A stretch of 63,121 nucleotides of DNA, counting the filler, from Rhabdomonas costata (lineage: Eukaryota): assembly GCA_019059605.1 (NCBI GenBank). It is 57 parts of 57 records of this genome, joined end to end, with 100 filler letters (N's around TTAATTAATTAA, not from the genome) between each part and the next. Parts side by side here need not be neighbours in the genome. Positions count along the whole stretch, not along the records: positions 13,320 to 14,329 come from JAHMHO010033786.1; 56 more parts are not named here. One strand, 5' to 3'. A program made the translations under genes and the position numbers. The notes beneath the pieces were generated by a model, which was not told the origin of the DNA, did not search any database, and worked only from the letters and a program-made list of their open reading frames with translations. Positions 1 to 63,121 of this stretch are shown here, in pieces. Positions within the stretch are counted from its first letter, which is position 1. Every line of letters starts with the position of its first letter.

Positions 1-406
1 TGGTGGTATGACTTGGACGGGAACATGTCCTGGGTCTCCATTGCTCACTTTCTCCACCTTTATCTTCAATGCATAACAAAATCTCAAATGGAATGCTAAG
101 TTAAATTTGTCTGGTGCCTTCACAACATGTCATAATTGCTTGTTTCCTGAACCTTTGAACTGCCCCTCGTGACATCTTCTGGTGATGGGTTCCACAGCAT
201 TAACCACCCGCTTGCCTTATACCGCCAGGTATGCCCTTTCCTCGCCCAACCATACATGAAACAGGGAGAGGGAGGGAGCTGCTTTCTGCCCTGTGCCCAG
301 ATAAGCCTGAAGAGTCCTTTCCTGCTTTTCTTCTTTTTCGAGGAGGAAAGGCGAAAGCCCTGCAAGGGGGGGGGGAGCGCAGTCCCAGAACTGCACGTGC
401 ACTCAC

Positions 407-630
407 CATGTTCAGCTGCGGGCTGTAGTCCCGGAGGTCCCTGAGGATGGCCAGGATGTCTGGCCTCCACTGCGTGCGCAGCAGAGGGCCCGTGGGCGTG
501 AGCTGAGGAACGTGAGCTGGGGAGGGCGGAGGTGACGGCCGGGGTAGCCCCTCCCCGCTGAGCCTCCGGACGATCTCATCGCTGAAGGTCCTCGGGAGCC
601 TTGTGAGGAGGCTCGAGGTCAGCTCCGTAC
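407..630 (-). CDS. Internal exon of unknown protein (TELTSSLL...RDYSPQLNM)
   Basis: Acceptor tgtgtctag, donor ATG|gtgagt, open GC3-rich frame between them. Confidence 0.5.
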
Positions 631-1010
631 CTAGACACACGCAAAAGCTCACGCACGTGCAAATCCACGCACCCCAAGATGGATCTTCAGAATGTCGTTA
701 TTGGGTGTCGGCATAGATGCAGAGGCTGGGAAGCAGCTACTCAACGTATGTGCCCCGACTTCGCCCAGCTCCAACATAGCTACAGGAGACGGCACACCGG
801 ACGGGGCGAAACTAGTGAAAAGAGAGGTGCCCCCCCTCCCGATTTTCGGGGTGACCCATGTCCGCTCACTCCCTCGCAGTGCCAGTTTCCCCTGTCGTGC
901 ATTTATAACCGGCGGTTGGATAGGTTTATGGACGCAGGATACGGCATTACACCCACTCCCAGCTCACATGATGCTCAGGGGTAGGCCCGAATGCAAATCC
1001 ACAAACACCC

Positions 1011-1110
1011 NNNNNNNNNNNNNNNNNNNNNNNNNNNNNNNNNNNNNNNNNNNNTTAATTAATTAANNNNNNNNNNNNNNNNNNNNNNNNNNNNNNNNNN
1101 NNNNNNNNNN
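1011..1110. other. Artificial contig spacer (44 N + TTAATTAATTAA + 44 N); first of 56, recurring about every 1.1 kb
   Basis: Identical 100-nt block recurs through the window; TTAATTAATTAA gives stops in all six frames, a standard pseudomolecule linker. Confidence 0.99.
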
Positions 1111-1205
1111 GGTGGGTAGTGGTGAGCCTCCGCTGTCGGGAGCGAGCGGGGAGGGCTAGGCGAGGGGTAGATGATAGGGCGCGGGTCTGGTGCAGCAGCC
1201 GCACC

Positions 1206-1603
1206 AAGGCTGGTGGCTCGACCCCAGTGACGGTGCGCAGGTACTGTGGATGCACAAAAACAGGTTTGGGAGTGACGAAGAGAAGGCCAAGAAAATTGCA
1301 AACCCTACGGGAAGAAAAATCAGATCTACCCGAGGTTCGCCACCACAAAAAAAAAGAGCACAAAAACTGATCGATCGATGATAACACACGCACTCTCAGG
1401 AAAGATGGAAAGACGCACAAAGCAAGACAAGAGCTCCCACCACCCCTTTCCCCACTGTCCTTACCACTCCCTTATTTCTTGCCCCTCTTTGCCCACCTTT
1501 GCCAGCGAGGCCGCGGCGCGGAGGTCGTCTGTGTCGGGGCACACCAGGGTGACCACAGGGACCTCCCCTCCACTCAGCGCAACCATATCCTCCAGCTCCG
1601 CCG
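1206..1603 (-). CDS. Two exons of unknown protein (1603-1497; 1243-~1206)
   Basis: ttcag| AAELEDMVALSGGEVPVVTLVCPDTDDLRAAASLAK |gtgggc joins in phase 0 to cacag| YLRTVTGVEPPAL. Confidence 0.4.
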
Positions 1604-4440
1604 CTGAATGCAAACGCAGCGAAAAAAAACACCTGCAACACAAATGCACCTCCACAGTCACACCAGGTGTGAGGCACCTCTGCAATACTTGCTTTGCTTC
1701 AAAAAACTAGTCAGAGGACCCAGCTGCTTTTTACAGCAGCGCAGAGCTAAGAGAGCTGAGAGACTGAGGGAATGATGCTGACTGTAATCATTTTTTTCTC
1801 GAAAGAATGCAGCTACCTACCCGCTGGATGATCGTGGTGGTGGTGGTGGTCGTATAGTAAAGAGGTATAGCCTTACCCGCTAGACTGATGGTCTCGCACG
1901 ACCCTGGTGAGGTGGGTCCCTAGAACCCAGCATGGGTCCCTCGATCCCAGGTTATCATTGACGTGTGCAGCGGGTTACGCAGACTATCGATTGCTATCGT
2001 ATGGATTGAGACGGATGGGTACAAGTGGGCTCAGCATCAAACACGTCTTCGTTTTCGTCAAAGGATAGCACCCCACACCCATTCCTCCTCCCCTCCTCCC
2101 CAGTTTTGAGAGCAAACACANNNNNNNNNNNNNNNNNNNNNNNNNNNNNNNNNNNNNNNNNNNNTTAATTAATTAANNNNNNNNNNNNNNNNNNNNNNNN
2201 NNNNNNNNNNNNNNNNNNNNGGGTGGTTGGGTACCCAGTGAGGTCCAATCGACACAGCTCTGCTCTCTGTTCGCTCGGTGGGAGAAATGCCTATGTGTCT
2301 GAGGTGCGTAGGCGTTTCGGGAGGCGTGCTGTACATACCCCAGGGTACAAAAGACCCCAGGCCTGCTTCGGCTTAGCCCTCTTCTTCAGAGCTGCGTAGG
2401 CCCCAATGATATTGCGACACCACCTGTTTTGTCTGGTGGCTTTTGTGCCGGATGGTTCTACTTGGGACATCGGGATTATTGTACTTGTGACATTGGTGTG
2501 GTGGGGTGAGCTTAGTGCGTTCCAACGCCCCGCTGATGAAGAAACTGGCTGGTTCAGAGTTCAGGTTGTCGTTCGGGGCGCGGCAGCAAGGAGATGAGAG
2601 GTGAGGTCATTTCTTTTGTTAATTTAAGAGCGACTTCACTTGTGACCAGAAAGGGCAAAAAAAATCCCCCACTTTAACGTTAACTGCAGAGAAAAGTTTC
2701 ACGTGCACAGCAAGAAAAAAACCTATCAGGTGATTGGGGAGCTCCACCAAAGCTGCAAGGACGCGGATGGCTTTCTACGGCTGAAGTACAGCATTGACAT
2801 CCCGCGCGAAAGCCTTAAACGGGCAAGCAGTCCTGACGCTCCCTTCTCCCAGCGGCTCCCTCACTGATTCTCCCTTTCGAAGGCTGCACATTCTTGCGCA
2901 GAGTGAAATTGTTTACACAAAAACGTGCACACCTTGGACGCATGTGTGTGCACACACGGAAACTAACCGAAATGGTGTGCAGACATGGTATGCAGCGTCA
3001 CATCCCCAGGTTTCTCGCTTTTGCCATTGCTGCGTTGATGGTTGCCCCTCTCCGAGGATTCGCGCAGTCTCTACCTGGGTCCTGCTTTGCTGCGTCGTGG
3101 GAATCTGACCGTTTTCTGTGCCCCTTGGGCCGTGTCCAACGGTTACTAGCATTTCCTGTGTTGTGCTTGGCGCGCTTGCTGTTCTGCTTCTGCCCTTCGC
3201 TGCGGTGTTTGGGAAAGTTACCACCCAACANNNNNNNNNNNNNNNNNNNNNNNNNNNNNNNNNNNNNNNNNNNNTTAATTAATTAANNNNNNNNNNNNNN
3301 NNNNNNNNNNNNNNNNNNNNNNNNNNNNNNGTTGTTGGTGCAGAAGATCGATTGCTTCCGAAGAGCTGTTAGGGCTATGAATGAGCTGGACACCATAACC
3401 ACTGTATTCAATCTCACTGGCGGAAGACACAGAAGGAGGGAGGGTCCCCCCGCTGCTCGCTCCCAGACCGACGCGAGGCTTCACAGAATAGAGCAGATGA
3501 GAACATGTTTGCAGGGCCAGGCGGAGGTTTACGTAGAAAAACTATATGCATTTTTTCTTGGCTGTTCATTTTTCAAAGCTGAATTGTACGTTTATTTCCG
3601 GACATGAAATTCCGACTCATGCTTTACTCAGTTCCCATATCATACTGCAGGCACCAATGGTGGGTGCCGTCAATAAAGGATCGGACCCCGCAGTGTTTGT
3701 GAGAGGTTTTTGCGGTGCTTCTGTTTGCGTAACTAACGTAAAAGCCAAAACAAATAGTTCCCGAACAGGCAGGAAGGCGTGCCCAACAAACAAGGCGAGA
3801 CTTGAAAACCATGCAATGTCCTCAGATGCTGACACAGCATTCATCACCCGCAATGCAGCAGAGGCCGCAGCGGGATTCATATTCTCGGCCAGCAATCCAT
3901 CACATGGGCAAGAGTGCAAAAACTGGAATGAAAATACCTGGTATGCATCCTCGCCCTGAAATACAACCAGCCTGGAGTGTTCTTGGACTCCCTTCGGGCG
4001 ATAAAGTACCGCGGTGGCGAGGGGCGGAAGCGGGAGTGGACGGATGAGAGAGGGACGTACCATGGTGAGTCTTGCATAAAAATTGACTTTGTTGCCTAAC
4101 GGTGTTAAACATTCAACAGGTTAAACGCCGATGTTTTTTTTTTTCAAAAAGGTACTTTCTGAGCGGGGGTTAGGCTAACTTTGCCTGTACTCACTTGGCG
4201 AAGTTTCTGGGGGGTTAGAATTGACTGTTTTATTGCCTGTTTATATATTGACTGTTATATTTGTTTGGATGCCGATTATTTATGATTAAAAGACTTGAAT
4301 CATTTACTGGTGTGAAACGTTTAACGGCCCACCCAACACANNNNNNNNNNNNNNNNNNNNNNNNNNNNNNNNNNNNNNNNNNNNTTAATTAATTAANNNN
4401 NNNNNNNNNNNNNNNNNNNNNNNNNNNNNNNNNNNNNNNN

Positions 4441-5258
4441 ACCAGCCCGACAATAAGCAGGATAAGCACACACACCCCGCAGCCCGAGCGGCTGCGCTTC
4501 AGGAGCTTTTCCATCCTCCGCCGCTCCGAAGCCATCCGCTGCGACGTAATGTCGACGTCGGTCTGCAACCCGGTGAGCAGCCTGAAACCCACCCATCCAC
4601 CCTAACATCCCCTCCCCTTCGTAAACTCTGCGCAGGTGTACAAGACTCCGCCCAAGTAAGCATGACAAATCGAACGAAAAACCTGGACCCACGGACGCGC
4701 CCTGGATCCTAGGAAACATCCATTTCCCTCCATCACCAAAATTCATGCTTTGCGACGCACGAGCGAGTCCCAGAAGTCGGAGACGCACCCCTTCCCCTAA
4801 GGGTATATGAAGACCCCACCCCTACCTTTCACAAATGTTCCAAAGCAAGCGCTGAGATCGCTCATCTGACAGTGCGCTGCGCCGCTTTGCCCGGACTCAT
4901 GTGTTCTGGGGGGGGGTCTCTGCAACTTGATGGGGAGGAGGTGTCGCAAGTAGGTCCGTTCCGGAATGTTGGGAGGAGCACGTACAAGCCAGCATCCGTC
5001 ATTGCCTTTCCTTTCATATTTAAATCCATTCCTATGCTTCTTCCCTTTTTGCCTGGGCGCAGTCGCCCACAAATTCACGTATGAGGCTGTGTGGCATACC
5101 GCATGCATTGGTTTCGATTGCAATGCAGCATCAGTCTATGTCAAAAAGAGCTGCTGCTGCGCACCGGTTGTGCTCCATGATCTCGTTGCCAATCAGCATG
5201 CCCACGTTCTTGGTCCGCAGAACGCTCTCGTGGAGGGCTTCCAGGTCCTCGTCCTGCC
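4441..5258 (-). CDS. Qc-SNARE (syntaxin-8/SYP5-like) SNARE motif plus transmembrane anchor; exons 5258-5165 and 4581-4441
   Basis: Spliced product QDEDLEALHESVLRTKNVGMLIGNEIMEHNR-LLTGLQTDVDITSQRMASERRRMEKLLKRSRSGCGVCVLILLIVGL; phase-matched GT-AG intron. Confidence 0.8.
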
Positions 5259-7870
5259 CTGCCACCATCATAAACGCACAGGCGTATACCACCACAACAG
5301 ACGGGACGGGGATGACCAGCACCCCGCGTCCACACACATATGCCCCCGCATTGGAAAGTGAACCATGTCAAAACCAGGCCACCAGTGGCAATTCACAGCA
5401 TCGGGACCAACCAAGAGCACCCCGACCAACCACACCAAACACACAACACANNNNNNNNNNNNNNNNNNNNNNNNNNNNNNNNNNNNNNNNNNNNTTAATT
5501 AATTAANNNNNNNNNNNNNNNNNNNNNNNNNNNNNNNNNNNNNNNNNNNNGTTGGTTTTGATCTGGACTTCTTATTTTTGAGATGAAGTGGGCATTTTCC
5601 ATAATTATACCATCTGGGAAAAATGCATTCAATGGACTCACCAATGACATCAAGGAGGTAAGTAACCTGGTGTGTGCTCAATGAGATAGGTCACAGCTTC
5701 TCCTTGCCTTGGCGCCAGCATCAACAAAGCGCGTATGCATCTATTGCCCTCTCCAGCCACCAACTATCAACGTGAACAATGAAGCAGACGAAAGAACGGG
5801 AGGGAAGAGGGGGTGGCCCGGCGTGAGTGCAAAACAAAAACCACTGTGTGTAAAAATGAGTGTGTGAAATTGGGGAGCCGAGCCTGCGATTCTCAGAGAT
5901 GAAAATGCGAAGAAGAAACCCTGAAACACCATAGTACACCGTTCATAATTTACCTGGGCAAGCCTCTATGTGCAGCACCACAGGGTTTGCACAACATTCG
6001 CTTGACGCGACGCGGCCGCAGATTTAAACTCGTGTTTCCGACACCACAGCAATTAAAGGAAGAGAAAAACCACAGGTGGTGTGCATAAAAAAAAGGACCA
6101 GAACAAACGCTTGTCACGAAAAGCACATAGACACCCCAGTGTAGAGGCTGTTTGTTAGCCGCGCCGGGCCCAAGGAGGGGTCGTCCAGCGCCACCGCGAC
6201 CAATCGCTTGGTGTACTCATCGCGCGCCCGCTGCAGGGCCACGGGGTACTCCGCCCCGGCCTTGCTTGGCTATGGCAGAAAGGCGTACATGCACCCTTAG
6301 GGAGTTTGAGAAATCCGCTTCAGAAAAGAGGAGGAAACGTTCGGAAAGCCTGGGCATACATTGAAAACTAGGTGGCGGGCTCAAGGGTGGAGAAGGATGA
6401 AACGAGGGTGAACACCAGTGCAACCGAGGAATCAACATCAGTGATAAACAGCAGGATCGGACTATTCCTAAAAGCATGCCGTATCAACACTAGTCACTGG
6501 CATGGTACGCAGGCTAACGTATTCCAAATAAAACCAGACAACGGAATAACATGCGCCTACNNNNNNNNNNNNNNNNNNNNNNNNNNNNNNNNNNNNNNNN
6601 NNNNTTAATTAATTAANNNNNNNNNNNNNNNNNNNNNNNNNNNNNNNNNNNNNNNNNNNNCCCGGGTGGGCGACGTGGTGCTATGGAAGGCCAACTCCCC
6701 TGTTCTCTCCCGATGGCTTGCTGTGGTCAACACAAGGACGCGGAAATAAAAAGGTGAAAAAGTGAAAAAAAAAAAAAACAAGGCCAAATGTGTCGACTGA
6801 AACCCAAATGATAGTAGGTACCGAAGTGGAGCCCGCCGAGGGCGACATTATGCTTCCTATTCGCAACGCTCATGATACTACTCCGGATGCCTCGGCAAGC
6901 CTCGACATTCTCCGTAATTCAGAGCCCTTCAAGACGATACCGAAATGAGAGATGATGTCTGATGTCTGACACATAAATACCGATAATGAAGACATACTAC
7001 CCCATTCCCTACGGTCCTGGGGCCCCAAGTCTTTCATGGTCGTGTGCTACGCCTACTCCCTAGATGTATGGATGCTACTCCGCTCAGCTTCGTGACTTTA
7101 TTTATAATCCTACTCCGAGATGGCCACCCTCCTACATAACCTTGAGTGAGGAATCCGAAATCTAAGGCTAAACCCAAATTGAGGTAACCACTCAAAATGG
7201 AGGCCGCCGAGGCCGACTGTGAGGGTGAGCGAAGCGAACAGTATACCCTACTACGCAAGACCTGCCGGCCATGCAACCGCTACCTGAAGCCAGCAAGGAC
7301 GAATACCGAATACAAATCCCCGGCTCCAGAACCCGAACCAAAATAGTGGTTGAGCCATCGAAACCTATCGGTATCCAGTAATTCCACCCGATTTGACCAC
7401 GTTCGGCACGTTCCGTCCACCGCAACTTCTGGAGCAGTTCCCCAGTCGCTGTCATTCTCGCGTGGAGATCCTGAAGGTTAATAAGCGCGTTGACGACTAC
7501 TGCAGAGCAAACTCACCAGCGAACTGAACCTTTAAGGAATATAACGTTTTTTCTTCAATTTCTTCATTTTTCTTAGAACTCGCTTTGGGTCAGCGCACCC
7601 CGGCCCTTTTCACTGCTTTTTCCAGCGGCCAAGGGGAGACGGAGCGAAGATGACTCCTTGCAACACACCNNNNNNNNNNNNNNNNNNNNNNNNNNNNNNN
7701 NNNNNNNNNNNNNTTAATTAATTAANNNNNNNNNNNNNNNNNNNNNNNNNNNNNNNNNNNNNNNNNNNNGTTGGGGGTGAGGGAAGGATCCCCTGAGCTT
7801 GAGCAGGGCGAATTTGTACGTTTATTCTCAATTCGGAGCTCATATCTCTGTTCTTTCTGAAGTTCCCCCA

Positions 7871-8140
7871 ATGGCTACCACCACGGGGTCAGGTGCAGAC
7901 GCGGCGGCGACCGCCGGGCCCGAGAAGAGAGCCGCGGGCACCCCTCTGTACCTGGACTACAATGCCACCACCCCAATCTGCGCCGAAGCTGTGGAGGCGA
8001 TGGTTTCCTACCTCCGCGATGGGTTTCCGCACGGCAACCCTAGCAGTGGGCATGCCTATGGGGTGCAAGCTAAGGCGCTGGTGGAAGGGGCCCGGCAGAG
8101 GGTGAGCGTGGCTCTGGGGGCGCGTCCTGACGGCTCTGAG
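7871..8140 (+). CDS. First exon of class V PLP enzyme (cysteine desulfurase NifS / selenocysteine lyase-like)
   Basis: Motifs LYLDYNATTP and GNPSSGHAYG..AK..VE.AR; exon ends GAG|gtcgga just before the expected FTSGG. Confidence 0.88.
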
Positions 8141-11100
8141 GTCGGAGTCTTTTCCCTCCTGCATCACTGCATCGCTCTATTGTTGGTGGTGGCGGGGTTC
8201 GGAGGATTTAACTGACGTGGAAGGGAGGGGGTGATCGTTACCATTATCGGTAAGAACTTTCCCTGTCGGGCAATAATCGACAATGCTGGGGGTTTCAATT
8301 GAAATGCAGCAACACCTTTGAAAAATATTTTTATGACACAGGGGTTTGTGTCATGTGTTGTTCCCCTATTTGTGCTGCTGGGCTGCGTCTCCTTTACTTA
8401 ACAGACTCAGTCTTTTTCGAAAAACAAGCAACTATTTTGAACGGTGCATTGGACCATCGAGGAGAGAGCCCATGCAGTGGTCTACCATCGCCGCGGCTCA
8501 GCACTGTTCTGTACCAATTGTTAATTGTTCTGTTACAAAGCTAAACTATCAACTTTAAACTATCCCAACAAAATGGGAGTGCAACACCCATCTGCAACCA
8601 CACTCACCATCCAAGAAAATAACTAAGTAATGTCACATTTTAACTGGGACACCGGTATATTTAAAAAAACAGGTCACGTTCCCACACCAGCCGCCTGCTC
8701 TGGCCGCGACGCGGCGGGCCGCGCTGGCCTTTTGGTCCCAAACTAAAGCTGTCCTGCTCGTCAGCCCGTGTTCCAGCCGNNNNNNNNNNNNNNNNNNNNN
8801 NNNNNNNNNNNNNNNNNNNNNNNTTAATTAATTAANNNNNNNNNNNNNNNNNNNNNNNNNNNNNNNNNNNNNNNNNNNNTTTGCCTCTCGTATTAACACC
8901 TGTCGTGCACCTTTGTGCACCGCAGACACACTACAGGCCCCAACTGCCGACAAAGTGGTAAAGTTCATGAACGGAGAAACACAGAGGCTAGTTCTCCGTG
9001 GTAAAATGTTGTATTCCCACTCTAGTGGAAGCTGGGGAAGTCCCATTTTGACGGCTTCCCCGGAGGAAAAGCCGCAACCCCGGGTAACGGGACCTGCCCC
9101 ACACCAACAAATGCAGTACCGGAACTGGGAGATGTGAACCGGTACCGAGTAGAAGGGTAGTGTAACGTTTTACCCAGGTATAGTGTAACCCGTTCAGCGA
9201 CACCACACACACCGTGCCGACCGTGTTTTTTTCTCGTGCTCTTCTTTGTGCTACCATGTTCATGCTCATTTGTGTTTTTCAGGCACTCCACGCCACTGCT
9301 GCACCACCCTTCCGCGCGTATGTGTTTATTTGCTTGTCTTTCTGGTCTCCTCTTTGCTTTTGTACCAAACAGTGTGAGGCAAATCTGCCGCACTCATGCC
9401 GGCAAGTAGCAGCCTCTGCGCGCCACAGTCGGCAGTACCCCACCTCCAGTCAGCCATTGGCGCCGATACAACCCGCCTGATGCTCACGAAAACCAAAACA
9501 CACGCACGCACACAAATATACACTGCACTTGACCACTGCACCACTTTTGCTGCAAATGTGCACTTTGCACCCCTTTCCACGACTAACGGATTCTTTTGGC
9601 ACCACACTAACACACCTTTTTTTTCACACATTAGTCGCCCCTTAACTTTTTCCGAGGCTCCTCCGCCACTAGCGGGTGAAGGTGCAACGGTCCTCCTAAT
9701 GTCAGAAACCAATCCTTTTTCCCCTAGGTCATGGATCACGCCATGCCCGGAAACAAATACTCCCACAACACATACTTTCACCCACGTTTTCCCCCTAACG
9801 AAATTGCCTTTTTGGCCAAATGACCTTTCTGGTCAATCACCTTGACCACTGCTACTGTCTTTTCCCTGCCCAACACCCGTTGTCTTTTTNNNNNNNNNNN
9901 NNNNNNNNNNNNNNNNNNNNNNNNNNNNNNNNNTTAATTAATTAANNNNNNNNNNNNNNNNNNNNNNNNNNNNNNNNNNNNNNNNNNNNTTTTTTGTATA
10001 AACAGCATGCCTCCAAAAACGCTGAATTTGCAGTTACTTGCGGTAAGTATTTCATATATTTTCACTCCAGACTTCTGCCGGTTGTAGTGCCACCTTGGCA
10101 GATTTTTTTGTTCCCTTTACACCGCATCTTGCCAACGCAGTAGTAATGGCGTAAGTGCAGTGCATTACCACAAGAATGCTCGGTGCACAGGTGCAATGAC
10201 TCACTGATATGAGAGCTGAAGAGTACGCGGAAAGAAAAGTGATACATAGAAAATGACAGCGACGATGATGGTATGGGTCTATGAGCCTTGACACACCGAG
10301 GCAGCTCACGCACTGGTGATTAGGACAGTCATTTGTCCAAGAAGATGAAACCATTTCAAACTCAAGATGCGCTACTGTGGGATGGTGAATAAGTTATCGG
10401 AAACTATCTTTCACTCCTTTCACTTTTCCACTTCACTCGATTCATTTTTTCCATATTACTTCATTTCCTTCTTTTTTTGTTTTATCTCAACTCTCAAGCA
10501 ACTTTCTTGGTCTCAACTCTCACATGATTTATTGTTTTAAACTTGTTTGACTTGACCTGTTATGCATCTCTTGCATTCTTTATTATATCTTAGTGGCTAC
10601 TGAAGTTGACCAATCTGTGACTCTGGATTTCAAAACCACTGGGTTGAGTGCATCCACAAAGACCCTGGTGGAACGCCGAGACCGGTATGACCTGTAGACT
10701 GCTACGGTTGATGGTGGGCACACAAATGTAAAAACTTGTTGCCTTTGTGCTTCCTTTCTATTCCAGGGCCCTGTTGGTGGATGGTGTAAATGGTGTAAAG
10801 CTACACTTGGTGGAGGGTGTGTGGTTGGTACGCTGGTGGAGCGGTGGCGGATGTGCTTGCTGGGTTTCCGTTTGCTTCGTTTTATCACTCAAAGTGCCAT
10901 TTTATGTATACAGCGTTTTGCTAGCATTTATCTTTGATTTTCGCGTCTCTGCGCGTGCGCCGGCGTCTTTTGCACAGCATTGGCGAAGGGAGTTATTTGN
11001 NNNNNNNNNNNNNNNNNNNNNNNNNNNNNNNNNNNNNNNNNNNTTAATTAATTAANNNNNNNNNNNNNNNNNNNNNNNNNNNNNNNNNNNNNNNNNNNNA

Positions 11101-11771
11101 TTCTTCGCCATCTCTAGGTCGTTCTCTCAACACTGCAGGGGTTGGGAGGCGTTGCACGTGTGGGATAAAACACGCGTGTTTCTTCGCCATTCATATTAAA
11201 GTCATCTGGTAGCAAAGGGAGACGTATTCTTCAAGAGAGGGGGACACACGTTTACACTGATGAGGGGGGCGGGGCGTATAATTGAAGTTTGCCAGAAGAC
11301 GTAGGGGATGGCTCCTTACAGGAGCCACACTCCAAAAGTCAGAAAATCTCCATTCGATTCCAGGAGGTCGAGAGTTTTTCTTCAAAAATCTTCGTTCACC
11401 TGGCAAACACCGTGCCCCAGCCGGCACCGCCACTACGCAGGAGCCTCCTCATCCAAATGACCAAATGCCTCGCCTGCTTCGTGAGAAACAACTGACCAAA
11501 CTGCCGGGCGGGGAGAACAAAGATAAGAACGGAAAGTACAACGGCCGAAACTCACCTAACAAGACTTCGGGAGTCAACGAATGAAGGGCAGTGACCAGCA
11601 GAAGGGTGTTTGACGCTCGGGGACAGCCCCTGCTTTGCAGGGATCCAGATGGCACGCAGACAGCTGCTTCAGGATAAAGTGCTTCCTCCCAGGCAGCGGT
11701 TGTGCTCGGGTTGGACAGCGGAGGGGGTTCCACGGGTCTGTACCTCGTCTGTCCCGAGCACCTGCCCATAC

Positions 11772-12066
11772 CTGCTGATAAGGATTCTTCCTCTGCCGCG
11801 TCATGACTGTCACCAGTCGTCTTCGTCATATGTGTGCCTCCTTGTCGTGCCTTAGAATGGGATAGAGACCCGTCTTCGTCTTCGACAGGGTTTTCATACT
11901 CAACTCCATCATCATCATCTCCCTTCTGCTCCACTGCAGAATTTTTGACCTTTTCCATTTGCAAAGAGCTTGTAGTCTCCATCTTGCTCCTTCGTTTGTT
12001 GCTGGCTTGTTTGCCTGACTCAGACCGGCGAATCGTTGGTACCGCGTTTGTTTGGGCTTCTCCAAC
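11772..12066 (-). CDS. Possible exon of acidic low-complexity protein
   Basis: Open D/E-rich frame (KGDDDDGVEYENPVEDEDG) ending GCAG|gtatgg; no recognisable domain. Confidence 0.3.
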
Positions 12067-12214
12067 CTACTGTTTGCCTTTCTCGTTCGTGTTCCACACC
12101 ACCAACCCCNNNNNNNNNNNNNNNNNNNNNNNNNNNNNNNNNNNNNNNNNNNNTTAATTAATTAANNNNNNNNNNNNNNNNNNNNNNNNNNNNNNNNNNN
12201 NNNNNNNNNGGTTG

Positions 12215-12361
12215 TGTCCCTGCGGGGCCCTTACCCTTACACTCCCTACCACTATACCCCGACAACACCGCATCAGCATCAAGGTAAAGCATCACGTCCA
12301 CACTCCGATGGTCTAAGGGTATAGTGGTTGGGAGTGTAAGGGTAAGGGCCCCGCAGGGACA
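12215..12361. repeat. 45-bp inverted repeat (12215-12259 / 12317-12361, 1 mismatch) at contig end
   Basis: tgtccctgcggggcccttacccttacactccc(t/a)accactataccc and its reverse complement. Confidence 0.9.
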
Positions 12362-12379
12362 GAACCGCGATGCCAAGCT

Positions 12380-12842
12380 GAGTCGTCACACTCGACACTC
12401 GCTACGCTCATGTCTCCTGTTCCTCCGGTTGGTTCGACTCTCACACTCGGCACTCACGGTGTTCGTGCCTCCTGTTCGTGTCTCTCATGGTAAGGGGTAT
12501 TCTTGGTCTCTCGGTCGTCGCTACGCTCCTTCCTCGTTCCTTGGTCGTCACAATCGCTCGTTGCACTCGCTCATGTTCCTCCGACGTCACAATCGACATT
12601 CACTGCGTTCATGTCTCATGTTCCTCTGCATAATGGGTATTGGGTATTCTGTCTCTCACTCGCTACCCGCTCGTTCGTTCCTAGGTCGTCACTTCGCTCG
12701 AGTCCCTCGCTACGTTCCTCCTGACGTCACTCCCTTAACTGCGTTCCGGTCGTTCCTCTGCATAAGTGTGTTCTTCTGTATTCGTGTCACTCACTCGCAT
12801 CAGCTCGTTCAAATCGTTCAAATCGTTCAAATCGTTCAAATC
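12380..12842. repeat. Degenerate ~130-150-bp C/T-rich modules ending in (TCGTTCAAA)4
   Basis: Recurring gtcgtcac/gacgtcac, gggtattct (~12495, ~12642) and gttcctctgcataa (12620, 12752); perfect 9-mer x4 at 12805-12840. Confidence 0.7.
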
Positions 12843-13319
12843 ATGAACCCCAAATTCTCTCTTATGAACCCACACACCTTTCTCGTTTATATTCTTTATT
12901 GTTGCCAAACAACACTTTTGCGGCACTGCGTCACCATGGTTCAGTGAAAAGTACACCAGCATTACGAACAACAAAAAGGAAACATTAAACAAACAGCCAC
13001 GCGGTGGCGAAGAGGAGGAAACTCGCGGGGCGCGCAGAACCGTCTCTATTTCCGCACGCAATAGTCAGAACTCATTATACGTGGGAGACCACAGAGAGAG
13101 AAACGCACAGAAGAAAACGTGGTGAGGCTGAAAAGGCGTACTCGAAGAAGGTTAGCAGGCGCGTGGAGTTTGTGCGGGTTGATCAGACTTTGTCCACGTT
13201 TTCCTTTGAACCCCCAACANNNNNNNNNNNNNNNNNNNNNNNNNNNNNNNNNNNNNNNNNNNNTTAATTAATTAANNNNNNNNNNNNNNNNNNNNNNNNN
13301 NNNNNNNNNNNNNNNNNNN

Positions 13320-14069
13320 CCTTGAAAAAATGGATCAATGCCGCCCTGAATTTAATTTCTTCTTTGTTGGGGTTAAGTGATGTTTCTGTAGCTTCTGCAA
13401 CTATTGGTGAATTTTTACAATATAACGGCTCAAAATGGATTAATACAAGTATAACATTGATTAAAAAATTTAGCCGGTTTATCGGATTGCTCTATATCCT
13501 CACCTTCTGATAATCAAGTGTTACAGTATATGTCTGGTGTTTGGACTAATACAACATTAAATACAACATTGGATGGTTTATCAGATGTCCAAATATCTAA
13601 TCCATTGAAAGATCAAGTGATCGTGTACAATGGTAATACATGGACTGATCAAACACAAACACAAACACTTACACAAAGAAATATATTTATTCAGGTATTA
13701 ATAACTTGGTTCCCAACTAATCTATTTGTAAATGGTTATCAAACAATACAAATACAACAAGAAAATACGATAACCTTATTCGCTTGTGATAATGATAGGC
13801 CTGCTGACTTTCGACAAGTCATCATTATGCCCGATATGTCAAAGCTTACTAATGGTTTCACGTTTTATGTTGTTCTAAAAAAACCAACTGTTGGGTGTCA
13901 CACTTACTTTTACCCGTATATGCCCTACATGGACAGCGCATTATTTATTTTAAAGGACAATCTAACAACATTTGTTCAACCTGATGAACAACTCAGAGAT
14001 ACTACTTATAAATTTGTTTGCTTCGCAAACTTTTGTTTCGCACACGCAAAGTCAAATCTCTTCACTTGA
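13320..14069 (+). CDS. Virus-like fibre/adhesin repeat protein, 5'-truncated, with a one-base frameshift in the A6 run at 13463-13468
   Basis: Intronless and strongly AT-rich; three ~33-35-aa units: LSDVSVASATIGEFLQYNGSKWIN / LSDCSISSPSDNQVLQYMSGVWTN / LSDVQISNPLKDQVIVYNGNTWTD. Confidence 0.7.
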
Positions 14070-14283
14070 CCAGTGACCCTGGTCAGGGTACAGCACAGTG
14101 CCGTGGCAGAGTAGCTCTGCATCGCTTCGGTGGGTTGGGGTGGGGTGGGTTCCGGAACACACAAAATTAGGGTATGAAAGAGGTGTGCTGTGGAGGGACG
14201 GAGCATGTGCGAAACATCAGTTTGCTTCGCAAACTTTTGTTTCGCACACGCAAAGTCAAATCTCTTCACTTGACCAGTGACCC
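14016..14283. repeat. Identical 64-bp direct repeat (14016-14079 and 14220-14283), period 204 bp
   Basis: gtttgcttcgcaaacttttgtttcgcacacgcaaagtcaaatctcttcacttgaccagtgaccc present twice with no mismatch. Confidence 0.95.
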
Positions 14284-15539
14284 AAAACAACCCCCTCTCG
14301 TTGCCAAAAACGGGGAATGACCAGAGAATNNNNNNNNNNNNNNNNNNNNNNNNNNNNNNNNNNNNNNNNNNNNTTAATTAATTAANNNNNNNNNNNNNNN
14401 NNNNNNNNNNNNNNNNNNNNNNNNNNNNNTTGTGTTTGTCACCGTCCCAAGACGTTGCTTCTGTAGCAGAACATCGTATAAGTAGCATTGACATTGACAT
14501 TGCTGAATGAAGCTGACCGTGAGGCGTTCCATGCATGGAGGATGGTAGCGTTGAAGAAGTGCTCTTTTGGAGGCCTTCTCCAACATTACCATTTTTAGGC
14601 GGAGGTCAGCAGCACCCCATGGGTCAGTGAGCTTCGCGAGATGCACGTCACCTTCGGAGCCATGCACGGGGCCCTCGTGGGGTTCAGCAAGTGTGTCGTG
14701 CCCCCGTCTGACCTTTCTTTTTTTACCTGGTTTGGTTTGTCTGCGGAATGCGGAAGGTGAGCGAGGGCTTTTATGTTCAGTTCGCTCATGCGCTTAATCT
14801 GTTTAATATCACTAATCACAATCACGGCCAAACATCCGACCGTAGGCTAGGCAAGGGTTTTGGACATACTGTTGAGCTCCAGGGAGCTCGGATTCGTGCG
14901 ACGAACCTGATCAGGTTGTGCAGGGGTGCGATCTAGTTTGCCTTTCCATGAATCTGGATTTTCTGTTAGCCTTTTTTTCTTGCAAAAGTCAAACTCCGAA
15001 AGAGCCAGTGTGAATGTGGTCAGCTGTCGCTGCCTCTCTTCTCCTCTGTCATCTCTAAATGATCACCCGATTCTGGATTCATTAGCCTGCATTGACTGCT
15101 TCCCATTTACGGGCTGCGGTGCTGGGGTGCTGGACGCCCGATGTTAGAGTTTTGGAGAGCAGTGAGCCAAGCAGAAAACTGAACTACCTTTCTTTCAACA
15201 TGACATTTCTGCGTTTTCACCCTGCAGGTTTGGTACCCTGAAGAAGCGTTGCTATTGTTCTTCTGGGTGGTGTGAAGGCCGTCTGAGAAAAGGAAACCTT
15301 TCTCAATTCCATTTCTCCACTTTGGGGTGGGCTTTGCGGTGGTTCCTGCTTCTCATGGCTTTTTGCGGCCGCCTTTTCAGGTACGTTCCCACGGTAGTGG
15401 TGATGCAGCTTCTTGCCGAGGTAGCTCCACCCCCCCCCNNNNNNNNNNNNNNNNNNNNNNNNNNNNNNNNNNNNNNNNNNNNTTAATTAATTAANNNNNN
15501 NNNNNNNNNNNNNNNNNNNNNNNNNNNNNNNNNNNNNNT

Positions 15540-15827
15540 GTGGGGGTGTTGATGGGAGGGCATACGCTCGACCTCAAGACTTTGGCTCCGTTGGAAGGGC
15601 GGTTTGCCTCCCCGGGGTACGTGTGGCTTCGTACCTGCGAAACTCTCCGTGACGAGGAGTTTGCTCGGCGGCTGGGCAAGCAGGTTGGGGCGAGGTACGT
15701 CGCCGGGCACACGGAGGTCATCCACGTGGTCCAGGCAGGACTGACGATCGTGGACCTCCAAGGCCCCACTCACAGCAAGGGCGCCGTCCTCGTGCGCCCA
15801 GGCATCCGTGTTCGTGACCATGTATAA
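15540..15827 (+). CDS. C-terminal part of unknown intronless protein
   Basis: Protein-like GC3-rich frame: VWLRTCETLRDEEFARRLGKQVGARYVAGHTEVIHVVQAGL, ending TAA. Confidence 0.45.
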   Translation: MGVLMGGHTLDLKTLAPLEGRFASPGYVWLRTCETLRDEEFARRLGKQVGARYVAGHTEVIHVVQAGLTIVDLQGPTHSKGAVLVRPGIRVRDHV

Positions 15828-17028
15828 GCGCTGCCTTCGGATCCTTTTGCCGGGCTCGATCCCGTGATCCTTCCATTTCGATGCGTTGCTATTGCACTTG
15901 CACCAAACTGATTTTCTGGAGATGCCCCTCACTGGAGGTCTTCTCTCACGCGTGACCTTGTATCCTTTTGGCGACATCCGCGTTCTGTCATAGTCTCCTG
16001 GTCTCCTGGGCCACAAGTTATGTCTCCTGCCCGCCTTCACATCTCCTCAACTTATACTATGATCCTTGGGGGCCCCATGCTCGCATGCTCTGTGTTGCTT
16101 CATTTTTCCTCTTTTATGTTGCTCCATCAGAGTTCAGCTTCAGGTGCTTTCTTGGCTTCCCTTTTCCGTTCCACCCGCCTGCACCTATTCCCAGCCGAAG
16201 CTTTCGCTGTTTTTTCTAGCGTTTCACAAGCGTTGCTGCTGGCAAACACACATTGGTCAAAGAGCTTTTGTGCCAGGCTGGACGCGTCCTCTCGTCATCG
16301 GTTGTTCTTCGTCATTCTTGCGTTGGTGTTTTCGGGATTTGTGGCCATTCTTCAAGAGTTTCGGCTGGAGGCTATGTCCGAGCTTTTCATGAGATTTTGC
16401 AGTTGCAATTTCCCACCCTATCGTCTCAATCCCCGTCGGATCCAAACAGATACAGTTTCGGTGGTTATCGAATTTCGGATGATAGATTTCCCGAAAGGAT
16501 TCTATCATATGAGGAAACCGTCTCTGTCAGTACTGATTACCCAACAACNNNNNNNNNNNNNNNNNNNNNNNNNNNNNNNNNNNNNNNNNNNNTTAATTAA
16601 TTAANNNNNNNNNNNNNNNNNNNNNNNNNNNNNNNNNNNNNNNNNNNNGGGTTGTTGGTATTCCTTTTTTCCTCTCGCAAGGGGCTAGAGAGCGATTTTC
16701 TAGGGAGCGATGCACGTGTCCCCTGGGACATGATAATACTCTCGCGTGGGGTTAGGGAGCGATGCCGCTGTCCCCGAAAAAAGGGTTCACTGCTGTAGTT
16801 ATGCCATATATTATTGTAGGCATTAGTTGTTTTCATCGCATATTCTCCTGCAAATTGATTTTGAAGCTGACTTGCCACTTTTGCGGGGGGGGGGGTTGAC
16901 ATTGGGTCGCCGACTCTGTTGCATACCGGAGCTCGGAGCTGCGGTGAGCCACGCTCAGTGGGACTCTTCAAATTTCTGTTCCATCGAGACGTTACCGTGA
17001 CGCTGGGTGTTGATGAATCCTTCTGTAG

Positions 17029-17544
17029 CTGCAGCGCATCTACCACCACTACATCGAAGTGGTCCATGAGCAGGTCACCACCCACCGTGGACTGGTGGAC
17101 AAAGTGCTTGGGGACCGCGTGCTGGCCCTGTTCAACGTCCCACGGCGGTGCGCCCGAGCGGAGTACCGTGCGGTGACGTGCGCGTTGGAGGTTCTGACGC
17201 AATGGGGCACCGCTCATCCCCTGCTTTCGAACCAGCCCTCGGCAGAACATTCCTTGTCTTGCGGTGAGGATTTGTTGTCGCAGCGTGGTCTGGCGTATGC
17301 TGTCACAAACCCCTCGGGTTTCTCCCCCTCGACCGAGAGCCTCATGGGTGAGGACTGTTCTGCCCAGTTGGGGCTTCGGGTGGGCGTCTCAAGCTCCCCT
17401 GTGAGCTTTGGCAACCTGGGCAGCGATGTGGTGAAGAGGTTTGTGGTGGTGGGGGAGGCTGTCGGGCAGGCGGTTGCGTTGGAAAAGGTGGCGTGCAAGG
17501 CCCTTGGGGTGTCCGTGCTGATCACGGAGGCCGTCGCGAAGCAG
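17029..17544 (+). CDS. Class III nucleotide cyclase domain (degenerate), with probable internal intron 17242-17367
   Basis: ttctgtag| ...GLVDKVLGDRVLALFNVP...LRVGVSSSPVSFGNLGSD..RFVVVGEAV..A..LEK..KALGVSVLITEAV.. CAG|gtggga. Confidence 0.85.
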
Positions 17545-18579
17545 GTGGGATATGGTTTTCCGTGCACGGGCCTCTGGTCGTGCGTTGGGAATAGGGAGTT
17601 CGTGAGGATGCTTGTTTTAACGGGTTCTCTTCTTTGCATGTTAGTGCCCCACCCACACNNNNNNNNNNNNNNNNNNNNNNNNNNNNNNNNNNNNNNNNNN
17701 NNTTAATTAATTAANNNNNNNNNNNNNNNNNNNNNNNNNNNNNNNNNNNNNNNNNNNNGCCCCGCATCCGCATCGTGGGTTCTTTGCTACCCCAGACGCA
17801 CGTCTTAAGTGCGCGTGTGTGACGTGCGCACCAATGTGTTGAGATGGTGAGCAAAACGAGCGCTGGTCGGTGTGAGGGCTGCTGTCCCGGTTCCCTGGAC
17901 GTTCCCTTGTCTTCCGTGCTTGTGATCTGGGCACGCGCCCTAGAGTCTGCTGGCTGTGGCATGGCGCCCGTGTAGGGCAGCCAAAGAGGGGTTGCACCGC
18001 TGCCCTTGGGTTCTCTGGATGCTCTGCATGGCTAGACCTTGGCTGTGGGTTGTTGAGCGACAAGGGAGCGTTTGTGAGAGGTCTTTTGACTTGAAGAAAC
18101 GCCGACGAACGCATTTTTAAGACCAAGGAAGAGGAATATTCAACAAGAAGAAGGAAGAGCGAAGGTGTTACACCATGGAGTGAAATAGATAGGAGAGAAT
18201 TATTCGCATTATTACTTTTTCTTTGCAATTGAAAAGGCCCGTCACTTCAACGTGTGAGTTGATGTGTGAGGATGTGTGTGTCGTTTGACTCAATGACAGT
18301 TGCATCTTGAGCTGAGATGCCTGTGCAAAAAGCGTTCATGTGCGGTGGCATCGCTCACCCGATGCTGAAAAATGCTGAAAAAGTCAGGGACAAACTCGGC
18401 AGCCAAGGAAGCACACACAAGAAGAACACACAATCAGAAAAGGAAAGGAGACGCTTTGAAAGCGCGCGAAGGAATCGAGAATTCGAGAGAATTGAAGCTG
18501 TCTGTTGAGTTAGGGTTTTTTGACAGGACCGGAAAGGACCTGGGACGACCTGACGAGGGCGGGGGTGGGGGAAGCGTAC

Positions 18580-18629
18580 ATCTCTTCCGCTTGCGTCGCA
18601 CGCTGCTCCAGGGCTGCTGCCGTGGCCAT
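18580..18629 (-). CDS. Possible short first exon (MATAAALEQRATQAEE), coiled-coil-like
   Basis: ATG preceded by a pyrimidine tract and AG; followed by AT|gtacgc donor. Confidence 0.3.
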
Positions 18630-19279
18630 CACGGCGGGACGCTCAGCACAGACACAGGCAAAGGGAGCCGAGAAAGCCAAACGAAGGAGGTAGAGAGGCG
18701 GAGGAAAGCACAGTAAGCACGCTGGACCAGAACGTCCTTATTAGAAAGCCACACACGTACCACAACACNNNNNNNNNNNNNNNNNNNNNNNNNNNNNNNN
18801 NNNNNNNNNNNNTTAATTAATTAANNNNNNNNNNNNNNNNNNNNNNNNNNNNNNNNNNNNNNNNNNNNGGTTTTGGTGCCTTTCCCAGGTATTCTGGTGG
18901 ATTATTTTGGCTGATATAACCAGTTTCTCGTCAGCGGACATGGCGGATGCGCCGCCGCCCGAGCGGGCGGTCCGGTTGGGGATAGTGTCCGAGGGGAGTT
19001 CATGGGTCACACCAAAAGCGACAAATGTGTGATGGGTTCTCGCGAAATCGAGACCCACGCCCCACCCGTTGTTTCGTTACTCGCCGTTTCACACACACAC
19101 CCTTCCCTCCCCGCTCCAAAATAATGCATCTGACCCTTTTGTCACTCCCCACGTTCGCACAAGGGACATTTGGAAACAGTACAGTAGGATACGTCTCTAT
19201 ACACTCAGTCTCATGTAGATGGAAAATAAAAAATCGCCAAATGCGGATGTACAAGGTGTGTGGTTGGTGAACGGGGCAG

Positions 19280-19538
19280 GCAGTGGAAGCCGGCATGCCA
19301 GGCGTGGGAGGAAGCCTTCGACGCACACGTGCGGGCCCACAACCCGTTCTTCGCGGGGAAGGCCCAGGAGGCGCTGGCGCGGATAGCCACCGACACCCAC
19401 AACCCCGGTGCTGCAGCGGAGCACCTGCAGCGCGCCAGCAAGGTGTACGTGGAGGACGGCAAGCCGGACAAGGCCTCGGACTGCCTCGTCAGGGCGGGCA
19501 GGCTGCTGGCCGACGCGGACCCCGCAAAAGCTGTGGAG
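19280..19538 (+). CDS. NAPG: Gamma-SNAP (NSF attachment protein) internal exon
   Basis: AHVRAHNPFFAGKAQE...LQRASKVYVEDGKPDKASDCLVRAGRLLADADPAKAVE matches the gamma-SNAP helical repeat pattern; flanked by cag| and |gtgggc. Confidence 0.8.
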
Positions 19539-19775
19539 GTGGGCCCCGTGGATACTCTTGTGGTGGTGTAGGCATGAAAAGGCGAGAACATCCGTCGCCA
19601 GCTCTTGTGTGTGTGAATGCTCCAGTGAGGTTTCCCGAACAACTCGTCCCTGCAGCGGTGTAAAGGATAGTCATTCCCCACCCAGCGGCAACGAAGGCGA
19701 AGCATCGATCGGAATGCCGCGTGGAGGAGAATTCTTGAGCATATGCGTTGTGCAATCAATGTGTGTGTGTGTCCA

Positions 19776-19860
19776 AAAAGAAAAGAAAAGAAAAGAAAAG
19801 AAAAGAAAAGAAAAGAAAAGAAAAGAAAAGAAAAGAAAAGAAAAGAAAAGAAAAAGAAAA
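19776..19860. repeat. (AAAAG)n microsatellite, intronic
   Basis: About 17 near-perfect AAAAG units. Confidence 0.97.
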
Positions 19861-20093
19861 GAGATGAAGACCATAGCAANNNNNNNNNNNNNNNNNNNNN
19901 NNNNNNNNNNNNNNNNNNNNNNNTTAATTAATTAANNNNNNNNNNNNNNNNNNNNNNNNNNNNNNNNNNNNNNNNNNNNAGCACAAGAACTTCAGGGTTT
20001 TTGTGCTTCCTGTAGACGTATGTGTAGGAGTTCTGGCGTTCTCCTCCAGGCTGGCTTCGGAAGACAGGGGGCTGGAAGAACAAAGGCAGAAAG

Positions 20094-20138
20094 CCCTAAC
20101 CCTAACTTTAACCCTAACCCTAACCCTAACCCTAACCC
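20094..20138. repeat. Interstitial telomere-type (CCCTAA)n, about 7 units, one variant CTTTAA
   Basis: Direct reading; ends 11 nt upstream of the exon at 20150. Confidence 0.92.
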
Positions 20139-20149
20139 ATTTCCCACAG

Positions 20150-20692
20150 GACGGCGTACATCGCGCTGTACTATAAGCTCAAGGTGTGCACGGGCCAGAG
20201 CATCCTCATCACTGGCGCGGCGGGGGGCGTCGGCAGCTTCGCGGTGCAGCTCGCCAAGCTTTCCGGTGAGCGGCTTCCCATACCTCTCTCTGTCCCATCC
20301 CTTCCCAGCAGGTCTGGCGGGGGGTTCGGTGGACCCCTCAGACAGCCACCGCCCGCCTGTCAGTCCTACCCCCTGTCCTCTCACCCAAGCTCTTTCCAGG
20401 GGTGTGGGCAGACTGGCCCTCCCCCCTCACTACCGTCCTGCTCTCCTTGAACTCCCATGCCCTCGTGGTCCCCAAATACCCATGATTGGTATTCATAACA
20501 ACGTCTGATGGAAGCGATTAAAGAGAGATCAGAATCCCAAACGTTTCAAAAAAAAAATAGGGTTGAAGGTCTTCGCGAGCTGCAGCGCGCACAAGCACGA
20601 CTTCGTGCGGGGGCTTGGGGCGGACCATGTGCTGGACTACCAGAGCCTGGGAGAGGCCGGGATGCTGCAGCAGATCCTCAGCCTCACCAACG
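20150..20692 (+). CDS. MDR-superfamily oxidoreductase (quinone oxidoreductase-like); exons 20150-20265 and 20561-20692
   Basis: TAYIALYYKLKVCTGQSILITGAAGGVGSFAVQLAKLSG-LKVFASCSAHKHDFVRGLGADHVLDY; GaaGgvG Rossmann motif; phase-matched intron. Confidence 0.9.
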
Positions 20693-21097
20693 GCATTCGC
20701 CCCCCACCCCACCCCCACTCCCAACGTTTTTCTCTTTTCAAAGCAGAACTCAAAAATGACCAACTGGGTCTTTGGGGTGTGTTTTATTGATTTTAAATTG
20801 ACCGCTTAGCACTGCCACACGGTCATAGGCTTCGCATTCTCTTGAAACAGAAATTTTTTCCGTCGGGTGGGGGTGGGGGCAAATTACCCCCGACCCTCGT
20901 GCGTTCATAACACCGCCAAACGATTCCCAGTTTGATGCGGTTGCACTGCCAACTGCTGCAGGGGGCACCCTTCACCCTCAGGCAAGTTCNNNNNNNNNNN
21001 NNNNNNNNNNNNNNNNNNNNNNNNNNNNNNNNNTTAATTAATTAANNNNNNNNNNNNNNNNNNNNNNNNNNNNNNNNNNNNNNNNNNNNGTGTGTGT

Positions 21098-21213
21098 GTC
21101 TTTGTATGTGCGTGGGTCTTTTCCGGTTTTTCGCAGGAAAAGATTCTCCCCCCGGGAATCCCGAGAACATTTTCCTGCGAAAAACCGGAAAAGACCCACG
21201 CACATACAAAGAC
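21098..21213. repeat. Perfect 44-bp inverted repeat (21098-21141 / 21170-21213) at contig end
   Basis: gtctttgtatgtgcgtgggtcttttccggtttttcgcaggaaaa and its reverse complement. Confidence 0.92.
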
Positions 21214-22279
21214 CCGCACACATACACTCACTCACTCTGATTCACTCTTTCAGTCACACAGACACACACACACACACACTCACTCACTCACTCACTCACT
21301 CGGTCTTGGTCACGTGATACACAGACGGCTGCTTGGCTGGTTGTACATTTGGACCGGCCTATTTGGTAGGTTTATACCGGTGTAAATGTACACGCGCTTG
21401 CGGGGAGAAAATTCTGGCAGTGGATCAGGAATGGTGATTTTGGATAGATATTTTTTTTAAAAAAAAAGACTGGCAATTCATCTTGGCTTGGTTTCGGTTA
21501 TGTGCAGGGTTGCACGTCACGTCACGAAAAGGGAAGACGTCAGGAGGTATCTTAACGTTGGGGGAGAGAGGGGTCACGGGTACCAATAGGTTTTCACCAG
21601 TGAACATGCGATAATACTCTCTAATGACGGGAGAGGTTGCCCCCCACGCCGTGCTCCCACCTCAGCCTCCGCTCCTGATACAAATGCTGCCCCAAGCGTT
21701 CACCAAATCCATCAACGGACTCGTTCTCACCCAGCAGTATCTTCGGAATACTCGTACCTAACCCCCGAATGAAATATTATCATTTCGCAGGTTGCCAATC
21801 CTCTCTACTCGTTGAACATCCTTCTTCTTCTTCTTCTAACCCGATTGTAGTGTAGCCTGTGCCTGTAACCCCCAGTAGCATTTGAAGTGTACTGTGTACC
21901 TCCCCCGCAACACTGCAAGAGGGAGACAGGGTAAGGGTTAAAATATAGTGCGTCACCAGCCAGGCAGGTGTCCCACAACCCCTCCACGGAGCGTGTGGCC
22001 TCGGCGCCGGCAGTCAGCTTGCGTTCGAGTCGTCCCCCACGACCACCTACCCTGACTCTTGATAACACTCACACAAGGGATCTCCCCGGACCCCCACCCN
22101 NNNNNNNNNNNNNNNNNNNNNNNNNNNNNNNNNNNNNNNNNNNTTAATTAATTAANNNNNNNNNNNNNNNNNNNNNNNNNNNNNNNNNNNNNNNNNNNNG
22201 TGGTGGGTGTGTTTGGGGGTGGGGGGCAGGGAAATGTGCTTCCTCAGACGATTTTTTTGGGAGGTTAAGGGGGTTAAGC

Positions 22280-23200
22280 AAGCACTGGTCGCTTCATCGT
22301 GGAGCCCCTCGTAACCTGCGAGCCTGAGAGCTCAGTACTATTCCAAAAATTTTGGTACGGCCAGCTGAAAGCCAGGGTGAACCGGCATCCCCAAGACCAC
22401 GTGGAACAATTGGAGATTCCCATGAGGCAGTGGCATTCCATTTACTTGGACTGAGCGAATCTGCCGACGATCAAAAAACCGCACAGGGGCAGATTTTTCA
22501 TCAGTTGCTGACCGTTACGGACAGTGCTTCAAAGAATGTGATCTTGATTCACTGATAGGACAGCGTTAAGGCGCCACAAACGGCAGAGCTGTTTTTTCAC
22601 GATTTGGTGCGCGAAAGGGGATTGCCACCAGCATTATTTCCGACAGGTACAACAAGTTCACGATCGCTTTTTGGAAGTCCACGTGCTATATGATGGAAAT
22701 CAAGCAGCGCATCACTTCCTGCAGGCAAACGGAGCCGCGGAGATAACAAACTAGACAATGAATCTGGTGCTTTTAACGATTGTACTCGCAAAAATGCAGG
22801 AAGTCGTGGATGCTACCCAACTGTCTTCGCCTACTAGAATTTGTTGAGATTGCTATCAGCAACGCCCCACTTGGAGGAACAGAGATCAGCTCATACTTTC
22901 TGAATCTTGGATACCAACACAGCTTCTTCTTTGACGATTTGATGCTAACCGGCAGAACACGGTGACGATCAATGAATGGATTTCACAGCTTACATCCAAC
23001 TGTGCCTTTGTGTACATTTCCGTGTACCATTAACGGGATCTGCAGCTGAGTTCTGAAACCGCAAGCTGGACAATTCTCAATTTGCTGTTGGGCAGGACGT
23101 CTTCATCAACCAGCGGAAGCACCATATGAACCATCTGGAACCCTCTGGCCCCCGGCACCGAAGGCCGTTTGTCCTTACAGGATCAAGAGGCAGATCACAA
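22280..23200 (+). mobile_element. Decayed Ty3/Gypsy LTR-retrotransposon integrase
   Basis: Across frames: LEIPMRQWHSIYLD, LLTVTDSASKNVILI, TAELFFHDLVRERGLP, SIISDRYNKFTIAFWKS, NGAAEITN, AISNAP...YFLNLGY; multiple stops and frameshifts. Confidence 0.85.
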
Positions 23201-23703
23201 ACAACACCCNNNNNNNNNNNNNNNNNNNNNNNNNNNNNNNNNNNNNNNNNNNNTTAATTAATTAANNNNNNNNNNNNNNNNNNNNNNNNNNNNNNNNNNN
23301 NNNNNNNNNTTGTTTTTGTCACTTTTCCTGCCAGTATTCAATAATTGAAGCTGCTCGTGCTGCATTGGTGTGAGAAGTGGACGGTGGGCTGTCCGCACGT
23401 TGCCAACATTGCGTCCATGGGGGCACTAAGGCAGTACAAGGACAGATAAGGGCAGGTGGAACGCGAAACGTAAAAAAGACTGTATCCGCTGCGTTTCACG
23501 TTTCCTAATCTGTGGATTTTTATTAATCGCAAGATTTGCTTCAGCTAACCTCATCGTCTCGTCGCTGGGCTTGTTGATGCTCACTTTTAGCTCTTTCAGT
23601 ATAATGGCCTTTTTTCGGTCCTGCGGTTGTTGCGCTACCTCGCAGCTTCCCTCCCTCTCGCTCTCCCTCTCTCGAAAGGTATGCTTCCCCCGAGAACCGG
23701 CAG

Positions 23704-23865
23704 GGACCTTTGGAGGTCACCCACATGGTCATCGCTGTGCTGCAGTGGGTGTGCAACTCCAAGCTGCTGTTCCGGCTGCGGATGCACAGGCTAATGACCT
23801 ACACTCGAAGGATCCAGTACTGGGCGCGTCGCTGCGCACGGCAGCGCCAGAAGACCATCGATGAG
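23704..23865 (+). CDS. Exon with IQ-like motif
   Basis: ggcag| GPLEVTHMV...TRRIQYWARRCARQRQKTIDE |gcacgt (GC donor); 162 nt open. Confidence 0.55.
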
Positions 23866-34253: not shown

Positions 34254-37200
34254 CTACGGGGAAAGGCCACCTCTCCACATCTCCCCTCCCTCTCTCCCCC
34301 CACAACCNNNNNNNNNNNNNNNNNNNNNNNNNNNNNNNNNNNNNNNNNNNNTTAATTAATTAANNNNNNNNNNNNNNNNNNNNNNNNNNNNNNNNNNNNN
34401 NNNNNNNGGTTGGGTGTGTCCTTCCAGAGTAGTTTTCCTCAGATCAGCGGTACGCTTCGCTGCTCATGTCATTCTTGTTTGATGGCGGATACCGAGATCA
34501 GAGTGAATGATGCAAAAACCTACAACACGTAGCAGTCCATCCGGCTAGCATAGTATATTGGGCACAACGGCTAACACTGGCGCAACAAACAACATAAAGC
34601 TGTAGGATACGAACAGCATCGTGATTTTGCACTCAGTTTTTGCACTCGCAAAACTTTTTGGGTCTTTCTTCCTTAGTCGTTTCAAGGGGTGGGAATCTCT
34701 GAGGACCGTTTTTGCGGGCGTTGAACCGCCCAAGATTAAGCATCCTCTTCTTCTTCCTCCAACCCCGAGGACGCCCCGTGTGACCCGACGATCGCGGTTC
34801 ACTGTGAAGTGTTTTGCCCATTTGCTTCATTTTGTTACCATCGAAGGACCTTCCTTCCTTCGCAGGCTGGAAAGCACAGTCTCAAGGCAGGAAGAATGCG
34901 TTGTGTCGAAGAGGTAAGCGTCGACGATACCCGGGCAACATATACAAAGCGCAACTGTCCCTAAGTCTAAGAAGAGAGCCAGCGATCACCGAGGCAGTCT
35001 TTAGGTCCTTGATTAGAGGGGTCAAACACCCGGCGTACACCCTGGTCAGCATTAGGGCGGTTCCCTTCACCACGGCGGCACGCAGGCACTTCCACGCTTG
35101 GGCAGAACTTCGGCCACCATCCTGCAAGCTTTTTTTGCTTTTGAGGTTATATACACTGTCCCAGTCACCCAAACCAAAAGACGCTGTTTGGTGATGTAAA
35201 TTCATTGTGCTGAGCTAAGTGCAAGCATTGAACCTCCCCCTTTGCCTTCGCTGCATTTCCAACAGGGCACTTTGCAGGCTTGCATACTGAGCCGAAGCAT
35301 TCCAACCGGAGCGCTCAGCCACCTATAGGGAAGCCTGTCAACGAACCTTGGGCCACTCGACAACCGTAATTCCTGTCATTTGACCAACACCCCTCAATGT
35401 GCCAACAACCCNNNNNNNNNNNNNNNNNNNNNNNNNNNNNNNNNNNNNNNNNNNNTTAATTAATTAANNNNNNNNNNNNNNNNNNNNNNNNNNNNNNNNN
35501 NNNNNNNNNNNGCAACACTACATTTGCGCTTCCACGGCTAACCACAACGTTTTTCCGTGTGTGCTATCGTTATCAGTGGAGAGTTTGTTTTGCAAATCCT
35601 GCTGCAGAGTAGTCAAGCACACAAGCCAAAACATGGTTCTTGACCAAACATCTGTGGTATGTACTTTTAATAGGTCTTTATAAAATAATGTTTCCAAATA
35701 TACTTTTCCCAAACTATTTCTCTCGTAATGAAGTGATCTGTCTAATCAACGTCACAATTTTCAAGGAAGTAGCTGCGCTACCATAGAATACCAAGTGCGC
35801 ATCCTGCAGATTGGCTCTTATCAATGGGTAGCACGACCACATGCATTTACATGTGTTCGATGAATGGAACTGGACCAGCGGATCATGGTCATTCAAGAGA
35901 GATCTTGCCACAAGCTGGGAAACACCATCAAAAACTGTGATTGGTCCGATGTATACTCTCTTTTTTCCTGGTAAACGTCGAGCTACACGTCGCCGTCTGC
36001 AACAAATGCGCCGATGATCCGTGAAACACTCCTTTCTTGAGTGTGGTTTGGCCACAGCAACTTCAGTTCAAATCTCCAGGAGCGATGGTTTTGGTTTGGA
36101 TGGATGTGCTCTGTCCCATTGCACGCCCAGTTCGTAAAAGCAATGAGACTCAACATGCGGCATGACTGCACACCATGGAATGCAAAGTATCACACTGTCT
36201 GTCTGGATTGCAACCAGTCATGTCCACGCTCTCACGTTATATCACCCGGTGCCATCCGATCGCATGACTGGCAACACATTCATGGGCCGGCAGTCTTGGG
36301 AAACAGTATCGTTGATGCAGTGATTGCCAATCGTAAGGAACTTCACCCTTTCTTAGAGCTTCCTTGCAAAATAAAAACTCCGCCAAGGTGTCGCGAGGCA
36401 AGGAACTGGAATTTTAGCGCAAAAGAAGTGGCCATGGTTAGTGCTGAAGACTTTTTAACAAAGCCTCCAAGTATTCCAGTTTCTGAAAACAAGCGTCCGG
36501 CTGCAGGAGCAGCTCGTTCGANNNNNNNNNNNNNNNNNNNNNNNNNNNNNNNNNNNNNNNNNNNNTTAATTAATTAANNNNNNNNNNNNNNNNNNNNNNN
36601 NNNNNNNNNNNNNNNNNNNNNGTGTTTGGGTTGCAGAAAGGGCGGTGTACATTTGGGGGTGGTAAAGGTGAGGGGCGCTTGTTTCGCCGCGTTCGAGGAT
36701 AATTATGAAGCGCAAGGTACTTCAGCGGACTCTCAGAAAATCTCGCGTGGTCGTTGATGCTGCAATATAGCCTCCACAATTTGGTTCTCAACGCAGGTTG
36801 CAGCTTTTGCCCTATGTCTTGAGTAACGCAACTGCAAGTTGTCAATTCATTGCCAGAAACGTCGGAGTTGCTTTAAAATTATGCATATATATCAAGAAAA
36901 TGAAGAAACAGACAGCGTTAGGCGGGTTGCGACCCACCCCAACAACAACAACAACAACTGCACCAACACCAGAACCAGTAGGTCCACATGCCATGTGTCC
37001 GAACATGTACCCGAAAACTTGTAATAAAAATGATAGAAAACCAGGGAACTGAGCTGAGTGCTCGAGACGCCGAACAAAAACATGCGTGGGTACGACGCCC
37101 AAGCAAGACCAACCTTGACTGTCTTCATGAGAGAGCCTCTTGCCCAGGGAATAGCATCCTTGTAAGGGCTTTTCTGCTTCCGCCAGAATCAGGGCGACCT

Positions 37201-37531
37201 GAAAGAAGGCAACCAAGGAGACCTAAACGACGAGAAACGCCGAGAAAAGCATCCGAGGGAAAAACCTCGAACAAAGGACCGAAAGGTCAGATCGGCCAAA
37301 AACTTCTCGCACACCAGAGAGTAATGGTTGAAACAAAAGAATCACAGCGTAAAAAAGGGATGGGGAAACGCAGCCTGCCCCACACCCATATCAACAGAAC
37401 TGTTCAAACTGTTTAGTTTCGTCTTTCTGAAAACTCCAGAACAATGCTGGACAAAGGGCAGCGCAGAAGAAAATGCAGAGAAAAAGAAACATCCGCAGAA
37501 TTAGGTTAAACCACAGCAGAGAAGGCAACAC

Positions 37532-37629
37532 CGGAAAAAACTGGTAGTCATAGCGGGTCTTCTCCATCACCTCCTCGTCTACAAGAACGTCAACCTCCGC
37601 AGCCTTACACAACTGGCACAGCACACTCG
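37532..37629 (-). CDS. Probable C-terminal exon fragment of a class III cyclase domain
   Basis: VLCQLCKAAEVDVLVDEEVMEKTRYDYQFFP resembles the L..L.K....IL.SE.V segment after the N..R helix. Confidence 0.4.
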
Positions 37630-40600
37630 NNNNNNNNNNNNNNNNNNNNNNNNNNNNNNNNNNNNNNNNNNNNTTAATTAATTAANNNNNNNNNNNNNNN
37701 NNNNNNNNNNNNNNNNNNNNNNNNNNNNNGTGGTGGGTGTGTGTGGGGGGGTTGGCACGTTTCTAGAGAGAGCGTCTGGACAAAGGAGAAATGCAAACAA
37801 TTGAAAGACACATCCAAGGTATGCGCTTATCCTGCGGTCAATCGCACCGATGCGTGTAGAAGCGACCAACCCCCGGCCCGACAAAATTGGGCAAACGAGT
37901 TCCGGAGGTCAATTCCATGCCTCAGCCGCATCGACCCCTCCACCGCTCTAACTGAGCACAGCAAACCGAGTGAAAGAGCATTATATCGAAATGAAAATAG
38001 GGGTCAGGAAATGGCAATCCTGAAATGGGACCCCACCGAAGTTTCTACGGGCCTTCCCGACTTCCAAGTGCACTATTCTCCGTGCAATTTTCCTTGAAGG
38101 AACCGACGAGTCCCCAGCATCGGTTTTCCCGAAGCCCCGATTTCGCTATCGCTTTCGCTTGCGCAGCTGCAGTCTCTCCTCTCTCCCGGCGCCGCCCTAG
38201 GAGAAGAAGAAAGTAAAACTACAGCGCCGTATTCGATGTACAAAAACCCAGAGCAGCGCCTCCAAGGGAGTGGCTACGCTGAATGTCACACGTCAAGGGT
38301 CAGCAAATAATGCGGGAGGAGGTCTGCGTGTGCGATCGTGTTTTATTATGGGGTGGCAGGGGATGGACGGAATTTCCGCGTTCACGTAACCAAACCCCGG
38401 CATGTAGCAGAGCCTTCGCTCTTAGGCAGGGGCACACCACCCCGCCAGTGTACCTGTGAGGCATCGGGGACAGGCGGGGAAGTGAGTCGGAAGTGGGTGC
38501 GAAAATACTCAGACGGAGCGACCAAGCACACAAAGAATACGAATCGTTTGAATCAGGAATCAGGACCTACGTGTGCCAAACAGAGGCTCAACCTCGCAGG
38601 GCACGCCTAGCTCCCAGACGCAAGGCGTGAATATGCAGCAAAACCTTTGGCAATCAACTTCGAATATAGATAGGGACACTGCTCACTGCACCCCCTCCCT
38701 CCCGGCAGTTACCAGGTCACGTCGTACATCGCTNNNNNNNNNNNNNNNNNNNNNNNNNNNNNNNNNNNNNNNNNNNNTTAATTAATTAANNNNNNNNNNN
38801 NNNNNNNNNNNNNNNNNNNNNNNNNNNNNNNNNTTGGTGACGGTGTCGCTGTCGCGGCTGGCGGAAGGGATGGACCTGCTGGTATTGCTCCTCCCCTCCC
38901 GGAGCTTCCTCGCGTGGTGTTCTTTTCATTTTTCATTTCGCTTTTTTTTCGCTGGATGTTTCATCCTTTTTTTTCCGTTTGTCATACTGCTCTGGTGTGA
39001 CTGCGTACCTTTGTCATTTCGGTTATCCTGTGCTTCGTATGTTTTGGGCATGGGGCGTTATCGTGAGTGTTTCTAAGTGGTCATGTCCCGCTAAGAAGTG
39101 GGCAGTTGAGTCTCACGAGGGCACTTGAGAGTAGGAGCACGGCAGAGCCGTTCTGCACCACCTGATGCGGATTTTTTGTGGGGGGGCAATACCAAGGGAA
39201 GATCAGTTCGAATTCGACACTTGGCAAGGATCCGAAACAATACGTGTACTGAACATTCGTCGTTGAAACTGAGCTCCTCCACCAGGACGGACAAGGAGTC
39301 CAAGGGCTTCGCTTGGGGGCGTGGTTTCGCCCTCTGCCACAGTTGGAAACTGCCAGTTAATGAGTGGCTACTTTGGGTCCAAGGCGTTGGCAGTGCCGTG
39401 ACCGCATCGGCCTGTGCGCTCCAGTCCAGGGGTTCAGTAGATTCAGGGCAAGGCGCCCTCCTTCTATTGGCTGGGCTTCGTCGTGACCTGCCCCGAGAAT
39501 TCTGCCTTCCCCTAACAACTGCGTTCTTTTGCTTCACTGTCTGGTCTGTGGGCCTTTGGTCTGCTGAACCGTTACGGGTTGGCACCCCGTTTGTTCGGGC
39601 ATGCCAACAGTTCGTTCTTCTATAGATATTTGACAACTTGCATTCCCGCAAAAGAAGGAGCAAAAGAAGCATGTCAATAAGCTGGAGAGAACTACAGATA
39701 CAGACAAATTCTTCGTTCCAGGGAGAGGTGCGTGGACTCTCACGGATCCATTGAACGGAATATTGAAAGGAGATAAAAATGATGGCAGGCCGTTCAATGG
39801 ATCCGTGAGAGTCCACACACCCACCAAACACACCCACCACNNNNNNNNNNNNNNNNNNNNNNNNNNNNNNNNNNNNNNNNNNNNTTAATTAATTAANNNN
39901 NNNNNNNNNNNNNNNNNNNNNNNNNNNNNNNNNNNNNNNNGGTTTGTTTGGGGCCACTCTGGGGACAAGGGGGACCACCCGACGGGTGGCGACACAGTCC
40001 CCCGGCCGAAGGTACGGCGAGGGGTCAGAGCGGAACGTGGAGCCCGAGAATGCAATCAGAGGCGCGCGAGACATGGAGGAGCGCAGTGTGGAGAGGGAAG
40101 GCGCAGAGTTTCAACCACTTCAAAGAGGCGTTGAGGCAAACAGACAAACCCATCCACACACCACAGACAGCATGACGGTACCGATGCAGCTGCAGTGGGA
40201 AGAAGACAACTGTGGCGCGATCCACTCCAACGCTGAACGCTTGAATTCTTTTTGTGAGCAGCCCTTCAGCGGTGCCAATTCCAGGTGCAAAACCAGGCTC
40301 ATGGCGAGTTCATCAGCAACCAATCGCCAAGATGGACCCCAATCGTGCAGCTTCCTCGAATTTAGCGTGAATACCCATACTTGGATGATAAGTCCCCAAC
40401 AATTGGTGAAATAAGCAGAATACGGGCGACTTTAAGTCAATGCCGTGGCGAATAGCAATAGCTACAGCGACACGCAAGTCTCAGTCGGCGCCAAAAGCAT
40501 GTTTATAATGGCTTCCTTTTTTCCCGTATGTGGAAGAAAAAATCTCACTTTAAGAGAGATCATTTTGGATTGCATCGTTACCCACCAGAAAACAACATTT

Positions 40601-41070
40601 CCGCGGTGGTGACCCACTCACAACTCATCATCCATAAAAAGTCAAAATGCTGACTGCTCTTGTGGCCCACCTTGGCGTCGTTCAGAAAGACACTCCACAC
40701 CGTGCACAAGAGTCAGGGCCTTTGACGAGGGGCAACGCCCACAGGCCACCAGGCCGCGCGTAGGACTCACATTCATCGGGTCCGCTTCCAGGACGGAGCA
40801 TCACTGCCCCCCGAAGGTGTCCAATATATGACGTCCAGGACAGTCTCAATGAACTGCGCAAACTCCGGAATGCGCGCACGAGCCTAAGCAAGTGATCCCC
40901 AGCTTCCGATACGGCAAAAAAAAAACTAGATGTTGAGCATGACCAACCGNNNNNNNNNNNNNNNNNNNNNNNNNNNNNNNNNNNNNNNNNNNNTTAATTA
41001 ATTAANNNNNNNNNNNNNNNNNNNNNNNNNNNNNNNNNNNNNNNNNNNNGTGTGGGGTGCTGCTTCTCAG

Positions 41071-41712
41071 ACGGATGAGATCCCGCAGGCCTTCGGGGAC
41101 TGCCTTGGGGGGCTGGTCAGCGTGTGCGTGCAGAACCTGAAGCTGCGGTTTGAGACGGAGGAGGGCACCACGCTGGACGCCGTGCTGTCGTCGTACCGGA
41201 AGACGGAGGAGCGGGCGGGGCGAGCGGTGGAGCTTCGGGTGGGGGACATGATGAGCGAGGAGCACAAAGACCTTCTGTTCCGGGTCACGATGCCGAGCTG
41301 CGGTGTCTGTGTGTGTGTGTGCCTGTTTGTGTGTGTGCGCGCGCATGGAACGGGCTTTTTCCCCGCCGCTGCACGCCCTGGTGTCGGTCGGGTTTTATCC
41401 CTAGCGATATATGCAGACCCGCCTTTTGCCTTTGACAAGTGCTGGTGGAGAAAAGTGCGTTAAGCAGCTCCCGGGGGCCTTGTGAAAGATGGACCCTAAG
41501 GAATTTTGGATCTGTCCTTCATTTTTGCTGTTGCAGCCCCAACGGAGCGTTTTGCGGTAGCGAAGGTCAGCGTGAGCTACTACAGCGTACCCAGCAGCGC
41601 GATGGCCTCTACGGAGGCCGTTGTGTCTGTGAGGCGAGTGCAGCGCGGCGGATCTGCGGCGGCGCCCAACCCCCTGATCAGCCGGCAGCGCAACCGGCTG
41701 CTGGCGGCCTCG
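41071..41712 (+). CDS. vWA-domain protein, C-terminal region; exons 41071-41302 and 41537-41712
   Basis: IPQAFGDCLGGLVSVCVQNLKL...VGDMMSEEHKDLLF...ISRQRNRLLAA, typical of RING/vWA-Vwaint proteins; phase-1 GT-AG intron. Confidence 0.85.
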
Positions 41713-42758
41713 GTATATCCCGGAAGAGTTGGAAGGGGAGTTGAAGCGAAGTGGGAGGGGTAGGTTGCCAGTTCGCATTGTGGATTTGTAATTGTAGTGG
41801 AGGTGAATTTTTTTGCTTCATTACCCCGTCCCCGCGTGCTTTTGTCTTTCCCGAATGAATGCGAAGTGGTTGAAAGACACCAGCTGTTTCGGTGTGTTGT
41901 GTGTGTTTTCAGCGTTTGTCTTGAGATACTATACGAAATGAAGGTGGGTCTGCCGTTCCAGTGTTCCAGTGCCTTGCTCGCCCCCCTTCCTTACCCTTCC
42001 AAAAATGCAAGGCTCACGGGGTTAAGGGCCAAGGTTCTTCTTTCGTCCCTCCCAACCGNNNNNNNNNNNNNNNNNNNNNNNNNNNNNNNNNNNNNNNNNN
42101 NNTTAATTAATTAANNNNNNNNNNNNNNNNNNNNNNNNNNNNNNNNNNNNNNNNNNNNCGACGCCGCTGCAGCTGCAGCTCCTCCCCTGTGGCATCCTCA
42201 CCCTCAGCAGTAGCAGCAAGTGCAGCACAGCAGTGCTCAGCTGCCATCTCAGCGAAAAAGCATTTCCCAAGCAAAGCCGACACACGACAACCGAAAAAAG
42301 CACTGCAGAGAAGAAGGGAAAGAGAGAAGGAGGGAAGAGGCCAATTCTGGATACGCAAAGGAGAATACAGGAACCCAAAGAAACCCGACTGCAAAAAAAA
42401 CAATTTTGAGGGGTAACTGGGCCAGTGACAGGCAAAAGCGGCGGGGGGGGGGGGGGTGCGTTGCTGTTGCTAAATACCGTTATTAGCTGTTTCAAGGGGC
42501 CCAAACCCATGGCTACAAACGTCTTGAGTGCCCACCAGACATAAGCGCATTTCGATGACAGCTGACTGTACGAGTGGTCTGACGGTCTGGTTGTGTGAAT
42601 ACTGCCGGTGTGACACCTCTCCTGACAAACTTGAACAAAATTATACTTCATGGCAATGAAGATCACCAATGAAGCGAAGAGTACCGCGTGACGGGAAATA
42701 ACAAGCACAGGGATCTTCTTCTTTTCTTTCCACCGAAGGCTAAGTATTTCCGGGGTAC

Positions 42759-43012
42759 CCCATCAACGTCCGGATATGAGTGGAGCAGCCCAGGTTGAAC
42801 ACTGTCACGGCCTCAAAGGCCGGGGGTGGAGGCAGGCACGTCGGCGCGCCCCCACCACTCCCGCCCTGCAGCAGTGCGGACCGAAGCGTGAGCTTAAGGA
42901 GAGGCTCCCGCACAGCGGCTAAAACAATACTGGCCAGTGTCCTCCACTCCCGCTCGCCCCACCACAGCAGAGCCCCTGCCGCGGCGGCAGCGTCCCCCAA
43001 CGTACCGTTGAT
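42759..43012 (-). CDS. Internal exon of unknown protein
   Basis: ctcgtag| INGTLGDAAAAAGALLWWGEREW...HIRTLMG |gtaccc. Confidence 0.4.
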
Positions 43013-43487
43013 CTACGAGAGGCAGGGTAAAAGGCAATTCACAAAAATACAGAAAGACGCCCGTTTGTGCGGTCACGTTGTGCATCGAAGAGTGAGCTGG
43101 AGTAAAACATCCTTAATCATTCCAACGGGACAGTCATCCAAACAGCCCCCACACCAGCACACCAACCNNNNNNNNNNNNNNNNNNNNNNNNNNNNNNNNN
43201 NNNNNNNNNNNTTAATTAATTAANNNNNNNNNNNNNNNNNNNNNNNNNNNNNNNNNNNNNNNNNNNNAGAGAGATTCAGGGGACTTGTGCTGCATGCACT
43301 CTGCACTCCAGCAATCACCGGCATAACAAAGCCACCGCAATGCCCACCCCTGTGCATGCCAAGGACGCTGAATGGTCGCTGCAGTTTGTCAACACCCATT
43401 TTTTCAGGAAAGAAAATTTTTAATTTTAGAAAGTTTAGCTGCCCAATGCACTGTATGGATCCTCGTCAAAAGGGATCGCAGCCAAAC

Positions 43488-43580
43488 CTCCTCGGAGATC
43501 ATGATCGTGGTGCTGTATTTCTTGTTCAGGCCTTCCAGCCTGGAGGCCAGGTTGACGGGGTCTCCAATAATGGTGTAATC
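43488..43580 (-). CDS. Class III adenylyl cyclase catalytic exon
   Basis: DYTIIGDPVNLASRLEGLNKKYSTTIMISEE with intact N and R; ctaag| and |gtttgg boundaries. Confidence 0.92.
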
Positions 43581-44398
43581 CTTAGAAAAAAACCGCGCAA
43601 GGAACGGCAAGCAGAATTTTCCTGATGTCAAATTGAACCAGGAGGACAAGTTTTCTTGGTGATTGGGGGTGAATGTTGGTAACAAAAGATAAACAGCTGT
43701 GCCTACAAAGCGACAATGCAGACCCCCTCCCCCGAGCGAAAACGTTCTGCCGCTGCAATTCGGTGCAATCGTCAGCTCATCCTAAGCAAACGGGTTGCTC
43801 GGCACAGTCAAAAATCAGAATCACCTTCATTGATACAAACCACACAAGGACAAACCACACAAATCCTTCTCCTTACCCTGTCAGACTTGCTCTTAATACA
43901 CCCTCTTCTCATGCCTATCCCCCTGTAGCGTACTTAGCCTTGTGTTTTTGTTGCCAAGTTTTTGTTGTCGGAAGAAATTTTTTTTAAAAAAAATCAATTC
44001 AAACGAGAAAGACCATCTTTGGAGTGAGGGAACAGTCAGCGCAAAACTGCTTAACCACACCCCAGCTGAGCTGCCGTTCCCATCACCGCCTTACCCTCCG
44101 ACAATCTCGCTGTTTATCTTCTCCTGTGAAGTGCGGATCTGGGTTTCTCTCATTTCTTTCTCTCGAACCGCCCACTCCTTCCCACTATTTTTTCCATCCA
44201 TCCACGAATTCACCACCACTCTTGGTGGAGGTCTTTCTGCCTCCAGCGGGCTTCGAATACTCACCCCCCCCCCNNNNNNNNNNNNNNNNNNNNNNNNNNN
44301 NNNNNNNNNNNNNNNNNTTAATTAATTAANNNNNNNNNNNNNNNNNNNNNNNNNNNNNNNNNNNNNNNNNNNNGTGGTTTTTGGAGCACGAAGTGCCC

Positions 44399-45016
44399 GT
44401 GGGATGCATCGACGACTTCATCCGCTGCAGCATCGCGATAACCAGCGGACGGACCTTCGTCACACGGTGCACGTTGAACTGCAGGTCGACAAAGTTGGTG
44501 GTCTCCCGCAGAGAGTGGGGCCTGGACGGGTCGTTCTCAGGAACACTTTCCACGGAGTCCTTGAAGGCCTCCAGGTACATCACCATGGCAGAGGTGAGGA
44601 AGGCACAGGCCTGCTGCCACAGCTCTCCCAGGCAGAGGTAGTGCCCCACAATGTCATAGGCCACGGCGGAATTGTCGACCTATTCCACGGAAAGAAAAAA
44701 TAAGCCAAGGTAGACTTGGACAATTTTTCTGTTAAGAGGTCAGCAGCTGAAAAAACGCAGCAGGCAATGCTCTCAGGCCTCAGGCGGTGATTCGACGGAA
44801 AGTCGTGGAAGCCTGATATGATTGTGCATTCGGCAAGCAGAGACTGACGGGTAGGTGAGCGAAGGCGAAACCAACCTGAAGGTCAACGACGTACTCCGCC
44901 AGGCAGGCGTTCATCGTCATCACGGCGTCCGGGGCCATCAGCGAGAGTAGCACACTCCCGAAGCACTCCAAACTGAACTTGTACCGGGGCAGAGTTCGCC
45001 ACTGCCCCACCAGCGG
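44399..45016 (-). CDS. Two exons of unknown helical protein (45016-44876; 44679-~44399)
   Basis: Phase-0 GT-AG join ...LAEYVVDLQ-VDNSAVAYDIVGHYLCLGELWQQA... Confidence 0.55.
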
Positions 45017-46351
45017 CTGAGCAGACAATGCAAAATACAGCAATACAGCGTTCCCCTAAATAGTTGGGGTGGGATGAAGCGTCCAGTTGCGCAATGAAGG
45101 CGAGAGAAAACCTATCCTTCTGAATGTAACAAGCAGAGACCCGCATGGGTTACTGAAGGCATAAACTGAACAATTGGAGAGCACAGCGTCTGGTTCCCAC
45201 TGACAGATGCAATTCATGTGAATGTGAAATCCCAACTTGAGAGACTAGCAACCCATTAAACAACTTAACACAACACTTTCACAAAACAGGACTCTCTGCA
45301 GAAAAATGAACCCGTTTCCCAGAACAGCGGAAAATCCCCCCAGCAAAATTGTGGCATTATGCTTTTTCCAAAACGAATGAGANNNNNNNNNNNNNNNNNN
45401 NNNNNNNNNNNNNNNNNNNNNNNNNNTTAATTAATTAANNNNNNNNNNNNNNNNNNNNNNNNNNNNNNNNNNNNNNNNNNNNTTGTTGTTGGAGCAGTGA
45501 AATGGTGAGCATATTAAGGGGGAAGGGGAAGCAAGAGCAAGAACACGCGACCGCGGCAAGTAGGTAAAAAGCACGGCGCATGTATATGACACCATGGCCA
45601 GAAGAAAAGCAAAGAGAAGGAAAAGCGCAGAAAAGGCCGAACCGGAGAGGGAGAGGGAGAGAAGGCGAGGGAGAGAGAAATGAATTGGGAAGGAAAGCGA
45701 AAAGACGAAAAGCAGGACAGCATCTAGAAAGCAGCGGGGGGAGAAGGTACCGCGCACCCATATATCAGAAAGGCTTGAGGTAAGACAATGGCTTTACAAA
45801 AGGCCAAAAGGATAAATGCAATCCTCAGTGCGCGTGTGCCGTTGCGTTTGTTGAGTTTTTGAACAACTAGAATTGAAGAGATGAAGATCCAGAATATGAG
45901 GGAATTCTACAACAAGCAGATAGAGAATCAAAAGCAGAAGTTTCCGGTTTTTTTAACGCCGATTTCAAGAGGTTGAAGGTGAAACAAAAATAATGGTCAC
46001 AGCTAAAAAGCCCAACGGAGCGAGGACGAGGCAAGGTATATAGAAGTCGCGGCTACAGGACATTGATTGCGTGCACTGCCTTACTTTACCTGTTGTTCCT
46101 TAGTGCCGTTCTCTTCTTCAATCAATCTCAGGGTAGTGTCATCAGGCCAGGTAGTACGTAGGCACGATCCGTATGGGCATGCTGTAATAGGCTTAATCTG
46201 GGCTCACCTGCATGTGGGTTTCGCGTCGCACTCGGCAAGATCCGTTTTGGCATTCCTACGTCGGGTAATTTGGTTCCATGTGTGAGGCATGGTCCGTAGT
46301 GGCATGCTGACATGGTACCTGGGTCGCTAAGCTCCATCCCCTGGGTTCTGA

Positions 46352-46445
46352 GTTCGGGGTTCGGGGTTCGGGTTGGAATTTCGGCTTGGTCTTTGGTTTT
46401 CGCATTCGGGTTTACATTCGGGTTTCGCCTTTGGGTTCGGCTTTC
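46352..46445. repeat. Degenerate GGGTTC / telomere-like hexamer tract
   Basis: gttcggggttcggggttcgggttgg...ttcgggttt...tttgggttcgg. Confidence 0.6.
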
Positions 46446-46609
46446 GGCATTGGAACACATGCTCTATTTGTGTATGCTATCATGTCTTTGGNNNNNNNNN
46501 NNNNNNNNNNNNNNNNNNNNNNNNNNNNNNNNNNNTTAATTAATTAANNNNNNNNNNNNNNNNNNNNNNNNNNNNNNNNNNNNNNNNNNNNTGAGTTAGG
46601 TGTGTTTGG

Positions 46610-46905
46610 TTGTGTTGGGACGATGGAAAGATTGTAGTGCCCAGGACTCGAGAGAAGGAGGTGATTTTGAGATATCACGATTCACCAGCCGCGGGTCATT
46701 TAGGAGTGACCAGGACAGCATGGATGCTGAAGAGGATGTTTACCTTCATGAACATGAAGCGAAAAGTGATGGCGTACGTTCGGACTTGTGATATTTGCCA
46801 GAGAGGAAAGGCAGACCATCACTTGCCCATGTGACACTTGTAGAACTTAGAAATTCATGTACGAAAGTGGGAGTCGGTGTCAGTGGACTTTGTGCCGTTA
46901 CCAGA
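46610..46905 (+). mobile_element. Ty3/Gypsy integrase H2C2 zinc finger and start of core, truncated pseudogene
   Basis: YHDSPAAGHLGVTRT...VRTCDICQRGK...*..*.LEIHVRKWESVSVDFVPLP. Confidence 0.9.
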
Positions 46906-47600
46906 GAGACACGAGGCGGGCACAATTGGAACAGAGAGTGTACCAGGTAATTAAAGTCGCTGAACTGTGGAAGACCGCGGCCAATGTATTTGCACAGAAG
47001 GTGAAACAGTTGACGCAGCGAGAGCTGTCGATAAAAACCATCGTAGATGGAGCAGAGAAAGAGTTACAGAGGTTGATGGACACTTTGCAAGAATACCGGG
47101 CACTTGCAACCGATAAAGCACAGCTTCGTGAGCAACTGGGGGGCCAGTTGTTCAGCCATGCTAGAGATGTGTCGTTGCTGCAGATGGCCACCAAGCTAAT
47201 CGAGCGCTGTTCTGCAAACCTCGCCACAGAACTTGTGAGAGTGGTGGCAGTGATATTGGAGAGTTGCTTGCAGAGGAAAAACGCGGGATGTAGTGTGTGT
47301 CAGGCGGTGGAGGAATACCGGAAGGCTCAAGAGGAACTGAACGGTCTAATCGTGTGGTTGGGTGATGGAGAGGCCGAGAAAGTGGGACAGGCAGGGACAT
47401 TACCTGCAGACTGTTACTTGCAGCCTGAGGGTGATACCGCGACTCCACGAGTGCTTATGATGCAAATGGGGACGGCGGCATATGCAGTGGCGATCCCGGC
47501 AACCATTGTGAAGGTAAGTATAGAAGCTGGAAGTTCGAACATGGCAGAGTCACCCGTGTGGCAAGAACAGGAAATAGTGGATAGGCAGGCAGCACGGAGA
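46900..47600 (+). CDS. Unknown coiled-coil ORF abutting the truncated integrase (likely element-derived)
   Basis: More than 230 open codons, intronless, runs off the contig end. Confidence 0.45.
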
Positions 47601-47700
47601 NNNNNNNNNNNNNNNNNNNNNNNNNNNNNNNNNNNNNNNNNNNNTTAATTAATTAANNNNNNNNNNNNNNNNNNNNNNNNNNNNNNNNNNNNNNNNNNNN

Positions 47701-48135
47701 GAGATTCTTCCGGCGATTGTTCTGTTCTTCGTCTGGAGCGTCGGCCATATTCTTCCTATGGGAGAGTTACGGTAGCTCTCGGTGGTGCGCGAGGAACCGC
47801 AGTAGTCCAGGACTGGTTGTCAAAGTCGCCGCAGCTCGTCGCCCATGGCCCTGTCGAACGGTATGTCAAACGGTATGGCAAAAAAAAAACGAGGAACGTC
47901 TTGTTCGGTCGAAGGCTGTGACGGAAAGTACGTCCGGAGGGGGGGTCTCCACATCTGGCCCCTCGTATACCCTGGCCTAGGGTTCAGGTAGTGGAGAAAT
48001 GTCTGCAGACGGGGTTTTTCGTGCCGGTAGTCCACTTAATTCTTGTCGAGTATGTAGTGCAGGTTGTTGTGGGTCAGGGCGAGGAAGTGGGCAAAAAGCA
48101 CTCACTGGTACTTGGAAGGCCTCTTGCACGAGCTG
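47701..48135 (-). pseudogene. Decayed ORF, possibly the C-terminal RT region of a Penelope-like element
   Basis: One frame with 3 stops: ...RLQTFLHYLNPRPGY...FAIPFD...ELRRL*...TLQTKNRTIAGRI; resemblance only. Confidence 0.25.
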
Positions 48136-49916
48136 AAGGCACGAGCTGAGGCAGACGGACTGATGAAAATAGTTGATCAACCTCATCAGTGGGACGCCCT
48201 TCGACCTTCGGCGAGCGCAACGTTCGGCTTTAAATGAATGATGAATGGCACGAAGCGTGTTGCAGAGGCATGCAGGAGCAATAGACCTGCTCTCCATGCT
48301 CTCCAGTACATCTCGATTCCAAGAGATGGGTGAAAAAATTCATGCGGAAGCTTGGCATTGCAAACTGTCACGCCAACACCACAAAGATCTCTTTTTAAAT
48401 GATTCCAAAGTGTCCTGGGGATTTTTCGGCGTTGCTTTGCACATTCTTCAACAGTTGAGAATCTTCTAAAACGCCTCATCGCTCTCTGCCTTTAATCAGC
48501 CGTGGGGCACCAACAGCATCAGTGCAGAAAGAACAAACAACGGAGGAATGTAGAGACTCACACGGAGAGTGAGATAACTTAAGAGACAGACGTGAAGCTT
48601 GGGCCGAGCGGTTGCACAACTGGGGAGGAATTCCCGGCGAGGGTCCAGAGGGTAAGAGAATCCACAACTGACCACAGCCGCCGAACTCCTGACCCGGGGT
48701 TTCTTCACCNNNNNNNNNNNNNNNNNNNNNNNNNNNNNNNNNNNNNNNNNNNNTTAATTAATTAANNNNNNNNNNNNNNNNNNNNNNNNNNNNNNNNNNN
48801 NNNNNNNNNTGTGTGTGAGGGTTCAGCACGAAGCAGCGGAAGCACAGAAGCACAAAAGGGCCGAATCTACGAGAGGGGCGGCTTCTGGGAGAGGCGCGCG
48901 GGCAGACGAAAAACAGGCGCACGGAGGCGCAGGGCCGGGGGGCGGGGGTCGCGCGAAAAGATGGGCGAGATCGGTGGTGAGCCTTTGGTCTTGTCTATCG
49001 CGCTTTGGACCGGCGCTCCAAAAGAGGTCTTTACCACACCCTTTTCCCTGCTGCCGTGGTGTTCGGTCGCCCATTTTAGCGCTGAAAAGTGTTGCTTCAC
49101 TCCCGCTTCTTCCCGGGCGCCTGCGATTGCTATGGTATATTGGCATTTTTAATATTTCTTCTTAAATAACGATTTAGGCATTTTCGGTCTCAATCGACCC
49201 CCCGGGGCAATGCTGTGTAGCGCCGCAGAGTTCACAAGGGTAAGGGAGAGCACGTTTAGCCAGTTCGTGTGGCGTACCCTTTACACGCGAAGGGCATGAG
49301 AAAGGGAAAGACACAAAGCACGTTGTGGGTGCAGGTCGGTTAACAACTTAAACAGTTTGCCTTACCGGAGCGCAAATAGCAGGAATCTCTTGGACAACAA
49401 GAGCGGAGATCGAAGACAAGGGTGCCGCCCCAGGGTTTCTTGCCACAGTGTGGCCTGGTGGGGTAGGAAACAGAGTTTCTTTTGTGTCCGCGTTTTCTGA
49501 GCTCAAGCCTGGGACACGAGGGGCAATAGGAGGGTCCTGATATGCCATATGGTGATCCAGCACCACACCTCTTACAGCAGTGCTCTGGGACGCGCGCGTA
49601 CAGCCACAGGCGCCTTAGGACAACTCTTCATCATTTCATCATTTCATCATTTAATTTAACGACAAACAAAAAGCAGCACAAAAACTACACATCCGTCCCT
49701 GAGTCAAAGAAGACAGAGCACGGAGTGGAGACCTCCGAGAGAGCGGAGAGAGATGGTTTCATATGTTGTGGGTGAGACGCCTGGTGCAGGAGTTTCACGG
49801 TGGGGTGGCGGGCTGGNNNNNNNNNNNNNNNNNNNNNNNNNNNNNNNNNNNNNNNNNNNNTTAATTAATTAANNNNNNNNNNNNNNNNNNNNNNNNNNNN
49901 NNNNNNNNNNNNNNNN

Positions 49917-50906
49917 TTTTGGGGGTCTCAGCCCGGCAGATACGCAGCTGTGGGCGGTGGGCATGCTGCAGTTGCCGAGGAGGGTGCTTCCCTGAGACAA
50001 GGGCACAGATGTACACCGAAGAAGAGTCGGTGCCGGTGGGCAAAGGTTGGTCACAGGTCGTCAGAGCAGACATACATATACCAAGGGCAGGGTTCACATC
50101 GCTCGGATTCAGATATGCAATGGCCTGAGCCGCGTCCCAGACTCCGAGATCACCAAAAACTGCTGAAAATCAGGCATAGCCACTGTGGGCTGATGAGGTC
50201 AGTACGCCCTGGGGACTATCTCGGCAGGTGCAAGTAAAGCAACATGGGGGCTTTCCCTGTGGACGTGCCGGACTTGTGGTCCGAGGCCAGTGGGTGCCCA
50301 GTGCAACCAACAAGAGATGGCTTTATGAAGCCAGCATGTCATATCAAAGGGCGGTTGTCATCTCAAACCAGAGTCGTTCTGACATCCATTAACGCAAAGA
50401 AGACACCAGGAAACCCTGCCTGCCTCATCCCCTCCCCTACCCCTCTATCTCGCAAACCTCTCCACCAATTCGAAGCTGCCCTTCGTGCAGTGCGCACAGG
50501 AGCACCCCCGCGGCCCAGGAGTCTGCCTGTGGGGTGGCACGGCGCCCGCCTTCTGGGGGAACGAAGGGATCTTCCGCCACCTCCAGAGGGGAAAGGGCTA
50601 GCCCACACACCACAAGGCGGGGCTGTGTGGAGCAAAGACAGGCAGCTTAAACCCCACCCAGAAGATCCTGCCTGCAGCTTGTGAAGCTTGTGAAGGTCGC
50701 GGGAACTCCTCACAGAAAGTAGAGAAGAATGGAGCAATAACGGGAGCTGAGGCCGGAAAACCAAGCCGAGGACAGAGTCGGCAATACCCCGAGGTGAGTG
50801 GATCGAAGGTGGAGGTGGTGGCTTCGGAAACTTCCGCGCAGAAACTGCGCGTCGTTGAGCTCTTGCACGGCAGCCACAAACTGCCGCAGCACGTGCCACG
50901 CCGTGG
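49917..50906 (-). CDS. Protein-kinase-fold pseudokinase; exons 50906-50742, 50597-50466, 50162-50082, 49991-49917
   Basis: AWHVLRQFVAAVQELNDAQFLRGSFRSHHLHL...AWFSGLS...DPFVPPEGGRRATPQADSWAAGVLLCALHEG...FGDLGVWD; three phase-1 GT-AG joins. Confidence 0.7.
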
Positions 50907-52186
50907 CTGGCGGTGAAAACAANNNNNNNNNNNNNNNNNNNNNNNNNNNNNNNNNNNNNNNNNNNNTTAATTAATTAANNNNNNNNNNNNNNNNNNNNNN
51001 NNNNNNNNNNNNNNNNNNNNNNTGTGGTGGGGTGGAACTAGCGCGGAAACAGGCCATGCTTTGAGGAGTCACCAACCAAGGCACACACACAGCAATAGAC
51101 AGTAATTTACAGCACCCCCTGCTGTCCATCGCCCCCACTCCCGCGGCAGGGGCACAGAGTGGGAGACTTCACTTGAAAAAAGTACCCGCCACACACAGTT
51201 CACAGCAGCTTAGTCGCCTGGGACGGGCAAGGGCTCCCCTGTGCACAGCGCGATAAAAACAAGAAGTGAAAAAAAAGGAAGGAAAACGGACGTCAAAACA
51301 TTTCAGAAAGAAGCAAAATTCTCACCCCAGCCCGTCTTTCAGGCTGCCGTGGGGAGAACTCTGGGATGCTCCCCCGAGTCGCTTCGGCTCTTGCGCAGAA
51401 TGAGGTTGGCTGCAGCGTTGTCAACTTGAGATTATAAACGGCTTCTCAAGAACGGCATAGGGGAGATTTGCATCCGGGCGCATGGCCGCACAGGACGGAG
51501 CAAGGGGGTTATGTCGCGCGCGTGCTTACCCTTGTAATCGCGGACCAACGGACACAGAGCTCATTGCATACAGATAGGTGAAGCAACCCGTGCAGGAAGC
51601 ACCTGTTCGGCAGACTGCCTCAAGGTCTTGACGAAGGCTTGAGATCAAAACCACGTCTGCGCAGGAGCAGACATAGTTCAGCAACTCACCCCACATACAT
51701 ACACGGACCCATCCGCCGGCCATCTCTCTGACCCCTCCTGGCATGTTTGTTTCGCGAGCATCTGCCACCCGCCCCACCCCACCCCACAAATGCCAGCAAT
51801 GGTAAAGCTACTCACAATCGCACCTCAGAACTATGTGGTTGTTCGCCAGTTCAAAAGGTACCCGGTTGCACATCACGAATGCAAGAAAAGAACGTCTTCA
51901 CCCTTCACTCTGCATGCCCTTCATCCACCTGTCCGTCGCCAAACCATACCTGGCCCCTGCTGCGGGCTACCCTCATCTCACCCTCATTACAGGCAATATT
52001 GGTGCGGATGGCCCCAGTGACAGGCAAACCCNNNNNNNNNNNNNNNNNNNNNNNNNNNNNNNNNNNNNNNNNNNNTTAATTAATTAANNNNNNNNNNNNN
52101 NNNNNNNNNNNNNNNNNNNNNNNNNNNNNNNGGTTTTGTGTACGCCTGTGTCGAGCAACAGGTGTGTGCCTATGGGGTGCTCTCAG

Positions 52187-52293
52187 ACGTGACATCTCGG
52201 GATTCCTTTGAGAGCTTGCATCGGTACCTGATGCTTCTGCAGCCCTGCGGTAACCCTGAGTTGGTGATGGTCATTGGCACGAAATGCGACCTG
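52187..52293 (+). CDS. Rab-like small GTPase exon (G4 region)
   Basis: ctcag| DVTSRDSFESLHRYL...VMVIGTKCDL |gtgcgt. Confidence 0.85.
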
Positions 52294-52937
52294 GTGCGTT
52301 GATGAGTTCATGCCAGCCTGTCCCTCTTAATCTTCAAATGAGTTTCACTGGGGTGGCCCTCAACGTACGCATCATACCCGTTCTTTCGCAGTTTTCGACC
52401 CCTCATTTCTTTTTGGGGAAGGAAAAGTGGGTTTATATTTACTCCTTTGGTTGTTTCTGTGCACCTGGTATGTGCCTTTTGCGCATATGTGTGGAAACAC
52501 GTCAACGTTTTCCATAATGGAATTGAACAACCCTCCTCCCCCTTGTCGTGGGGTCGTTGCAAAACGGTCCAACAATGATAAGGGGGAGGGGGGCCAAAAT
52601 CCTTGGTTGTTCAAAGTATTTTGGAAAACATTGTCTGGGTGACGGCTTGCAGGAGCATAGAATGAGCAGGAAGAAGAGTCATGCGCATATCAAAAAGAGC
52701 AGATCTATAACACACTTCAAAATGTACACTCTAGACCCCAGAGAAAGCACTCTAATGAGGTATGGGGTGTTGTTTTCGGATGCAATAGTGCACTTTTGTT
52801 TCCTGCGTGGTGTGTTTTGATGCTTTTTGCGGTGCTTTTCAGCACAGCTACGCTGTATTATTGGTTACACGGGACACGTTTTAACGTGTCGAAGGCCTTT
52901 TAGCGGCATAAATGTTGATTTTTTCAGGCTTGTTTGA

Positions 52938-53136
52938 TAGGTGAGGCATTCTAGGCCTGTTTTCGCACGATACTCAGCTCATTTTGCACCATGCCCAACA
53001 CATTTTATACGGTGCCCAACACATTGCCCTTTATTTTTGACGATGCCCAGCATTAATATATAGGTCTAATAATAATCGGGAGGTTTAAGTGCTCGGAATC
53101 CGCCGTTGCGAAAACAGGCCTAGAATGCCTCACCTA
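52938..53136. mobile_element. MITE-like element or fold-back: perfect 30-bp inverted repeats (52938-52967 / 53107-53136)
   Basis: TAggtgaggcattctaggcctgttttcgca...tgcgaaaacaggcctagaatgcctcaccTA; internal tgcccaacacatt x2 plus tgcccagcatt. Confidence 0.5.
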
Positions 53137-53824
53137 CCAANNNNNNNNNNNNNNNNNNNNNNNNNNNNNNNNNNNNNNNNNNNNTTAATTAATTAANNNN
53201 NNNNNNNNNNNNNNNNNNNNNNNNNNNNNNNNNNNNNNNNGTTGGTTTGGATTAACGTCAGGTCATAATATTGTCCCTTCCCCAACGCTCCCTGCCGACA
53301 CGCATTGCGAGAAAGTGCCTGTTTTCGGGTGCTATTCCCCGAGGACTTTGGCGTCCTCCTTGTCTTTTCTCTCTCTCTCTCTCTCACGTTGCGCGTTGCG
53401 TCGTATTGCTTGCGTGCATCTCTGCGAGACGAACTGGCGCACGGCTGGGGCTGCGCGTGTCTGCCAGAAATGGAGCTGTGAATGCAATTGTGGTGATGCG
53501 CGGGCCGTTCTCGGGGTCTGAACTATTTGTGCATTAGACGTTCTGGGTGTTTTCACAATAGCCGGACGGGTTTCTGTATTCTCTGCCTCTTTTGTTTGCT
53601 TTTGGAATCTGGGTCCTGCAACTCAGCAGCGGCTCTGTACAGGCGAGCTAGTATTTTACTCAACTCAGCCGAATACTGAATGCTGATATGCGCTTCCATG
53701 GTTGGCTTGAGTTTGACTTTGCCCTGTGGTTGTCAGGATATAGGCTCTTGAACGTTTTTGAACGTGCTTCAGTCATTGGCGGCCGGCAAAGCCTCGCCTC
53801 ACAACTGTGGGTATCTCAAGCCAC

Positions 53825-54185
53825 CTGTCTGGCCTGCACCAACCGCCGTGCCACCGCGCAGGCCACAGCATAATCATCGCCGCCCAAGCCTCGGCCGCCA
53901 CCTCGCGAAAACCATCGCCCGTTTGCAGGGCCAGCTTACAGAATGAAAAATTGCAAACTCCTATAATCACCGCTGTCCCGTCATTGTCAGTCACAGGTCT
54001 GCCTCTCAGGGGTTTGTCGGGAGAAGTACCTGGGCACTGGCACCGGTGTTCAATTTGGGGCTGCTCTCTTCGGGGGATGAAGCAGACTCGCTCCGCTTCC
54101 AGGTTGACTCTTTCCTTGCTATGGGAGAGAACTGCATACGGATACGAACCAGCTCCAGTTGTCCTGGGCGCTATCTCGGCATCAC
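53825..54185 (-). CDS. Two phase-compatible exons of unknown protein (54185-54030; 53934-53825)
   Basis: cacag| ...CQCP |gtactt; gtaag| AGPANGRW...VARRLVQARQ |gtggct. Confidence 0.3.
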
Positions 54186-54349
54186 CTGTGAGACTTAGGC
54201 GGGCTCCTCCCAGCCCCCAGCCATGCGCCCGCATGTCTACCCAAACAAANNNNNNNNNNNNNNNNNNNNNNNNNNNNNNNNNNNNNNNNNNNNTTAATTA
54301 ATTAANNNNNNNNNNNNNNNNNNNNNNNNNNNNNNNNNNNNNNNNNNNN

Positions 54350-55358
54350 GGGGAAGAACGAGGAAGTTGCAAATGCGTGCATTCCCCCACACTCAATCTG
54401 ATTGCGGCTAACATCCAAGGAAGTAAGGTTGGGGAAGAAAGGAGAGTTTGCAAGTGCTCGCATTCCCGCAGACCCAATCTGACTACCGCTCGCATTCAAG
54501 GAATTAAGTTTGGGGAAAAAAGGAGAGTTTGCAAGTGCTTGCAATCCTGCACACTCAATCTGACTGACACTCACATCCAAGAAGGAGAGGTTCGGGTAGA
54601 ACGTGGAAGCTGCAAGAGCTTGCATTCCTGAACACCCAACCTGATTGACGCTCACGTTCAAGGTGCAAAGCTTGGAGAAGAAAGCGGAAGCTGCAAGCGC
54701 AAGCGTACCCTCTGAACCGATTTCATTAAAGGTCACATCCAAAAAGGTAAGGCTGGGGAAGAAAGAGGAAGCTGCAAGTGCTTGCATTCCTGCAGACCCG
54801 AACTGGTTGCCACACAATCGCAAGGAGCTAAGATTGAAGAAGAAAGTGGAAGCTGCAAGTGCTATCACTCCTGCATCGTCGACCTGATTGTCCGTCACAT
54901 CCAAGAAGGTAAGCCTGGGGAAGAACGAGGAAGCTGCAAATGCTTGCATTCCCCCACACCCGATTTGATTGCGGCTCACATCCAAGGAGGAAACGAAGGG
55001 GAAGAAAGGAGAGGCAGCAAGTGCCTGCATTCCCGCCGAACTGATCAGACTGGCGCTCACGTTCAAGGAGTTGAGCTCGGAAAAGAAAGAGGAAGCTGCA
55101 AATACATGCATTCCCGTATCGCCCGTCCGATTCCCGCTAACGTTCAAGGAGTTGAGCGTGGGGAAGAAAGAGGAAACTGCAAGCGCTTGAATTCCCCCAC
55201 ACTCGATCTCATTGGCGCTGGCAAACAAGGAGTTGAGTTTGGGAAAGAACGGGGAAGCTGCAAGTGCTTGCATCCCCGCATTCCCGATCATACTTCCGGA
55301 GACATCTAAGAACGTGAGGTTGAGGAAGAAAGAAGAGGCGGCAAGTGCTTGCATTCCC
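54350..55358 (-). CDS. Leucine-rich-repeat protein, 12 full 27-aa (81-bp) repeats plus a partial one, open at both ends
   Basis: Consensus MQALAASxFFPxLxxLDVSxNQIGxxG; uninterrupted frame over the whole contig. Confidence 0.95.
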
Positions 55359-57056
55359 NNNNNNNNNNNNNNNNNNNNNNNNNNNNNNNNNNNNNNNNNN
55401 NNTTAATTAATTAANNNNNNNNNNNNNNNNNNNNNNNNNNNNNNNNNNNNNNNNNNNNAGTGTGATTCCTTGTCTTGCCTTGCCTTTTGGTGGGTGCCCT
55501 TTGGCCTCGTGGTCCAGCGCTCCGTGCCTCTTTGTGAATTCCAAGCTTCCACGCTTGGCCTCTTTTCGACTTGCCCTCTGCTCGTCCCCCTCGCTTCGTC
55601 GCAGAACTGGCGCATCGCTGTTTTCCGACGAAAAGGGTGGGTGATTGGTGAGGGGGGAAGTGGCAGTAACATCCCCTGAGCGGATTGTACTGGGGGGTGG
55701 GTTTCGAGAGGGTGCAGAGTATGTTTGTGCGGATGCATGTTTTTTTGCCACGAGTTTTTCCCGTGTGATGCAGCTATGCAGTGAATTCAGTGCATTTGTC
55801 TTTTCACTCATCATTCATGCCACACCTCTGCATGCAATTTACATCAGGCAAGCTGCCCGACTGCACCTGATAATGGCAAAAGGCTGTTTGCTGCGCCAAA
55901 GCTGCCCGCTGCTGCATGTAGCTGGTGTTCATTGTGAGGCTCTTTGCTGGCATACAAAATCAAGGAGGTGCCAGTGTTCTGCCTGTCTCAGCAGATGTTC
56001 ACAAATCCCATCTGTAGGTGTGGGTTAAACAGTTGCTTTCGGGGATCTGGAACGAATGATAAATGAGCATTCGTAACTCAATTATGGATGCATGATTCGG
56101 ACAAAATCTTCGGATTGCGGTTTGACACCCCGTATGTGCGGGCATGCCCATGAAGCGTGAAGTACTCAAAAAAATCTTTGGAATGGTTATTATCCCTAAA
56201 ACACAAGTCACGCGAATATGCGAGTACCGCAATGCATTTGCAGAAGAACGACCCGAAACAAAACCCAAGAAAACCACCCAGTAATTCGTTGCTTTCCCGC
56301 TTGAAAATGGGTGTCAAGTATTTCGCACTGGTTTCCAGCCCGCGTACCAAGCAGATTTCAATTCTTATCAACGCCGAATTACAAAAAGTGGTCATGATAA
56401 TCTTTCGGATCGGTGTTTTACCCATCCAAAATTACTCTTGTTATGGTTAAAAATCGTCCCACCCACANNNNNNNNNNNNNNNNNNNNNNNNNNNNNNNNN
56501 NNNNNNNNNNNTTAATTAATTAANNNNNNNNNNNNNNNNNNNNNNNNNNNNNNNNNNNNNNNNNNNNCCGCAGGTTTTCAAAGCACCCTGCAAGGAATTG
56601 GGTTGGCAAAACCAAGGCGTGGCTGACCGAACGAAAAAGGTTTCGACAACAACTTTTTATTTTGGGGGGGGGGATTAAGATTTTGCCATATTTTCGACAT
56701 GTGCACGATCCGAAGCTGAAAACAATTTCTGTCGAGCTATGCCCACCATGTTGTTCCTTTCTATACTTTGGGTGTCTCTTCCTTCCAGACGCATGTGGTC
56801 GCCCCTCACAGTGTCACAGTGGCGAGCAGGGGGCCGGTGCTGGGGGTGGGGGCCTGGCAACCGTTGCTATTTTACAATTTGTAACCGTAGTCACTGATAA
56901 CACATCAAAAAGTCGTTAGGGAACCCTCAGGCCACGTTCGAGCACCACCCCGACACTCTGGCTGTGCCGCGGACTGGCATTTGCGGCCATCCGCGTCGCT
57001 GCTCGAATACACTTGGTTAACGCTATCCCACTCGTGCGCGGCAAACAGATCTGTCC

Positions 57057-57406
57057 TTAGCCACCATCAGTATTAACGTCCAAACCATAAACATAAGCAC
57101 TTGCGCAGAAGACATCATCCACTTGCACAAAAAAACTCATTTCGAGGGTGCTGGCATCAGTTACCTGCAAAAATACAGTGTGTGTGACCACCTCCCACCC
57201 CAAAAACGACAATTCCTTGTTAACTCGTGGGGGCGGTTAGCCTCGCCTATTCATCCGGCTTCCCAGTAAAGTCAACATTCAAGGGCATGTTTTAGGCTGA
57301 GGCATTGCTGCAACGGCGTTCCCCACCCGTCCGTCTGGCACACCAGCATCCACGAACCAACTGAGCATCGTCTGCTCCGTGAACCCCTCGTGGAAGTAGT
57401 TCGCAG
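57057..57406 (-). CDS. Possible C-terminal exons of a SAM-methyltransferase-like protein (57406-57327; 57164-)
   Basis: atatag| ANYFHEGFTEQTMLSWFVDAGVPDGR |gtgggg then ttgcag| VTDASTLEM; HxGF...L.SWF..AG pattern. Confidence 0.3.
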
Positions 57407-59468
57407 CTATATAACATAAAGGCACAAAAAAGACGGCCGAAACAGCACTGTTAGCTGTGCCTTCCCCTCCTTACCAAAGTAACTCAACCGATCCGCAATT
57501 CCAACAAACGCAGACGTCGGCTCAAGACCACGCGCTCACGGGGGCCTGACACACTTGATGCCTTTCCAAAAAAAAANNNNNNNNNNNNNNNNNNNNNNNN
57601 NNNNNNNNNNNNNNNNNNNNTTAATTAATTAANNNNNNNNNNNNNNNNNNNNNNNNNNNNNNNNNNNNNNNNNNNNGTTTTTGTTGGCGGTCTGTTTGAG
57701 CTAGACAGGGGGTGGGAGGGAATGTTTAAATTGAGCGACAGCAGGAAAGTCCACTAATTATGATAACCCGTGGTTTTTCAGCTTGGCTGTAAAATTTTGG
57801 CAAAATCCCTCTCGTTTTAATCTCTTGGTCAGGCGATTATTTGGATGTCAGAGATACTAAGGTCGTGGGGGCATTGGGGGGGGGCGTATTTATGGGCTTC
57901 TCCCCCGTTGCTACTTGCCCTGTGGGTTCTGAATGTTTTGGGCATGGTCTTTCTCAACCAAAGGCGCCGCAGTGCTGGATTCCCTATTTCAAGCGCCCAC
58001 GGCCCGTCAACCTTTTAAGGGTTGGAGCGGTGCGGCTGAAGAAGTTCTGTATAGCACCCTTGTCGTGTCGTGCATCCATGTCCCGTGCCCAGTATCTAGT
58101 CTCCTTGTTACTCGCGCGTGCTTGCACAAACTCGCACACAAACACAATTACCAAGAACGGGCCCTCCCATCCAGGGAGAGGGAGGGATTCACACAGAGAG
58201 GAGGAAACTGCGCCCAATTCACAAACGCAATCAGTACGTCTCTCTCTTCTGCGCTTCTGGTTGTTTTGCTTCCACGCACAAAGGGGCCACAATCCGCTTC
58301 TCTTGGGAGCCCACGCGCCCCCATCCTCCGGTGGTAGCCGTGGCATTGCTGCGTTCCTTGCATGTGTGTGCATTTGCGTCAGCTCGGGTCGGCCAGGGAG
58401 CTCTGTGTCACTCTTCGGACGTGTCTACGCCGAGTACGCATGTGTTGATAAACTCTCCTCGGGTCCCCCACACACACAGACACAACGGGTGTTACCTAGC
58501 AGGCAGCAACCCCTGGAATGGCACCAGCACTGCTTGCTGCGTTTACTGGTGGGGTGGATGGGCGCCTTTTTCTTCTCTGCGAAAGATGGCGTGCGTCCGG
58601 GCGTCCGTCCATCTGCTTGCCCAATTGCCCCCACTTCAGTTCTATTTTGCAGTTTAAACTTCGACGCCAACCTGGGCGTGCGCGCNNNNNNNNNNNNNNN
58701 NNNNNNNNNNNNNNNNNNNNNNNNNNNNNTTAATTAATTAANNNNNNNNNNNNNNNNNNNNNNNNNNNNNNNNNNNNNNNNNNNNGTTGTGGGTGAGCTT
58801 TCGCCAGTGTTCACGTTCACTTGGAATCGGAAAGAACGGTGAGAGATCCGCAGGTGGCAAATGCAATAAAAACTCCTGACTCGGTCTTGCTGGAAGTTTC
58901 ACGACCCCTGGTTGCATCACTACCTAACCTAACCTAATTTTGACCTCACGCTATAGAATGGGTGTTTTTTGGAGCCTTTTTCACCTTTGGGCCAATGAGG
59001 GTTTTAAAGGTCCTGCTCTGCACAGTCGACCATTGCATGACCGGATTTTTGGTTTGAGCTTTCGGTCCATATCATTGGCACAACCCAATGATTAGACTAT
59101 CTGATGATTCCACCAGATCGCACCAGACCATTTGGAATTGTTTTGTTGGCAACTGTCCTTGGGCCTTCCAAGGCGCGACTTTTTGAGCCTGCAAGAAAAG
59201 GAATTCAACTTGGTTGAGGCAGCCCATAGGCAGCTCCTCTGGTGTGCCTGGGGCCATTATAACCATCGGGATGAAATCTGAAATGCGAACTTGTCAATCT
59301 CATTTGAACGGTTGGCACCCAACGGTATATACCCCTTTCGTCGTGCTTCGATTCGAGCTTCCGCTGGCAACCTTTGAGCCCCTGTCAGAGGTGTTACCAA
59401 CCAGTGCGTAGTCGATTGGCAAGGGTCGGCCCCGAACTGGCGATTCAGGCGGTGCATATTACTTACAG

Positions 59469-59726
59469 ATGGAAGAGCTGAAGAGCGGGCAGTGGTACCG
59501 CTGGACGGGAGGCACACAGCGTCCGTCGGGGTGGAACCCCGAATGGAAGGTGGATTTTCTGCTGGATGGCCAGCCGCACCAGGTCAAGGAGGGCAGTGGC
59601 GAGCGGGCATCCTTCTTCGACTCCCCAGATCCCAACTGCTTGTGGAACTTCAGAGGGTTCATGGACAAGTTTGCGCATGCTTCTGCCCCCAAGGTTCTCC
59701 CACTGCGATTCCCAAGCAAGTTCTGA
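59469..59726 (+). CDS. Trp/Gly-rich unknown domain (exon or short ORF)
   Basis: ttacag|ATG; GQWYRWTGGTQRPSGWNPEWKVDFLLDGQPH...ASFFDSPDPNCLWNF; GC3-rich. Confidence 0.5.
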   Translation: MEELKSGQWYRWTGGTQRPSGWNPEWKVDFLLDGQPHQVKEGSGERASFFDSPDPNCLWNFRGFMDKFAHASAPKVLPLRFPSKF

Positions 59727-59894
59727 TAGACCGAGAATGCGGTCCTTCGGCGCCACTAGCTGTTGAAACATCCTCGTCCTTATTTTTTGACCGANNNNNN
59801 NNNNNNNNNNNNNNNNNNNNNNNNNNNNNNNNNNNNNNTTAATTAATTAANNNNNNNNNNNNNNNNNNNNNNNNNNNNNNNNNNNNNNNNNNNN

Positions 59895-60362
59895 CTCGTT
59901 CTTTCGCCCAATAAAAGGTGCGGTTGTACTTGCTGTCGGCCAACACAAAGTTGGAAGCGTCTCCCAGACATATGCTCACTTCCTCCAACTGATCTTTCGA
60001 AAGTGGAGGGGATTCCCTGAGATCAAAAACAAAGTCCCCTGTTGTTTTCTTGTCTTCGTGCGCGCTTGCATGTGTGGATCACACACTTCAGAAAAAGCAC
60101 GTCGGAGCAATACTCTTTCACAAAGCCCTCGGGATATCCACATATTTTCAATTTAACCTGAACATCAACACAAAACACGCCTTGAGGTCAGCTCAAGGAG
60201 CTTCTCCAAAACAGCTTTTCCCAGCCTGTGACAGCGGTCGGCCTTTTTAGGGTCTTTGGCAAAGCACACTTTGATGTCTTTTCGGTCAGGGTAGACTCTG
60301 CGGATGTGCAAATGTTCCCGGTCAAGAACCGGGCAAGACGCTTCAGACATTGAGAAAAAATG
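59895..60362 (-). CDS. Two exons of unknown protein (60362-60181; 60016-59895) joined by a GC-AG intron
   Basis: ...LEKLLELTS AG|gcgtgt...tctcag|G ESPPLSKDQLEEVSICLG...; frame conserved. Confidence 0.55.
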
Positions 60363-62524
60363 CTGCAAAGCAAACGTGCACATTTTTGCAGCAATCAATC
60401 TGTCGTGGAAGACACCTTTCAAGTCTCGCATGTATCTTGCAGCAACTTTGTTAATGGCCGCGGACTCGCGCCGCTGAGTGACCTGCGCTGTAACTCGCCT
60501 TCGTCTTCAAATAATCCGATTCCATTTTCTGAATCTTATTGGCAATTTGGCAATTGAATTGCAAATTGGCAATCGCACACAAAATGCGCAGAAACCACAC
60601 ACCACACGGGCCAACAAGGATGAAAGGATGCGTCCCGCGGCAACGTTGCAAAGCAACATACGTTTCCTTGTTTGCAATCTGAATAGGGCATGCCCGCATG
60701 GGTAGTGTTGGGATGGCGCACCCCACAAGCCTTTGTGACGATGAAGCATATTTAGAATTTACACAAACACCGGGTGATGTGATGAGACTCTGTACAGCCA
60801 GTCGATCAATGACAAACCATCACCTGCACTTGTGCAGAACATACTTGAAGGGATGTAACAGAATAAGAGAACAGAACAGACACAACACCAGAACACCAAC
60901 ACCNNNNNNNNNNNNNNNNNNNNNNNNNNNNNNNNNNNNNNNNNNNNTTAATTAATTAANNNNNNNNNNNNNNNNNNNNNNNNNNNNNNNNNNNNNNNNN
61001 NNNTTTTGTTTGTGAGTTGGCAACTGCCTTCACAGACCATGCGGGAGACAATGCGACCCTCGGGTGATGCTCGCTCTCCTACCAACTGACATATCCACGG
61101 GCCCATGGGGGTCACTGCGGCACTGCCGCTGCTGCCTGTCGGCTGTGGTTGTGGAGGAAGCGACGCAAAAGCCAAAGAAAACAAGTGAGTGGCCCACGGA
61201 TGAGAAATACGAAAAGCAAAGAAAGCCGTGACCCGCAAGAAACGCAGCAATTATAAAGCAAGTAGAATGGGGGGGGGTAAGTGCAGAAGTACAATGGTTT
61301 AATTATCACCGTCGAAGTTCTTTGGTTTCTTGTATCAGAGAGCGTGACGAGAACTTGGTTGCCGCAAATAGAAACAAAGAAAGAAAGACGCAAAGAGAAG
61401 GGTGGGGGTGGGGACTTGAACACTTCCATCCCTGAACCCAAAGAACCCCCCGCAATTGTGTTGCATTTATTTTAGCATTTTTGCTTTGCATAAATTCATT
61501 TTCCGAAGCCTTTGTGCTTTGCATTTAAGTTACATTTGTGACGTTCAGATGCATAAAAAGCATTTATGCGCGTCCCAAACTGCCTATTGGTTAACCTAAA
61601 TGCAATTTTTTGGTCTTCACGTTAATGACGTGCTTTGAAATGCATTTTTTGCACGTCACTGCGCCACAACAGGTCAGTGAATCAGCATTCGCAGTAGCAA
61701 ACAACAACCAGTGAACAAAGCCAAAGAAAAAGCCAACGGCGCCCGGAATAAACAAGTTAGGTGGGAACCCGCATCGGCGGTCTCTAGTTCCGCTCGCAAA
61801 AATGAATCTCGGCGTAAAATGTGTGGTTCCACCCTGCTTCTTCTGCAAGGGCACCAGCTTCGCCGCACAAAGGTCGGGAGCTCACCCCAATGGACAAGTA
61901 GGACATGTTGGACACAAGGCGGAGGCCAGGAGCTGTGATCTCGAGTTTGGGGTTTGGGGTTCCCCCCGCAATTGGGAATCTGCACATGGTCGGTTAAGAG
62001 CCACACCAAAAANNNNNNNNNNNNNNNNNNNNNNNNNNNNNNNNNNNNNNNNNNNNTTAATTAATTAANNNNNNNNNNNNNNNNNNNNNNNNNNNNNNNN
62101 NNNNNNNNNNNNGGGGGTTTGGCACCCGGTAGCTCTCCCAGTGTTCCAAGAGCTGATGTCTGTATGGTATGTGTATGTGTGTATGTGTGAGAGACGAATG
62201 AGCGCTAGGAATGAACTCGCTGGTTACGGAGCTGAAGTCACATTCTGCTCTTCTGCTTGATGCAGCACACGAGGCCCTGCAAGGTATGTTTTGAGGTCTT
62301 TTATGACCTTTTGACCACAACCAACTGACAAAGCGTAAAATTAATCTTATTTTGGCAAATCGGCAGTGGACCAGCCCCCTCCCACTGTGAAAGCAACTCA
62401 ATTCGCGATGGAGTTAGTTTGAGGTATCCGGAGACTGGAGGTCGACAGCATTGAGGTTGCAGAGCAGTGAAGATGTTGAAAAGCAGGTGGAGTGGAGGTG
62501 GGGAGGCTGATGCTAAGTGGGGAC

Positions 62525-63121
62525 CTGGAGGGACTTCGAGCCTAGCACGGCAGTGCGGCGCAGCTTGTACGGCGGGAATTCAGGCGGAGCCTTATCCGTG
62601 GGCACGTACGCATGGAAGAGGTACCAGTCAAACTCCCAGAAGTTCAGGCACCTTCGCGATCGGAATGTAAAAGTGCACCCCTCGCTCCGGAACCCCCACC
62701 GAAACGAGCCAAAACAGACCGGTAAGAACCACTAAAATGGCGGTGCGCGGATAACGAGGTGGAATGATGCCTCGGAGGTGCATTTTGTCAATACCTTTTC
62801 ATGCCTTCCATTCGTTCAAAAAAAAACCACAACATAGGGGCTGCAGCGTTGATCTGCACACGAGGAAAAGGCCTCTGCATATAGTAATATCGCAGAAGCA
62901 GCAAACGATACACAATCTATACACAAGATATACAACGCGCACATAAAACCTGCTATTAAACCAAACTGCGCGTTGAACCTTAAACATTTTCCGCTCCTCC
63001 GACAAACACAAGAACACAAAACGTCTCGCAGCGATGGTTAGGTGCGCACTCCCACACCCGTCCTGCACGGTGTCCATGATCTGGAACAGCTCGCTGGAGG
63101 CGTGCTCGACGTGCCACCACC
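62525..63121 (-). CDS. EF-hand protein; exons 63121-63058 and 62651-62525
   Basis: Splicing gives ELFQIMDTVQDG-CLNFWEFDWYLF, a DxxxDGxLxxxEF loop split by a phase-2 GT-AG intron. Confidence 0.75.

What the first reader, a model, noticed from the sequence alone, without database searches (positions are those of the whole stretch)
13320..14069. AT-rich virus-like fibre gene in a GC-richer, intron-rich genome
Seen: intronless, far more AT-rich than the other coding contigs, with three LSDxxI..P..xQVLxY(N)G..W.N repeats; a single extra A at 13463-13468 splits the frame. From my recall of the family, this repeat is typical of phage tail fibres and of giant-virus, virophage and Polinton-like virus fibres. 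Inference: an endogenous viral element or co-amplified virus of this protist, possibly undescribed.
Basis: partly seen in the sequence, partly recalled or inferred. Interest (0 to 1): 0.7.

Follow-up and report, generated by a model that had tools for sequence, protein, structure and literature searches.

The report
Virus fibre gene scrap, doubtful junction
A 700-base AT-rich piece of a real viral fibre gene, predicted to form a three-stranded attachment fibre and most likely from a small DNA virus of protists, is cut off and joined to a repeat that likely belongs to the host; the join may be a laboratory amplification artefact, so this is an ordinary virus fragment and not proof of integration.

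Summary
The AT-rich part (13320-14019, GC 0.33 against 0.50) is the middle of a conserved gene: three ~34-residue repeats plus a ~110-residue module. They come from a GC-richer hairpin repeat joined at 14016-14019 over a 4-base microhomology. In three runs of one sample the gene occurs as several variants with mostly synonymous differences. Essentially all laid depth lacks the extra A, and the gene continues past both ends. The repeats are predicted to trimerise (0.72 against 0.00 for controls). They match phage tail-fibre families; every context I could annotate was a tailed phage. The only relatives sharing the post-repeat module lie on short, unannotated contigs. A Polinton-like virus or virophage is the best guess (0.55), a phage of companion bacteria the main rival (0.25). 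Integration is unproven: the assembly carries whole-genome-amplification primer signatures and no listed contig bridges the junction. Earlier scan notes report similar capsid, penton and fibre scraps on other pieces of this assembly; none matched this contig by sequence. New member of a known kind; low interest.

The parts
13320..14019 (+). AT-rich internal fragment of a viral fibre gene, open at the 5' end and cut at the 3' end
   Evidence: GC 0.33. Homology to P0010/P0152 residues ~160-395 of 509. Loose ends in runs continue before 13323 and behind 14019.
13364..13444 (+). Shaft repeat 1 (L-x-x-L-S-D ... Y-N-G-x-x-W-x-N), upstream frame; preceded by the W-x-N tail of a further repeat at 13322-13339
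   Evidence: phrog_9627 and phrog_9729 hits
13463..13468 (+). A6 run carrying the frame break of this copy
   Evidence: Sequence. In laid contigs one letter is left out at depth 272 (plus 19 placed at 13468) of 291 in X1, 397 of 397 in X2 and 111.5 of 111.5 in X3.
13470..13655 (+). Shaft repeats 2 and 3; predicted beta-hairpin units that pack between three chains
   Evidence: pLDDT 74-86 for residues 11-70; trimer interface at residues 2-63
13674..14019 (+). ~110-residue module after the shaft, shared with P0152/P0010 and P0099; function inferred (binding or neck module); no library family
   Evidence: Shuffle tests: against P0152 0 of 1000 (z 5.1), against P0099 21 of 1000; P0152 against P0099 0 of 1000. 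No Pfam hit; no hit in 50,697 phage records; pLDDT 34-61.
14016..14019 (.). Junction: 4-base microhomology shared by the viral gene and the repeat, inside an 8-base G/T-only run (14013-14020)
   Evidence: (loose end behind 14019 in X1 and X3)
14016..14329 (.). GC-richer, high-copy, non-coding hairpin repeat, probably of the host: 64-base exact direct repeat (14016-14079, 14220-14283) and an imperfect hairpin (14203-14251).
   Evidence: z -2.9; many variant contigs, summed depth up to ~5,000 in X2, diverse flanks behind 14220-14227; no Rfam family near its gathering score

Best explanation
This is an internal fragment of a conserved, multi-variant viral fibre gene whose repeats are predicted to wind three chains into a shaft and whose following module likely helps bind the host cell; it most likely belongs to a Polinton-like virus or virophage associated with the sequenced protist, and this copy is broken by a frame break and by a join to a probable host repeat that is more likely an amplification chimera than a true insertion. 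Shown: real coding gene under purifying selection, several variants in one sample, frame open at the A-run in the laid contigs, gene longer than the contig at both ends, repeat homology to phage tail fibres. Predicted: homotrimeric shaft. Inferred: attachment to a capsid vertex by the missing N-terminus, receptor binding by the C-terminal modules, the virus group, and the artefactual nature of the join (about 0.7 chimera, 0.3 real).
For: Coding and selected: of the 36 listed variant sites inside the gene, 21 are synonymous and 19 are third positions; expected share 0.22-0.29, P 2e-6 to 2e-4 (only the 40 best-supported of 180 rows were shown). Fibre: phrog_9729 tail fibre E 1.6e-4 and phrog_9627 E 1.2e-5; 15 phage records, several annotated tail fibre. 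Trimer score 0.72, best of 3 controls 0.00; runs agree in at least 72% of contacts; pLDDT at least 51. The mark was reached by 21 of 30 solved pairs and 0 of 23 single chains, on a calibration of two copies, not three. Small protist virus: AT-rich against the host; several coexisting variants, from under 90% to over 99% alike, in one sample, the pattern described for protist endogenous viruses (PMC10120064, sections 7 and 8); PLVs carry phage-like modular fibres (PMC12220804 section 13; Gezel-14T Ltf, passages); unverified scan notes place PLV-type capsid, penton and penton-plus-fibre scraps on other AT-rich pieces of this assembly. Chimera: 37 of 57 contigs begin with 8 G/T-only letters and 32 of 57 end with 8 A/C-only letters (internal rate 1.2%, reverse control 0 and 0); 4-base microhomology; no target-site duplication seen; the viral gene does not resume in the 310 bases left; none of the 26 listed pieces bridges the join.
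Against: No capsid, penton, ATPase, polymerase or integrase lies on the contig, and no genome is held. All annotated homologue contexts are tailed phages (12 of 16 loci), and all ten Atlas rows but one are virus clusters dominated by Uroviricota, at lead-level scores of 0.80-0.85. No Pfam domain named for PLV fibres in PMC12220804 is on the fragment. The contexts of the closest relatives (P0152, P0099) could not be fetched. For a real insertion: this copy is a minor, diverged variant with its own frame break; host mobile elements do invade endogenous viruses (PMC10120064 section 7; abstracts of PMC12455990 and PMC12166617); and 493 pieces were not shown. The runs may be the window's own source sample, so they are not independent.
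Confidence: 0.55

Rival explanations
1. Tail or head fibre of a tailed phage of bacteria sampled with the protist, joined to a host repeat by an amplification chimera.
For: The repeat is abundant in tailed phages. BFVD best rows are phage fibres, all with E of 2e-3 or weaker. Many hits of P0152 carry PF11133, PF12789 or PF13884. One scan note read another fibre scrap of this assembly as phage (e1-9755322).
Against: No cultured phage and none of 58 fetched loci carries the post-repeat module; phage matches are repeat-only. Several coexisting variants in one sample fit an endogenous family better than a clonal phage (inference).
Confidence: 0.25
2. Fibre-like gene of a giant virus (free or endogenous) of the protist.
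For: AT-richness. Unverified notes list giant-virus-like scraps in the same assembly. Giant endogenous elements are reported in Euglena gracilis (PMC12455990, abstract), and phage fibre-like proteins in PgV (passage).
Against: No named giant-virus protein among the top 50 BFVD rows (many rows are unnamed) or among the protein hits.
Confidence: 0.15
3. A cellular (host or bacterial) adhesin-like gene, or a chance ORF.
For: Two GTDB genomes hold weak repeat matches without phage hallmarks among the ORFs tested (L057, L058).
Against: Synonymous excess rules out a chance ORF. Composition is far from the host's, and homologues are overwhelmingly viral or unplaced.
Confidence: 0.05

Closest known systems
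Unannotated metagenomic proteins P0152/P0010 (509 aa; JGI contig of 3.8 kb, Logan contig of 1.3 kb) and P0099 (362 aa; ENA contig of 1.5 kb)
   Same: Same order of parts: a run of the same repeats, then the same ~110-residue module (37% over 206 columns; shuffle tests).
   Different: They are longer, with a short N-terminal leader, more repeats and 70-110 further C-terminal residues; the window copy lacks both ends. Their virus type is unknown.
Phage tail-fibre repeat families phrog_9729 (tail fiber protein) and phrog_9627; tail proteins of Pseudomonas PA5oct-like jumbo phages and Salicola phage SCTP-2
   Same: The ~34-residue shaft repeat.
   Different: Matches cover the repeats only (22-37% of the query); the following module has no match in 50,697 phage records.
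Phage-like modular fibres of Polinton-like viruses (PMC12220804, section 13) and Ltf of Gezel-14T/PgVV (bioRxiv 10.1101/2022.07.28.501842, passages)
   Same: A repeat-built, phage-derived fibre in an AT-rich element found with a protist; it works like these if the best explanation holds.
   Different: None of their named domains (peptidase S74, laminin G, collagen, PTR, BppL, gp36-like) is detected on this fragment. No sequence comparison with those proteins was possible, and no penton is in view.
Endogenous PLV and virophage families of protists (PMC10120064) and giant endogenous elements of Euglena gracilis (PMC12455990)
   Same: Low-GC, multi-variant viral genes on short contigs, with frameshifts that may be assembly errors.
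   Different: There, integration was shown with long reads; here it is not shown.

Membership tests
Polinton-like virus / virophage | Double jelly-roll major capsid, penton and A32-like ATPase in the same element | not testable with these tools
   The 1-kb contig holds only the fibre fragment; no genome is held; only unverified notes on other pieces.
Polinton-like virus / virophage | Replication and integration genes, terminal inverted repeats, 15-40 kb genome | not testable with these tools
   The fragment is too short.
Polinton-like virus / virophage | Phage-like modular fibre protein | tested here: met
   Repeat homology to phage tail fibres; predicted trimer. Not exclusive to PLVs.
Polinton-like virus / virophage | Fibre domains named for PLVs (S74 chaperone, laminin G, collagen, PTR, BppL, gp36-like) | tested here: inconclusive
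   No Pfam hit on the fragment or on P0152 above cut-off; both ends of the gene are missing.
Endogenous viral element | GC contrast with the host and many close variants in one sample | tested here: met
Endogenous viral element | Virus-host junction supported by spanning molecules | tested here: inconclusive
   No listed piece bridges 14016-14019, but 493 pieces were not shown and contigs drop rare variants; the DNA was amplified.
Mobile-element insertion into the viral gene | Gene resumes after the element, with a target-site duplication | tested here: inconclusive
   Neither is seen in the 310 bases before the contig ends; the element may be longer.
Tailed-phage tail fibre | Shaft repeat homologous to tail-fibre families | tested here: met
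   phrog_9729 E 1.6e-4; 15 phage records.
Tailed-phage tail fibre | Location in a tail gene module | not testable with these tools
   No neighbouring gene on the contig; contexts of the closest relatives were not retrieved.
Giant virus (Nucleocytoviricota) | Core marker genes in linkage | not testable with these tools
   None on the contig.
Euglenid nonconventional intron | Donor signature N3-C-D-G at the junction (PMC12501133, passages) | tested here: not met
   0 of 12 start positions, 14012-14023, fit.

The most novel reading that the evidence does not exclude
A resident, diversified family of Polinton-like viruses is integrated in the genome of a euglenid-type protist, uses a fibre with an undescribed post-shaft module, and this contig catches one decaying copy whose fibre gene was knocked out by a frameshift and by insertion of an uncatalogued host hairpin repeat.
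Probability: 0.2. Interest if true: 0.45.

Novelty: new member of a known kind. Interest (0 to 1): 0.2.

Why it matters
As it stands it matters little: one more short viral scrap in an amplified, fragmented protist assembly, of a kind that is already well described. If the junction were real it would tie a small DNA virus family to this host lineage. Three paper searches listed no paper devoted to PLVs in euglenids, only giant endogenous elements in Euglena; the library lacks most subscription papers and I did not open supplements of the large surveys. The ~110-residue module is a small unclassified family that could be a new receptor-binding part.

Tried and rejected
Whole-genome look-up: none held. 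Word-indexed homologue searches with the window protein: 0 hits at near length and 1 repeat-only hit among longer proteins. Scans for related loci with the window ORF, P0152 and P0056 in IMG/VR: nothing. Scans with P0099 and with alignments A1 and A2 in IMG/VR, JGI metagenomes and GTDB: 58 loci, 14 of which match the read-through at E of 1e-3 or better, all in the repeats; none matches the post-repeat module. One alignment was too diverged to scan with. PDB by sequence: 0. Single-sequence fold: pLDDT 31, useless. Fold searches of the alignment model: no PDB match at E of 0.001 or better, best VIA Z 2.0, BFVD best E 2.3e-3; the module after the repeats was barely tested, so no claim of a new fold. 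Atlas: leads only, under 0.9. Repeat: no Rfam family; no exact match of a 28-base piece in IMG/VR; not elsewhere in the window; no look-alike in earlier scan notes; not a nonconventional intron donor. No RNA holder was listed. X4 (rhizosphere, share 0.04) holds only one 151-base contig like the repeat. I first took an X2 contig ending exactly at 14019 as a sign of a branch at the junction, then rejected it: its end is explained by the variant at 13989, 31 letters earlier. The G/T run at the junction is weak evidence: runs of 8 or more cover about 8% of this contig. Papers on amplification chimeras in protists: nothing usable, so that mechanism rests on my own knowledge.

Full report
Setting. 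The window is a string of 57 unrelated contigs of about 1010 bases; no whole genome is held. The host is a eukaryote with sparse coding: 3 of 133 ORFs scanned hit Pfam, among them a SNAP domain. Earlier scan notes call the assembly euglenid-type; I did not test that. 37 of 57 contigs start with eight G/T-only letters and 32 of 57 end with eight A/C-only letters, against an internal rate of 1.2% and none in the reverse control. From my own knowledge this is the mark of whole-genome amplification with G/T-degenerate primers, so chimeric joins are a live risk. The finding's contig is one of 7 with neither mark.

Observation. The stretch 13320-14015 has GC 0.329; the other 56 contigs never fall below 0.417 over the same length. 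Three repeats with LSD cores begin at 13373, 13479 and 13578, and the tail of a fourth opens the contig. The A6 run at 13463-13468 splits the frame as stated. The last 17 codons of the ORF come from that repeat.

What the runs show. Three runs of one sample (X1-X3, possibly the window's own source) hold 52, 39 and 26% of the sampled words. Laid on the contig (contigs only), they give 129, 284 and 98 pieces ranging from under 90% to over 99% alike. At the A-run one letter is left out at essentially all depth: 272 plus 19 of 291 in X1, 397 of 397 in X2, 111.5 of 111.5 in X3. The break is thus private to this copy or an error; false frameshifts are documented for short-read assemblies of multi-variant endogenous viruses (PMC10120064, section 7). 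Loose ends in X1 and X3 run on before 13323 and behind 14019. Read by eye in frame, the first gives another repeat core (Q-V-L-x-Y) and the second two tyrosines, matching the end of the same module in P0099 and P0152. So the native gene is longer at both ends. Of the 40 variant rows shown (of 180), 36 fall in the gene: 21 synonymous, 15 not, against an expected share of 0.22-0.29 (P at most 2e-4). The window copy differs from all laid depth at some sites (13623, 13759), so it is a minor variant. The repeat part is covered by many variant contigs, with summed depth up to about 5,000 in X2 and diverse flanks: a high-copy dispersed or tandem family. None of the 26 listed pieces bridges the join; 493 were not shown.

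What the protein is. No Pfam family. PHROGs gives phrog_9627 (E 1.2e-5) and the tail-fibre family phrog_9729 (E 1.6e-4) on the repeats; 15 of 50,697 phage records match the repeats, several annotated as tail fibre. phmmer against 1.84 billion representatives gave 1,060 hits at E of 0.001 or better; of the 150 listed, only P0010 aligns well into the module after the repeats (37% over 206 columns). Its full-length cluster mate P0152 has 509 residues. P0099 shares the module more distantly. An AlphaFold2 model on a 60-sequence alignment is confident only for the repeats (pLDDT 74-86) and finds no solved match. Three copies fold as a complex scoring 0.72, best of 3 controls 0.00, with the interface in residues 2-63; runs agree in at least 72% of contacts and pLDDT is at least 51. 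The mark was reached by 21 of 30 solved pairs and 0 of 23 single chains, calibrated on two copies. This supports a trimeric shaft and does not show it.

Whose fibre. The repeat is not diagnostic. Of 58 loci fetched, 14 match at E of 1e-3 or better, all by repeats. For 16 loci I scanned 43 chosen ORFs (41 of 106 listed, plus 2 from L030): 12 loci carry tailed-phage head, tail or lysis genes, and 4 give no hallmark (this library cannot show PLV genes). The ten close relatives looked up are single-member clusters on contigs of 0.7-6.5 kb, and their contexts could not be fetched. For a small protist virus: the variant cloud in one sample matches what is described for endogenous PLV families (PMC10120064, section 8); PLVs use phage-like fibres (PMC12220804, part 1 of 2 of section 13; Gezel-14T passages; Tetraselmis PLV passages); and unverified notes place PLV-type capsid, penton and fibre scraps on other pieces of this assembly. 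I put a PLV or virophage at 0.55, a phage at 0.25, a giant virus at 0.15 and a cellular gene at 0.05.

The junction. It has four shared bases, lies in an 8-base G/T run, removes the outer left arm of the repeat's hairpin, shows no target-site duplication, and the viral gene does not resume. It lacks the donor signature of euglenid nonconventional introns (PMC12501133 passages). For a real insertion: this copy is diverged and frame-broken, and host elements do invade endogenous viruses (abstracts of PMC12455990 and PMC12166617). I put a chimera at about 0.7. Earlier notes reached the same impasse at two other AT-rich/host joins in this assembly.

Verdict. A real fragment of a viral fibre gene from an unclassified small family; virus group probable, integration unproven; new member of a known kind; interest 0.2. 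Searches listed no paper on PLVs in euglenids. Supplements of PMC10120064 and PMC12220804, which list hosts and fibre domains, were not opened and may bear on novelty.

Noticed in passing
window, ends of the 57 contigs: 37 of 57 contigs start with 8 G/T-only letters and 32 of 57 end with 8 A/C-only letters: primer-based amplification. All joins in this assembly need caution.
   Followed up: yes
window 14016-14329: Uncatalogued high-copy hairpin repeat with variable unit length (joints skipping 73-103 bases in the runs) and a TTAGGG at about 14168. A 151-base contig of a rhizosphere metagenome (X4) is 90-95% alike.
   Followed up: partly
window 54350-55357 (-): Uninterrupted 336-codon ORF of ~27-residue leucine-rich repeats (LRR_6, E 2e-34), open across the whole contig, at host-like GC.
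   Followed up: no
window 12210-12366, 21090-21221, 25540-25747, 39727-39821: Imperfect inverted repeats (73-86% over the self-alignment) at or near the ends of four other contigs; natural hairpin elements or amplification fold-backs.
   Followed up: no
window 7781-8212 (+) and 19230-19568 (+): Partial-domain host gene pieces: aminotransferase class V (profile 2-60 of 371) and SNAP (49-135 of 282), as expected for exons.
   Followed up: no
P0152, P0123, P0138, P0104, P0099, N-termini: Several close relatives start with a short (N/S)-P-(Y/F) leader before the first repeat: a candidate anchor. The likeness to the penton-binding tail of adenovirus fibres is recalled and untested.
   Followed up: no
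P0010, C-terminus: The last six residues depart from P0152 and look like sequencing-adapter read-through (recalled), so P0010 is a truncated copy of P0152.
   Followed up: partly
window 13877-13900: A minor X1 contig (depth 17.5) carries a 13-base loss here, and an X2 contig (depth 113 of 125) lacks one letter at 13877: other broken variants or amplification errors exist in the family.
   Followed up: no
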